From Callorhinchus milii (taxonomy: Eukaryota), in contig NW_024704745.1 in NCBI RefSeq assembly GCF_018977255.1, positions 46,438,001-46,502,000 on the forward strand: 64,000 nucleotides of DNA, given 5' to 3'. Under the pieces are notes generated by a model, which made no database searches, was not told where the DNA came from, and saw only the letters and a program-made list of their open reading frames with translations. Positions 1 through 64,000 of the stretch are shown here, piece after piece (position 1 is the first letter of the stretch; each line of letters begins with the position of its first letter). The translations under genes and the position numbers were made by a program.

Positions 1-1939
1 CCAATAATATTGGGAAAAAAGCATAGCTAATTATAGCCAATGCTAATTTAAGAGGCATTTTGTGGGCAAATACAGTAGACAAGTGTGCCAACAAGATCAT
101 ACAGTCATGAAGTGAATGATCAATTTATTCGGAAGTTTGTTTACCACGTAAACATTTCACAAAACATGTGACTGTTCAACTGCTAACTAAAGTGCTCATT
201 TATCTCACCGAGATCATGGAAGGGATTAGAGATAAGCGCAGGGAATTTTGTTTTGTCAACTGTGTAATAGTTTTCTTTATGCTACGTAACAAGTATGAGC
301 TGTGGCCTGATCTTTCACTTTCAGTGTGTGTTGGGTGTTCATTTGGTATAAAAACTCTCAAGATAATTTGTTTTTTAATTAGGTGTTACGACTATAATCA
401 TTTACCTGTGGAGTGCTGAGTACAAGTGTAGTTCAGGGTTAAGTTCTAAACATTACCATTTACTAAAGGCTGCTGTAAAGGTCCCATGTGAAATAAATTC
501 TGAATGTTTAGTTCTGAGTGGATAGGAACTGACAGCACAACACTGCTGTTAATTAAGAATGGTCCACTTCAGGAGAGCTTAGACTCAGCCTATGTAAGCA
601 TGAATCATAATTAAGTTTGAGTAGGAAAATGTTTTTCTATAGTTTAAACTTCCACAATAATATACGAGGAAAACAAAAGACTTCCTATAGCACATGATTT
701 AGAAGGACTTAATGCAGCTTTTAATTCACAAAGTAAAATAGTAGTGGATGCTACTAGGTTAGTTAAAATTAATCACTGTTTGTTATCATAAAGCTAATCT
801 GGTCCAATGTGAATACGTTTTGCATTCATTAATTTTATTTCTGAGAGAATATTGTCTATTTTCTCAAACACACAATGGGGTTGAAGGTTTGATTTTCTAC
901 AGCTTGGACTCAGAGTCAAAAACATTGACTCCTGACAGTAACCAGAAATGTGTCATGCTGAATGCAACCCACAGATTCTGGGCAGAATCTTTGGGTTTTG
1001 CTCAAACTCTCTTTTAAATCTTTTACTGAGGTATGACTAAGTTTGCTTCCCCTCATCACTTTAACATTGCCTGGTTCTGCAATCACCTCAACCTGCCCCC
1101 TGCCTCCTCCATGCAACTAAAGCGTCTTCCACATCTTTGCCACCTCCATTCTCAACTGTCTCAATGCTCTGTTCCCCACCTCAACTCGCCAGCACCAACA
1201 GACCATCTCAAACTCTACAGCCCACATCCTCTCTTGCACTAGGCTCATCTGTTTCCTCTGACTGCCTATGCTCCAGAGGAGTGTTAACCAAACTTTTTGG
1301 TCGGCCAACAAAAATAAATTTTCTTGACTGAATATTTCTTGATTTATGCCACAAATCAAGGAATATTCAATCAAGAAAAAATTGGGAACAAGACATTGAT
1401 TTAAAACAGACTCACATTGACTAGTGCGAATGTTCAGGGGGAGCACATCTTGATGGCCCCACGGGCAATTTCCGGTCCACGGGCCATGGACTGGCCACCG
1501 TTGCCCCAGGGGATCCTTACCTTACCATGTTGATCCCATTATTTTGTCTTGGGGAACCATGGATTAATGCGACTCAATGCAAATTCTCTAGGAACAGAAT
1601 GGATAACTGCACTACATTAACATTACACATTTCTCCATCACTTTTATTTTTACCTTCCTGCTTCCACCCTCAATTCCAGGACCACCATTGTTCTGACAGA
1701 TTCCCCTAGATATTTAGCTTGTCTCTTAGAGAATTGCACAATCACAATGGATTTGTATAGAGTACGTCTCTTCTGATCGGTAAATTTATTGAACTGAGGC
1801 AGCAAATAAATCTTATTCTTCATTGATTGTAACCTGACATTGCTGTGTGCAAATTGGCTGGTGCACTCACCTACATATACAGTCACTACACTTTACAGCA
1901 CTTTGTGATGTCCTCCTGACACAAAAGGCACTATACAAT

Positions 1940-2332
1940 ACAATTCAAAATTATATTAGTATAGTGCCTTTGACATCGGGAGGATGTCCCAAGGCTTTGG
2001 ACAGTCAGGGATTTGGACCCAAACGGGGGATGGGGGGATTAAAAAAANGGGAGGGTGGGGAGGGTAAGAGTGTAGCCAAAGACACGGTCAGAGAGGAGGG
2101 TCTTGATGGTGGACAGGAGGGAGCAAGGCGAAGGGAATGTGGGATGGAGTTCCAAAGGGTGGGGCCAGTGAGGCTGAAGGCCCGACCGTCAATGAGTGGA
2201 GGGAGGGAACAAGTCGATAAGGGGTTAGCAGATCACAGAGGTAGGAAGGGCCAAAGCCGATGAGGGCCTTGAAGGTGAAGACTAGGATTTTGAACTCTAT
2301 CCTCTGAGGGATGGGGAGCCAGTGGAGCTGGG
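1940..2332 (-). mobile_element. L2 LINE 3' fragment
   Basis: Reverse complement matches the 3' ends of the L2 copies at 25078-25901 and 51225-52185, including the stem-loop tail. Confidence 0.8.
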
Positions 2333-5299
2333 CATATATTCATACCAAAATATGTAAGGATTAACCTTCTGCTTGGAACTCAAATGGGAAAATCCCCTTA
2401 GAAATACACTTACAAAGTTTTCTTGATTGGGCATTTATGTCGGAATCAACATAAACCTGCCTTTTGAAAATAAAATCATTATTATTTCTCGTAAGGCTAT
2501 GAAATATTGTACAATAATTTGATTTGAATGTTTTTTTCTTTGCATTTAAAGTTGAAATAAAAGTCTGTAGAAAAGCACTAAGATAACCCTTGCACCACTA
2601 CCACCCTCACCACATACATACATTCACACACAAAAAATAAGGGAAAGAAAACTGCAAGAAGCAAGGAAACAGATCAAATATCAGAAGCTAGAGCACAATT
2701 GGACTGAATAGGATTATTTTCCACTTTTGATATTTTCAGTCAAAAACAACTGAATACTTTGATTTATTATAAATTATTCTTATATATTGTAATGCAGACA
2801 TTTCCAATGCAGGACCAAGATGTATCTACTCAACATACATAAGGAGACAAATGGTAATTGCATCCAATTGTTATCTGGCTGCTCTTTGTCTACACCTGAT
2901 TTCATTATTTGTTATATTTTTNGTGCAAAACACCATACAAATAAATTGAGAATTTCCAGTTTCTATCTCTATCTCAATTATTTTGACTAAACAGTCACTT
3001 ATGTTCTGCATTAGTAAAGTATACCAATTTGGAGCATTGTACACAGTAAAATACCAGGAAATATCATTTCCAGTAACTCGCACTCCAAGTATGCCCCAGT
3101 GGAATTACAGCTGTTTGTGTCTAGGATGTTTCTATGACAACATAAAGTGATTAATAGTCAGAAATGGAAAAATATCAGGAGATTTGAATAGCTAAAAGCT
3201 ATTAGAATAGCAAATACGATGACAAATGTTCATATATTCTAGCCCACATCAAAAGATCAAAACCACAGGACTAAACATTACTTGTGTATTAAAACTAGTG
3301 AAGGGTTGTTATCTAATTGGTAAAATTTCTCTCACCTCTCGCTTTTCTCTCTATGTCAAAACAATTTCTCACTTTCCCTATTTTCATTTGATACCACTGC
3401 AGTCATTATTCCTCTGAATCTATCTCCCGGGGCCCTCCAAACTTCAAATACATCAGCTTACATGTTGCTTCCTCCATGAGTCCTAACCATGTTTAAACCA
3501 AGACATCACTCTATTTCTTATTAAAATTCATTGAGGTAAATTTGAGGTATTCCTTAAAGTATTCCTTAAATTATTTAATGAATGCTTTTAGGAACACAAC
3601 CATATTTATATAGAATTTTACAGCACGGAATCAGGATATATGGACAATCCAGTTCATACTCGGGAAGCTCCAGGCAAGTGATTTGTTCCTCTTAAGGTCC
3701 TTCTGTCTCCATTTTGTGACTAACTTGAGAGTGATTTTATTTTTTGGATGTTAACCCCTACATTGGGCTCTAGCCTACTGATTACTCCCAACTATAAACT
3801 TTCAAATCGAGTTTTCCCTCAAACTCTACCATTGTACTGAGGCTATGGCCTTTTACAAAAGAAAATTAAATCCATGTTAATTCAGCAGTGCTGACTGATG
3901 CCTCTCAATGCAGAATGAAACTTTAGTGCATAAGCATCCTGGGTTGCGCTCAATTCAATGTTGCAATCCCACAGCAAATGGTGTACATTCTGACCACAAA
4001 GTTCACAGCATATTACCTCAATTGCAAATTTCTATTTCTGAAACAGCAAAGGCAGTGGAACTATTCAGTCATATTTCACAGTTACCGTCACCACTTGATA
4101 CTGCGGTTACCTGAGCCAAGGAGGCATAAGATTTGTCTTTAGAATGGTAAGAATAATAATAAGAATAATACTACTACTAATAATAATAACAGTGAAGCGA
4201 TTATCATCCTTTTGACAGTTGTTACTGATCAAATAAAGTGAGTTTGGACAACTCTATTAGAGACTACATTCAGCTACAGGGCTTGAGTTTGCTTTGACTT
4301 GGAATGATGTCTCACTCTCTCTGATGGTCATATGTGATGAGCACTCCGCTCAGCTCTTAGTACGCCCACATCACACCATCTCCGTCAACTTGGCACAAAT
4401 TATCATTAAATTATTCATTTCACTCAGAAATATTAGTGCGAGAAATGGAACAAAGTCACATTAATCCAGAAAGGGGTGTTTTTCTGAAGTCATCTTCAAA
4501 CACATTGTTGAGGCAGAGTGAAGGGAGCCCAACTCCATGTTATACACTGGAAGTGTTTAATACTAACATCCTGGACTGCGAAAAGTACAAAAATATGAAA
4601 GTAAGCATGTGCTTTGCCCAGGTACCATAATACCACAGCACCTTTAACAGGATACTTAATTGCACTATAAACCCTTAGATGATCACATCTACAAGGCTGC
4701 AGCTATAAATGAAGTGTTGCATATTTTATTCCTGAAGTTAAAATCTCAAATTAAATGTCATATCCTATTAGGCTTCAGGACAGGAACATGGGCTCAGCCA
4801 CTACTGAGAGCTGAGTGTTCCATTTTGATGGTCCTTGATTTGTACTTGATGCTTTAGTGGAGAGTATAGCATCTGACTTCAGCAGTTTTTGCCGGGGGGG
4901 ACAATCTGCCAATATTGCCTGGTGCCTGGTACCTCTAGTGGCAATATGTGCTGGGTGGGTGATGCTGGAGGAAAGGTCTCAGCCTCACTTTCACAAATGT
5001 TGGAATTTAGGTCAACAACAACAACAAGAAGCAACAAAATTATATTTGTGTAGCGCCTTTCAGGTCAGGAGGATGTCCCAGGCGCTATCTCGCAGAATTC
5101 TCAAAAAAAACAATGTTTATACACTGTAAAGTATGCAACACTGGTTTTATTTTTTTTCTGTGCATGCTCCTTTCATGTACTGATTTAATTTGTCTGCAGT
5201 GATGTAACAGACGTTGGTAGACAAAAGCACTTTGGCAAAATAGCATCCAAGAGATTGGTTTAGAAACTGGTGTAATTCAGTAATAAAGGTAAGAGATAG

Positions 5300-5960
5300 A
5301 CAGATTAGTAACTAGCTAAAGGAAATAAAGCAAAGGGATTTGATGGGGGAGCTGGGTCAAAATTGGAGGAGTTATTAAATGTGTGGTGCCTCAAGGGTTA
5401 ATGGCATTCCTTGTATACTTTAAAGACCTTGATTCACATACTCGGTATAGGGCAGTTAGTTAATTTTGTAGATGACAACAAGTTAGGTATAACAGTGGAT
5501 TCTGAGGAAGCCAACAAGATCTTACAGAAATGGTTCGCATGTAGGCTGATCACAATAAATGAATTGCAATGCAGATAAATGCAAGGTACTACATTTGGGA
5601 AGTAAATATAGGAGATGTATGTGCTCATTTGACATAATAGAGCAAACAGAAGGAGAAACTGAAAGAGACCTAATGGTGTTCATTTGTGGTAGTGACACTA
5701 TATTTGATCCCAAAACCTCTGCAGGGCAATGAACCTGCTGAGGTTCCAAGTGATTTACAACCAGCTCTACATCTCTCTTCCAACCTTGATTCAACAACTA
5801 ATGTTATTCTGACTGACAGATGTTCAGTCAAGTAACCTCCTACAATTCTTTGTAAATATTTAATAGAGGGAGTAAGGAATGGATGGAGACTCATATGGAG
5901 TACAAACTCCACATGACTAGTTGGGGTGAGTGGCCTGTTTCCGTGCTGTATATTTCTTGT
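5300..5960 (+). mobile_element. Degraded CR1 LINE fragment(s)
   Basis: Remnant VPQG, FVDDNKLG and DKCKVLHLG RT motifs, and a CR1-type 3' end (ggcctgtttccgtgctgta). Confidence 0.55.
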
Positions 5961-5979
5961 AAGTGCTGGATGTGTCTTA

Positions 5980-6720
5980 AGTCCTTTAGGTAACATCAAC
6001 AAAACTGAAACCATCTTGTTCAGCTCTCATCAATGCTTTCTTGCCTCTTTCTCTGACTTCTTCAACTTCCCTTGCTGCTTACTCTGTCTAACAGAGCCAG
6101 TGCATAATCTTGGTATTGTATTTTGCTGGACCTCAAGCACTGGCTTAAATCCTACATCCATCCAATTCTTGAAATACAATCTTCTCCCATCTTCAAACAT
6201 TGCCCACTTTTCTCTTATCTCACTCCCTTCACAGCTGACACCCTTACATATTAAGTCAGGTCTAGGACATCATCATCCAAAAGCTCCAATTCAACCTAAA
6301 CTCAGCAGCACACACTCTTCTCCTGCACCAGGCTGTGCACATCCATTATTCCCAACCTTTCCACCTGCTCTCAGTATCCAAAGGGATCTACTTTAATATC
6401 ATCATTGTTGCCTTTAAATCCCTTTGAGGGCTTGAACTTCACTACATGTTTCTGCCTGTGCCCTCTGCTCTTCTGACTCTGGTCCACTGCTCATTCTCAC
6501 TCCTCTCAGCTCTCTGTCCTACCACTGATGATGGGACCTTCAGTCACAATGTCCTGTTCTCTGGAACATTGCTCCCTAAATTGCTCTCTCTTCCTGTCTC
6601 TTAAAACATACCTTTAAACATGCTTTTGTCAGCCCCTTAAAATTCTGCTTTCCTCCTAATCTGCTCAGTGTTCCTTTTGAACTCTGTGAAGCATTTTGAG
6701 ATGTTTCAACTACAATGATA
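5980..6720 (+). mobile_element. Old degraded L2 LINE 3' portion
   Basis: NINKTETILF motif, pyrimidine-rich body and degenerate L2 tail. Confidence 0.55.
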
Positions 6721-8479
6721 GATGCTATATAAGTACAAGCTACTTTTGATGGCTATGTTTTTGATAGCTTAAATGAACAATTATCATATTAATCCCTCAA
6801 TGTATCAGTGCCACAACAAAGCAACAAAGAGAGCGCAAAATCAGCAGAAGTAGCATTACTCCAATAACATAAAAAAAAGAACAGGGACTATGTGACGAGG
6901 ACACAACATAAACAGATAAACACATTTTCACTGAAGATGTTTTAAAAAGTAGAGGATGGAAAAATATTTTAAAGCTATTTTGCAAAGTACTTGGAAAAGG
7001 CATTACAATAGCTATATTGCCACCAAGAGGATTTTATAAAAATTAACACACCCATTAAATAGACAATATATACAAATTATGTATTAGTACATACAGAACA
7101 AATGTTTAGTTTTAACTTCAAAGTAATAAAAACAGCTATATTGCCCTCTAGAGGAAAATGGTGAGAATGACAGCAACTAAAACCTGAATAATAATCATAA
7201 TAAATAAACCTTCTCACATTATTCTTCACATCTGTTTCTTTAAATTTAAAGTAGTTTGGTACAAAGGGTTGACTCTGAGGAACAGCGAGCATAAAAATAT
7301 TGAAAAATATTCTTTACTTGCAGCTTTGGTGATCATTCAGTATTGCATTCATACAGTTCTTATCCCTTTACCCCTTTAAGTTTCTATCCTTCATGTACCT
7401 ATCTCCTTCCCTCTTGGAACGCACAATGGAGTCTGCCTCCACCACCTTTTTTGGCAGAGTATTTCACATCCCTACAACTCTCTGAGTGAAAAAACTTCAA
7501 ACACTTTCCTTTAAAAAGTTGGCACATTTTCTCAGAGATTAAGAGATTACCGAGTTTTCACAAATTAATAATGTGCTTTTCGGATATTGATTCTTGAGAA
7601 TTTGTTGTGTTATGGGTGGTGGGGGGAGTGGTGTAAATTTCTCTATGCAAACATAGCTGCTATAAAGAGGTCAGCAGCTCCACTTGTTTGCATCCCTCTT
7701 TTGGAATGCAACAAGCCTGCTTCTGCATAATTTTATAAGTAATCATGCATTCAAGTAGCTGCAGAGTTATTGATTTTATACTTGCCCGGTCACAGTTTCA
7801 GGTTCTGCAGGGTTTCAGTAGCTAATTTTTCTTTATTCATTTCACGATGAGGGAGACACTGGCACAGCCAACATTTATTGCCTACCCCTTACCTTCCCAG
7901 TTTGGGAAATGTTCAGAACTGTTCACCTGTTCTTCGTAGAATTCTTACTGGGGCTTGAGATAAGTTGGCCTTCCATCCATCTCACTACAAGAAGAAAAGA
8001 ATCATAGCAGCAGCAATGGAAACCACACAGGCAGTCCTAACTTGAGAATGATCAGATTCAAACAAGATAGTTTTTCTTGACATGTAGAGGCACCAATGTC
8101 ATGATCAACTTCCTTCAGTGGTTGAGATACCTGATGACAGTAACATTTCGAAAATATTTCCAGAATCGATGCTTTAGAAATGTTATTGCTAAAAGACTAA
8201 CTCATGTTCTTAAGACTGATAATAAAAGAGACGGTATTTTTATATCACCTTATACATCAAAACACCTCAAAGTGCTTTACAATAAACGCTGTTGAATCTT
8301 TGAATGTTTTTGCAGACACAACAGTTATTTTTAGCACAGTACCATCCCACAAATAACAATGTTTATCTGGACATTGTTGACTAGGACAATGAAAGAAGCT
8401 CTGTTCTTTTATTGAACAATGTCATGAGATGTTCACCTGAAGAACAGGCAGAAAAATGTTACCTTCATCAATGTATCAC

Positions 8480-9095
8480 AAGAACAACAACAACAAAATT
8501 ACATTTGTATAGTGCCTTTCACGTCGGGAGCATGTCCCAAGCCGCTGGACAGAGTTATGGAACCGAGCTGTCGGTTGGGGTGGGGGAGGGCAGGGGAGGA
8601 AGCAGGGAGATCGAAAGCATAGTCGAAGAGGAGGGTCTTGAGGTGGGTCTTGAAGGTGGCAAGGGAGGGGGCGAGACGGAGGGACTGTGGGGTGGAGTTC
8701 TAGAGGGTGGGTGCAGAGTGGTGGAAGGCCTGCCTGCCAATAGTGGGGCGAGCAAGATGGGGGATGTGAAGCAGGCCAGAGCCCGCTGAGTGGAAGGAGT
8801 GAACAGGGTGGTAGGGGATTAGGAGGTCGGAGAGGTAGGGAGGAGCAAGACCATGGAGGGCTTTGAAGGTGAGGATCAGGATCTTGAACTGTATCCTCTG
8901 TGTGATGGGAAGCCAGTGGAGTTGGGCGAGGATGGGGGTGATAGGGTCACGGAGCCTAGTGCGGGAGAGGACACGGGCTGCAGAGTTCTGGATAATCTGA
9001 AGCCTGTGGAGGGAGGAGTTGGGGAGGCAGACAAGCAGTCAGTTTGCATAGTCAAGCCTCGATGTAATGAAGGCATGTATGAGGATTTCGGCGAC
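8480..9095 (-). mobile_element. L2 LINE 3' fragment with (TTG)n tail
   Basis: aacaacaacaacaaaattacatttgtatagtgcctttcacgtcgggag tail plus an ORF2 C-terminal body matching the other copies. Confidence 0.88.
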
Positions 9096-10989
9096 CTGCA
9101 ATCATTCCTCCAATGCAGCACTTGGATGGTAAACACCGACCTGAACACACAACTTTCTGATCCAGAGGTAGGTGTTACCAACTGCACCAAGCTGACATCT
9201 GGTAAAAGCATGAAACATGCAGATTATATATTAGTACATAAAGAATAACTTCAGTGATGAGCATCACTTTTAATGTAAGGTGCAAATGTATTTTTATATT
9301 GCTACAGTGGCCATTAACGTCCCAAGGCACTGTGGCATGGTTGCAACGATTATATACATAGTTCTGGATGTTTTGGAGCAAATATATGTCGGTGGTTCAA
9401 ATACCAACATCAGCCATGAGGGCATTGTTTCTGAATAGGTATTGTTAAACCCTAAAAGTTAAATCATAGCCTTATACTCATTGTCTTCCAATATTATTGT
9501 TAATGATGTTAAAAATAAAATTACATTATGGAGGACCGTGAGAGGGTAATGTGAAACAGAACAATAATGTTATGTGATTCACAGGAGGTACAATGGGATA
9601 AAGTTTTAAGTCTTGTGCTGTGCTCATTTAGGTAGGCTTAAATGACCGGTGACATAAATGGTTCTAATGTACCTTTCCTGGTCAGTGGAAAATTCCTCTT
9701 CAGACCAGATCACTGCTATCCTTAATACTCCTAAAGTGGATATTAGTACAATTATAAATTGTAGGCCTAGAGTGATGTGAAGTGCTTTGAGATGCTCTCC
9801 CAATGTGAAAAGCACTACATAAATTGTTGTACACACTATTGAAATGGTGTGAATTCAGACATTTCCAAAGCACTTACTATTAGGTCCATTCATTTGAATG
9901 CCAGATTTCCTATCTGTTGCTTGCTGTGAAGCTTTGGGTGTATTTTACTGTGTCATTAAACTGAATTCATGGAAGTATTGGTAAAGTTATTCCTTTCAAT
10001 AATCATTCATTGTTTAAATAAACCAAGGTACATTCAAACTGACACTTTGGTTCTGACAAAAGAAGAAATGTGGTGGTGGTGGGTGGAATTTGAAGACAAC
10101 ATCCATTCAAATGAACATATCTCAGTCTGTATAATGTAGAACTGGGAGGATGTTTTCTCCAGCAATCAAATTGCTGATAGATTCATTGATGCATGAAAAA
10201 AGTAAACCTGTATTCAACATAACAGTAATAATTAAATGAGGTTCGTAGTGCACTGATAATGCATGATTTTCTAGTAAGCATTTGTCCACACAATAAATGT
10301 CCATCAATTAGAACAACTTTGAATTCAATTGGTACATAACTGAGGATGCAGAGAGGAAGAGTTATAATAATATATAATAATAATCCTTGGATTTGATATG
10401 GCGCCTTATCACGTCTTCAAGATGTCTCAAAGTGCTTCACAGAATATACTGTAAAGTGTATATTTTGTGGGCGAAAAGCAGCAGCCAATTATGCACGGCA
10501 GTGTCCCACAAACAGTTATGGATTGGTGAATTCTGGACCTCAATCAATCAATGTCACACAAGGAAGCATCCAGGAGGTAGAACTTGAAAAGCATAATGAC
10601 AATGGACTTTGGAACATATTTGTGGTACCCTCATGAATTGAATTATGCAATAAAAAAAATGCAATGCTTCAAGAGTATCTTCTGAATGGCCTTTAACAGC
10701 ACTATGATGAGACAAATTGATTTTCTTCATCCTTTTCACTAAAGCGTTTAACTCTAGTAGAAATGCTGAGGGGAGTGCTAATTAGGAATCTTTGGTGAGA
10801 TCTCCTAACATTCTGTCCTTGTTTACTCACATTTACATTTTCACTAAAATTAGCTAGCACAGAAAACAAGTCAAGGTGACAACGCAGACATGAGAATGAA
10901 ATTGAAGCGTGCAATATATTGTGGTTTAAGTAGGGTACAGGGTGTCAGACACACCTTGACCAAAATGAGGCATTTGTGTAAGAATTAAC

Positions 10990-12755
10990 CGCTACTTCCC
11001 AGCTCTACTCTTTCCTCTCCCAGCACTCTCTGCTCTTCTCACAGCACAGAGACTGCCTGAGTCAAAGTCACAAATGACATTCTGTCCATCTGTGACCATG
11101 GCTCTCTCTGATTCCTCATCCTTCTTGATCTCTCTGCCGCCTGCGACATTGTTGACCAAGCTACTCTTCTTCATCATCTCTCCACTCAGCTTCGCTGTCA
11201 TGGTTTGGTCCTTGACTGGCTTCACTATCATCTTTCCCATCGTCTTCACTTTGTATCTGCCAATAACTTCTTCTCCAGCCCCCACACCTCCACATGCCCG
11301 CTCCTCAGGCCTCTATTCTTGGTCCACCCCTCTAAGTGCTCCGGGATGCTATGCTGCATGAAGGCCACTATATAAATGCAAGTTGTTGCTGTTAATATTT
11401 ATATGTTCCCACTCAGTAATGCCGTCCGCAGGCATTGGGTCAACTTCCACATGTATGCAGATGACACTAAACGCTTTCTCTCTGACTCCACCTTCGATTC
11501 CAGGTGCACTGCTCTCTTAACAGATTGCCTGTCAGACATCAAGTCCTGAATAAGAGCTATCTTTCTCCAGTTGAATATTGACAAGACGGAGGCTCTCCTG
11601 CTTGGCTCCTATCAGCAACTTCTGACTTCAGGCGCTCACAGCATCACTATAAATGGATGCACTCTCCACCTCACCGAGCCAGAATGGAACCTTGGTATCT
11701 TCTTCAACTCTCAAGTGTTCTTTAAACCCTACATTTATGCCTTGACCACTTTCCCCAATCTCAGCAACATTGCCTGTCTCCACCACTATTTCTTCGCTCA
11801 AGCACAGAGATCCTCAGCCATGTTTTTATCACGTCCAGGCTTGCCTATGCTAACTCTCTGCAATGCTCCCTTCCACAAGCTACAGACTATTCAGAACTCT
11901 GCAGCTCATGTCTTCTCCTACACCTGGCTCCGCCCGCCTATCACCCCCATCCTTGCCTGGCTCCACTGGCTTCCTATTCCCCAGAAGATTGAGTTTAAGA
12001 TCCCCATTCTCACTTTTCACAGTGTTAGTCTGCCTCAGTGGTAAGTACTCTTGCCTCTGAGTCAGAAGATTGTGCATTAAGCCCCATATTGGGTCTTGGA
12101 ATCACATAGGCCAATCTGACACTCAATGCAGTATGTTGCATTCCCGTGGATTTGTCCTTCAGATGAATATTAACCCGATATGCCGTCTGTCTTTTCAGGT
12201 GGTTAAACATTTTCTGGCATTATTCAAAAACAGAAGGGAGTTTCTCCTGGTGTCCTGGCCAACAAATCCCCTAATTAAAATTGGACACTCACTCCATGCA
12301 TGTTTGTGGTATATGACTGTGCGCAAATGGGCTATCTCATTTTGCCCACAAGAAAAGTTATCAGTTCACTTTGCAGTATATCCTGTTAAGTGCTTTAAGA
12401 CAGCTTGACAACGTGATAAGGCGAGGGTTATTATTATTATCTCTGTGACCTTCTTAAACCTTACCAACCCGCCCACTCCCTCCTCTGGGCAGGAACTGAC
12501 CTGCTTCCCGTGCCCTCGCCTTCCGCCCCACCCCCAGCAGCCCCATCGGCAGTCTTTCTCCCTCCACTCTCTGGAATTGCATCCAAAATTCCCTTCACCT
12601 CACCTCCTTTGACTCTGCCTTTGATCATCTTCCCACCCGCACCACCTTGGCCCCCACCCCTCTTGAAACCATTCCGTCAACTGTCCAGTACTTTGGGACA
12701 TCCTCCCGATGTGAAAGGTGCTATGTAAATGCAATTTGTAATTTGTTGTTATTGT
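10990..12755 (+). mobile_element. L2 LINE (RT to 3' end) interrupted by a ~60-bp L2-type tail (11334-11390) and a SINE (12028-12438)
   Basis: [27 protein letters not shown] and LHWLPIPQKIEFKI motifs are collinear across both insertions. Confidence 0.85.
12028..12438 (+). mobile_element. Older long Deu-domain tRNA-SINE (SacSINE1-like)
   Basis: Head cttgcctctgagtcagaag, core gtgtcctggcc...ctgtgcgcaaatggg, (TTA)n tail. The family name is from memory. Confidence 0.7.
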
Positions 12756-14504
12756 ATTCAATATTCAAACAGCAGGTTTTAATATTGAACTCATCACTTG
12801 TCAGAATTTGAAAATACCTGTTTAAAATGTGTAAACTTTATGCAGCACACATTCTTCAAAAGGGTACAAATTTTAGGATAGTTTTATTTTTTACACTAGC
12901 ATAATTGGGGAATGAATGCACAAATCAAGCTAATCCTATCTCCCTGCATATCAATTATACTAGTCAGCATATTGCATTCATCCCTGTATAAACTGTTACC
13001 CAGGAAACCGGTCAGGCCACAGACCAGCAGGGATGCATTACTGCAGTCTGTCTAACCTGCTCACCTACAAGAACAATAGCCTAACAGTACATAATTGAAG
13101 TAGAAATAATGGGATGAAATTTTCAACATTACCACAAAAATGATAATTGCTCCGAGGAATACTTTATGAAACAATGCATTTTGAATAATTATGCCCTGCT
13201 CCACTCACACGCTATCTTTCCCATCAGATCCCCACTCCATATTGATTCCAGTTGCCATGAGTGCTATCTTGATTTTGGGTCCATCGAGGCTTAGTCCCAT
13301 CTGCCATCCTGCAGGCAGATTTTGAGTCAAGGAGAAGAGGGAACTATCTTAATAGCAATTGGCCTCCTGTTCTGTTCTACTTAAAAATTGAAGGTTTGTT
13401 CAGCATGGATTCCCTCAAGCTTGAAATTTCACTTCAAAATTTTTAAAATTGCTTTAACACAATGTATTGATCACCTCTAAAAAGTAAAGAATTAATAATT
13501 TAATGTGGCTTTGAAGTTCTGTTTGATCTTAAGCACAGTTGGCTGCTTTACATTTTATAATGAAGTGGACGCCACACATATTTGTATAAGCATACGTGTG
13601 CTTGTGCATTCTTTCTATTTTCGCCCCATATTGCTTTGACATTCTTGTACTGAGATGAGTATACACCCCTGTTTACATAAGATAGTTTTACTTTAACATC
13701 TTATTCTATTTTTACTTACTTAATCATTTTAATATGTTCTCTTAATGGTGTCAATCATAATATTGTCAATTGTATATAAAACACACACTTACCACTCACG
13801 TTAAGTATGAAAAGAACAGATGTATGAAAAGAACAGATGTATGCTGAATTAATTGACAACACCTACAGAATGTATTTTAGTTTGTATGGGTGGGGGGTGT
13901 ATGTGGTATATATATATATATATTCCAGTAACACAAAAGAATGATTCTGCAGACAAATGTATTACAAAATATTATATCCTCCTGTTCTCACTACATCTGC
14001 TGACGCCTACACACTCACCCACGCTCTCACCCTAATTTACACCTCTTAGGTGGAACTTTCTTCAAGTTTGAAGTACAACTGTTCAGAAATGTTAGCATTT
14101 TAGGTTTTCATTCTTTTCATATAATCTTAAATTGTTAATACATTGAAATTGTATTTCAAAAGTGGCTTATATTGAAGATACAATCTGAAGGCATATATTT
14201 GAAAAATTTTAAGGGGTTAATTCAATCTTCAAAATGGTTGAACTAGATATAACTTGACTGAGACGAGAAATAGATTTGATAGTAATCTTTAGTTATACCA
14301 AATGCAAGGATTATTATTATTATTATTAGTTGTTCAGTTTTTTTTTCCTCTTTCAAATTTTGCTGAATATGACTTAGAATATGACTATATTGTGAATAAA
14401 CCTTTGCAGTGCTATCATGAGATCAATACATCTGTGCAGAAGAAGAAATTCTGCAGGATATCTTTGGATCAGGAGAATATTAATCTGAAAAATGATATAG
14501 AGCT

Positions 14505-15800
14505 AGAGTCACAAGCACAGTGGCGAAATTTGCAGATGAAGGTGGTAGACTGCAAAGATGAACAGGATAGGTTACAGGAGGACTTGAACATTCTTGGGAA
14601 TTGGGCAGATCAATGGAGATGAAATTTAATGTAGAGAAATGCAAAGTGCTTCACATGGTGACACAAAATCCAGGAAGAGACTAATAATTAAATGGTAAGA
14701 AAATAATCTGTATGGAAAATGAAAAGGATCCAGAGATCCTGATTGATAATAAATTGAAGCTTTTGCAACAGTGCTCGGTAGCAGTGAATAAGGCAAACCA
14801 GATGCTGGGCAATATTGAGCCAAAATAGTGGGGTAGTTCTGCATAAATCACTGGTCCAACCACACTTGGAATATTGTGTGCAATTCTGGTCACTGCAATA
14901 TAAATAGGATACAGTCCTGCAGCTTAATGGTGAGAGCACTCACCTCACAAACGAGACGACCTGATTCCGGGCAGGACAAAATGTTGGGCAAGTTTCCTTA
15001 CTCCACACGCCTAGCAATAAGCAGGAACCCAGTTGTTAGGCGACTGGCAGATTGCTTTTTCGGGGGCAGTAATCCCTTCAATAAAAATATATCATTTTTT
15101 AAAAATAATAATAACAATTATTATAAAAAACACTCAATCTTTGACTGTTTGTGGGACACAGCTGTGCGCAATTGGCTGCCGCATTTCGGCCACAAAATAC
15201 GCAGTCAATTCATTCCACAATTTATATTTATAACGCTTTATATTCTGTAAAGCGTTTTGAGATGTTTCAAAGATGTGATAAGGCGCAATTTCAAAATGCA
15301 AGGATTATTATTATTATACAGAGGTGAGCAACCAAAATAATTGAGGGGATGGAGCGTGTGGACAATGTGGAGCAGTTAGATAATGTTCACACAGGAGAAA
15401 AGAAGGTTGAGGGGTGTTATGATTATGGTCTTTAAGATTCTGAAGGGAATAGATAATGTAAATCCTAATAAGCTGTTTTATCTTGTACTGAACAGTAGAA
15501 TCAGAGGACACGGCCTGCGATTGAATGGGGGTAAATTGAGAACAAATCTGCAGAAATACTACTTCAGTGAGCGAGTAGTAAACTTCTGAAATAGGCTCCT
15601 TAGGAAGACAGTGGAAGCAGAAAATCTTGTTTGTTTCAAGAACAAATTAGATAGATGTCTGCTAGAAAATAATATCTCAGGATACAGTATATAGTTTGGG
15701 CCACGGTGTGTCAAGCAACTGCAACAATGGTGGTAGGCGAACTAGATGGACCTTGGTATTCGTTCACCTGGCAAATTCTTATTTGCTTATGTTCTTATAT
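14505..15800 (+). mobile_element. CR1 LINE 3' portion interrupted by a SINE
   Basis: RLQEDLNILGNWADQW and EKRRLRGVMIMVFKILKG...RGHGLRL...FSERVVN, followed by a CR1 3' UTR. Confidence 0.9.
14913..15315 (+). mobile_element. tRNA-derived SINE, long-module subfamily, inserted in CR1
   Basis: tRNA-like head, gggcaagtttccttactccacac, Deu-like core, L2-type tail with (TTA)n; ATACAG at both junctions. Confidence 0.85.
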
Positions 15801-17834
15801 GGCATTGCAAGAGTTTAGATTAAATTCCAGCCACAGAGCAAACCACTTTTTCCTACTTTACCTTTGCCAACTACCAAGCCAGTTACTTAGCAACTGCCAG
15901 CTATGTAATGAAAGGTCATACACTGTTGCATTGACAAGAAAGTGAGGAAGTCGCTAAGCCGTCATTATGTAATTATTTAACATCAACTGGAGGCCTTGCT
16001 GGAGCAACAATGTCTACACCACGAACAAACAAAACCCTCCTACATTTTACATTTGATTAAAAGCCAGCTCCTTTAAAGCCAATGAAATTAAACTTCCGAT
16101 AACATTTATTTTTCAACAGTTCCACCACTTGCAGGCCAAGAGGCACCCAGCACTGCAAGCTGATCCATCTTTTTTGACATCCTTCACTCAAATTGCCCAT
16201 GACTGCATGCAATTCAAAATGTTGGAATTGTCGCATTGCTTTGGAATGTTTGTAGGAATGTCCGCTTTGTGGAGGACAGTTAGTTGAACATTTTAATTTC
16301 AAGTTTAGCAGGCTCTCTCACTCAAAAAATAAGCTCTCAGAGCCACAACTTTTTTATGCTCCTTTTCATGAAGTACGGTTCACACGGAACTCAGCTCCAC
16401 GTAGAACACACCACGCAAAGATAATCTGCAGGCTGCACTCAGTGCTAAATATAACTGTACCATAATTTTGAACCACTGATCAGAAAGCTTCTTAAGGTCC
16501 CCCCTCTCCCCCCCCCACACACATACCCCCATCATACCCCACATCAGGAACACTTTTTGCTTATTGTATGCATATGCTTATTTCTTTGCTTTTTTTAAGT
16601 GCTCAAGAAGCCTTTCTAATAAATATATAGCTTTTTGGGAGCTATGGGATGTGCTCTTACTCCAATGGACATTCTCACCACTTGGTAAGATTGCATACTA
16701 TCAAACTGATGAAGATCACATATGATTAACATGGATATCTTGGTAGTTCTGAAGCAAAAGTTCCAAGCCTGGTTCACTTGGGAGGAGCATTCCAGTATTA
16801 CACCTATAAACTCTAAGGTTTTTATTGTTTACCACATTTCACTCAACATGATAATATTTGTGGTATTCCTTTCTTAATCAACACAAGGAATGATCTGGTT
16901 AAGAAATTCTGCAACTTTCTGTTTCTTAATTAGTCCCACCCTTGCTATTGTGTATATATGAAAGAACATAATTTACATTACAATGCTGTGTATCCACATG
17001 CTTACTCTGCATGACAACTTATCCACATCGGAATGCAAAATTAGAGGGAGTGAAAGAAGGGCTGACACAATATGGTACAGTTCTATAGTGACAGCATAGC
17101 TGATGGAATGATGTTTTAGTGAGCTATGACAATTGTTTTTGTGCTATGACCAATAATCGGCACTGTTTCCACATCTTCAATGGGCCCAATTAGTCCATAT
17201 AGCCAGATCTCCACTGCAAGTGACAAATTGTTTCTGACAAATTATTTCCTGAGGTGTAACTCCAAATACTCTCCTCTTTTGCTCATCACCGGTTACCAAA
17301 GTCATTTTCTGCAATGCACAACTGGAGCACCATTTTCATGTGCTGTTTTCAAATTAACAGCTTGCTTAAGCAATTTGAAGCACCACTATTTTTTTTATTA
17401 CTATTACTCCCCCATTGGCTCAAATTTCAGTGTTAGGTTTAACACTTACAAAGTTCCAATTAACACTGAGTGAAATAACAGACATAACATGGTTGGCGCT
17501 ATGAAAAGCACAAGTTATACATACAATACACTTAGTACAAGCATTTGATGTGCAGCAAAATCTCACCCTGAGATCTATCTATTACAACTCAAGCACACCC
17601 TTCAAAAAAACCTGCGTTGTCTTCAAATTTGTGAAATTGGTTTCAAGCGTTTGTCAGAAATCATACCAAGGATATTATTAAGACATTTTATTAGCAAATT
17701 AAAACAACACAAGCATAAGCATCACATTACACCCAACGCATTATCATTACTTGTCGTTCTTAAATGACTACTAAAGCACTATCTTAACAAGATACACTCA
17801 ATGCTAAAATTCTAAACATATATTTAAAAAATGA

Positions 17835-18710
17835 TGTGATATATGAAATGTGCCTAAATAATCTCTAACTGTTTTGTATGTATGTTGGGTGTGTGTTTTA
17901 GTAAGTAGGAGAGATACTACAAGCAGGCAGGAATCATGACGAAGTTCTAAGGCTGGCACAAAAGTTAAACACTGTCTCTGGCTTGCTGCTGACTGCAAAC
18001 ATCTCTGGCTTGCTTCTAGCTGCATACGTCTCTTGGTGGTCCACTCTGGCAAGGGCTGAACTTGTCCTCTTTGCGGTCCACTCCAGCGAGAGCTGGGCTT
18101 GTCCTCTTTCCCTCAAAGGTACTCTTCTTCCTCACTGTAGAGGTTCGTTCCCTTCCTCTCCTCAGAGGCTCCGCAGAGGCTCCTCAGAAGCTCTTCTGGG
18201 GCTCCTCCCAAAGCTCTTCTACAAACTAGTTTTGGCTATCGATTTTTATACCCCTTTTCACCAGCCATCTGTATTCTAACTCTTTTCCCCAAGACTTCTT
18301 TCTCACTCTCTGCACTTTCCCAGGCATTTTTTCCCTATCTTCAAGTTGTTTCTCCTTGTACCAGCTAGTAGTATCTTCTGCAAAAGAACAATACTCCTCT
18401 TATTTCATCTCATCTCGCCTGACCAAACCACCTGACTCTATGTCCCTGAAGTTTCAGTCCTTCTTTCTAACTCTGTCCATATGACCTGCTCACTTTAAGT
18501 TTTTTCTCAGTTTTAGTTACTAGTTTGTATCCCATCCATTCTCCTGGTCCAATTATCCCGGGTTCCTATCTCTCCTGCCCATAGGTCGCATGCGCAGATG
18601 GCCATCCTCTAGATCCAGCTGTCCTTATCTTCCCTGGCCATGGGTCACATTCCAGTGTACTCCTCCTAGCTCGGTGCCTCTTTACTAGGACTGTGTATGT
18701 GTGTGTCACA
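17835..18710 (-). mobile_element. Solo-LTR-like segment
   Basis: TGTGA...TCACA termini, TATA-like gggtataaaaa on the minus strand, internal 27- and 35-bp tandem duplications, GC-richer than the flanks. No matching TSD found. Confidence 0.4.
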
Positions 18711-18919
18711 TGGCAGTTTTTATTTCTTTAATTCATTCTGCTTAATTCATCTGTTCACTGCATGATCAATACTAATGATTCTTATACTATAATCCCAGCT
18801 GTTTGCATAATGGCATGTGACTGAAGCTGACAAATTTAACCCAAAGATGACTGGCTACTCAAAGCAATTCCAGCTCTGAGCAAGCCAGATGTTTTATAAA
18901 AGAAAGCTTATAGATTGCA

Positions 18920-19345
18920 AATCAGAAAACTGAAAGAAATCCTACTCTCAAGCTCCAAGTCAGGACACTGAGCTCAAAATCTAAGCTGACATTCTGATCA
19001 GTGCTGGGGGAGCATTGCATTGTTGGATGTGCTGTCCTTTGGAATGAGACATCAAACCGAGATGCAGTCTCCCTGTTCATTTGGATGTTCAAGATGCCAT
19101 ATTCAAAAAGAGAAAAGTTTCTCCTGGTGTCCTCGCCAACAATCATTCAGATATAAATAGCTATTAACTTTATGTTGTGGGGCACTGGTACGTGTAAATA
19201 GGCTACCATATTACCTTGAAAATACACAGCTACCATGCCATGCAATAAATCCTGTGAAAGTCACTGGAACATTCTGATGATGTGATAAAAGCTATGGCAA
19301 GAATTAAAGATACTCAGACTTCAAGAACATCATTATTATTGTTAA
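18920..19345 (+). mobile_element. Older long Deu-domain SINE
   Basis: Similar to 12028-12438 and 23125-23530 (tttctcctggtgtcctcgcc core). Confidence 0.65.
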
Positions 19346-19901
19346 TATTGGGAGTAAATTTGTACATTCATAAGTGTTTTTTGCAGTAATTATTGCCATA
19401 TGCTAAGCATCAGTCCATCAGATGAGACCAAGGTCCCAGGGCACTCTTTGAAAAGAGAAAAGAGTTTCTCCTGGTGCCCTGGACACACTTCCCAATAAAA
19501 TTGGTCATTCACTTCATGGCCGTTTGTGATGTTTGCCGAAAAATACATAATCACTGCTCTTCACAGTAAAATCCTGTGAAGGTCTTTGAGACATTTTGAT
19601 GATCTGACAGGGACCTGTATCAAATGGAAATGGACACTTATTTGATGGTGGCTGCTGATTGTCCATAAGGACAGGATTTGCAATTGGTTTGATGTTTAAC
19701 ACTAAATAACCACTAGGTGGTAGCAAACCTATCTCAAAGAGTGGTTCAGCCCACCAGCTTCTTTCTCAGATGATCAGCCGACATTTTGAGAATATTTAGA
19801 TTAAAGTCTATTGCAATATTTTGTTTGATATATATTTGATGAAGAAAGGCAAATTTTCTAGAAGTTAAATATTAGACAAAAGAATTAAACTGTACAGGAC
19901 T

Positions 19902-20229
19902 GGAGTCCTGTAGCTCAGTGGTTAGAGCACTCACTTTGCAAGCGAGAGACCTGAGTTCAATTCCAGGCAGAGGGCGAAACCTTGGGCAAGTTTCCTTACT
20001 CCACACAGAGCCTAATAATAATCCCTCCAAAACAAAAAACAATAATAAATTGGTCATTTTCAATCTACGACTGTTTGTGGGACATTGCTGTGCGCAATTG
20101 GCTGCCGCGTTCGCACACAAATATACAGTCAATTCACTTTACAGTGTGTTCTGTGAAGCGCTTTGGGACGTCCTCCCGACGTGAAAAGCGCTATATCAAA
20201 TGCAAGGATTATTATTATTATTATTATTA
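19902..20229 (+). mobile_element. Young tRNA(Ala/TGC-like)-derived SINE, full length
   Basis: GGAGTCCTGTAGCTCAGTGGTTAGAGC A-box/D-arm, TTTGCAA loop, GAGTTCAATTCC B-box, Deu-like core, L2 tail, (TTA)n. Confidence 0.92.
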
Positions 20230-20296
20230 AACTAAACCATGCTCCAGTGGCTAAAATATAATCTAAAAAAATGACTACTTATTGTTAGATAAGCAG

Positions 20297-20404
20297 AGGC
20301 ATGTGGAGTAAGGAAACTTGCTTAATGTTTTGCCTTGCCGGGAATAGAACCCAGGGCCTCTTATTTGTGAGGCGAGTGCTCTAACCAACATGCTACAGAT
20401 CTCC
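20297..20404 (-). mobile_element. SINE head fragment (CAC-loop subfamily)
   Basis: Reverse complement of the SINE 5' region, with CTCACAA loop. Confidence 0.7.
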
Positions 20405-20744
20405 ACCATAATATATATAATGCTGTACACTTAAAATGTCAAAAATTTCATCCCATTATTCCTAGACTATACAAATAAACATATAAAAATTATAGGTAAA
20501 TGATACAAAAGCAATACTACCTACTGATGGGAAAGGAACAACAGCCATTTGAGTTACAGAATAATAATAATAATAATCCTTGCATTTGATAATAGCGCCT
20601 TTCACGTCATTGAGGCATCTCAAGGCACTTCCAGAAGATCCTCTAAAGTGAATTGACTGTATAATTTGTGGCCAAAAGATTAAACAAAACTTGTAGCAAA
20701 CAAAATTTAAACTGTTTCGCTCACCTCAGGATTGAGCAATGAGT

Positions 20745-21260
20745 CTATCATACATGCTATCACAAGATCACAAGATTGGTTTGGCTAGGAAAGACCTTTG
20801 GGCCGTTGATCTCATCCTTTCAGATTATTTCTCCTACAGTCCCGCCTTCACAGAATGAAGTTATTTTTAAAATGAGTCCAGTGTCCTGGCATCAACCATT
20901 CTGGCAACCTGTTTCAATCGTCAATTACCTTCCTAATCTTCCTGGTACAGTGTCTACAAGGATTATAGTATCTGTCCTGAAAACGTCCTTTGCAATTCTA
21001 AACCTATATCCTTTTGCGTTACACCCTTGGTGCATTTTAAGATATTCAATTCTATTAAGAATTTTATGCACTTTTATGAGATTCCTTCTGAAGCGACTTC
21101 TCTCAAGATTGGAGAGCCCTAGTTTGTCTAATCCAACACGAGGGATCATACTAATTGTTCTCCTCTGCACTTACTCTAGGGCCCGGGTGGTGGCCTCATG
21201 GCACCTTGACCAGAATTGTACACCTTCAACTGTCCTGACAATTTGCATATTACAAGGTTG
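20745..21260 (-). mobile_element. CR1 LINE 3' fragment
   Basis: Minus ORF QRRTISMI...LGLSNLERSRFRRNLIKVHKIL resembles the CR1 ORF2 C-terminus. Confidence 0.82.
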
Positions 21261-23124
21261 AAAGTTAGAGCCATGTAAATATCGAAAATGTTGATTGTAT
21301 TCAAAACAATCGACAAAAAACTGACATTAAATATAATCTACTCAATGGGAATCAACTCGGATATGGAGGGAGGGGAGAGGAGAGAGTAGAGCACAGATAC
21401 TTTCAATCAACTATCGTAAGGTGTTGACTGAACTCTTTTGACTTAATTGTAAACAGTGTATAACAGTTTGTAACTAGACAGAAATTCTAATTGTTTCCTG
21501 ACAGCTGAAGGTTTTGGTAACAAGCTCACTCTATCCAAAATGGTACCTGGTTTCACAAACAGTATCCGAAGCTTAGCCTATTAACAAAACATCAAAGGAG
21601 CAGTTTCAAGCAATGCAGACCAATCCGTCTAGTTACAAACAGTCTTCGTTTCACTAAAAATAAGAATTCAGTCTATATCTTAACATTCTTGAGTAAAGAT
21701 ATCCGAGGCAGTGGCTGGTTACTAATGAGAAGACTGCATTTGCATATGACTCTTTGTCAATTGCTTTAAATACAGTCAACATTTGTTTATATGTACAAGT
21801 TCTGGCTTACAATATCCAAATTGCCAGATCAATTGAAGCTAGATCTGATGGTCTAGTTTACATTTATTTTATATTCCAGAAACCGAAGGTTGAGTTTGTT
21901 ATCAATTGGCAACATTGTGAGTTTCCATGCTGCCTGACGGTCTCTGACAGTTTGGGAATAAGCCCACTCTATTCCAAATTACCTCTGGTTTCACAAATAC
22001 ATTATCTGAAACCTCATTCCTACTTCAGCAACAACTTACATTTATATTTTGCCCTTCATACAGAATAGCACCTCAGAGCACTGCAGTTACTGTTGTGTAG
22101 TTAAAAGGAATGATATTTCAAACAATGCAATGAAAACATAAATAGAATTTCTGTCTATCTGAAAACAGTCACGTGCTGTTTACTCTTTACTTAAAACAGC
22201 TATGTAAAACATTTCTATTTACTTCAGCCTTCTTTGTCCCAAGTATTCCCTTTTAGCACAAGAGCAAAAGATGAATATTTGATGTGGTTAGAAGCTGAAC
22301 AAATTAAAATCAAAGGAATTGATGATGAGAACAAATTGGTTATATTTCTGAAATCTACATCCTGTGGTATTATAGTGTCAGCCCTTCACTAAAAGGCAGT
22401 ACATGTTTACACAAACTGTAGCCTAGCCCCGAATGTAATGGATAAACCTAAAATATCAATCCAATTGCATTTAAAGTTTGCTGAATAAGAAACTGTAGGC
22501 TGCTGGTTCAAACCCGGCCAATTTATAGTTGAATTCAGGTCTAACTTTGAAGCTTGTTTACTGCAATTCTTGAAAGAAATAGCCAACTTCAAAACCAGCT
22601 TCAAAATTTAAGACTGCATTTAAAATTCTGACAAATTCTGTATGCCCTGAAATACTTTGCTAATGGAGTAAATCTGGTCCCAGGATCTAGAATTTCTACC
22701 CACAGGTTTTCAACCAATTTTTATTGTTGGGAATACTGTATATAATTTACATTTTATTTTAACATCAGCAGCCTTCAGACGTACAACATTGGAGAACTCT
22801 GCATTGAATTCATTAAATGCTACAAACTTGTGTAGGTCGTGTTCTTGTAAATGTAAAGGTCACATATCTAGAACTTCCTCCCCACACTACCAATATGTAA
22901 CTTAACCAAAGCCATTCTATTCTGAGTGCAGGACACTAGAAATAGTTTGCAACTATTATCTCATAAGAATTTTTCTTTTTCATGTGACCACTGCTTCACC
23001 ATTACAGTTGATGATTTACAATCCTGATGACGTTTATGTCATTAGACTTTCTTATTGTAACATTCCTAGTGTGCAGGACATTGCAACACTACAAATGATT
23101 TCTGATTATTTGTTTAGCTTCTCA

Positions 23125-23710
23125 GGGAGATTCTCAAGCCAGTCTCAGATGGTAATACTCTTGCCTCTCAGTCTCTGGTTTTAGCTCAAGCCCATATTGT
23201 GACTCCAGTGCAGTTCTTTTGGAGGAGGTGCGGAGCTGCACTGTCGGAGGTGCCATTCTTTAGATGAGCCATCTTACTGAGATCCCATCTGCCTGTGCAG
23301 ATGGACATTAAAGAATCCATGGCACTATTTGAAAAGAGAAGGAAGTCTTTTCCTCTGTCCTAGTCAACAACACCCGATAAACTTCTTCATTCACTTCACA
23401 ACGGTGGGACATTCCTTCGCGCAAATTGGCTGTCATATTCACCTGCAAAATACACAGCCACCACACTTTTCAGTAAATCAAGTGGAGTGCTTTGTGATGT
23501 CCTCTCAAAAAAAAAGGTGCTATATCAAATTCTGGGAATAATAATCCCTCCAAAAAAATGTAATGCATGACTGTTTATGGGACACTGCTGTGCGCAATTG
23601 GCTGCCACGTTTTGTTCACAAAACATGCAGTCAATCCATTTACAGTACATCCTGTAAAGTGCTTTGAGATATATCAAATATATCAAATGCAACGATTATT
23701 ATTATTATTG
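23125..23710 (+). mobile_element. Older long Deu-SINE followed by a 5'-truncated young SINE
   Basis: Head cttgcctctcagtc, core ctgcactgtcggaggtgcc...gagatccc; the second copy restarts at ataataatccctcc (~23538). Confidence 0.7.
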
Positions 23711-24269
23711 TTCAAAAAAAGTATATCGTTCACATTCATCACAAAAGTTATTAACAATTATTGACCACAGATTTAGTATAGATAACTGTATTTACTGTAT
23801 TAAAACAGTTTTTAAAAAAATGTAATGCAACTGATGGAAAAAATATTCAGGCTAATTAAATCAACCGTATCATATCATGAAATTTATTGACTAGAAAGTG
23901 ACTGTAACATGGCTCTTCATTTACACAACTGTCTTAGTGTTGCTTAATCAATTATAGTAACAGCTGGCCCTTTAAGACTGTACAAGTGAAGCTTTTTATT
24001 TCTCAGAGTGACCCTGATACATAATCTTCAATCAGTTTTGTGGCAATTAGAGCAAAGACAAGATGAAGGCATTATTGTTGGTGACTTGCTGCTGCTGCTA
24101 TTGCTGTATATTTCACAAGTCATTTAGGCTAGTGAGGAAATCCAGGAAAACAAAAGCATATGAAGATATGAATCTAGACAAATAAAAACTGATACTAAAG
24201 TAAAAATGCACAAGGTCAGAATATTGTCAGATTACCGACCAGACAACCAAAGATTTTGGAAGAAAGTGA

Positions 24270-24475
24270 ATCATTTCATCAAACTTTCACATCGGGAGGA
24301 CATCCAAAGTGTTTCATAGAATATACTGTAAAGTGCAGTGACTGTGTGTTTTGTGTGTAAATACAGCAGCCAGTTTGTGCACAGCAACATCCCACAAACA
24401 TGCTTGAAATGAATCATCAATGTTATTTGGAGAATTGTTGGCCAGGACACTGAGAGAAACTCCCCTCTGCCCTTG
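24270..24475 (-). mobile_element. SINE 3' half
   Basis: Reverse complement of the Deu core and tail. Confidence 0.65.
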
Positions 24476-24479
24476 GCTC

Positions 24480-24990
24480 CCATCAGCACCTTCTGATCTC
24501 AGGCGCTGACAGCATCAGTATAAATGGATGATCTCTCCACCTCACCGAGCCAGTACATAGCCTTAGTGTTTTGTTCGACTTCCAACTGTCCTTTAAACCC
24601 CATGTCTGTTCCTCATTCCCCAGAGAATCGGGTTCAAGATCCTCATTCTCACTATTAAAGCCCTCCCTACATCTGCGACCTGACAAAATCTTACCAACCT
24701 TTCACTCCCTCCGCTCGGCCGGTGTTGGCCTGCTTCCAGTCCCCCGCCTTGCCCACCCAGTCAGGTTTTCAGCCTTTCTGCTCACCCTCTGGAACTCCAT
24801 TCCTGCAGAGTCCCTTTGCCTCACCTCTTCCCTGGCCCCCTGCAAAGTCCATCTCAAGACCTTCCTCTTTGACATTGCCTTCGACCATCCCCTTCTCCTC
24901 CACCTCTCTTGAATCCAACCCCCAGCTCAGATGCAAACCTTCAACTGTCCAGTGCATAGGGTCGTCCATCCGATGTGAAAGGTGTAACAT
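24480..24990 (+). mobile_element. L2 3' fragment with internal deletion
   Basis: Collinear with 25078-25901 but missing the central part. Confidence 0.8.
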
Positions 24991-25077
24991 AATTGTGATT
25001 CGGTGTTGCATTCTATATGTAATACCTTGCTCTGATAACTGGCAAATGAAGTTTCATACAGATAAGGCGTTGACAAC

Positions 25078-25901
25078 ATAGGCGCTGACAGCATCAGCAT
25101 CCAAGGCTGTACTCTCCACCTATCAAAGCCAATCAGGAACCTCAGTGTTCTGTTTGACCCTGAGCTGTCCTTTCTTCCCCACATCCGCGCCACAGCTGGC
25201 AATGCCTTCCACCACCTCCGGAACATTGCCAGACTACGGCACTACCTCACCCCTCACGCTGCTGAAACTCTGGTCCACGCCTTTATCACTTCAAGGCTGG
25301 ACTATGGGAACTCTCTCCTCGTCGGCCTTCCCGGCACCTCCCTCCACAAGCTGCAGGTCATTCAGAACTCTGCAGCTCGTGTACTGTCCCGCACCAGGCT
25401 TCGCGACCACATCACTCCCACCCTCGCTCGCCTCCACTGGCTCCCCATCCCCCAGAGGATCGAATTCAAGATCCTCATCCTCACCTACAAGGCCATTCAC
25501 GGCCTCGCTCCCTCCTACCTCTCCGAACTACTATCCCCCCACGTACCTGCCCGTACCCTCCATTTCTCTGGCTCCGGTCTGCTCCACATCCCCCGCCCTA
25601 ACCACCCTACCATCGGTGGCCGGGCCTTCAGCCTCTCAGCCCCCAGGCTCTGGAACTCCATCCCCCAGTGCCTTCGCCGCTCCTCCCTTTCCTCCTTCAA
25701 GGTGGGTCTCAAGACCTTTTTCTTCAACCGTGCCTTCAGCTCCCCTCTCGACTCTCTACCCCCTCATCGCTCCCTCCTTTCACTCCCCTCACCCTAACCA
25801 TTTCCCCCCTGCTCGGGTCCCGACCTAACTGTCCAGTGCCTTGGGACGTCCTTCCGACATGAAAGGCGCTCTATAAATGCAATCTTGTTGTTGTTGTTGT
25901 T
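25078..25901 (+). mobile_element. Young 5'-truncated L2 LINE with (TTG)n tail
   Basis: HLRNIARLR, SRLDYGNSLL and LHWLPIPQRIEFKIL in frame, intact tail. Confidence 0.93.
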
Positions 25902-26144
25902 GCATTTATCTATATGAAACTTCATTTGCCAGTTATCAGCCAATGATATATACCCTATCATAGACCACAGGCTTCCTTTGTCCTCCCCTTTGCTACCCAA
26001 AATAGCAGGACTTGCTCGCTTGTTGCAGTCCAGAGAAGACATAGGGGCCTGTGAGTTTTCTCACTATGTTTATGTGTGAAACCCTACAGTGTCCCACATT
26101 AGCAGCTTCCGCACTGCCAGTAACCAAAATTAGTTACAATATAT

Positions 26145-26441
26145 AATAATAATAATAATAATAATCCTTGCATTTGATATAGCGCTTTTCACGTCAGGAG
26201 GATGTCCCAAAGCGCTTCACAGAACACACTGTAAAGTGAATTGACTGTATATTTGTGGGCGAAAGCGGCAGCCAATTGCGCACAGCAATGTCCCACAAAC
26301 AGTCGTAGATTGAAAATGACCAATTTATTATTGTTTTTGCTTTGGAGGGATTATTATTAGGCGTGTGGAGTAAGGAAACTTGCCCAAGGTTTCGCCCTGC
26401 ATGGAATTGAACTCAGGTCTCTCGCTTGCAAAGCGAGTGCT
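26145..26441 (-). mobile_element. Young TGC-loop SINE, slightly 5'-truncated
   Basis: Near-identical reverse complement of 19902-20229. Confidence 0.9.
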
Positions 26442-26836
26442 CTAAGTAGTTTAGTTTGGAGATTCAGCATGGTGATGGGTTTTCATGTGTGTCAGAAACT
26501 TGGCTTTCCCCCAAATAATGAATCCATTCTCTCATTCAATCTGAAGCATGATGCAACTTCCCCTAATGTGTTGAGAAGGTTTCTCTCATGTGGGACAGGA
26601 AATCTACATCAGATATGAGGATTGAGATACTTATATACTTCAGAAGGCACCTCTGATTGAGCACAGTTCTCCTCAGCTTGAGTGGTATCTATTAATGAGA
26701 ATTTTAAAAGAGAGATACAACAACAACCTGCACTTACATAGCGCCCTCCATGCAGGGTAGGATCTCAGAGCGCTTAGAGATCCAACAAAATTCCTCAAAA
26801 TAAGGTTTTCAGTCAAGTAAAGCAGTGAATGTTGAA

Positions 26837-26909
26837 ATGGAGTCTTTGAAGGAAAGACTGTGGACAACTTTGCTCTTAACAACCATTCGCATTACTCTTC
26901 TACTCCCAG
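26837..26909 (+). CDS. CD200R1: CD200R-like exon 1, signal peptide MESLKERLWTTLLLTTIRITLLLP(G)
   Basis: ATG in gaaATGg context, hydrophobic core, strong donor CAG|GTAAGT, phase 1 joining exon 2 to give LLLPGVLA-TE (plausible cleavage site). Confidence 0.75.
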
Positions 26910-29900
26910 GTAAGTCATGCTTACTTTATTTTTAAGTGTCTCATATTTTAAGGAATCAGCAGGGAGTTTCTTTATTTTTTCTTCATTCCATTCCTGGTGT
27001 GCAAAATACCAAAGCTGCTTCTTTACGTATGTCCTTCAAATTCTTTACTTAAAAAACAGCTGGTAATTTGGTGCTAGATGGAGCCGAGTTCACGTTTATG
27101 TTTTTAGAAGCTTTGGATTACATAACTGTCCTATGTAGCAACAGTCAAATAATGCATTCAGTGTATGTGTGTGTTTTGGTGTGTGTGTAGTGCAGGATGA
27201 TTAAGTTCAATGTTTGCAAAAACAAAGTGATGTGTTGTAAAGATATGTATTTACATAAAATTAGTCATGTTTATTTTCACAGTCAACTTTTTATTAAGTT
27301 GGTGACGCTGAATAGTTTGTAAATGTCGAATGAAAAAGTTGCGCTTGAGCTTTAAAAATAATTGTACTGAAGCCATTTACGCTTCTGGTTGACCTCAGGC
27401 TGTTTTTTCTAGCTCAGGTTGTTCTTCTCAATCTCTTAAAATGTGTGGGTTTGAGTTCCACATTGGGGCTTCAGTTTACAATCTCGGCTGTTACTCCAGT
27501 GCAGTGCAAGGGCATTGCTAGATAAGATGTTAAACCAAAGTCCCATCAGGTTGGCCAATAAAGATCCCAAGTGCAAGAAGATAAGGGTGCTTCTCCTGAT
27601 GTCCTGGCTAACATTTGGCCAATAAAATTGGTCATTCACTTCATGGATGTCTATTGGACATTGAAGTATGCAAAATCAGCTGCTGCATTCATCTACAAAA
27701 AAATACAGTCACTAAACTTCACAGTAAAATCATGTGAAGTGGTCTGAGATGTCTTTCTGAATTCAAAACTCTAAATCAAATGCAGCAATTATTTTTATTA
27801 TTAAAATGCCTATGTTTAGTTGAGGTCTCATTTATGATCTCATTTATTTCTTAATATATTCATCAGTAAGAAATATGTAATTCTCAAATTTCTCAGATAT
27901 TGAATTTATTGGAAAATGCATTTAATCATATTTTACATATGATAATCCTTCATTTAGTATAATGACTTGGTGGGGAAATTAAAAAATACAATAAAGAGAG
28001 AAATTAATATGAAATTAATAATGTCAACATTTTGCTTAGGTATTAATTTAAAAATATATAAATAATTATTTTAGATCATATTTCAATTGATAACACCTTA
28101 TCATTTGATACAATGCCTGAGGATAAAAAATGTCCAAAAAATCTTTATTTTATCTTTTTAAATAAATAAATTTGATCTTTTTAAATTAATTTACACTCAG
28201 AACCTCTTGTTATCTATATGCCAGATTCCTAGTTATTTTTATTGAGCTTTATTACTATTTATACACAATAAGCACATACAAATACAAAAGAGAAGCAAAT
28301 ACAGAAGGAAATGGAGTCTTGCTACATTTAAAAAAATATTGTAATACTGCTAAAAGTAGGTTTTTCTCAACAAAAGCTTGTATATATGATCCTGTATATT
28401 TAATTATTTCTTACCCGAAAAATTCCAATTTATAATGTTTCAATGGCTTTAGGTTTCTATGCATTTTATCTCAATAAAGTCATAAATGTATTGCTTGGAG
28501 ATCTTATATTTGGCTCATTCCAGTAAGCGTTTTTGGAGCTGCACATCTTTCTGGTATCTTGAGTTGATACCAGAAAGAAATATGTAATTCATACATGTGA
28601 GTTTGGATGCAAACTGAGGCAGAATGGCAGAAAATAAGAAATCTATTTGGGAGCAAAACCTGGGAGAGAGGTCATAGGTTGCTGGTGTAACCCCTTGATG
28701 GATTAAGTAGGAGTATTAAGCGATGAAGACTAGGAAACCCTATCAAGGGCAGACAAGAGATGGGAACAAATGACATGATGTTAATTTCCTGCAGTTTCAT
28801 TGTTTGCAGGAAATATTCCCAGATCTTATGGAATGTCTTCTGTTGAAGGTCTATCTCCTCTCATCTGTCATTTTGCTGATATTACTTATGATGGAATCCA
28901 AAAACACATATAATCTTGAGGCACAAACAAAGCACGGGCCCTCTACTTCACATTCTCTCCAATACCAGTCATCCCGTCATCCAGAATGTGGAAAATCTTT
29001 ATTTTATCTTTTAAAATAAATTTGTTTTCAGCACCTTTGGTTATCTTTTTGGCCAAATTACTAGTTACTTTTACTGAGCTTTATTATTATTGTGTATAAA
29101 CACATAGAAAATAAGTGCACACAAAAACAAGAAAGATCTAAATTCTAGGTGTTAAACCGGCACACTTAGTAGAGCTCTCTGAATTAGAAGGTTTTGGTGC
29201 AAGTCCCACATCACTACTTTGAACTCACGGTCTTGACTGACAGTCTAATGCAATATTGGAATAATCTCTCCAAAAAAACAATAATAAATTGGTCATTTTC
29301 AATCCAAGACTGTTTGTGGGACACTGCTGTGCGCAATTGGCTGCTGCATTTCGCCCACAAATATACAGTCAATTCACTTCACAGTCTATTCTGTGCAGAG
29401 CTTTGAGATGTCGAGAAGATGTGAAAAGCGCTAAATCAAATGCAAGGATTATTATTATTATAAGATTTATATTGAACTATTGTGAAGTACTATATTGTGA
29501 AGTTAACTAGACTATAAAATACTTTGAAGTGCTATGAGATATCTCAATGAGATGATGAGGAGCTTTGAAGCCTCCTCCTGACGTGAAAGGCATTTATAAA
29601 TTTAAATTGTATTATTTTTACTATTTAACTCTGGATAGATTAATTTAAATCTATCAGGGGTTCACGTAAAACATTTTCCAGCTTTACAGTAATTGCAGCA
29701 ATTGTTTGTGTCTATTTTTATTTGATGATCAAAGGGTAGTTTTCTAAAAAGGCTTTGAAAAAGATTAATGAACTTTACAGAGAGAATACCAAAAANTGAG
29801 ACCACAAAAAGACAAAAANGTCAATGAAAAGCTATGTAACATTGCCATAGGGGTTGCTATGGGGAAGTGTGACTTTAGTAATACAGAAGCTCAGCAAAAT

Positions 29901-32900
29901 AAAAGGTTAGTTATGTTTCGTGATCATTTTGCTTCTATGCAATTTCTTCCCGCTCTCCCTCCCCCAACTCAAGTTCACAGTCAACTGCTTTGTTGTTCTT
30001 CCAACGTGAAAGGCATTACAGTACATCAATATAAAAATTGAATTGTATTAATTGACTCGTTTTGCTGATAATAGGAGATTATTCTTCCTTGAATCATTGT
30101 ATTTGTTTTAATATACAGTAAAAAGAAATACACTCATTATAAGAAGCAAAGAACAATACAATCCATGTTTTCACCACTCCTATAAAATTATGGGTTAGTT
30201 CCTCAATTTGTAGGATTCGATTTACTAGTTTTATTTCATCAGCAAAATTGATACAGGTAAAGTGCCTTTAGAAGAAATAACAAAACATTGAAATAAATAA
30301 TTAGAAAGTGTAATTTTAACGATGGTCACTACTTTCGTTGGCAACTATTGACAAATAACATTTTTTAAAAATTATGTTTTTGTACAATTTAAAACATGTA
30401 CACATTCAATACAAAGAAAGGGTCATTTATCAAAAAAAAACCTGCAGTTGGTAAAGTGTATGATGTGGTCAAAACATTTCAAAGCGATTCACAGGATTTA
30501 CTCTGAAGTGTAAAAACTGTATACAGTATTTGGAGGTGACATCTCATTGAAGCAAATTTCACAGGCTTAACTATTTGATCTGAAAACCATTATGGCTAAT
30601 ACTCCGATCTAATGTGTAGATCAATTATAAAAATACTATTCCTAGCCTCAGCCACACCACACCACACCTTGCCACTGTGAAGTGCTCCAAAGGCATTATA
30701 TAAATGCGAGTCGTTGTTGTAAATCCAAATGAAGGCCTGTATGAACCTTACCAAGTTTAAATATTTTATCTTTGCAACTCCAGATCACTGAAACGTTTGC
30801 TTGAAATTCTACATGCATTCCATGTTGCAAAGACACTCATTATATTGAAAGTGACCCCATTTAAAATGTTCTCAAATAGAGATGTAATTTTTTCTTCTGC
30901 TTAGAAGTTAAGTTCTTCTGCTTTGTGGAGTCCTGTAGCTCAGTGGTTAGAGCACTCGCTTTGCAAGCGAGAGACGTGAGTTCAATTCCAGGAAGAGCGA
31001 AACCTTGGGCAAGTTTCCTTACTCCACACGCCTTATAATAATCCCTCCAAAAAACAAAACAATAATAAATTGGTCATTTTCAATCCACGACTGTTTGTGG
31101 AACATTGCTGTGCGCTATTGGCTGCCGCGTTCTCCCACAAATATACAGTCAATTCACTTTACAGTGTGTTCTGTGAAGCGCTTTGGGACGTCCTCCGACG
31201 TAAAAAGCGCTATATCAAAATGCAAGGATTATTATTATTATTATTAAACTAAATTGTGAAGTTTTATTCTGATGGTTTGTGCTACTTTTTCATATAAAAA
31301 GGAGTGGTCTATAAGTGAGCCGAATATCAGTGCCAGCCTGGCATAAGTTGGTAAAACTCCTATATCTGAATCAGAAGGTTGTGAATTCAAGCCCCATATC
31401 TGGATCTTAAGCTTGTAGTCTATACTGACACGGAATGCTGTCTGTATCCATCGAACCATAGAATTTTGCAGCACTTAAGGAGCCATTCGGCCCATTATGC
31501 CTGTGTTGATTCTTTGAAAGAGTTACCAGCTGGTCCCACTCCCCCGATCTTATCACATAGCCCTGCAAATTTTTCTTTTTGTCCAGGATTAGCAGTGTGT
31601 ATTCCTCTGGGAAGAAAGTGCCCACTCCATTCCATTCTGGGAAAATGTCCATGCTTACGTGAAACTCTCATGTTGGTTAGGATGCTCTTAAGTATGGTAA
31701 TGCGGTTCCTGGTTGACCAAAAAAAAGAATTTAATGATAGCACAAGTAGCTCTGAACCATTTTACATATAAATTTGATTCAGGTTTAATCAGATTAATCC
31801 TCCAATTAGTTCACTTTCAAAAACATAGCTCACCGATTACATCTCCTGTAGCATCTAACATTTCTCTATAGACAACAGATTGAATGATTCCCTTATCTGA
31901 TCAAAAGAAAACTGACAAAGAAATTGTCTATGCCATGATGTTTAACCCTTGACCTGTCAAAGAAGCATCAAGTACTAAACAAGACACATTGCAATGTACT
32001 AAGCTACATTATGTTATTCATTACAAGAACAACTTGCATTTATATAGTACCCCTCACGCCGGGTAGCGTTCCAGGGAGCTTAAAATTACATGTTTTATTA
32101 GAAATATATAATTAAGAGACAATTGTACAATCACAGATATTGTATGACAACATATAGCTGGGCTCAGTTGTAGGCCAGAAGATTCAAGGAATTTTAGTAG
32201 CAGAGTTGAATTCTCAAAATAAAGAAATAAAAGTTTTGTTCTCAGCCTTTTACAAATCCACCTTTGTGGGTCTGTGTATTAAGTCAGAGGGTAAGAGAGC
32301 AATGCAATGTAATCCTTGTTAATTAATCTGCAGCATTTAAATTCCAAGCTGTTCATTGATGCAGTTTTGTAATTCTTTTGCTCCCTACTTCTTCATTGAA
32401 GTCTTTTCTTTAGGTCCTCTGGGTTAGCCCTTTCTACAATGTTACTGTTCCTTAGCAGTTGATACGTAGCTCAAATTTGAGGCTTGCATAGAGGCTTGTC
32501 TTATTAAAGTCGGCTGATCAGAAAAGTCTATCACTTTAAGAGCCTTTCTTTCTTCTGTTCCTTCTTTCTCTAAAGCAGAACTATTGAGGTTCTGTTCTGT
32601 GACCGCATAATTTTCAGTATCTTTCTTGAACTTACTCTGACTTTTCTTCACCTCACTTGGTTCTCACTTCTCACTTTCTCTTCTCTGATTTCTCAATGTT
32701 CTTTGTTACTTGATTTCTCATTATACCTCATTATACCCCCTACCTCTCAGACCTCCTAACCCCCTACCACCCTGTTCGCTCCCTCGCTCAGGGGGCTCCG
32801 GCTTGCTCCACGTTCCCCGCTAGCTCGCCCCACTATCGGCAGGTGGGCCTTCCGCCACTCTGCACCCACCCTCTGGAACTCCATCCCCCAGTCCCTCCGT

Positions 32901-35900
32901 CTCACCCCCTACTTTGCCTCCTGCTTCTCCCCCTGCCCTCCCCTCTCCCCCACCCCAACCCTCAGCTCGGGTCCATAACTCTGTCTGTCCAGCACTTTGG
33001 GACTTCGTCCCGACGTGAAAGGTGCTATACAAATGTAATTTTGTTGTTGTTGTTGTTATTGTTGCTGTTGTTATACACCATTATAGAAGGGCTGGAGTTA
33101 GGAATAATAAAAAAAACTTAATATTCTCAATGTGGGAAGTATAGGGGAAGGAGTATCATTTTCCCCATTCCTGTTATGGAATGGGGGAGCGGTGGGGGGT
33201 GCTTAAAAAAGCAGTTTAATGTAGAATTATGACAAAGCTGGTGAGGGTTGAGAAGGGCTGGGAGTGAGGGTGATTTGATAGTTGACGTTGGAATGCTGAA
33301 GGTTTTTCACCAATGGCAGATTGAACAAGGGTGCTGTACTGTGCTAAGCTGAGCTGAGCTGCTGACCACAAGGGTGAGAATCCAGACACAGTCAACATCA
33401 CTCCACAAAATTCAGTGATTGAAGAGTTTGTCTAATCATTCCTCACAGCTCATTCCTCTAACACTTTTGTTGCTTGTTGCTCCCCTCTGCACAATCTTTG
33501 GGGCCTGGAATGCCCCCTTATGTCATGGTGAGGAGAACTGTATTCTGTACTCTAAACTTGGTCTGACCAGAGCATTTGGCCTGAGTGTGAGTATGAATTT
33601 AAGTAATTTAAGATAATTAATACATTTTCTATTTTTTTTCTAGGTGTTCTAGCTACGGAAAATGGAAATTCTACTGAATATATACAAACACTGGGTGGCA
33701 AAGTCACCTTGAATTGTTCAGAATCTTACCTAAGTGCAACTTTTATTCATTGGGAGCAAACAGATACAATTGGAGTGAAAGAATACAAGTCTATAATAAG
33801 TCATGATTGCTTATCAAATAGAATCCAAACATATAATAATACCAGAGTAACAACTCCAAATACAACTTGTAATGCACCAAGTAAAGATTTTTATCTTCAG
33901 ATTGAGTCTGTAGACGTGACTGATGAAGGGGAATACAAATGTGACATTGCAACTCGAAAGGGAAATTTTCAAAAAATCTTTTCATTAACAGTCATAGGTA
34001 AGACTACTTGTACTTGAATCTTCTCGTTACCCAGAGAGTTTGATCTGTTGTGGGGTAGACACACTGATATTGTAGTTTAAATAATTTATAGTAAGTATAT
34101 GAAACCTGGGGTTGGGGGGATTTGAGATGTATAGACATGACATTGCTATATTTTGCAACGGACTGGTGTAAATGCATATCAGATTGTGGGATATTTATCA
34201 GGGCTGGATATTCACTAGGCTGGAGTGGACTGGATAGATGTGTCCAAGGTGAGGATTATCAATTATCGAACCTAAAATAAAATGGTGGAATGTTAGTTAA
34301 TAATTATTGACTTGTTTCGGACATCGCTCTGGATGACACAATGGTTTGCTGTGTCTGGGGTATTGCATTTTCTGGGCTACATATTTATCGGATCAGAGGC
34401 AGCACCCGAATGCTGATTTACAGGATACAGGCTAAATGGATCGTGTTTTTAATGATAAATCAGCCATTCTCCACAATCAGAAGAAGTTAGATTTTTGGAT
34501 AACCGGCTTCGGCTTTAATAATTATTAATTCTTAATAGTTTAAGAAAACTCATGTTTTGGTATGAATGTTTTTCTGTTATTTTTTAGTACCACCCAATAT
34601 CTCAATAAGTTGTGAAAACAATTCAAATGGAACGAAAACAGCAGTGTGCACCGCGTCAAATGGGAAACCAAAGGGAAACATCACATGGCAGCCAACCAAT
34701 GAGGAAAATATCATCAGTACTGTAGAGAACAGTAATAGTACTGTGACTGTACAAAGTAAGTACATCATAACGGATACCAGCAACTACAAGGGACACCTGA
34801 CCTGCATCGTGACACATCCAGCACTGAAGGAGAGACTAAACTATGTATTTCCACTCTGTAAGTATATCTACAATAAATATTACATTACTGATGTATGTTG
34901 CTGATGCTTTTATTGAATCACGACACAACAAAATCAAAACTGGTGAGGTTTTCAGAAATTATTGAGTTTGTTGATCTTTTGTTTTTGATCTGCTTTTAGG
35001 AATAGGGCAGAGCTGAATGCAAATACAATTTGTAACATATTAGATAAAATAAACCCTGGAGACTCCACACACTGCAAAAACACCAGTGTTTATGGCTTGC
35101 AATCCAGTGAGGAAGATCGTAGCCTCTAAATTTATATTGCAGGCTCCAACAGCCAAGCACTGTGACCAATTCTAAGTGATTAGTGGTGCATGTTATAACA
35201 GCTATTTGTGGAAAATAATTGTACAATAATACAAAATTATAGTACATTGCTCACCCTGACTCAGCACCTCTGGCTCTCCATCACCAGTGGATAGACTTCA
35301 AGATCCTTGGCCTCACATTCACCTCCTACCACAGTCTTGCCCCACTCCATCTCTGTGGTCTCCTGCAAGAGAGGAGGATGTCATTACTAATATTAGCTAA
35401 TTAAATCTACACTTTTCACCTTCTACTCAAAGTGAGTTTATGCCCCCATGTTTTAGCTTTTGTGACAATGCAGAAGATATCAATAGGGTTAAGTTTAGGG
35501 AACACTTGTGTAAATCCAATATTATCTGCTTTAGTTTACAATGGTATTTCTGTTTCATTAAAATTTCCTTTATTACTTTTGATAAAGAAATGAGTACATT
35601 TCACTTTTGTATTTTTATACACTTTATATTTCACTTTTACTGTTAAAAGTACAGATTATGGTGAGCATAAACAAAAGCAGCAGTGATGCATAGAAACATA
35701 GCTGTAGTTATTTCAATAATAAAAGCATGTCTATATCTTTATAAAGAAATCTCTCATGCAATAAAATATCTGATTGGTGCCCGTCTTTTATAGATTGCAG
35801 TCCATCTCCAGGCAGTTCATCACCAAATATTACTATTGCCCTGTGTAGCGTGTGTCTTCTCTGCTTTGCACTAACACTAGCCAAGTGCTTCTTCCACAAA

Positions 35901-38388
35901 CAACTCAGGTGAGATTAACAAATTAGAAATAAAAATTGTGTTCTGTAATGCTGTAGCATTGCTATTACCAAACCATTTAAAATTCCACCCTGTTGATAAT
36001 TAAAGACATCGAGTGGCCCATGGATGTGATCCCACTGACTTTGAAATTCAGATATTTCAGGGATATTAAGTTACAATGTGTGGTGTAATTTAACCAGCTA
36101 GCCCTGGCATGAAATCTCCTGATTTGCTTCACTAAAGAGTGTGTTGTTCCCACATAAAGGTTGCATACAAAGGTTGGGAGTAGAGCTGAAGTTATCTTGG
36201 GAGATTGCACTGATTAGGATGCTAGAGTGATGGACAGAAGTATTACTACAGACAGCAGAATTGCAGGAACATTGAACAGTAATGTAATAATATGATATAA
36301 TAATAATCCTTGGATTTGGTGTAGCGTATTTTATGTCGGGAGGACATCCCAAGATCTTCACATGATATATTGTGATATTGTACCGTAATATACAAAATGT
36401 GTTTTGTGAGCAATGTTTTGCCCTGTCTAATGATTAGGAAGAATGAGCGATAAGTGGGAGTCACATGTGTTACCCCAGTTACACATGATAAGACCATCCC
36501 ATTCATCTTATTTATGATGCCCAAACAGATCAGGGTACAAGGCTGACTTCAGTTTACAGGAAGGCATTTTGTAAAATGTAAATATGAGACAGTAATCAGA
36601 AGAGGGGAGAAAACAGATATGATTAGAGGTTAGGATTAGAGGTGAATAAAAAGTTTAGAAGATTCATTAAATTATAAAAATAAGGCTTTAGATCAATCAG
36701 TTTTTAAAAATGCTCATGTTTTTCCCTGATGCCTGATAAATACTGTAAATATATGGCTAATAGTATCAACTTTCATGTAAAGTTTACTGTTTGCATTTCA
36801 GATTTAAAATTTGTGGTTTGTGTAATGCTTTCACACATTATATAAATATCTACCACAAGGGATGTGAGTTTCTTGGTCTTTGGGGGAAAGGAAATAAAAC
36901 ATAGTTAGAGATCAAAAAACAAACATCTTCCTCTTTAATTTGCATTTTTATTTTGCTTACAGAAACAATAATTCCTCATGTTCCTGTCAGGTACGTCATC
37001 TATAAAATATTTGAGTTGTTGTAGTCTGCCTTTCTCAGCTGCTTGACCTTATGGTTTATACTCATATGGGGAGAAATTCTATCTTGGTCTAGGTTTTTAT
37101 CGAACAATTCAAAACATCTATAATTTGGTGAATTGTTGACTTTAGTCTTAACTTTGAGCCTTTTTCTGTACTTCCCCAAGCCTGAAACCTCACCCATTCC
37201 GCAATTTGACTACCAAGACTACCAAGACTGAAAGTCAGGTCTGAAGATGAAATGGCTAAAATAATTTAATGAATTGTTTTTCAATTTTTTTTGATCTATC
37301 CTTAACGATTTTCCTTCAGTCACAATTTTTTTTGATCTATCCTTAACGATTTTCCTTCAGTCACAATTAACCATGATCACATGAAAAATTATGGAACCTG
37401 GAAAACTCACTAATATAATTAATCAGCAAAGAATGTGCGTATTTATGTTATAACATAGGCAGATGAAATCTCTGAGTTTTTGGTATTCAAATACAATTTG
37501 GACGATTTTAAGAAATAAGCCAAGAACAACAGCAACAAGATTACATTTGTATAGGGCCTTTCACATCGGGAGGAATAGAAAGAAGGAATAGAAAGAGGCC
37601 ATTAGGCCACTGAAGTCTGTCCTACAACTTTATAAGATATGGCAGTTCTTTTAATGGTCTTTGGTTGCCTAACTTGATGTAATCTGAAAATTTAAAAATC
37701 TTCCAATGTGTCTGCAAATCCAGATCAATAATGTATACATGGAACAGAAGATCTCCCAGTACAGATCTCTGAGACACCACTCTTAATAACGTAACCACAA
37801 TTTGACTGAACTGGTCTAATGACTTCCCTTCACTTCCTTCAGCCAATTTTGAATCCATGTCCATACCTCACCCTTGAAACCCAGTGACATTGGTTTGTAT
37901 AAGATTCTCAGATACTTGTCAAACATCTTTTGTAAGTCTAGGTATACTATGTATATGGATTCCCACATCAAAACAAATCTATGTGGTTGATTAGACAAGA
38001 TCTTATGAAGCCGCGCTGGCTCTTATTTATTAGGTTATCATTATAATTCATTCCATTAGCTTTACAATCATTGAGGTCAGGCTAATGGCTCTGTGGTTGT
38101 CAGGTATGGCTCTGTCACCGTTCTTAAGGGTAGCACATTTTCTCGATGGGGATAAAGCAATAGTTATAGCAAAAGCAATGCTCTGAGACATCCTCCCAAC
38201 AGTGAAAGGTGCTATATATTGAAAATGTAAACTCTTTTTGCATTGCTTGGACTTCAAAATGAACCCCCTGATCTATGTTTATCTTACAGAAAGAGACCAA
38301 ATCGGATGAATCCGTCACATATCTAGAGAACATCGTCTATGATTCACTGCAACTGTACAAGCCAAACTGTACAAGAAGAGAACTCTGA
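26837..38388 (+). CDS. CD200R1: CD200 receptor-like type I Ig-superfamily receptor, 6 coding exons, 312 aa: join(26837..26909,33644..33997,34588..34857,35794..35908,36963..36990,38290..38388)
   Basis: All introns are GT-AG with compatible phases (1,1,1,2,0); the 939 nt are open from ATG to TGA. Architecture SP-IgV-IgC2-TM-Tyr tail. C2 motifs TAVCTASNGKPKGNITWQP, NSTVTVQS and LTCIVTH and the V-end GNFQKIFSLTV resemble mammalian CD200R1 (from memory). About 10 N-glycosylation sequons. The symbol means family-level similarity, not proven orthology. Confidence 0.85.
27430..27790 (+). mobile_element. Older Deu-SINE in intron 1
   Basis: gggtttgagttccac head, ctcctgatgtcctggc core, degenerate tail. 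Confidence 0.6.
29240..29462 (+). mobile_element. 5'-truncated young SINE
   Basis: Matches the 3' two-thirds of 19902-20229. Confidence 0.85.
30927..31247 (+). mobile_element. Young TGC-loop SINE, full length
   Basis: Perfect anticodon-like stem CTCGC-TTTGCAA-GCGAG; nearly identical to 19902-20229. Confidence 0.92.
31430..31700 (-). mobile_element. CR1 3' end
   Basis: Reverse complement ...gggccgaatggctcc...tgctgcaaaattctatggttcgatgg is a CR1 3' UTR type. Confidence 0.6.
32750..33075 (+). mobile_element. Short L2 3' fragment with (TTG)n tail
   Basis: Matches the last ~300 bp of the other L2 copies. Confidence 0.85.
33644..33997 (+). CDS. CD200R1: CD200R-like exon 2, IgV domain
   Basis: Acceptor ttttttttctag|, donor G|GTAAGA, 354 nt, phase 1/1. 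VTLNC, IHW, LQIESVDVTDEGEYKC give the canonical V-set Cys-Trp-Cys and DxGxYxC. Confidence 0.95.
34588..34857 (+). CDS. CD200R1: CD200R-like exon 3, IgC2 domain
   Basis: Acceptor ttattttttag|, donor T|GTAAGT, 270 nt, phase 1/1. PPNISISC, AVCTASNGKPKGNITW, LTCIVTHP. Confidence 0.95.
35794..35908 (+). CDS. CD200R1: CD200R-like exon 4, stalk plus transmembrane segment (Y)CSPSPGSSSPNITIALCSVCLLCFALTLAKCFFHKQL(R)
   Basis: Acceptor cgtcttttatag|, donor CAG|GTGAGA, phase 1 in and 2 out, hydrophobic stretch followed by basic residues. Confidence 0.88.
36963..36990 (+). CDS. CD200R1: CD200R-like exon 5, 28-nt cytoplasmic micro-exon (R)NNNSSCSCQ
   Basis: Acceptor ttttgcttacag|, donor CAG|GTACGT. Phase 2 in and 0 out exactly bridges exons 4 and 6. 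Confidence 0.75.
37282..37368. repeat. Perfect 41-bp tandem duplication in intron 5
   Basis: caattttttttgatctatccttaacgattttccttcagtca occurs twice consecutively. Confidence 0.9.
37580..38150 (-). mobile_element. Degraded CR1 RT fragment in intron 5
   Basis: NHRAISLTSMIVKLME, VYLDLQKMFDK, WIQNWL, QRSVLGDLLF, KFSDYIKLG. Confidence 0.85.
38290..38388 (+). CDS. CD200R1: CD200R-like exon 6, terminal coding exon KETKSDESVTYLENIVYDSLQLYKPNCTRREL*
   Basis: Acceptor tgtttatcttacag|, phase 0, three tyrosines, stop TGA 38386-38388, AATAAA at 38470-38475. Confidence 0.82.
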   Translation, partial: KETKSDESVTYLENIVYDSLQLYKPNCTRREL

Positions 38389-41300
38389 ATGGTTACTGGA
38401 GAAGTAGTGTTCTGTTAAATTATGGCTAATGAAGTGTTAATTATCACCTGGAGTACTTATCATATTGGCAATAAATTTAGCCAATGTGATCAGTTGGTGT
38501 TTGGGGTCTGTCTGGACCACTCTCCCTCCTCCTCCTACCACCACCACCCCCCCACCCCCCCCCCCCCCCCCCCACCCCACTTACAATGAGCAGTGGACTG
38601 TCAGTTCACAAAATACTGCCGTAACTTTGATTTTTGTTGTTGGGATAAGGCAGTATCCTGCAGACCTGCACTCAGTCCAGTGGCCTCCAATTACACGTTT
38701 GGACAGAGTCGGAGTCACAGCCATAGGAAATCCTTCAACTCGGTATTGACTAATTGCCTTTATCAATGATACGATAATAATTAGCACCAAAGTTAATTAA
38801 CACATCACTAGGCACAATTGTCTATTCTGCTGTAAAGTGTTTGACTGGCAAGTTGCTGTGTGCTTCAACAGGAATTTTTTACTAGACAATTCATCCATAG
38901 AAAAGCTGTTGGAGTGGAAGACAAGCAGACATTGCTTGTGAGAGCATGTGTGTGGGTTGGAGTGGGGTGGTGAGTGGTTGTTAGGAATAGGAATAACTCG
39001 GGGGCTTCAGGGAAATAGAAGATTATGGGTTGTCAGAGAGACAAGCTGACACAAGCTGACGTTAGCTCACCCTCCAGATTACTTTCACTCCATATAAGTT
39101 TATAACGTCATCACTAATATAGCGGAGATCAGATCACTGTGATCGCTGCTAAGTAAGGGGAACTGCAGAAGCAAACACATATTCTACTCTTCTTTGTCAC
39201 TTTACATTTGATTACTAATACATTGCATCAATACACTGGCTCTTTTCAATTGATACCTGGTCAAGTATCAATCACTCAGCTTTTCATTCACTGTATAAGA
39301 CAAGTCATACGTGCCTCAGAGGCAGTACTTCATTTTATATATACTGGAGAAGAGAAATAGAAGAGCTACACAGAATTGAATAAGAGGTTTTGTAAGATTG
39401 CAACAATGAAAAGTAGTTAAATTTAATTCAAAAGTACAACTCAAATTATAAAAGCATGTTAACTCTGACAAATTATTATATTTGATTGATGTAAATCGAC
39501 CTGTTCATTATAAAATACGCATAATGCAATGCTTAATGATTGTTAGCGGGCTTGTGTAAGTTGAAGGAGGGCTGAAAATATAAACTGATTTGAAAGATTT
39601 ATTTGCTTGCACCAAAAGAGAGAAAATGCATTTGAATGTATAGCAGCTAAATTAAGAAGAAACTTTATTTTGCTCTGCCTACAACTTATTAATGATAATA
39701 ATTTTATAAAGATATACGTACAGGGATAGTTTAACAGCTGTTTTTTGTTTTTCTGTATCCATTCAGTACAAGAAGTGTTGATTTCCCTCTTATACAGGTT
39801 TATACAGAATAAAAAATTGTGTTTCATGGGATAATTATCACCAGTTATATGTATTTATCGTAAGAATGGACAATCAGTTGTTTTGTTTCCGCAACAATCT
39901 GTCCTTAAAGATGAGCTTGGGACTGCCTCCCCATCTCCCCCCACAACATCTCCAGAAATGATTTGCTGCCACCCTGGATTTTAATATAGTGATGGAATCC
40001 TCTCTTTGATTCCTAGTCTCTATGCCTGTTTTTAACTTAATTGTTTTACTTTTGAAATTACTTTAGATCATCATTACAAAGTGAGAACTTCACATTCTCT
40101 GGGACTCAATGCAAGATCTTCCAATCAGTGTTATATAAAGTATAAGTTGGCACCAAAGACAAAAGCATTCTCCCTCCAGACATTTAGAGAGGAGTGTGGG
40201 GGGCATTAATCAGACCCATGAAATAGCCAATTTTAATAACCAAACTGGAAAAAAATCTTTTTTCTCAGCATCAATATTTTTAGCACCTAAGATTGTTTGA
40301 TGCAATGGTCACTGAAAATTTGGTGCTGATAGCACATGTTTTCTCACGTTATTTCCACTGAATGTCATGTACATTTGTTTCTGAGCCAGCCCTTTGCAGT
40401 GTGGGTTTATTATCGCACAGAGGCGATTCACACCCTAAAGTGCTTAAGTCAGTATAAATTATTTTCATGATCAGCTAGGATAATATATGGTTAAGTAGCA
40501 GAAACCAGACATCCACTACAGTACCGGAAACCACATTTGACATTTTGCCTTCACTGTGTGGCACAATACACTGGACAAAGGTGTCAGTTGTTAACCAGCT
40601 GCCCACTCTTTCCCCGAAGCAAAGATTATGCCAGTCAGCCTCAGACCTAGCCCACCTGATAGATAAAAAGGTTGGGGAGAATGTGAATGTAGTAACAAAG
40701 CTAAGGGTCACCCTTAGAAACAAAGGCCCCTTGTGTTAATATTGATCGTATAATATGGAGGCGATATGCTAAGGGAATAGTAAAGTTTGTGGTATTTGAT
40801 AATTAACACTGATGTAAATTAATGGCAGAGTTAACGATCACCACACTTGTGATGACCGCACCACATGACACTCCGGGACGCTATCCTGCGTGAGGGGCGC
40901 TACATAAATGCAAGTTGTTGTTGTGATGTTTAGTGAGAAAGTAAATGCTGAACTGTATTCACATTCAGTATTTCATCAAGTGACCACCAGGTGACAGCAC
41001 CTTCTTTTATTTTGATGTACATTTTTGCTTTTAAATTCTAGCCCTAGAATGTCTTCTTTTGTTTAATAGTTAAACACCTTGTTAAACAATTAAACATGTT
41101 AAGAAGTTGTTAAACAACCATCTGGATCCGCTAAAGAGGGTGAAACTGGACTCTCTCCAGCCCAGGGTTTTCTTCCTGATATGGACTGAAGCCTTGTGTC
41201 CCACCTGAAGCCTGAGATCATGATCAGGGAATTAAACACTGGGCAGGGAAGAGCACCCATTTCTCCCTTCTTCAACATATCCCACCCAGAAAACACCTAA

Positions 41301-43504
41301 TAAACAAGATTAACAAGAACATACTATAATTTGAATATAAACCATTCAAACAAAGATGGCCCATGACAAAACTAGCCATCACTACCACCTGGTGGTGATG
41401 TGGTGTTTATACCATGTTCAATGTCAATATTGTGATGTTTGGTCTTAAACAAATATTACAAACTGCAGCAATATTTAAAGCTGGTGTTTATTCTCACTAA
41501 TGTTAGATATTATCCTGAGATTTCCAAATTATCTGGTCTGCTCTGGTACAAGATGACTTGCCTGCCTGAAACAGTATTAAATAACAGAGAAAAATAAAAT
41601 TACATTAATAAATAATGCTTATTTATTGTAGAATTGGATATATAAAACAAAGATGAAGACTGCTTTCATGTATCAAACAGTATCAATAGTGGCAGTAGTA
41701 TAACAGTGTATAATCAATAACCAGTGTATCAATTTAACAAAGACACAAATGTATTGGATGCTTGGAAAATAAGCTTCACGGACAAGGAGTCTGATCTGAA
41801 GAGGGGATGTCCCTCATGCTTACACTAATAAGACTGTTCCTTAATCACTATCATAAAGAGAAAACATTCAAAACGATAGAAGGTGCCAGGAAACGTGTAG
41901 TATAAAATAAACTATAGCTTCAAGGAGAGGTTCTTATCTTATCTTATCAGAGGACAAGTTAATGAACAATGAGAGACATTGATTTAAATGTTATTAATTC
42001 ACTGCAATTGAAATGGAGATTTGGAGTACACCTCATAATTTCAAGGAGAGAAATTATAGGTTTCATTTGAATTTGGCAATTTTTGACGTAAAAAGGAAGA
42101 ATTGTAAGTTGGTTTGCTAAGTAAAGTTTAGGTTGTATGTGAGTAAAATAGAAAATATTTCCCAAATCATGATATTGCAAATGGTCCTGGTGTCAGAGAA
42201 GTAGCCTAGTTCCATGAAATAAAATTTCCAACTATGAATCTCCACTCAGATCTAAAGTCCATCTGAATGTACTTCTCATCTTGCTAGTCTCCCATTTAGT
42301 TTCATACAGTGATACCTACAATATAAACTATTAATAGGATTGTTTAATAAGGAAACAAGAAGTACATTATGCTGACTTGCAGAGACAAACTACTTTCAAA
42401 GTAGACTTCCTGGAATTCTGTGTGATATGTGTGACATGCCTAATCTTACCAGAAGAACTCCCTACTGTATTCCCTTATTAAGGAATCTTTGAAATTGCTG
42501 CATATTAGACCCCATTGTTCAGGAGCAGGTTCAAATACCGCAGATTTGATAGTGGATTATCCCAAAATTATATATTATTATATTATAATATATTTTTAAA
42601 GCAAAAGTCTTGAAGATAAAACTGTCTGCACATTTTTAATGCTGTTATAAAACAATTTATGACTTAATTTAAAAGCTTCACTTAAAATTACATTTGTAAT
42701 TTATAAAAATAGACCATTTTCGCTAACAAACAAGATCACTATCAATCTTTGGATGTCCATCATAAAAGTTAAAAAAATAGGATTGGAAGTTGGCAAACAT
42801 TGTGGCCTTAGCATAGCATATACCACATATTACATACAACAACAACTGGCATTTATAAAGTGTCCTTCACACAAGTAGACATACTGCATACTATAAGCTA
42901 AATATCTATTCAGCAAGGTACATAACTGTTTCTATTCAACTATCACAAACCACTGTAATATGTCCCTTCCATTCTTTATTGCAAGTAACAGGGATTTTTT
43001 TTATCAAAACATGGCGTCACTCCAGTTGTGTATGTGAATTAAGAAGCAGATGAATATGTTTCAAATCTAGACAAATTCAAATATATATTTTTATCTTGTA
43101 TTTCATTTGATTAAATAATCCATTTGCTAATAAAAATTAAATAATACAGTACTGAATTATTTGCTCTGGATTATATTTGGATTTAATATCAGGTTGAGAT
43201 GGATGTGATATGTTCTGCACAATACATGTTATGCTTTCTCGAAAAGTGTAGTTTTTCAATAGGTATTGTAATAGCATCATTGTAGGTAGTGGGTAGAAAA
43301 CACAGTGATTAATATCACCTAACATACCACAATTTTCCGCTGGGGATTACGTGGGCTTGATTTGAGTGCACAGACTTTATTCAATTTAAATCACAGGAAA
43401 TCACTGAGGTTGAAGCACACATTAAAAGGTATAAACTAGAAATATACATTGTGAAAAATTATCTGATTGAAATAGTACACATTTGATTTCTGTCAAAGGT
43501 TTTC

Positions 43505-45871
43505 TTGTTCGCTCTGTCCTGCTCTCTCTCCACCCTCCCCATCTCCTATCTCTGCTTGACCCCTCCACTTCCCTCCTCTGCTCCAACCTGGGAATCCTCC
43601 GCCTGGCTCATCGTGGCACTTGGCGCTGGCTGTCCAGCAGCAGACACACCGACTACCCTGACCCCGGGGGCTAACCTCATAACTTAACATGCATGAGTAG
43701 GTCATTCGGCCCTTCAAGCCTGCCCCGCCATTCAATCATGGCTGATCTTCTAATCTAATCTCTCCTCCCTCATCTGCAACACTACCCTCCCTCCCAACCA
43801 ATCCACTACCTCCTCCCATTCCACACATACCCCTGCCAACTGTCCACTCCACATTGGACTTCAAAATGTCCGCTCCATCTCCAACAAGACCCTGGCCGTC
43901 AATGATCTCATCCTCGATGAGAAAATCGACATCATGGAAGAAGATCTCCCCACAATCCCTCTCCTGTGCCCTGGAGTCCTCTGAACTCCTCCCACTCTGG
44001 CCCACCTCTCACAACGATCCACTCACTGCACTCACTCTTCTCCACAGCAACCTCTCCACCGCACTCGATGTCCTTGCTCCCTCACCTTCCAAACTACCTC
44101 CTACTCCCGATCCTCAACCTGGTTCACCAGCCACCTCCACTTGCTTAAGGGTCAGGTGAACCCGCTTGGCTCAAATCCGGCCTAACTGTCCACCGCCACA
44201 TCTGGCTGGACCTCATCAAGAACTATTGATCCGCTCTCGCCTCAGCCAAATCCTCCTTCTATTCCAGATTAATCCTGGAGGCGAAAGGCAATCCCAGACT
44301 CCTGTTCTCCAACACTAACCGGCTCCTCCGCCCTCCCCATCACACCTCGCAAATACTTTCCTCTGATTCTCACTGCGAGAAAATCCTGAATTTCCTCGAG
44401 TCCAAAATCAAGGGAATCCACTCAGCTGCCACTGCCCTCCCAACTTCCACCCCCTCCCTACCCCCACCCCAAACAAGTACCCATCTGACAGCTACTCATC
44501 CCTCCTTCCACACCTTTGAACTTGTCACCCCCTCCTCTGTCTTCAACACGGTAACCTCCATGAAGTCCACCAGCTGCTCCCTCGACCCCATCCCCACTTC
44601 TCTCCTTAAATCCTAGCTCCCCCTCCTTGCCCCACTACTCGCCGACATCATTAACCTCTCCATGTCATCTGGTACTGTTCCTTCCCTCCTCAAAACAGCC
44701 ACTGTCAACCCCACCTTGACAAAACCTTCCCTCAACCCATCACAGCTATCCAGCTACTGGCCCATCTCAAATCTCTCCTTCCTATCCAAGGTCCTTGAGA
44801 GAGCCGTAGCCTCCCAGCTTCGCTCTTTCCTTTCCTCTTACTCCCTCCATGAACCCCTCCTATCGGGTTTCGGTGCTGCCCACAGCACGGAAACTGCTCT
44901 GGTCAAGGTCACAAATGACATCCTGACCATGTGTGACCAGGGCTCCCTCTGCCTCCTCATCCTCCTCGACCTCTCCGCCACCTTTAACACCATGGACCAT
45001 TCAATTTTCCTCAACCTCCTCTCCTCCCACCTCAAACTCCAAGGTTCTGTCCTTGGTTGGTTTAGGTCCTACCTTTCACACCACCTCCACTTCGTCACGT
45101 CAAACAGTTTCTCCTCCAGCCCCCGCACAGTCTCATACGCTCCCCCTTGGTGATGTCATCCGCAGACATGGGGTAAATTTCCACATGTATGCGGATGACA
45201 CTACCTCTCTGCCTCCACCCTGAACTCCAGGACTACTGGCGTCCTGACCGACTGCCTGTCCGATATCAAGTCCTGGACGAGGGCCAACTTTCTCCAACTC
45301 AACGTCAGCAAGACCGAGGCCCTCCTGATTGGCTCGCGCCAGCACCTCCGCACCTCAGGCACTGGCAGCATCAGCCTCCATGGCTGCACACTCAACCTCA
45401 CTAAGCCAGTCAGGAACCTGGGTGTCTTGTTTAACCCTGAACTGTCCTTTCTCCCCCACATCCGCGCCATGACCGGCAGTGTCTACCACCACCTCCGCAA
45501 CATTGCCAGACTTGGTCTGCTGACTCCCTACCAACCGGCCTGCTCCCTCCGCTCATCAGGCTCTGCTGCTCCATGTCTCCCGCCCAATCCGCCCTAACAT
45601 CGGTGGCCGGGCTTTCAGCCTTGCCACCCCCACACTCTGGAATTCCATCCCACGGTCCCTTCACCTCGCTTCCTCTCTTGCATCCTTCAAGGCCGGTCTC
45701 AAGACCCTTCTCTTCGACCGTGCCTTTGGTCTCCCTCCCACCTCTCTGCCTTCCCTCACCCCTACACTACCCCTCCGCCATGCTCGGGCCCCGACATCTG
45801 ACTGTTCAGCGCTTTGGGATGTCCTCCCGACGTGAAAGACGCTCTATAAATGTAATTTTGTTGTTGTTGTT
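43505..45871 (+). mobile_element. Long internally deleted L2 LINE (endonuclease start, RT, 3' tail) with a CR1 3' fragment at ~43685-43745
   Basis: LQNVRSISNK (EN motif I), [50 protein letters not shown] and tail; frameshifts and deletions present. Confidence 0.92.
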
Positions 45872-47068
45872 CTGCTCTTTTTGTTCAAATCATTGGCAGG
45901 GACGATAATCTATGCATTTCAATGCCGCAGATCAGCAATCCAACTGAATAAGGTCAGTCTCCTATACTTTGTTTTTAACCAAAGAACATGAAGGCAATAT
46001 CAAGACGGTGTGCACATCTGGTGGTACTGATGAGTTGCAGCAATTGCCAGTGAGTGTGCGAGGCGATAATTATCAAACAAAAAGAAATTAGAGAACCAGT
46101 GCCTTTGCCTTAAATCTTTCAATTCCCTGCTGGGATAACTCACTATGAAATAACACAAATTGCACCTCATGGTATCTTTCCTCCAACATATACTTTGAAG
46201 AGAAGTTGCATGAAAGCAAACTTCTGGACCAGATGCTGCTGTTCTTAAAAGTACTGTACGTTCTATGTCCACACTCTGGAACTCCATCCCACGGTCCCTT
46301 CACCTTGCTTCCTCCTTTACATCCTTCAAGGCCGGTCTCAAGACTCTTCTCTTCGACCGTGCCTTTGGTCTCCCTCCCACTTCTCTGCCTTCCCTCACCC
46401 CTATACCACCCCTCCCACATGCTCGGGCCCCGACATCTGACTGTTCAGTGCTTTAGGACGTCCTCCCGATGTGAAAGGCGCTCTATACATGTAATTTTGT
46501 TGTTGTTGTTCTGCTCTTTCTGTTCAATGTAATAAAATCATTGGCAGGCACGATAATCTATGTTTAAATTCACTATGCTTAATTTGCTTTGTACACAGAA
46601 ATAATTATAACCAAAGTCACTAATGATATCAAGTTGTGCATGGCAACTTTAGGGTAGATACCAAGATGTGATTCTTAACATTCAGGGTAATCAGCTGATA
46701 AGATTACCAAGAAAGGTGGTTGAGGCCAAGATTCATTTAAAGAATAACTTGATCCTGAAATGGGGAAACAGTAGGATTGTGATCCTTGAAGGATGAGAAC
46801 AAATAAGTGTCAGCTTGGCTTAATCGCACTCTTACCTCTGTGTCAGAAGGTTAGGGTTAGGGATAATTATCAAACAGAAAGCAAATAGAGAACCAGTGTC
46901 TTTGCCTTAAATCTTTCAATTCCCTGCTGGGATAGTTATTACAAGGAACTCACTATGAAATAACACAATTTGCATCTTTCCTCCAACATATACTTTGAAA
47001 GGAAGTTGCATGAAAGCAAACTTCCGGACCAGATGCTGCTGTTCTTAAAAGTACTGTACGTTCTATGT
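45628..47068 (+). repeat. Diverged tandem duplication of a ~640-800-bp unit (L2 3' end plus unique flank)
   Basis: 45628-45920 matches 46269-46565, and 46064-46268 matches 46861-47068. Confidence 0.8.
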
Positions 47069-47928
47069 AAAGGTGCTTCCTTTTTTATATTGTTAGATTG
47101 CTGACCATGTTTGTCTCTCACTCACACATCAAGGTCATGAACTTTATGGTTTCAGCAGAATCTACTGGTTATTTCAAGGATTGAAAGCTTGACATAACTA
47201 GTAGATTAAGGATTGTAGCAATTGATGCTTGTACGATTCTGTCAAGTACGTCACGCTCTAAATTACACACATAATAAATGCTTTATCCACACTTCTACTA
47301 AACAATACAAATTAACTCATGGTTTAAATAATATTTATGCATCATGGGCTTTGTGTGCCGAACAGCAGGCAGAATTGGGAGTTACTAAAACTCTAAATAC
47401 ACTTCCTCAGAACCAGCATACGTTACTGGGGATATAAAAGAGGTGTTCAATGAAGATTTACAATCAAATTAGATTTACATCAAACACAGGTTTTAAAATA
47501 TGAGCCTCGGGAAAGACACTCACGGCATTAGCACCCGATAGCACCTACATTCTCGTTCACCTATTCTCTATTATGCTTGACACCGTGCCCTTTGCTTGGA
47601 GCAGGGAGCAGTGTAGCCCCTACAATTGGAAATCAGCAAACTCTCAGCATCACTTTTCATTTCCACAACTCTTCAGTTTGTGAATAATCCAATTCCACAA
47701 ATGAGTGGCAAGGACAGGATAAGGATCAGACATGATCCCCAACCCTCACCCCACCCACCCCAGGTTGAATAGCTTGCTAATACTCTCTGTCAAGCCTCAC
47801 ATATGATTAACATTCCCTTGGCAAGGTCCATTGACCTGACCACCCCACGTAACATTTCATATAATTCTTTAAAATTTACAGTGGAACAAATATTTGCAAA
47901 TAAAATTTTCAATTACAATTCCCTGAGC

Positions 47929-48382
47929 CAGGGGTTCCCAAATTTTCTGGGCTCAAGGCCCCCCCCAACATATGAGGCATCCTGACTGAGATGCCCCGCA
48001 CAATAAATCCATAGAAATTGAGTGAGAACCTTACTTTTATTGCAAACAATGAAGAAATAAATAAACAATAAAGAAAATAAATAAAAACTAATGCTTACAA
48101 TGTTAGTGTAATCACACAAACTCTGAAGGCTGCATGCCGAATGAGTAAGGCCTTCCCTGCCATTGGCACCATCTGCACGAATTGGTCAGATTTCAGCGAT
48201 TAACAGAGAGCTCCCAGAGCTGTGTGGGCTGTGAATGGATGAGCAAAAGCTCGAGCCTTTGGTGACGGTTTGTTCCAGTTGCCACCTCATGCACCTTGGA
48301 TCCTGTGCCTCATGTACTGCAGATCCTTTGCCTTGTGCACCCAGCCCCAACTCACACCTGCCCCACACTTTGAAAAACAATG
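47929..48382. mobile_element. hAT/Charlie-type MITE remnant
   Basis: Imperfect TIRs CAGGGGTTCCCAAA and TTTGAAAAACAATG; flanking 8-mers CCCTGAGC and CCCCAAGT match 5 of 8. Confidence 0.42.
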
Positions 48383-49239
48383 CCCCAAGTGCCGTATTAA
48401 CATTTGCTTCATATAAACTATAAATAGGTTCAACATTCTTTGGGGGTTTTTGACCAGCGATAACAAGGAACAGCAAATATTTTCCGAAATCTTGTGTGTT
48501 TTATAGTGATGTATACTGTCTGATACTACCACATATAAAAGATAATAATAATAATCCTTGCATTTGATATAACACCTTATAACATCTTCGAGGCATCTCA
48601 AAGCACTTCACAGAATATACTGTAAAGTGAATTGACTGTATATTTTATATTTTACAAGCTCAGCTTGATAGACAATGATATTTATGTTCACTCCATATTT
48701 CATGGTAAACCACATCCTTGAAAGGCTTATTTCAATACTCAACTGAAGCATGCATTTTGGTAGATTTTAAGCAGGTTTTATTTCTATCAATTTACTTTCA
48801 GCCAAAGTTTTATTTACTACCATCTTTCTCTTCGTAGATCATGCATTTTCTTTAATACCATTTTTTTCAAAATAGCTCCAACTAATTCAACTTTCTTAAT
48901 CCATTTTCATGCTATGTATAAGCCCCTTGCCCTCCAAACTGCCTGACAGCACTGTAAACCAGTAATTTAATCCTCAATTTAAAAAAAACTTATTAGGTTA
49001 ATATTTCAGGATAAAATAAACAGGTATATTGGAGAAAAATCAACATAAACAGCTGTTCTCTTACGTTTCAATTGTTAAAACCACTGGCTAGTGTGAATCT
49101 AATCAATACGGACCCAATCCTAGATATGATCATGATCTGTGTAGTTCACTGCAGTAGCAATGATACAGTTGGCCTCACTAAGCCCAGGCTTGGGAGAAGG
49201 AATATGATCACTATCTAATATCCTGTATTGGAATGTGCA

Positions 49240-49680
49240 CATGTTTGGATAATAATCCTTGCAGTTGATATAGCATTTGAGAAACATCTCATTGGCTTCA
49301 CAGGCTTTTTACTATAATGTGTAATGAGTGTATATTTGTAGGTAAACACAACAGCCCAATTTGCACACAGTAATGTCCAACAAACAACCGTGAAGTGAAT
49401 GACCAATTTTATCCTGGGGATTGTTGGTCATGATACCAGCAGAAACTCCTTTCTCTTTTCAAGTAGTATCATGGGATCTTTGGCATTGAACTGAACAGAC
49501 AAGCAGCACCTCAGTTCAATGTCTCATTCAAAGGATAGCTCTTCTGACAGTGTAGTGCTCCCCCAGCTTTGCACTGGAATATCAGCCTAGACTATAAGCT
49601 GAAAATCCAAACTTGGAGCTTGAACCCACAACCATCTGACTCAAAAGTGAGAATGCTGCCAACTGAGACGGGCTGACAAC
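49240..49680 (-). mobile_element. Older long Deu-SINE
   Basis: Reverse complement of the 12028/23125 family from head to tail. Confidence 0.72.
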
Positions 49681-50394
49681 TGGATGTCAGAGATAAAGGT
49701 GACATTGGATCCAGTCCTGATGACCCCATACAGTTGAATAGTCAACCATCACTCAAGATCTAGGCTCATGAAAAATGTTGATTAGGCCAGTGTACTAAAG
49801 TGGGTCACACCTACCGAAGACACTTTTTTTTTAGGCTTGCTGTAAAGATGCACAAAATAACAGGAAATTACTTATGCCTGATTTCTATACATTTGTTCAA
49901 TCGGGCATTTTTTTTAAAAAAATGCTCACTCAGGAAAGTAACCTACAAAGAGAGGCAATATACATACTGCTACAGGGTGATTCTCCACATTTTTAGCAGT
50001 CGGAGTTGAGACTCTGGAGTGTGACCAGTCAATGGCACTTTATAGGAGAATGCCTTAACTCAATTATCCTGTTAAAACATCTGAAAGGTCAGTCTGGCTT
50101 CAAAAACAGCCGCCTCCCACATCCAAATTGGCAGTTCACTACATTCCTAGCTGTCTTGGCCTGCTATCATTATTTGCTAATTGGGAGAGGGTGGTTAACT
50201 TCTATTTTGACATATTTTCTTATTTAAGGAGCCTAGTTAATGAACCTTTCAGAACTTGTTTCTTTTTAATAAGCTACTTTCCTTAAACCAGGGTTTTTCA
50301 CAATAAGCCTACGTGATATTCATGTTATTTTGTGAATTCTGGAGCAGGGAGATTATTTGCTAATAATAATAATTATAATAATCAGAGGTAATAA

Positions 50395-50840
50395 CACGAC
50401 AGACACAGAGAGAGACACTCACAGACAAAGACACTCACAGACACAGAGAGACACACACACCCAGAAGCACAGAGAGAGATGCACATTCTGAGAGAAATGC
50501 ATACTCACATAGAGACACTCACAAACACATACAGACACAAGCACAAACACACAGAGGAGAGGGAGACACAGACATAATCACACAGACATTCACAGAGAGA
50601 TCGAGACAGACACAGACAATCATACACACTCTCACACAGAGACACAGACAATCATACACACTCACAGAGTGACACAGACAATCATACTCACACACAGACA
50701 ACAATACTCACACAGAGACACACTGTCATACAAACTCACGCACAAAGACATACAGACAATTTTACACACACACACACAGATACACAATCATAACACATGT
50801 GCACACACAGACTCACAAACAATCACACACAGAGACACAG
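50395..50840. repeat. Degenerate (CA)/(CAGA) low-complexity repeat
   Basis: Direct reading of acacagagagacac-type units. Confidence 0.9.
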
Positions 50841-50844
50841 ACTC

Positions 50845-50937
50845 TGGGGTTTGTACCTGGGGGGTGAGTTCTGTAGCAGAGGGGTGGGTTCTGTAGCAGA
50901 GGGGTGGGGTTTGTAGGCAGAGGGGTGGGGTTTGTAG

Positions 50938-51007
<70 letters not shown>

Positions 51008-51092
51008 GTAGCTGAGGGGTGGGGTTTGTAGTGGAGGGGTGGTGTTTGTAGTGGGGGGTAGGGGTTTAGCAGGGGGTGGGGTTTGTAGCAGG
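50845..51092 (+). repeat. G-rich ~20-bp minisatellite (TTTGTAGCAGAGGGGTGGGG) with a 67-nt poly-G core (50939-51005)
   Basis: Direct reading; about ten degenerate units flank the G run. Confidence 0.88.
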
Positions 51093-51224
51093 TTCCGCAG
51101 AAAAGGTGTGTGTTTTTTTTCTATTGACCCATCTTATAACTAGTTTGGGTCTGGTTTGTTCATATGTTGGTAATGAGACCTGCTCTTTTACATAACTATA
51201 TTTAACTATATAATATATAACTAT

Positions 51225-52185
51225 ACGGGATGACATCCAACTCTACCTCTCTGCCTCTACCCTGAACTCCAGGACTGCTGAGATCCTGACCAACTGCCTG
51301 TCCGACATCAACTCCTGGACGAGAGCCAACTTCCTCTAACTCAACGTCAGCAAGATTGGCTCGCGCCAGCGCCTCCGCACCTCAGTCACTGGCAGCATCA
51401 GCCTCCACGGCTGCACACTCAACCTCACTAAGCCAGTCAGGAACCTGGGTGTCTTGTTTGACCCTGAACTGTCCTTTCTCCCCCACATCCGTGCCATGAC
51501 CGGCACTGTCTATCACCACCTCCGCAACATTGCCAGACTCCGCCACTGCCTCACCCCTCAGGCTGCCAAAACCCTCACCCACGCATTCGTCACATCAAGG
51601 CTCGATTACGGGAACTCCCTCCTCATCGGCCTTCCCAACTCTTCCCTTCACAAGCTGCAGATCATCCAAAACTCTGCAGCTCATGTACTCTCACACACCA
51701 GGCTCCGTGACCCCATCACTCCTACCCTCGCCCGACTCCACTGGCTCCCCATCCCCCAGAGGATCGAGTTCAAGATCCTTGTCCTCACCTTTAAGGCCAT
51801 CCATGGCCTTGCCCCCTCCTACCTCTCTGACCTGCTGACTCTCTACCAACCTGCTCCCTCTGCTCATCGGGCTCCGGGCTGCTCCATGTCTCCCGTCCGA
51901 CCCGCCCTACCATCGGTGGCCGGGCTTTCAGCCTCTCTGTCCCCACACTCTGGAACTCCATCCCACAGTCCCTTCGCCTCACTTCCTCCCTTGCCTCCTT
52001 CAAGGCCGGTCTCAAGACCCTTCTCTTTGACCGTGCCTTTGGTCGCCATCCCACCTCTCTGCCTTCCCTCACCCCTACACCACCCCTCCCCCATGCTCGA
52101 GCCCTGACATCTGATTGTTCAGCGCTTTGGGACGTCCTCCCAACATGAAAGGTGCTCTACAAATGTAATTTTGTTGTTGTTGTTG
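51225..52185 (+). mobile_element. Young 5'-truncated L2 LINE
   Basis: ORF 51454-52107 contains [49 protein letters not shown]; (TTG)n tail. Confidence 0.93.
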
Positions 52186-52829
52186 CCTGCATTCAAGACC
52201 TGCACTGATCTTTGTTTGCGTTACTATTCCTCTCCCAAGCTATTCAGCTAAGTTAAAATCCCCCATTACCACCAGTTTCATTTTCTAACAAGCTTCTTTG
52301 ATCTGCCTGTATGTATATTTCCCCATACATCATTATGGCCAGGTCTATGTGGTTTCATTCTACCCACAATTATTTAATTTGCTAGTCACATTCTTATCTA
52401 CACCTCTTTTAACTCTTATTTAATAATCAGCAATCAAACATTTCCCACATGTACATAGCAACTATTTCTGTGCACCTGTGGCCTACAAGTCATTTTGAAG
52501 TTATTCAAGGTTATCAATGATGAATTTCAGTTCTGCACATTGTGCACATCCAGAACGATTGACTCTGTGAAAACAAACCCAGAAGTAATGTCATTGCACA
52601 GCTTGAGGTGAACTTTCACAGCCATTGATTTTCTGAGGGATATTCTCTTTTCAGAGGTACATTTGCTTCCTCCTATAGCCCACAATTGAGGCAAGGTTTA
52701 TAATGAGCAATTATGGGATTCTTTGGTTTGAATTCAGCTCTGGGGAAGTGTAATTTTCGGTCTCTTATAACCAGTTGGCACCCTCACCTATGGGTAAAAG
52801 CATTATAGATACAGCCCCAAGTTGGGGCT

Positions 52830-53190
52830 TCAGATCGGAGCCCTGTGTCTTAGTGGTTACGATCTCCAAAGCCAGAGGACCTGGGTTCGATTCTCGGGCA
52901 GGACAAAACGTTACGCAGATTTCCTTATTTCACACACCGCTGTTTACCTAGCAGTAAGTAGGAACCCAGTTGTTAGTCGATTGGTGGATCGCTTTTCCAG
53001 GGGTAATAAACCCTCAAAAAAAAATTGGGTCATTCAATCCACAACAGTTTGTGGGGCACTGCTGTGCGCAATTAGCTGCCACATTTCACCCATAAATTTG
53101 CATCAATTCACTTTACAGTATATCCTGTGAAGTGCTTTGAGACGTCTTGAAGATGTGATAAGGCATTGCATCAAATGCAAGGAATATTTT
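52830..53190 (+). mobile_element. SINE, long-module subfamily
   Basis: Shares ctagcagtaagtaggaacccagttgttag with 14913-15315. Confidence 0.78.
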
Positions 53191-54659
53191 TATGATTTTG
53201 AACTCATAGTCTAGGCTGGCCAACAGTCTACCAGATAAAATTGGTCATTCATTTCTGGGCTGTTTGTGGGACATTGCTGTGCGCAAATTGGCTGCCGCAC
53301 TTCCCCACAAAACACACAGTACATCATGTGAAACACTTTGAGACATTCCTAACATTAAAGGCACTATACCAAATGTAAGTATTATTATTAATTATTGTAG
53401 GCTGATACTCTAGCACAGTCCTAGTGAATTGTTGCACGGTCAGAGGTGCTGTACTTTGAATGAGACGGTAAACCGAGGGCTCTATGGTCCTGTTCGAACA
53501 CCATTAAAGATGATATGACACTATTCACTGACTGTCCAGCGCCTTGGGATGTCCTCCCATATTGGTGTTTCCCAACAAATATTATTATTATTATTAAATA
53601 TACAGTTACTGCTCTTGCTAGCAATGCCCTGTGAAGTACTTTGAGATGTTCTGATGTTACACAGTTGCTATATCAAATGCAGGATTATTATTATATCATT
53701 CGAGAGAAGATAAAACATTTCTATATAAGCTTAAAATGCAATTTTTATTTCAATTGTCAAAACAAATAAAACTGTGATACTTGGAAAAACGTACAAAATA
53801 TATACATATCTGCATTTTATTGTTTAATCAATCTGTACAATAACATCTTTTCAAAGAAATGTTAAAATGTTTTTTAATTAACAACACAATTTCAAATTTC
53901 TACTTGCCCTCTTTTGAATGAGGGGCGATAACAGTACTTTATCTTTTAATTAAATAAAATTGGTTCATGATGAATTCATAATTTCTTTGCCATAGAATGT
54001 TATTCTTAAATCAGGAGTTTTATAATGTTCAAATAACATCATAGCCCATAAACAAACTCATAGGAAAATTTTCTTTTATACTAAATCTAATAGATTCTAC
54101 ACTTTGCTGGCTTCTCCAATGACCCCCTGAGAGTGCTGGCCAAAGAACTGCCAAAGTCCTGTTTCCTATGCATTCATAGGAAGGAATTGTCATTTCTGCC
54201 TTCAGAGAACTGCAACTGAGAAGCACTGTTTTTCTGAGAACTCTCCAGAGACCGCAGCAGCTACTGCTTCTTCTGACCATAGACAGGTTAAGTTGTTCAG
54301 CCAACTGAAACAAGAAATTGTACTTCTCACAATTGCTGAGCTGTACAGAATGTTCCCAGAGACTGAAGTGATTAGAAATTCAAGCTACAGTATTGAATAT
54401 TCCAAACAAACTGTGTTGAATGGAATCTGAATGCACCAGAGGCAGCAGTGTCTTAAAGTGCAGTATAAAATAGAGGCAGCTGTGAAATATAGTATTAGAT
54501 TCACTACAGTCAATGCACTGAACATAAAAAGCAGACAATTTAGAGAAGTACAGTGTTCTGGCCAGGCATGTTGTATACTGTTCTGGTAGCTGCAACATAA
54601 GCAGGCAGCCTTGGTTTGAGATGCAGTGTAGAGGAGAGTAATGAGGATAATCCCCACTG

Positions 54660-54950
54660 TTAAATGCGTGAGCTATAATACGTAATGGTTAGATAAATTA
54701 GGCTCTTCACTCGTAAAAAAATCTTATAGAAGAATAGAAGGTGGCTTAATGGAATTGAGGCAGTAAATCTTTCAGAAGACAAAAGGGTAGATTCAGGATT
54801 GTGAAGCAAAATTTCAGGACAGATATAAGGAAGCATTTTGTTACAAAAAGGATAATTAATATCTAGAAAGGGTTACCAAGAAGGGTAGTAGAGACGAGAA
54901 TGCTAGACTGAATTAAGAAACAGTTGATGCTGTGATGGGAAGATGGATAT
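54660..54950 (+). mobile_element. Degraded CR1 3' fragment
   Basis: Remnants of LGLFT, FRTDIRKHF and VV motifs. Confidence 0.55.
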
Positions 54951-55264
54951 TGCTGAAGAATGAGTCGAAGAACTTTCTTCATTCCAGTCATCTTGTAACA
55001 TTTTGAGTTAGAAATTCTTCTCGATTCTAAACAATAATAATGATGTACTCTTAGAATGGTAAAATTCCCTGTAAGATCCTACCATCAAAGTCACTACATT
55101 AAGTAGTTAAAGGAATTTCACTCCCTTATGACTGAAAATGAAAGTTTGTAAAACATAAATGAATAAGAAGTGATGAACTAAATTTCTAATCCTTGCATAG
55201 GTACACATTTAATCAATTGTTGATGTTGATGTTGATTTATAGATAAATCTTATTTTGGTCTTCA

Positions 55265-55438
55265 TTAGTTGGTTATCACTTCTTCATATTCCTGACGGTC
55301 TTCTTCTGGAATGGTGTCTTGCTTGTCATTGTATGAAATGACTGCATATTCACATGCCATATCATTGTTTGGCTTTACTTCTTCAGAACCACCCATATTG
55401 GTGTGGTCTATCGTGGCATAGAAAATTTCTTCATTATT
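55265..55438 (-). CDS. Terminal coding exon of an ITIM/ITSM-like inhibitory receptor (BTLA-like tail): NNEEIFYATIDHTNMGGSEEVKPNNDMACEYAVISYNDKQDTIPEEDRQEYEEVITN*
   Basis: Minus-strand acceptor ttaatttctacttacag|, phase 0, 57 open codons. IFYATI fits the ITIM consensus, CEYAVI is ITSM-like, and the two tyrosines are 24 aa apart. Confidence 0.8.
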   Translation of the reverse strand, partial: NNEEIFYATIDHTNMGGSEEVKPNNDMACEYAVISYNDKQDTIPEEDRQEYEEVITN

Positions 55439-55989
55439 CTGTAAGTAGAAATTAAGATAATGAGAAATGAATACTGAATTTAATAGAGTTTCACCATAGC
55501 ATGACATCAGTAGATAAACTGAATGTGCATTTCAGGAATCAGTCATCACTGTTATTTGATTTCCACTGAACATGATTTTTCTACAATTAAGGCAATCTCA
55601 TTGATACTGACTCTCACAATCCATTGCAAATACAACATTGTTTGCTAACATTTTCTACTACGTAGCCAACAGATAATACTGATCCCCACTAGACTTAGTG
55701 TTAAGCACACACATAACCTTGCCCAAGGTTTTATTCAAACACCTTATATGTCTTTATCTCTCAATACCTGAAATAGATTTTACTGTGAGGCAAATCATTT
55801 TAATTCTTTTTATTTACCTCTAGATCTTATTATTTCCCACAATACATCGCTTTTTGTGTCACTTTGCAAAATAGGTTGGGGTGAGTGGCTCAAGAAAGAA
55901 CCCAAGTGCCATGAAAGTGATTCTATTTCTTTAAAGGTGGCAGCAGATGCTGCAGATTTCTTCACTCCTCTATGTACTGCTACACATTT

Positions 55990-56605
55990 AATAACAACAA
56001 GAAGAACAAAATTACATTTGTATAGCGCCTTTCATATCAGGTGGGTGTCCCAATGCGCTGGACATAAGAACATAATATTTAGGAGCAGGAGTAGGTCATT
56101 CAGCCCCTCGAGTCTGCATGCCAGTCGATAAGATCATGACTGATCTATTATAACTCCACCTACTCGCCTTATCCCCATATCCCTTAATCCCTTTATCCAC
56201 AAGTCAGAGTTTCTGACCCAAGCTAGGTATCGGGATCGGGGAGGGTGGAGGGCAGGGCGGGGGAGCAGGGAGATCGAAAGCACGGTCAAAGTGGAAGGTC
56301 TTGGATGGGTCTTGAAGGAGTCAAGGGAGGGGGCGAGGTGGAGGGACTGCGGGATGGAGTTCCCTAGGGTGGGGGTAGAGTGGCAGAAGGCCCACCCACC
56401 AATGGTGGGGCGAGCGAGGCGGCAGATGTGAAGCAGGCTAGAGCCCACTGAATGGAGGGAGCGGGCAAGATGGTAGGGGTTTAGGAGATCGCAGAGGTAG
56501 GGGAGGAGCAAGACCATGGACGCCTTTGAAGGTGAGGACCGGATCTTGAATCCTCTGTGTGAAGGGAAGCCAGTGGAGTCGGGCAAGGATGGGGGTGATA
56601 TAGTC
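55990..56605 (-). mobile_element. L2 3' fragment with a CR1 3'-end piece inserted (~56063-56216)
   Basis: L2 tail and body flank cataagaacataatatttaggagcaggagtaggtcattcagccc (CR1 3' end, reverse). Confidence 0.8.
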
Positions 56606-56769
56606 AATAAAATATAGTTGAGAGCCTGTAATCCCCTCTATTGGGACTAATCCTATTTGGATATGAAAACACTGCAGATATGAAGTCCTCATTAGGTTAC
56701 AGTGCAAAGTTCGAATGAAAACCTTCTTCCATGAGATGTTACATTGCCAATATAGAACATGTCACATCA

Positions 56770-57030
56770 GCTCTTTCCCATCTTTCTCTCTCTATTTATC
56801 TCTCACAGATCTCCTTGATTCTTTCTCTTTCACTCTCTCTCTCATTCTCTTTCTCTCTCTTTCTCTCACTGACTCAGTCTCTCACTTCTAAGTTTCTTAC
56901 TTTGATTCTCTCTTTGACTATTACTGACTCTATTTCTCTCACACTCTCCCTCTCTCTGTCTGACTGATTATTTGTCTTGGACAGTCTCTGTGTGACTTTC
57001 TGGTCTCTCGATCTCTCTCTCTTTCTGAAA
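56770..57030. repeat. CT-rich low-complexity repeat
   Basis: Direct reading. Confidence 0.85.
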
Positions 57031-57793
57031 TAACCGGATGAGGTAATTTTCTGCAGCTCTGCCCCTCTCCCCCACCCACAGATTTTTGCTAATTAAGGGG
57101 TACTCTCTTCAAAGGAAATCAATTCATAAAAAAATATTTTTTGGTGGAAAGGAAGAATGAATCTTTCACATGAACCATGAGATGAGATGTTACATGTTTC
57201 AAGGCATTCATTTCATTGCATCATGTGGTTGAGAGTGAGTGGATAAAGGTATGTCACGCAGTTTTTGATAAAGATAGTCCTCCTTTAATCATTTCATTAC
57301 ACCACCACAAAGATGCATGTGAAAGAATACACATTGCAAATACCATTGAAGTGAAAATTGTAGATTGTGACATGATAATTATCTGTATGACTACCACATT
57401 GTTGAATAATGCAGTCAACAAGGAGAATTAATAACAAGACTGAGCACAGGTCTGAATCCTCACCCCCATCTATGTTACAATGCCTCCCATTTGGAGTTGA
57501 GTTTGCAGAAGAACACTGAACTCTGATTTTTCTTTTGAAGATTATCGACCGTCCATTAACCACAGTGGCTGACTTGAGGCCAAACATTGTGACAGAGTCG
57601 AGGAAGAAATCATACCCATGATTTACGTTGCTATCAACTATTCTCATTCATAGCACATATCAACAACATGGATGCCATAAGCTGAATAGCCTCATACCAT
57701 GTAGAGAATTTCTATGTGATAATTACCATAATTCCACTTCACAATTGTCACTTTCAAGCAATATAGAAAAGTTCTTATGAAAATATACGTTAC

Positions 57794-57819
57794 CTCTGGC
57801 TTGTTTTCCTCTTGTTCAC
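57794..57819 (-). CDS. 26-nt cytoplasmic micro-exon (R)EQEENKPE of the minus-strand receptor
   Basis: Minus-strand ttgtcaatttcag|GTGAACAAGAGGAAAACAAGCCAGAG|gtaacg. Phase 1 in and 0 out matches the terminal exon. Confidence 0.62.
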
Positions 57820-58847
57820 CTGAAATTGACAATAAGTCTAGTTAAACTGTTGAATATTTAATTGTTTTTAAAAAAAAACACGAGCAAGGAGAAAAAAGCC
57901 AACAAATATGAAAGTCAAAGGCAAAATAAAGTAATAGTACACAATGGAAATGCAGAGGCAGAAAGTGATTTTTGAAAACTACAGAGGTATAAGGATCAGA
58001 TGTCACCAAACAAGGCAAATGTTCAATGTAAATGGGGCGTAAGCAGATTTGAAAGGTAAGCAAGTATCAGGGCTCAGTCAATGTGGCTGAGAGTGAACCA
58101 CCTCCTCCCTCCAAAATTTTCACAATGGCTGGGATCAGAGCTGGCCAGGGCCATCAATGACCTTATTGTACTATAAATAGAAGCATTTCAGTGCCAGTTC
58201 CCAAGAGGATAACATGTTCAACTTTTAAAGCTGAAGTAAACTGGTAGCCCCAGAAACAGCATTGAAATGACAGCAAGTTCAATGATGGCAAAAGGCCATC
58301 TTCAGTCCTAACAATTGTGATAAAGTTGGTAGGGAGGGGGTGTGGGTAGGAGAGTAGCACTGAAAGGCAAATTTCCACAGAAATGTCAACAGTAAAGGAA
58401 CATTTGAAAATATGATAATATCAATGGTCAGAAATATTGACCAACAATTGGTCGTACACTGCATAGTTGTTTATGGGACTTTGCCATGTACAAATTGACT
58501 GCCGAATTTGCCGTCAAATCCACAGTCAATGTGCAGTGTTTTGAGCCATTTCAATGTTGTGATAAGGCACTTTACCAAATGCAACAACAAAACAACACAA
58601 TTACATTTATAGAGCACCTTTCACGTCGGGAGGTTGTCTCAAAGCGATGGACGTCCCAAAGCCCAAAATGCAAGGGTTATAGGACAACTATTATTGTATT
58701 CCTGCATTATGACCTACCCTGGCCCTTTGTATACATGGTCTGCCAGCCTCTACTACATCTATTCCTGCTGTCTGTACATTGCAAATAACAAATTCCTACC
58801 TGGCCAGTCAGCTTTGGGCAGCGCCTGATTGTATCTTTATTACAAAA

Positions 58848-59165
58848 GGAGTCCTGTAGCTCATTGAGTAGAGCACTCGCCTTGCAAGCGAGACACCTGG
58901 GTTCAATTCCAGGCAGGGCAAAATCTTGGGCAAGTTTCCTTACTCCACACGCCTAATAATAATCGCTCCAAAACAAAGCAATAATAAATTGGTCATTTTC
59001 AATCCACGACTGTTTGTGGGACACTGCTGTGCGCAATTGGCTGCCGCGTTTCGCCCACAAATATACGGTCAATTTACTTTACAGTCTATTCTGTGAAGCA
59101 CTTTGAGACTTTGAGAAGATGTGGAAAGTGCTACATCAAATGCAAGGATTACTGTTATATTATTA
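58848..59165 (+). mobile_element. Young TGC-loop SINE, full length
   Basis: CTCGC-CTTGCAA-GCGAG stem-loop; body matches 30927-31247. Confidence 0.9.
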
Positions 59166-59324
59166 CAAGACACTTTATAAGTCCAATTAAGCTGCTATGC
59201 CCAAATGCCACTCACTCTCTACCATTTCCTCATCCCCACCATACTCTGCCATCAGCAGCAGCCTCCTCCTTCTTCCTCTTCCACCCACACATATAATTTG
59301 CCACCTTAACACTTAAAACTAAAA

Positions 59325-61480
59325 AGATTGGGGAGGGTGGAGGGCAGGATGGGAAGCAGGGTGGTCAACAATACGGTCGAAGGGAAGGGTCTTGAGATGT
59401 GATAAAGTTGTTCGGGATAGGGGGAAGGAGTATAGCACTGAAAGCCAAATTTCCACAGAAATGTCAACAGGAAAGGTACATTTGAAGGAAGCAAGGGAGG
59501 GGACAAGGCAGAGGGACTGCGGGATGGAGTTCCAGATGGTGGTGACAGAGTGGCAGAAAGCGCGTCCGCCAATGGTGGGGCAGGCGAGGGATGTGAAGCA
59601 GGCTGGAGCCCGCTGAGAGGAGGGAGCGGGCAGGATGGTAGGAAGTTAGGAGTTAGGTAGGGGTGTGCAAGACCATGGAGTGCTTTGAAGGTGAGGACCA
59701 GGATCTTGAACTGTATCCTCTGTGTGATGAGAAGCCAGTGGAGTTGGACGAGGATGGGGGTGATGGTTGTGGAGCCTGGTGTGGGAGAGGACACAGGCTG
59801 GAGAGTTCTGAATAATCTGCAGCCTGTGGAGGGAGGAGTTGGGGAGACCAACAACAATGAGTTTGCATAGTCGAGCCTCGATGTAATGAATGTGCTTGCG
59901 AGGATTTCAGTGGCCTGCAGTGTGAGACAGTGGTGGAGCTGGGTGATGCTGCAGAGGTGGGGAAGGCAGAGCGGGTCATGGCACAGATGTGGGGTAGAAA
60001 GGATAGTTGAGGGTCAACTATCAAGACGCCAAGGTTCCAGACTGGCTTAGTAAAGTGGAGTGTGTATCCATGGATGGTGATGCTGTCAGTGCCTGAGGTG
60101 TGGCGCCGCTGATGGGAGCCAATTAGGAGGGCCTCGGTTTTGTTGACGTTCAACTGAAGGAAGTTAGCTCTGATGCAGGACTTGTTTGACCGACATTCTG
60201 TCAGGACAGCAGTGGTCCTGGAGTCAAGGGTGGAGACAGAGAGGTACAGTTGGGTGTCATCTGCATACTTGTGGAAGTTGACCCCATGTCTGAAGATAAT
60301 GTCACCAAGAGGGAGCATATAGATGTTGAAGAGGAGGGGACCAAGGACAGAGCCCTGAGGAACGCCACACAAGATGGTACGGGGGCTAGAGGAGAAACCG
60401 TTTGTGGAGATGAAGTGGAGGAGATGTGAGCAGTACGATCTGAACCAGTCAAGGACAGAGCCGTGAAGGTTGAGGTGAGATGAGGATAGAGTGGTCAATG
60501 GTGTCAAAGGCAGCAGAAAGGTCAAGGAGGATGAGGAGGCAGAGGGAATCCTGGTCGCAGATGGACAGGATGTCATTTGTCATTTTGACCAGGAGATGGG
60601 GCGGTAGTTTTAGAGCAGTGATGGATCCAGGGAGGGTTTTTTTAAGGATAGGAGTGATGATGGTCGTTTTAAAGGGATGAGAACAGTACCAGTGGACAGG
60701 GAGATGTTTATGATGTCTGTAAGTAAAGGGACAAGGAGGTGGAGCTGGGAGGTAAGGAGAGGGGTAGGGATGGGGTTGAGGGAGCAAGTGGTGGATTTCA
60801 GTGGTAGTGAGAGAGGAGGGGGCGACAGGTTCAAAGGTGTCCATAGAGGGATGGGTAGGGGCTGGGATGAAATGGGGGATTGGGAGGGGGAAGCATATGG
60901 ATGGGCAGAGGCAGTTGGGTGGATCCCCTCAACTTTAGATTCGAGGAAGTCCAGCATTGCCTCACAGTTTGCATTGGAGATGAGGATGGGTGAGGTGTGA
61001 GAGGGTGGGTGGAGGAGCCCGTTGGTAATGGAGAAGAGGAGCCTGGGGTTGTCCTTGGCCTCCAAGATTGTCTTGGAGTAGAATGCCGATTTAGCAGTGG
61101 CGAGGGCAGAATGGTAGGATTTGATAAGGTCCAGTCAGATCTGCCGATGGACCATTAAGTTCGATTTAAGCCAGGTGCGTTCAGCAGCACACATCTGTAC
61201 TTTAAGGGAGTGGAGGTGACTGGTGTACCATGGTGACTTACGTGAGTAGGAGACTGTTCTGGAAGTGAGGGGATTAAGGGAATTGAGAGTGGAGGAGAGA
61301 GAGGTGTGGAGAAGAGTGACCGAGAAGGATAGGTCATTGCAGGAGGAAGCCTAGAGAGGAAGGAGTTCAGATGATTCTAAAGCAGCCGAGAAGGAGCCGG
61401 GGGGGGAAATTGTTTTCCAGGGGCGGTTGGAGATGGAGGTGTGTGGGACTCTCACATACTGCCCTCGGTAAGTATAGAAT
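59325..61480 (-). mobile_element. Long internally deleted L2 LINE
   Basis: Minus frames give [55 protein letters not shown] and LEAKDNPRLLFS. Confidence 0.92.
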
Positions 61481-62689
61481 TGGACTTAGCAGTGATGCCC
61501 TCATGGCCGAATAACCTATTGACATTCGCTCTCTTTGCTCATACATGCAAATTGGCGAATACTGAAGAGCAATTGGTACTGGGGCCCTGCACCCAACCTT
61601 CAGTAGATAAATACAAACATTTGCGAGCGGGGTGGGAGAGGGGGAATAAAATAAATTAGCAGCTGAATACTGATGTGATAGATCTCACACCAGAATTCTG
61701 TTGGTGTGAAATCTAACACAGAACTGAGAGATCTCACACCAGCACTGATGTGTTTTTAGCCTTGTCACTAGCTTAATGTGTTAAGTGGCAAAACTAAACA
61801 CACACAATTTTAGTACAAGATACTTTACCCTATCTTTTTACAACAACAAAATTACATTTGTATAGCGCCTTTCATGTCGGGAGGATGTCCAAAGGCGCTG
61901 AATCTGGTTATTGTTATACAATTATTGAATCATATAGTATAAAAAGTCTGACAAGTACAAGAGAACATTCTGTGTTTGTTTTTTTGTTGTGCTTGTGTAC
62001 TACTAATAACAATAAAAATAATAATATTTTTAATATAAAAACTACAGCAAATCCTTTATCCCAATTATTGAATCTTATATACCTTTTGTGTTTATTGGGC
62101 ATGGCAGATCATCTGAGAGATACAATATGCACAATCATAGCAAGTCTTCGAAGGACATGTAAGTAAAAATAACCACTTTTGAAAATTGTTAATGCTGAAA
62201 GATTATTGTTCATTATGAAGTGTTATTGCATAGAAGAGCAATGTAAGAGGGAGCAGCAGAGAAGTGAAATTTCAGAACTTTAAATGGACATTCTAGCCTG
62301 GAAAGTTAAATCTAGCAGTGTTTTGATACAATATCTGGTGAAATAAATAAAATTATTTCAAGTCCATATCTAAGAGAAGCCATTTTAAAAGAAAATTGGC
62401 AACTACAAAAGAACATTCAGCGTTCAGTTTTTTTGTTGTGCTTGTGTAATAATAATAATAAATATAGCAATAATAATCCATGCTTTCGCATTCAGAGGAG
62501 ATCTCAAAGCGTTTGACAGAATACATTGTAAAGTGTAGTGACTGCGTATTTGAAGGCTAATCTGGCAGCCCATTTGTGCACACCCAATGTCCCACAAATA
62601 GCCGTGACGTGAATACCCTTCTTATGTTTAACACAGTAGTGACTTAGTGGGTGCAGTCTTTCTACATTACTGTACAGAAACAAACTTAC

Positions 62690-62712
62690 GCGATTTTTCC
62701 TTCACACTCTTT
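62690..62712 (-). CDS. 23-nt cytoplasmic micro-exon KSVKEKS(R) of the minus-strand receptor
   Basis: Minus-strand ttatccctgtttttcag|AAAGAGTGTGAAGGAAAAATCGC|gtaagt. Phase 2 in (typical after a TM exon) and 1 out matches the 26-nt exon. Confidence 0.6.
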
Positions 62713-62984
62713 CTGAAAAACAGGGATAAAAAGAATGAATGTAGCTCAGATTATGTAAAACAAACTAAATACAATAAATGCTTTTCTTGTTCATATAATC
62801 ATCAATGTTATCTAATTCAAAAGATAGCTCATGTCAGAGAAACAATAATCTAGAGTTTTTGATATGCTGAACAGCAAGTTCAAAAATTTAAACAAGTCAA
62901 ACATAATAATAAGCCAACTGAAAGTTGAAACAAACACTCTGAACTCTATTCCCATACTTTTTTTCTTTTCAGGGCTAGATCTAT

Positions 62985-63330
62985 TAATAATAATCATCCT
63001 TGAATTTGATATAGCACCATTCATGTTTGGAGGATGTCCCAAAATGATTCCCAGGATATAACTGTGAAGTGGATTGACTGTGTTTTGTGGGTGATAGCGG
63101 CAGCAATTTTTCACACAGAATTGTTTCATAAACCATGAAATAAATGATCAATTTTATTTGGAAGACTGTTGGTCAAGACACCGTGAGAAACTCTCTTCTC
63201 TTGTTGAATAGTGCCATGGGTTCTTTAATGTCCACCTGAACAAACAAACATGACCTCGGTTTAACATCTGACGACACCTCCAACAATGCAGTGCTCCCCA
63301 GCAGTGCTCCCCAGTGTTGGATGACACTCA
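62985..63330 (-). mobile_element. Older Deu-SINE
   Basis: Reverse complement of the core (gtgccatgggttctttaatgtccacctg) and tail. Confidence 0.68.
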
Positions 63331-63519
63331 GTGTCATCATAGACATTATAACAAAAATCCATGCTCTCCCAGCCCATAATGTGCTATTTCCTGATCCTGA
63401 TCAGGATCAAGAATTCCAGCTATGGCCAAGGCTACAATTTCAAATCACAAATGTACTACATCAACAGTAAAAAAAAAGTGGTCAGAAAATGGTCAGAAAA
63501 TGTAATTAAACAGGCATAT

Positions 63520-63650
63520 GAAAGAGAGGGGCTTGAAAGGGTATGGGGTTAAGGCAGGGCAGTGGGATTGAAGCCATATCCTTGCTCTGTGAGCCAGCAC
63601 AGCTTGATAGGCCAAATGACCTCCTTCTGCACTATAGAATTCTATGTTTC
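63520..63650 (+). mobile_element. CR1 3' end
   Basis: gggtatgggg...gcacagcttgataggccaaatgacctccttctgcactatagaattctatg is a CR1 3' UTR type. Confidence 0.6.
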
Positions 63651-64000
63651 TAACTGTGTTTAGTTTTGTACGAAAAGTCTCAAAATGCTGTGATAATACA
63701 CTTTACTATATGCCAGTGCTTCTAAAGGAATACCGCAAATTTCACCCCTATGAGTCCTATGGTTGAAAGGGCTGTATCATAAGTAGAGCTGGGGATCTGA
63801 TACACAAATCGGCAAACCAAGATGTGGGAAACTCAAATCGCAAGATTGGTTTGGATGAAGACAGCCCATAAAATCTATAAACTCACCAATGTTCCCCCAA
63901 AAAGGAATTGTGTCTGGACAAGTCTACATGGTCTAAATGGTAAAAGTCAACCAGTAGCACTTTGGTTCAAAGAGATTTGTATCATTAGAGATTTGAGATG

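What the first reader, a model, noticed from the sequence alone, without database searches (positions are those of the whole stretch)
38290..38388. Hybrid signalling motif NIVYDSL: NxxY and ITIM on one tyrosine
Mammalian CD200R1 signals through an NPLY PTB-binding motif (Dok2-RasGAP) and lacks a classical ITIM. Here the positionally similar tyrosine sits in E-N-I-V-Y-D-S-L: the proline is absent, NxxY is kept, and IVYDSL fits the ITIM consensus (I/V/L/S)xYxx(L/V/I). An acidic patch (SDES) and an upstream Tyr precede it. Inference: an ancestral or dual-mode receptor able to recruit SHP/SHIP phosphatases as well as, or instead of, Dok adaptors.
Basis: partly seen in the sequence, partly recalled or inferred. 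Interest (0 to 1): 0.7.

Follow-up and report, generated by a model that had tools for sequence, protein, structure and literature searches.

The report
Elephant-shark CD200 receptor tail exon
This is the real, transcribed last coding exon of the elephant shark's CD200-receptor gene; its key tyrosine keeps the family's conserved NxxY docking site and also fits the loose ITIM pattern, an overlap already described for bird CD200 receptors and of unproven function.

Summary
Window 38290-38388 (+) encodes KETKSDESVTYLENIVYDSLQLYKPNCTRREL-stop. RNA contigs splice it, through a 28-nt micro-exon, to the transmembrane (TM) exon of an IgV + IgC2 + TM gene. The spliced product is identical to RefSeq XP_007901225.1, "CD200 receptor 2", Callorhinchus milii.

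In a tail alignment the N and Y of NIVY are the only invariant columns with NPLY of human and mouse CD200R1. So this is the homologous docking tyrosine.

Ten elasmobranch relatives share [ML]-E-N-x-[IV]-Y-[DE]-[ST]-[LF]-Q. The strict ITIM pattern is met in 6 of 11 cartilaginous-fish species. Position -2 varies (I, L, F, S) and +3 is L or F.

The idea is not new. Timmerman et al. 2021 (PMC8007030) showed that the proline is mammal-specific. They also showed that bird CD200R (KENVIYNSV) carries an ITIM overlapping NxxY, which they judged probably non-functional. They sampled no cartilaginous fish.

Most likely mechanism: a phosphotyrosine docking site for Dok-type PTB adaptors. An acidic +1 residue, the lack of a second ITIM/ITSM and the variable -2 residue argue against a classical SHP-recruiting ITIM. 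The conserved +1 to +4 residues still suggest a second reader, either an SH2 domain or AP-2 (YxxPhi).

Verdict: a new member of a known kind, of modest interest. The scan had already noted this gene on this same window (s1-139698).

The parts
26837..26909 (+). Leader exon: ATG and signal peptide MESLKERLWTTLLLTTIRITLLLP, then one base of the next codon (phase 1), donor GTAAGT
   Evidence: Sequence read. Matches the N-terminus of RefSeq XP_007901225.1 (P0188).
33644..33997 (+). IgV exon
   Evidence: Pfam V-set, E 1.3e-10. RNA joint 33997 to 34588, GT..AG, in three runs.
34588..34857 (+). IgC2 exon
   Evidence: Pfam C2-set_2, E 2.9e-10. RNA joints on both sides.
35794..35908 (+). Stalk, transmembrane and juxtamembrane exon (…NITIALCSVCLLCFALTLAKCFFHKQL, ending two bases into a codon)
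   Evidence: Hydrophobic stretch. Splice sites. RNA joints 34857 to 35794 and 35908 to 36963.
36963..36990 (+). 28-nt cytoplasmic micro-exon (R-NNNSSCSCQ) that puts the last exon in frame
   Evidence: RNA contigs X1 record 2, X2 record 10 and X3 record 14 carry it. GT..AG on both sides.
38290..38388 (+). Last coding exon: KETKSDESVTYLENIVYDSLQLYKPNCTRREL and stop TGA at 38386-38388
   Evidence: RNA joint 36990 to 38290 in X1 and X2 with 0 other letters. Identical to the C-terminus of P0188.
38326..38349 (+). Motif E-N-I-V-Y-D-S-L (NxxY overlapping the ITIM pattern); Tyr codon at 38338-38340
   Evidence: N and Y are invariant with human and mouse NPLY in alignment A3. Conserved as [ML]ENx[IV]Y[DE][ST][LF]Q in 10 elasmobranchs.
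38389..38505 (+). 3' untranslated region with AATAAA at 38470-38475. Both spliced RNA contigs end at 38505.
   Evidence: The poly(A) site is inferred, not shown.

Best explanation
The stretch is the terminal coding exon of the Callorhinchus milii CD200R-family receptor gene. The gene has a leader, IgV, IgC2, TM, a 28-nt micro-exon and this exon. The exon supplies most of a 46-residue cytoplasmic tail.

The central tyrosine (LENIVYDSLQ) is the homologue of Tyr297 (mouse numbering) in the NPLY motif of mammalian CD200R1. The most likely mechanism, by inference, runs as follows. On ligand engagement a Src-family kinase phosphorylates this tyrosine. The hydrophobic-E-N-x-x-pY segment is then bound by the PTB domain of a Dok-type adaptor. 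That adaptor brings in negative regulators, which in mammals are RasGAP and Csk.

The fit to the ITIM pattern comes from a variable hydrophobic residue at -2 and a conserved Leu/Phe at +3. It is probably not a classical SHP-1/SHP-2 site. The conserved Y-[DE]-[ST]-[LF]-Q half does suggest that something also reads the C-terminal side of the tyrosine.

Shown: exon use, reading frame, family membership, positional homology and conservation. Inferred: phosphorylation, and the identity of the bound PTB or SH2 proteins.
For: Splicing and frame: (joints 35908 to 36963 and 36990 to 38290 in single contigs).

Identity to RefSeq XP_007901225.1.

Family:
- V-set plus C2-set_2 domains.
- PDB hits to CD200R4 and CD200R1 at E 2e-16.
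- A profile built from the two cartilaginous-fish proteins P0188 and P0190 found, outside cartilaginous fish, only proteins named CD200R plus one 177-aa bird fragment named 'MOR1A protein'.
- The nearest Atlas clusters are CD200R1.

Homology of the tyrosine: N and Y are the only invariant columns between shark and ray tails and human and mouse tails (A3).

Conservation: [ML]ENx[IV]Y[DE][ST][LF]Q in 11 species.

Literature:
- N294 and Y297 are conserved across vertebrate classes, while P295 is conserved only in mammals. NxxY can still bind Dok2, as in VEGFR3 (PMC8007030).
- Dok1 binds phosphorylated NxxY in integrin beta tails (PMC4479986 abstract).
- Dok1/2 and Csk are the required effectors of mouse CD200R1 (PMC12134331).
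Against: There are no binding or phosphorylation data for any cartilaginous-fish CD200R.

The tail lacks two residues that human CD200R needs for full signalling: P285 (Val here) and K292 (Leu here, with spacing two residues shorter). It keeps only one of the two upstream tyrosines.

PTB domains mainly read residues N-terminal to the tyrosine, so the strong conservation of +1 to +4 is not explained by Dok binding alone.

Mouse CD200R1 phosphopeptides also pulled down SHP-1, SHP-2 and SHIP-1, so phosphatase recruitment cannot be excluded.
Confidence: 0.55

Rival explanations
1. The same phosphotyrosine is a working ITIM that directly recruits the SH2 domains of SHP-1, SHP-2 or SHIP, as well as or instead of Dok adaptors. 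This would be the ancestral state of CD200R.
For: IVYDSL fits the consensus. So do IIYETL, LIYETL and LIYDTL in Heptranchias, two stingrays and two Mobula species. Birds have VIYNSV. A hydrophobic +3 residue in cartilaginous fish and birds suggests an old feature. SHP2 N-SH2 hallmarks include -2 Ile/Leu/Val and a hydrophobic +3 (PMC10369915). Mouse CD200R1 phosphopeptides recover SHP-1, SHP-2 and SHIP-1 from lysates.
Against: Five of 11 species break the consensus: Phe or Ser at -2 combined with Phe at +3, or Phe at -2 alone. The conserved acidic +1 residue is not among the +1 residues that SHP2 N-SH2 favours, which are Leu, Ile, Phe, His, Asn, Ala and Thr. There is only one such motif and no ITSM partner for tandem SH2 domains. 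The authors who described the bird overlap thought it not functional. In mouse macrophages SHP-1/2 and SHIP-1 were dispensable for CD200R1 function. The ITIM pattern fits 5.7% of all tyrosines.
Confidence: 0.2
2. The conserved Y-[DE]-[ST]-[LF] half is a YxxPhi sorting signal. The AP-2 mu2 subunit would read it when the tyrosine is unphosphorylated, controlling surface level and internalisation of the receptor. This is the arrangement known for CTLA-4. It could sit alongside NxxY docking.
For: Every cartilaginous-fish tail has Leu or Phe at +3. YxxPhi accepts both, whereas the ITIM pattern does not accept Phe. NPxY-type motifs are best known for trafficking (PMC8007030 abstract). The YxxPhi and CTLA-4 parts rest on established knowledge and were not tested here.
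Against: Teleost (YNSS) and most mammalian (YDTT) CD200R tails lack a hydrophobic +3 residue, so this is not a family-wide feature. No trafficking data exist. Conservation of Gln at +4 and Asp/Glu at +1 is not required by YxxPhi.
Confidence: 0.15
3. The motif match has no function. The exon would be a mis-annotated or unused open frame, or the tail would be drifting.
For: The open frame is only 32 codons. The ITIM pattern is common by chance. The Callorhinchus branch is long in the tree (1.08).
Against: Spliced RNA contigs from two independent runs carry the exon in frame with no mismatch. The motif core is conserved across sharks, rays and a chimaera, and N and Y are conserved through to mammals.
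Confidence: 0.03

Closest known systems
Mammalian CD200R1 (human Q8TD46-type, mouse NP_067300), tail EEDEMQPYASYTEK(N/S)NPLYDT(T/V)
   Same: IgV + IgC2 + TM architecture. An acidic patch and tyrosines lie upstream of an N-x-x-Y-D-[ST] core. N and Y are invariant in the tail alignment.
   Different: There is no proline at -2 (Ile). The -5 residue is Leu, not Lys. Spacing between the upstream Tyr and NxxY is two residues shorter. P285 is absent, and only one of Y286/Y289 is kept. There is an extra Tyr six residues downstream (LQLYKPN). Leu at +3 makes the ITIM pattern fit.
Bird CD200R1, tail PYTTYVQKENVIYNSVSDL (Timmerman et al. 2021, S2 File, PMC8007030)
   Same: E-N-hydrophobic-hydrophobic-Y-x-S-aliphatic, that is NxxY overlapping a consensus ITIM. 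This is the closest published precedent for the hybrid motif.
   Different: Birds keep P285, both upstream tyrosines and K292. Their +1 residue is Asn rather than Asp, and +3 is Val rather than Leu.
Elasmobranch CD200R 1-B-like / 2-like proteins (e.g. XP_043556713.1 Chiloscyllium, XP_059822167.1 Hypanus, XP_067848418.1 Heptranchias)
   Same: Nearest relatives by path length in the tree. They share the tail frame RN..S.S.Q…ENx[IV]Y[DE][ST][LF]Q..KP.
   Different: Only 32-43% identical to the window protein over BLASTP local alignments covering 39-97% of it; 36% over the full alignment with Chiloscyllium. Elasmobranchs have GPFIQM where Callorhinchus has ESVTYL, so they lack the upstream tyrosine. 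In the tree, Callorhinchus, this clade and a second elasmobranch clade form an unresolved three-way split.
Classical ITIM receptors (KIR, LAIR-1, SIRP-alpha, FcgammaRIIB and the like)
   Same: The pattern (I/V/L/S)xYxx(L/V/I) is met.
   Different: There is a single motif, an acidic +1 residue, and an Asn at -3 that makes it a PTB-type site. No SH2-phosphatase binding has been shown. That typical ITIMs have Ala, Ser, Thr or Val at +1 is established knowledge, not tested here.

Membership tests
CD200 receptor family | Ectodomain of one V-set and one C2-set Ig domain, a single TM, type I topology | tested here: met
   Pfam V-set E 1.3e-10 and C2-set_2 E 2.9e-10. One hydrophobic segment. Signal-peptide-like leader.
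CD200 receptor family | Closest sequence relatives are CD200R proteins rather than CD200, nectins or B7 | tested here: met
   A profile of the two cartilaginous-fish proteins P0188 and P0190 found, outside cartilaginous fish, only proteins named CD200R (birds, one frog) plus one 177-aa bird fragment named 'MOR1A protein'. The nearest Atlas clusters are CD200R1. In the PDB, CD200R4 and CD200R1 (63 bits) tie with nectin-3 (64 bits), so the ectodomain alone is not decisive.
CD200 receptor family | Binds CD200 | not testable with these tools
CD200 receptor family | Genomic neighbourhood with BTLA and CD200, as on human 3q13 | tested here: inconclusive
A PDB sequence search of that frame found nothing. 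The human gene order is from memory.
CD200R1 extended signalling motif EEDExxPYxxYxxKxNxxY (Timmerman 2021) | N294 and Y297 (NxxY core) | tested here: met
   N and Y are invariant in A3.
CD200R1 extended signalling motif EEDExxPYxxYxxKxNxxY (Timmerman 2021) | Acidic stretch E/D278-282 | tested here: inconclusive
   S-D-E-S has two acidic residues out of four, in the aligned position.
CD200R1 extended signalling motif EEDExxPYxxYxxKxNxxY (Timmerman 2021) | P285, both Y286 and Y289, K/R292, and 8-residue spacing from Y289 to Y297 | tested here: not met
   V-T-Y-L-E-N-I-V-Y has no Pro, one upstream Tyr, Leu in place of Lys/Arg, and 6-residue spacing.
NPxY motif | Pro at -2 of the tyrosine | tested here: not met
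   Ile at -2. The wider NxxY class is met.
ITIM | Sequence pattern (I/V/L/S)xYxx(L/V/I) | tested here: met
   I-V-Y-D-S-L.
ITIM | The pattern is conserved in orthologues | tested here: inconclusive
   Met in 6 of 11 cartilaginous-fish species. Position -2 is I, L, F or S and +3 is L or F.
ITIM | Phosphorylation-dependent recruitment of SHP-1, SHP-2 or SHIP | not testable with these tools
The +1 Asp is outside the reported SHP2 N-SH2 preferences.

The most novel reading that the evidence does not exclude
The ancestral jawed-vertebrate CD200R carried a bifunctional docking tyrosine of the form hydrophobic-E-N-hydrophobic-hydrophobic-pY-[DEN]-[ST]-hydrophobic. A PTB adaptor (Dok) read its N-terminal side and an SH2 effector (SHP, SHIP or another) read its C-terminal side. 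Cartilaginous fish and birds keep this state. Mammals became PTB-only by gaining Pro at -2 and mostly losing the hydrophobic +3 residue. Teleosts lost the hydrophobic +3 residue.
Probability: 0.2. Interest if true: 0.55.

Novelty: new member of a known kind. Interest (0 to 1): 0.3.

Why it matters
CD200R1 is a myeloid checkpoint under study as a drug target, and it is the textbook case of an inhibitory receptor without an ITIM. The elephant-shark and elasmobranch tails push the record of its docking tyrosine back to the base of jawed vertebrates.

They show that the constant part is E-N-x-x-Y-[DE]-[ST], not NPxY. They also show that a hydrophobic +3 residue, which creates the ITIM-like look, is old rather than a bird peculiarity.

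This gives a cheap, direct test of whether CD200R was once a phosphatase-recruiting receptor: bind the shark, bird and mouse phosphopeptides to Dok PTB and SHP/SHIP SH2 domains. On present evidence, though, this extends a published observation and is not a new mechanism.

Tried and rejected
1. Direct splice from the TM exon to the last exon. Rejected: it shifts the frame and stops after 12 codons. RNA shows the 28-nt micro-exon instead.

2. An exhaustive phmmer search with the IgV exon alone. It returned mostly generic multi-Ig proteins. It was useful only for picking up the gene's own fragments and a few CD200R-like proteins.

3. Word-indexed search with the 210-aa fragment P0001. It found only three Ensembl fragments from the same gene. 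The full RefSeq protein was hidden as a cluster member and was recovered by the listing of cluster members.

4. A charged-TM, DAP12-type activating receptor, suggested by the RefSeq name "receptor 2" and the Lys in LAKCFF. Rejected: the Lys sits at the cytosolic end of the hydrophobic run, elasmobranch relatives have Arg at the aligned place (TVRCF), and the tail is long and tyrosine-rich.

5. Further CD200R paralogues in the window. tblastn found only this gene.

6. Rfam scan of 33000-39500: no matches. The very deep RNA signal at 37520-37575 is a repeat.

7. A PDB sequence search of the neighbouring BTLA-like tail frame: no matches.

8. I tried to confirm the RET Tyr1062 sequence as a non-proline Dok PTB ligand from the literature. 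The motif letters were not found, so I do not rely on it.

9. Other SH2 readings of pY-D-S-L (Src-family, Nck or Csk type). Considered from memory only and left as an open possibility.
Full report
**1. What is in the sequence**

Window 38290-38388 follows a polypyrimidine tract and an AG at 38288-38289. It reads KETKSDESVTYLENIVYDSLQLYKPNCTRREL, then TGA. The motif ENIVYDSL is at 38326-38349 and its tyrosine codon at 38338-38340.

**2. The gene around it**

Upstream on the same strand lie four exons:
- An IgV exon at 33644-33997 (Pfam V-set, E 1.3e-10).
- An IgC2 exon at 34588-34857 (C2-set_2, E 2.9e-10).
- A stalk and transmembrane exon at 35794-35908.
- A leader exon at 26837-26909 encoding MESLKERLWTTLLLTTIRITLLLP.

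The TM exon ends two bases into a codon. A direct splice to 38290 would therefore read the last exon out of frame and stop after 12 codons.

Laying RNA-run contigs on 33200-39100 resolved this. GT..AG joints link 33997 to 34588, 34857 to 35794, 35908 to 36963 and 36990 to 38290. A 28-nt micro-exon at 36963-36990, encoding (R)NNNSSCSCQ, restores the frame. Single contigs in two runs (X1 record 2, X2 record 10) carry TM exon, micro-exon and last exon with no mismatch. A third run (X3 record 14) carries IgV, IgC2, TM and the start of the micro-exon. Both spliced contigs end at 38505, about 30 nt after an AATAAA at 38470-38475.

**3. Identity**

The spliced product has 312 residues. It is letter for letter RefSeq XP_007901225.1, [quoted passage not shown]. 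Three Ensembl/UniProt fragments of the same gene also exist. The window is therefore elephant-shark DNA, and the gene is already annotated.

Family evidence:
- PDB sequence hits to mouse CD200R4 and CD200R1 at E about 2e-16. These tie with nectin-3.
- A profile built from only the two cartilaginous-fish proteins P0188 and P0190 found, outside cartilaginous fish, only proteins named CD200R (birds and one frog) plus one 177-aa bird fragment named "MOR1A protein".
- The nearest ESM-Atlas clusters, by features and by structure, are CD200R1, followed by CD200.
- tblastn found no second CD200R-like gene in the window.

In a maximum-likelihood tree of 34 proteins, the cartilaginous-fish sequences form one group against tetrapods (99/97). 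Inside that group the Callorhinchus protein, an elasmobranch clade B and a long-branched elasmobranch clade A form an unresolved three-way split. By path length the window protein is nearest clade B.

**4. Is the tyrosine the CD200R tyrosine?**

A MAFFT alignment of nine tails (A3) has exactly two invariant columns. They are the N and the Y of NIVY (shark), Nx[IV]Y (elasmobranchs) and NPLY (human, mouse). The upstream VTY aligns with the ASY tyrosine (Y289 in mouse numbering) and SDES aligns with the end of EEDEMQ.

Measured against the extended mammalian motif EEDExxPYxxYxxKxNxxY (PMC8007030), the shark tail compares as follows:
- It keeps N and Y, a weak acidic patch and one upstream tyrosine.
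- It lacks P285 and K/R292.
- It is two residues shorter between the upstream Tyr and NxxY.
- It has an extra Tyr six residues downstream.

**5. Conservation**

Ten elasmobranch relatives with complete tails give the following:

| Species | Motif |
|---|---|
| Callorhinchus | LENIVYDSLQ |
| Heptranchias | MENIIYETLQ |
| Hypanus, Hemitrygon | MENLIYETLQ |
| two Mobula species | MENLIYDTLQ |
| Narcine | MENFIYETLQ |
| Chiloscyllium, Stegostoma, Rhincodon | MENFIYDSFQ |
| Scyliorhinus | MENSIYDSFQ |

The constant part is [ML]-E-N-x-[IV]-Y-[DE]-[ST]-[LF]-Q. The strict ITIM pattern holds in 6 of 11 species. Position -2 is the most variable (I, L, F, S) and +3 is Leu or Phe.

That gives about a 16% chance for a tail with three tyrosines to carry one.

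**6. What was already known**

Timmerman et al. [quoted passage not shown] Their findings:
- N294 and Y297 are conserved across the classes they sampled, while P295 is conserved only in mammals.
- Elsewhere P295 is most often Val, Ser or Thr.
- In birds (PYTTYVQKENVIYNSV) this change, together with Val300, creates a consensus ITIM overlapping NxxY.

Their supplementary table overlays the ITIM pattern on the alignment. They speculated that the bird ITIM is not functional, and noted that NxxY (as in VEGFR3) can still bind Dok2. They sampled no cartilaginous fish. Full-text searches found no paper that mentions CD200R together with "Chondrichthyes", and only three incidental co-mentions of CD200R and sharks.

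Tang et al. 2025 (PMC12134331) found that mouse CD200R1 phosphopeptides recover Dok-1, Dok-2, Shc, RasGAP, SHIP-1, SHP-1, SHP-2 and Csk. Only loss of Dok-1/2 or Csk abolished CD200R1 function in macrophages.

**7. Mechanism**

*Best reading (0.55).* The tyrosine is a phospho-dependent PTB docking site of the NxxY class, with a hydrophobic residue at -5 and Asn at -3. It would recruit Dok-type adaptors as in mammals. Dok1 binding to phosphorylated non-proline NxxY motifs is documented for integrin beta tails (PMC4479986 abstract).

*Classical ITIM reading (0.2).* It is weakened by four points:
- The -2 residue is variable.
- Phe occurs at +3 in four species.
- There is no second ITIM or ITSM.
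- The conserved acidic +1 residue does not match reported SHP2 N-SH2 preferences. Those hallmarks are -2 Ile/Leu/Val, a hydrophobic +3 and +5 Phe/His. At +1 it favours Leu, Ile, Phe, His and Asn, or Ala and Thr (PMC10369915).

PTB domains read mainly the N-terminal side of the tyrosine. The tight conservation of +1 to +4 (Y-[DE]-[ST]-[LF]-Q) therefore points to a second reader.

*YxxPhi reading (0.15).* A YxxPhi signal for AP-2 accepts both Leu and Phe at +3, and it could coexist with PTB docking. Another SH2 domain is also possible.

No reading has functional data in any cartilaginous fish.

**8. Ancestral state**

A hydrophobic +3 residue occurs in all 11 cartilaginous fish, in birds and in rodents (YDTV). 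It is absent in teleosts (YNSS) and most mammals (YDTT). Glu at -4 is shared by cartilaginous fish and birds. An ITIM-like ancestral sequence is therefore plausible.

**9. Verdict**

This is a new member of a known kind: an annotated CD200R orthologue whose NxxY/ITIM overlap has a published precedent in birds. The new information is the extension to cartilaginous fish and the motif [ML]ENx[IV]Y[DE][ST][LF]Q. Interest is modest (0.3). The scan had already noted the whole gene on this same window (s1-139698).

Noticed in passing
window 55268-55531, minus strand: An 88-codon open frame ends in a tail with IFYATI (fits the ITIM pattern) and CEYAVISY, followed by an acidic run. If that is right, the CD200R-BTLA neighbourhood of human 3q13 (gene order from memory) would be old. 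A PDB sequence search of the frame found nothing.
   Followed up: partly
window 37520-37575 (intron between micro-exon and last exon): RNA contig depth reaches about 10,000-17,000, and many contigs run on into unlike sequence. The letters (…caacaagattacatttgtatagggcctttcacatcggga…) translate to the TKLHLYSAFHVGR-type frame seen many times in the window. This is an abundant interspersed repeat carried in many transcripts, not part of this gene. There was no Rfam match.
   Followed up: partly
window 33791-33987 (3' half of the IgV exon) and 36155-36351: RNA depth is far above the rest of the gene: 86-187 at the first stretch and 238-285 at the second. A 255-nt loose end starts at 33949 in two runs, and there are odd joints 33453/33465/35319 to 36297. 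This suggests that other transcripts or repeats share these pieces. It is unexplained.
   Followed up: no
P0061, P0073, P0081, P0082, P0084, P0085, P0093, P0095, P0096, P0099 (elasmobranch clade A): A second, long-branched elasmobranch CD200R-like clade, variously named nectin-3-like or CD200R 1-B/2/5-like, has a different tail with a single [ED]-x-I-Y-Q-N-[VMT] tyrosine and no NxxY. It resembles the first half of the tail of the bird 'CD200R 1-B-like' proteins (SE-I-I-YQNYNPNIIY). Whether Callorhinchus has a member of this clade was not determined.
   Followed up: partly
P0212, P0191, P0215, P0195, P0193 (shark clade B proteins), juxtamembrane: Several sharks have a membrane-edge tyrosine in [LV]-[RG]-Y-[FL]-x-L (LRYFDL, VRYFNL, LRYFIL, VGYLNL). 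This also fits the ITIM pattern, about 35 residues before the NxxY tyrosine. Callorhinchus (LAKCFFHK) and rays (VIYFKHL) do not fit.
   Followed up: no
window 38500-38590: A long C-rich run, with a C homopolymer of about 25 bases, starts about 110 nt after the stop codon. The read-laying tool skipped it as a repeat.
   Followed up: no
P0002 and P0071 (UniProt A0A4W3H575, A0A4W3H580): Ensembl-derived isoform models of this gene read through into introns or use exons near 35405-35590. No RNA contig covered 35367-35760 in the four runs laid.
   Followed up: partly
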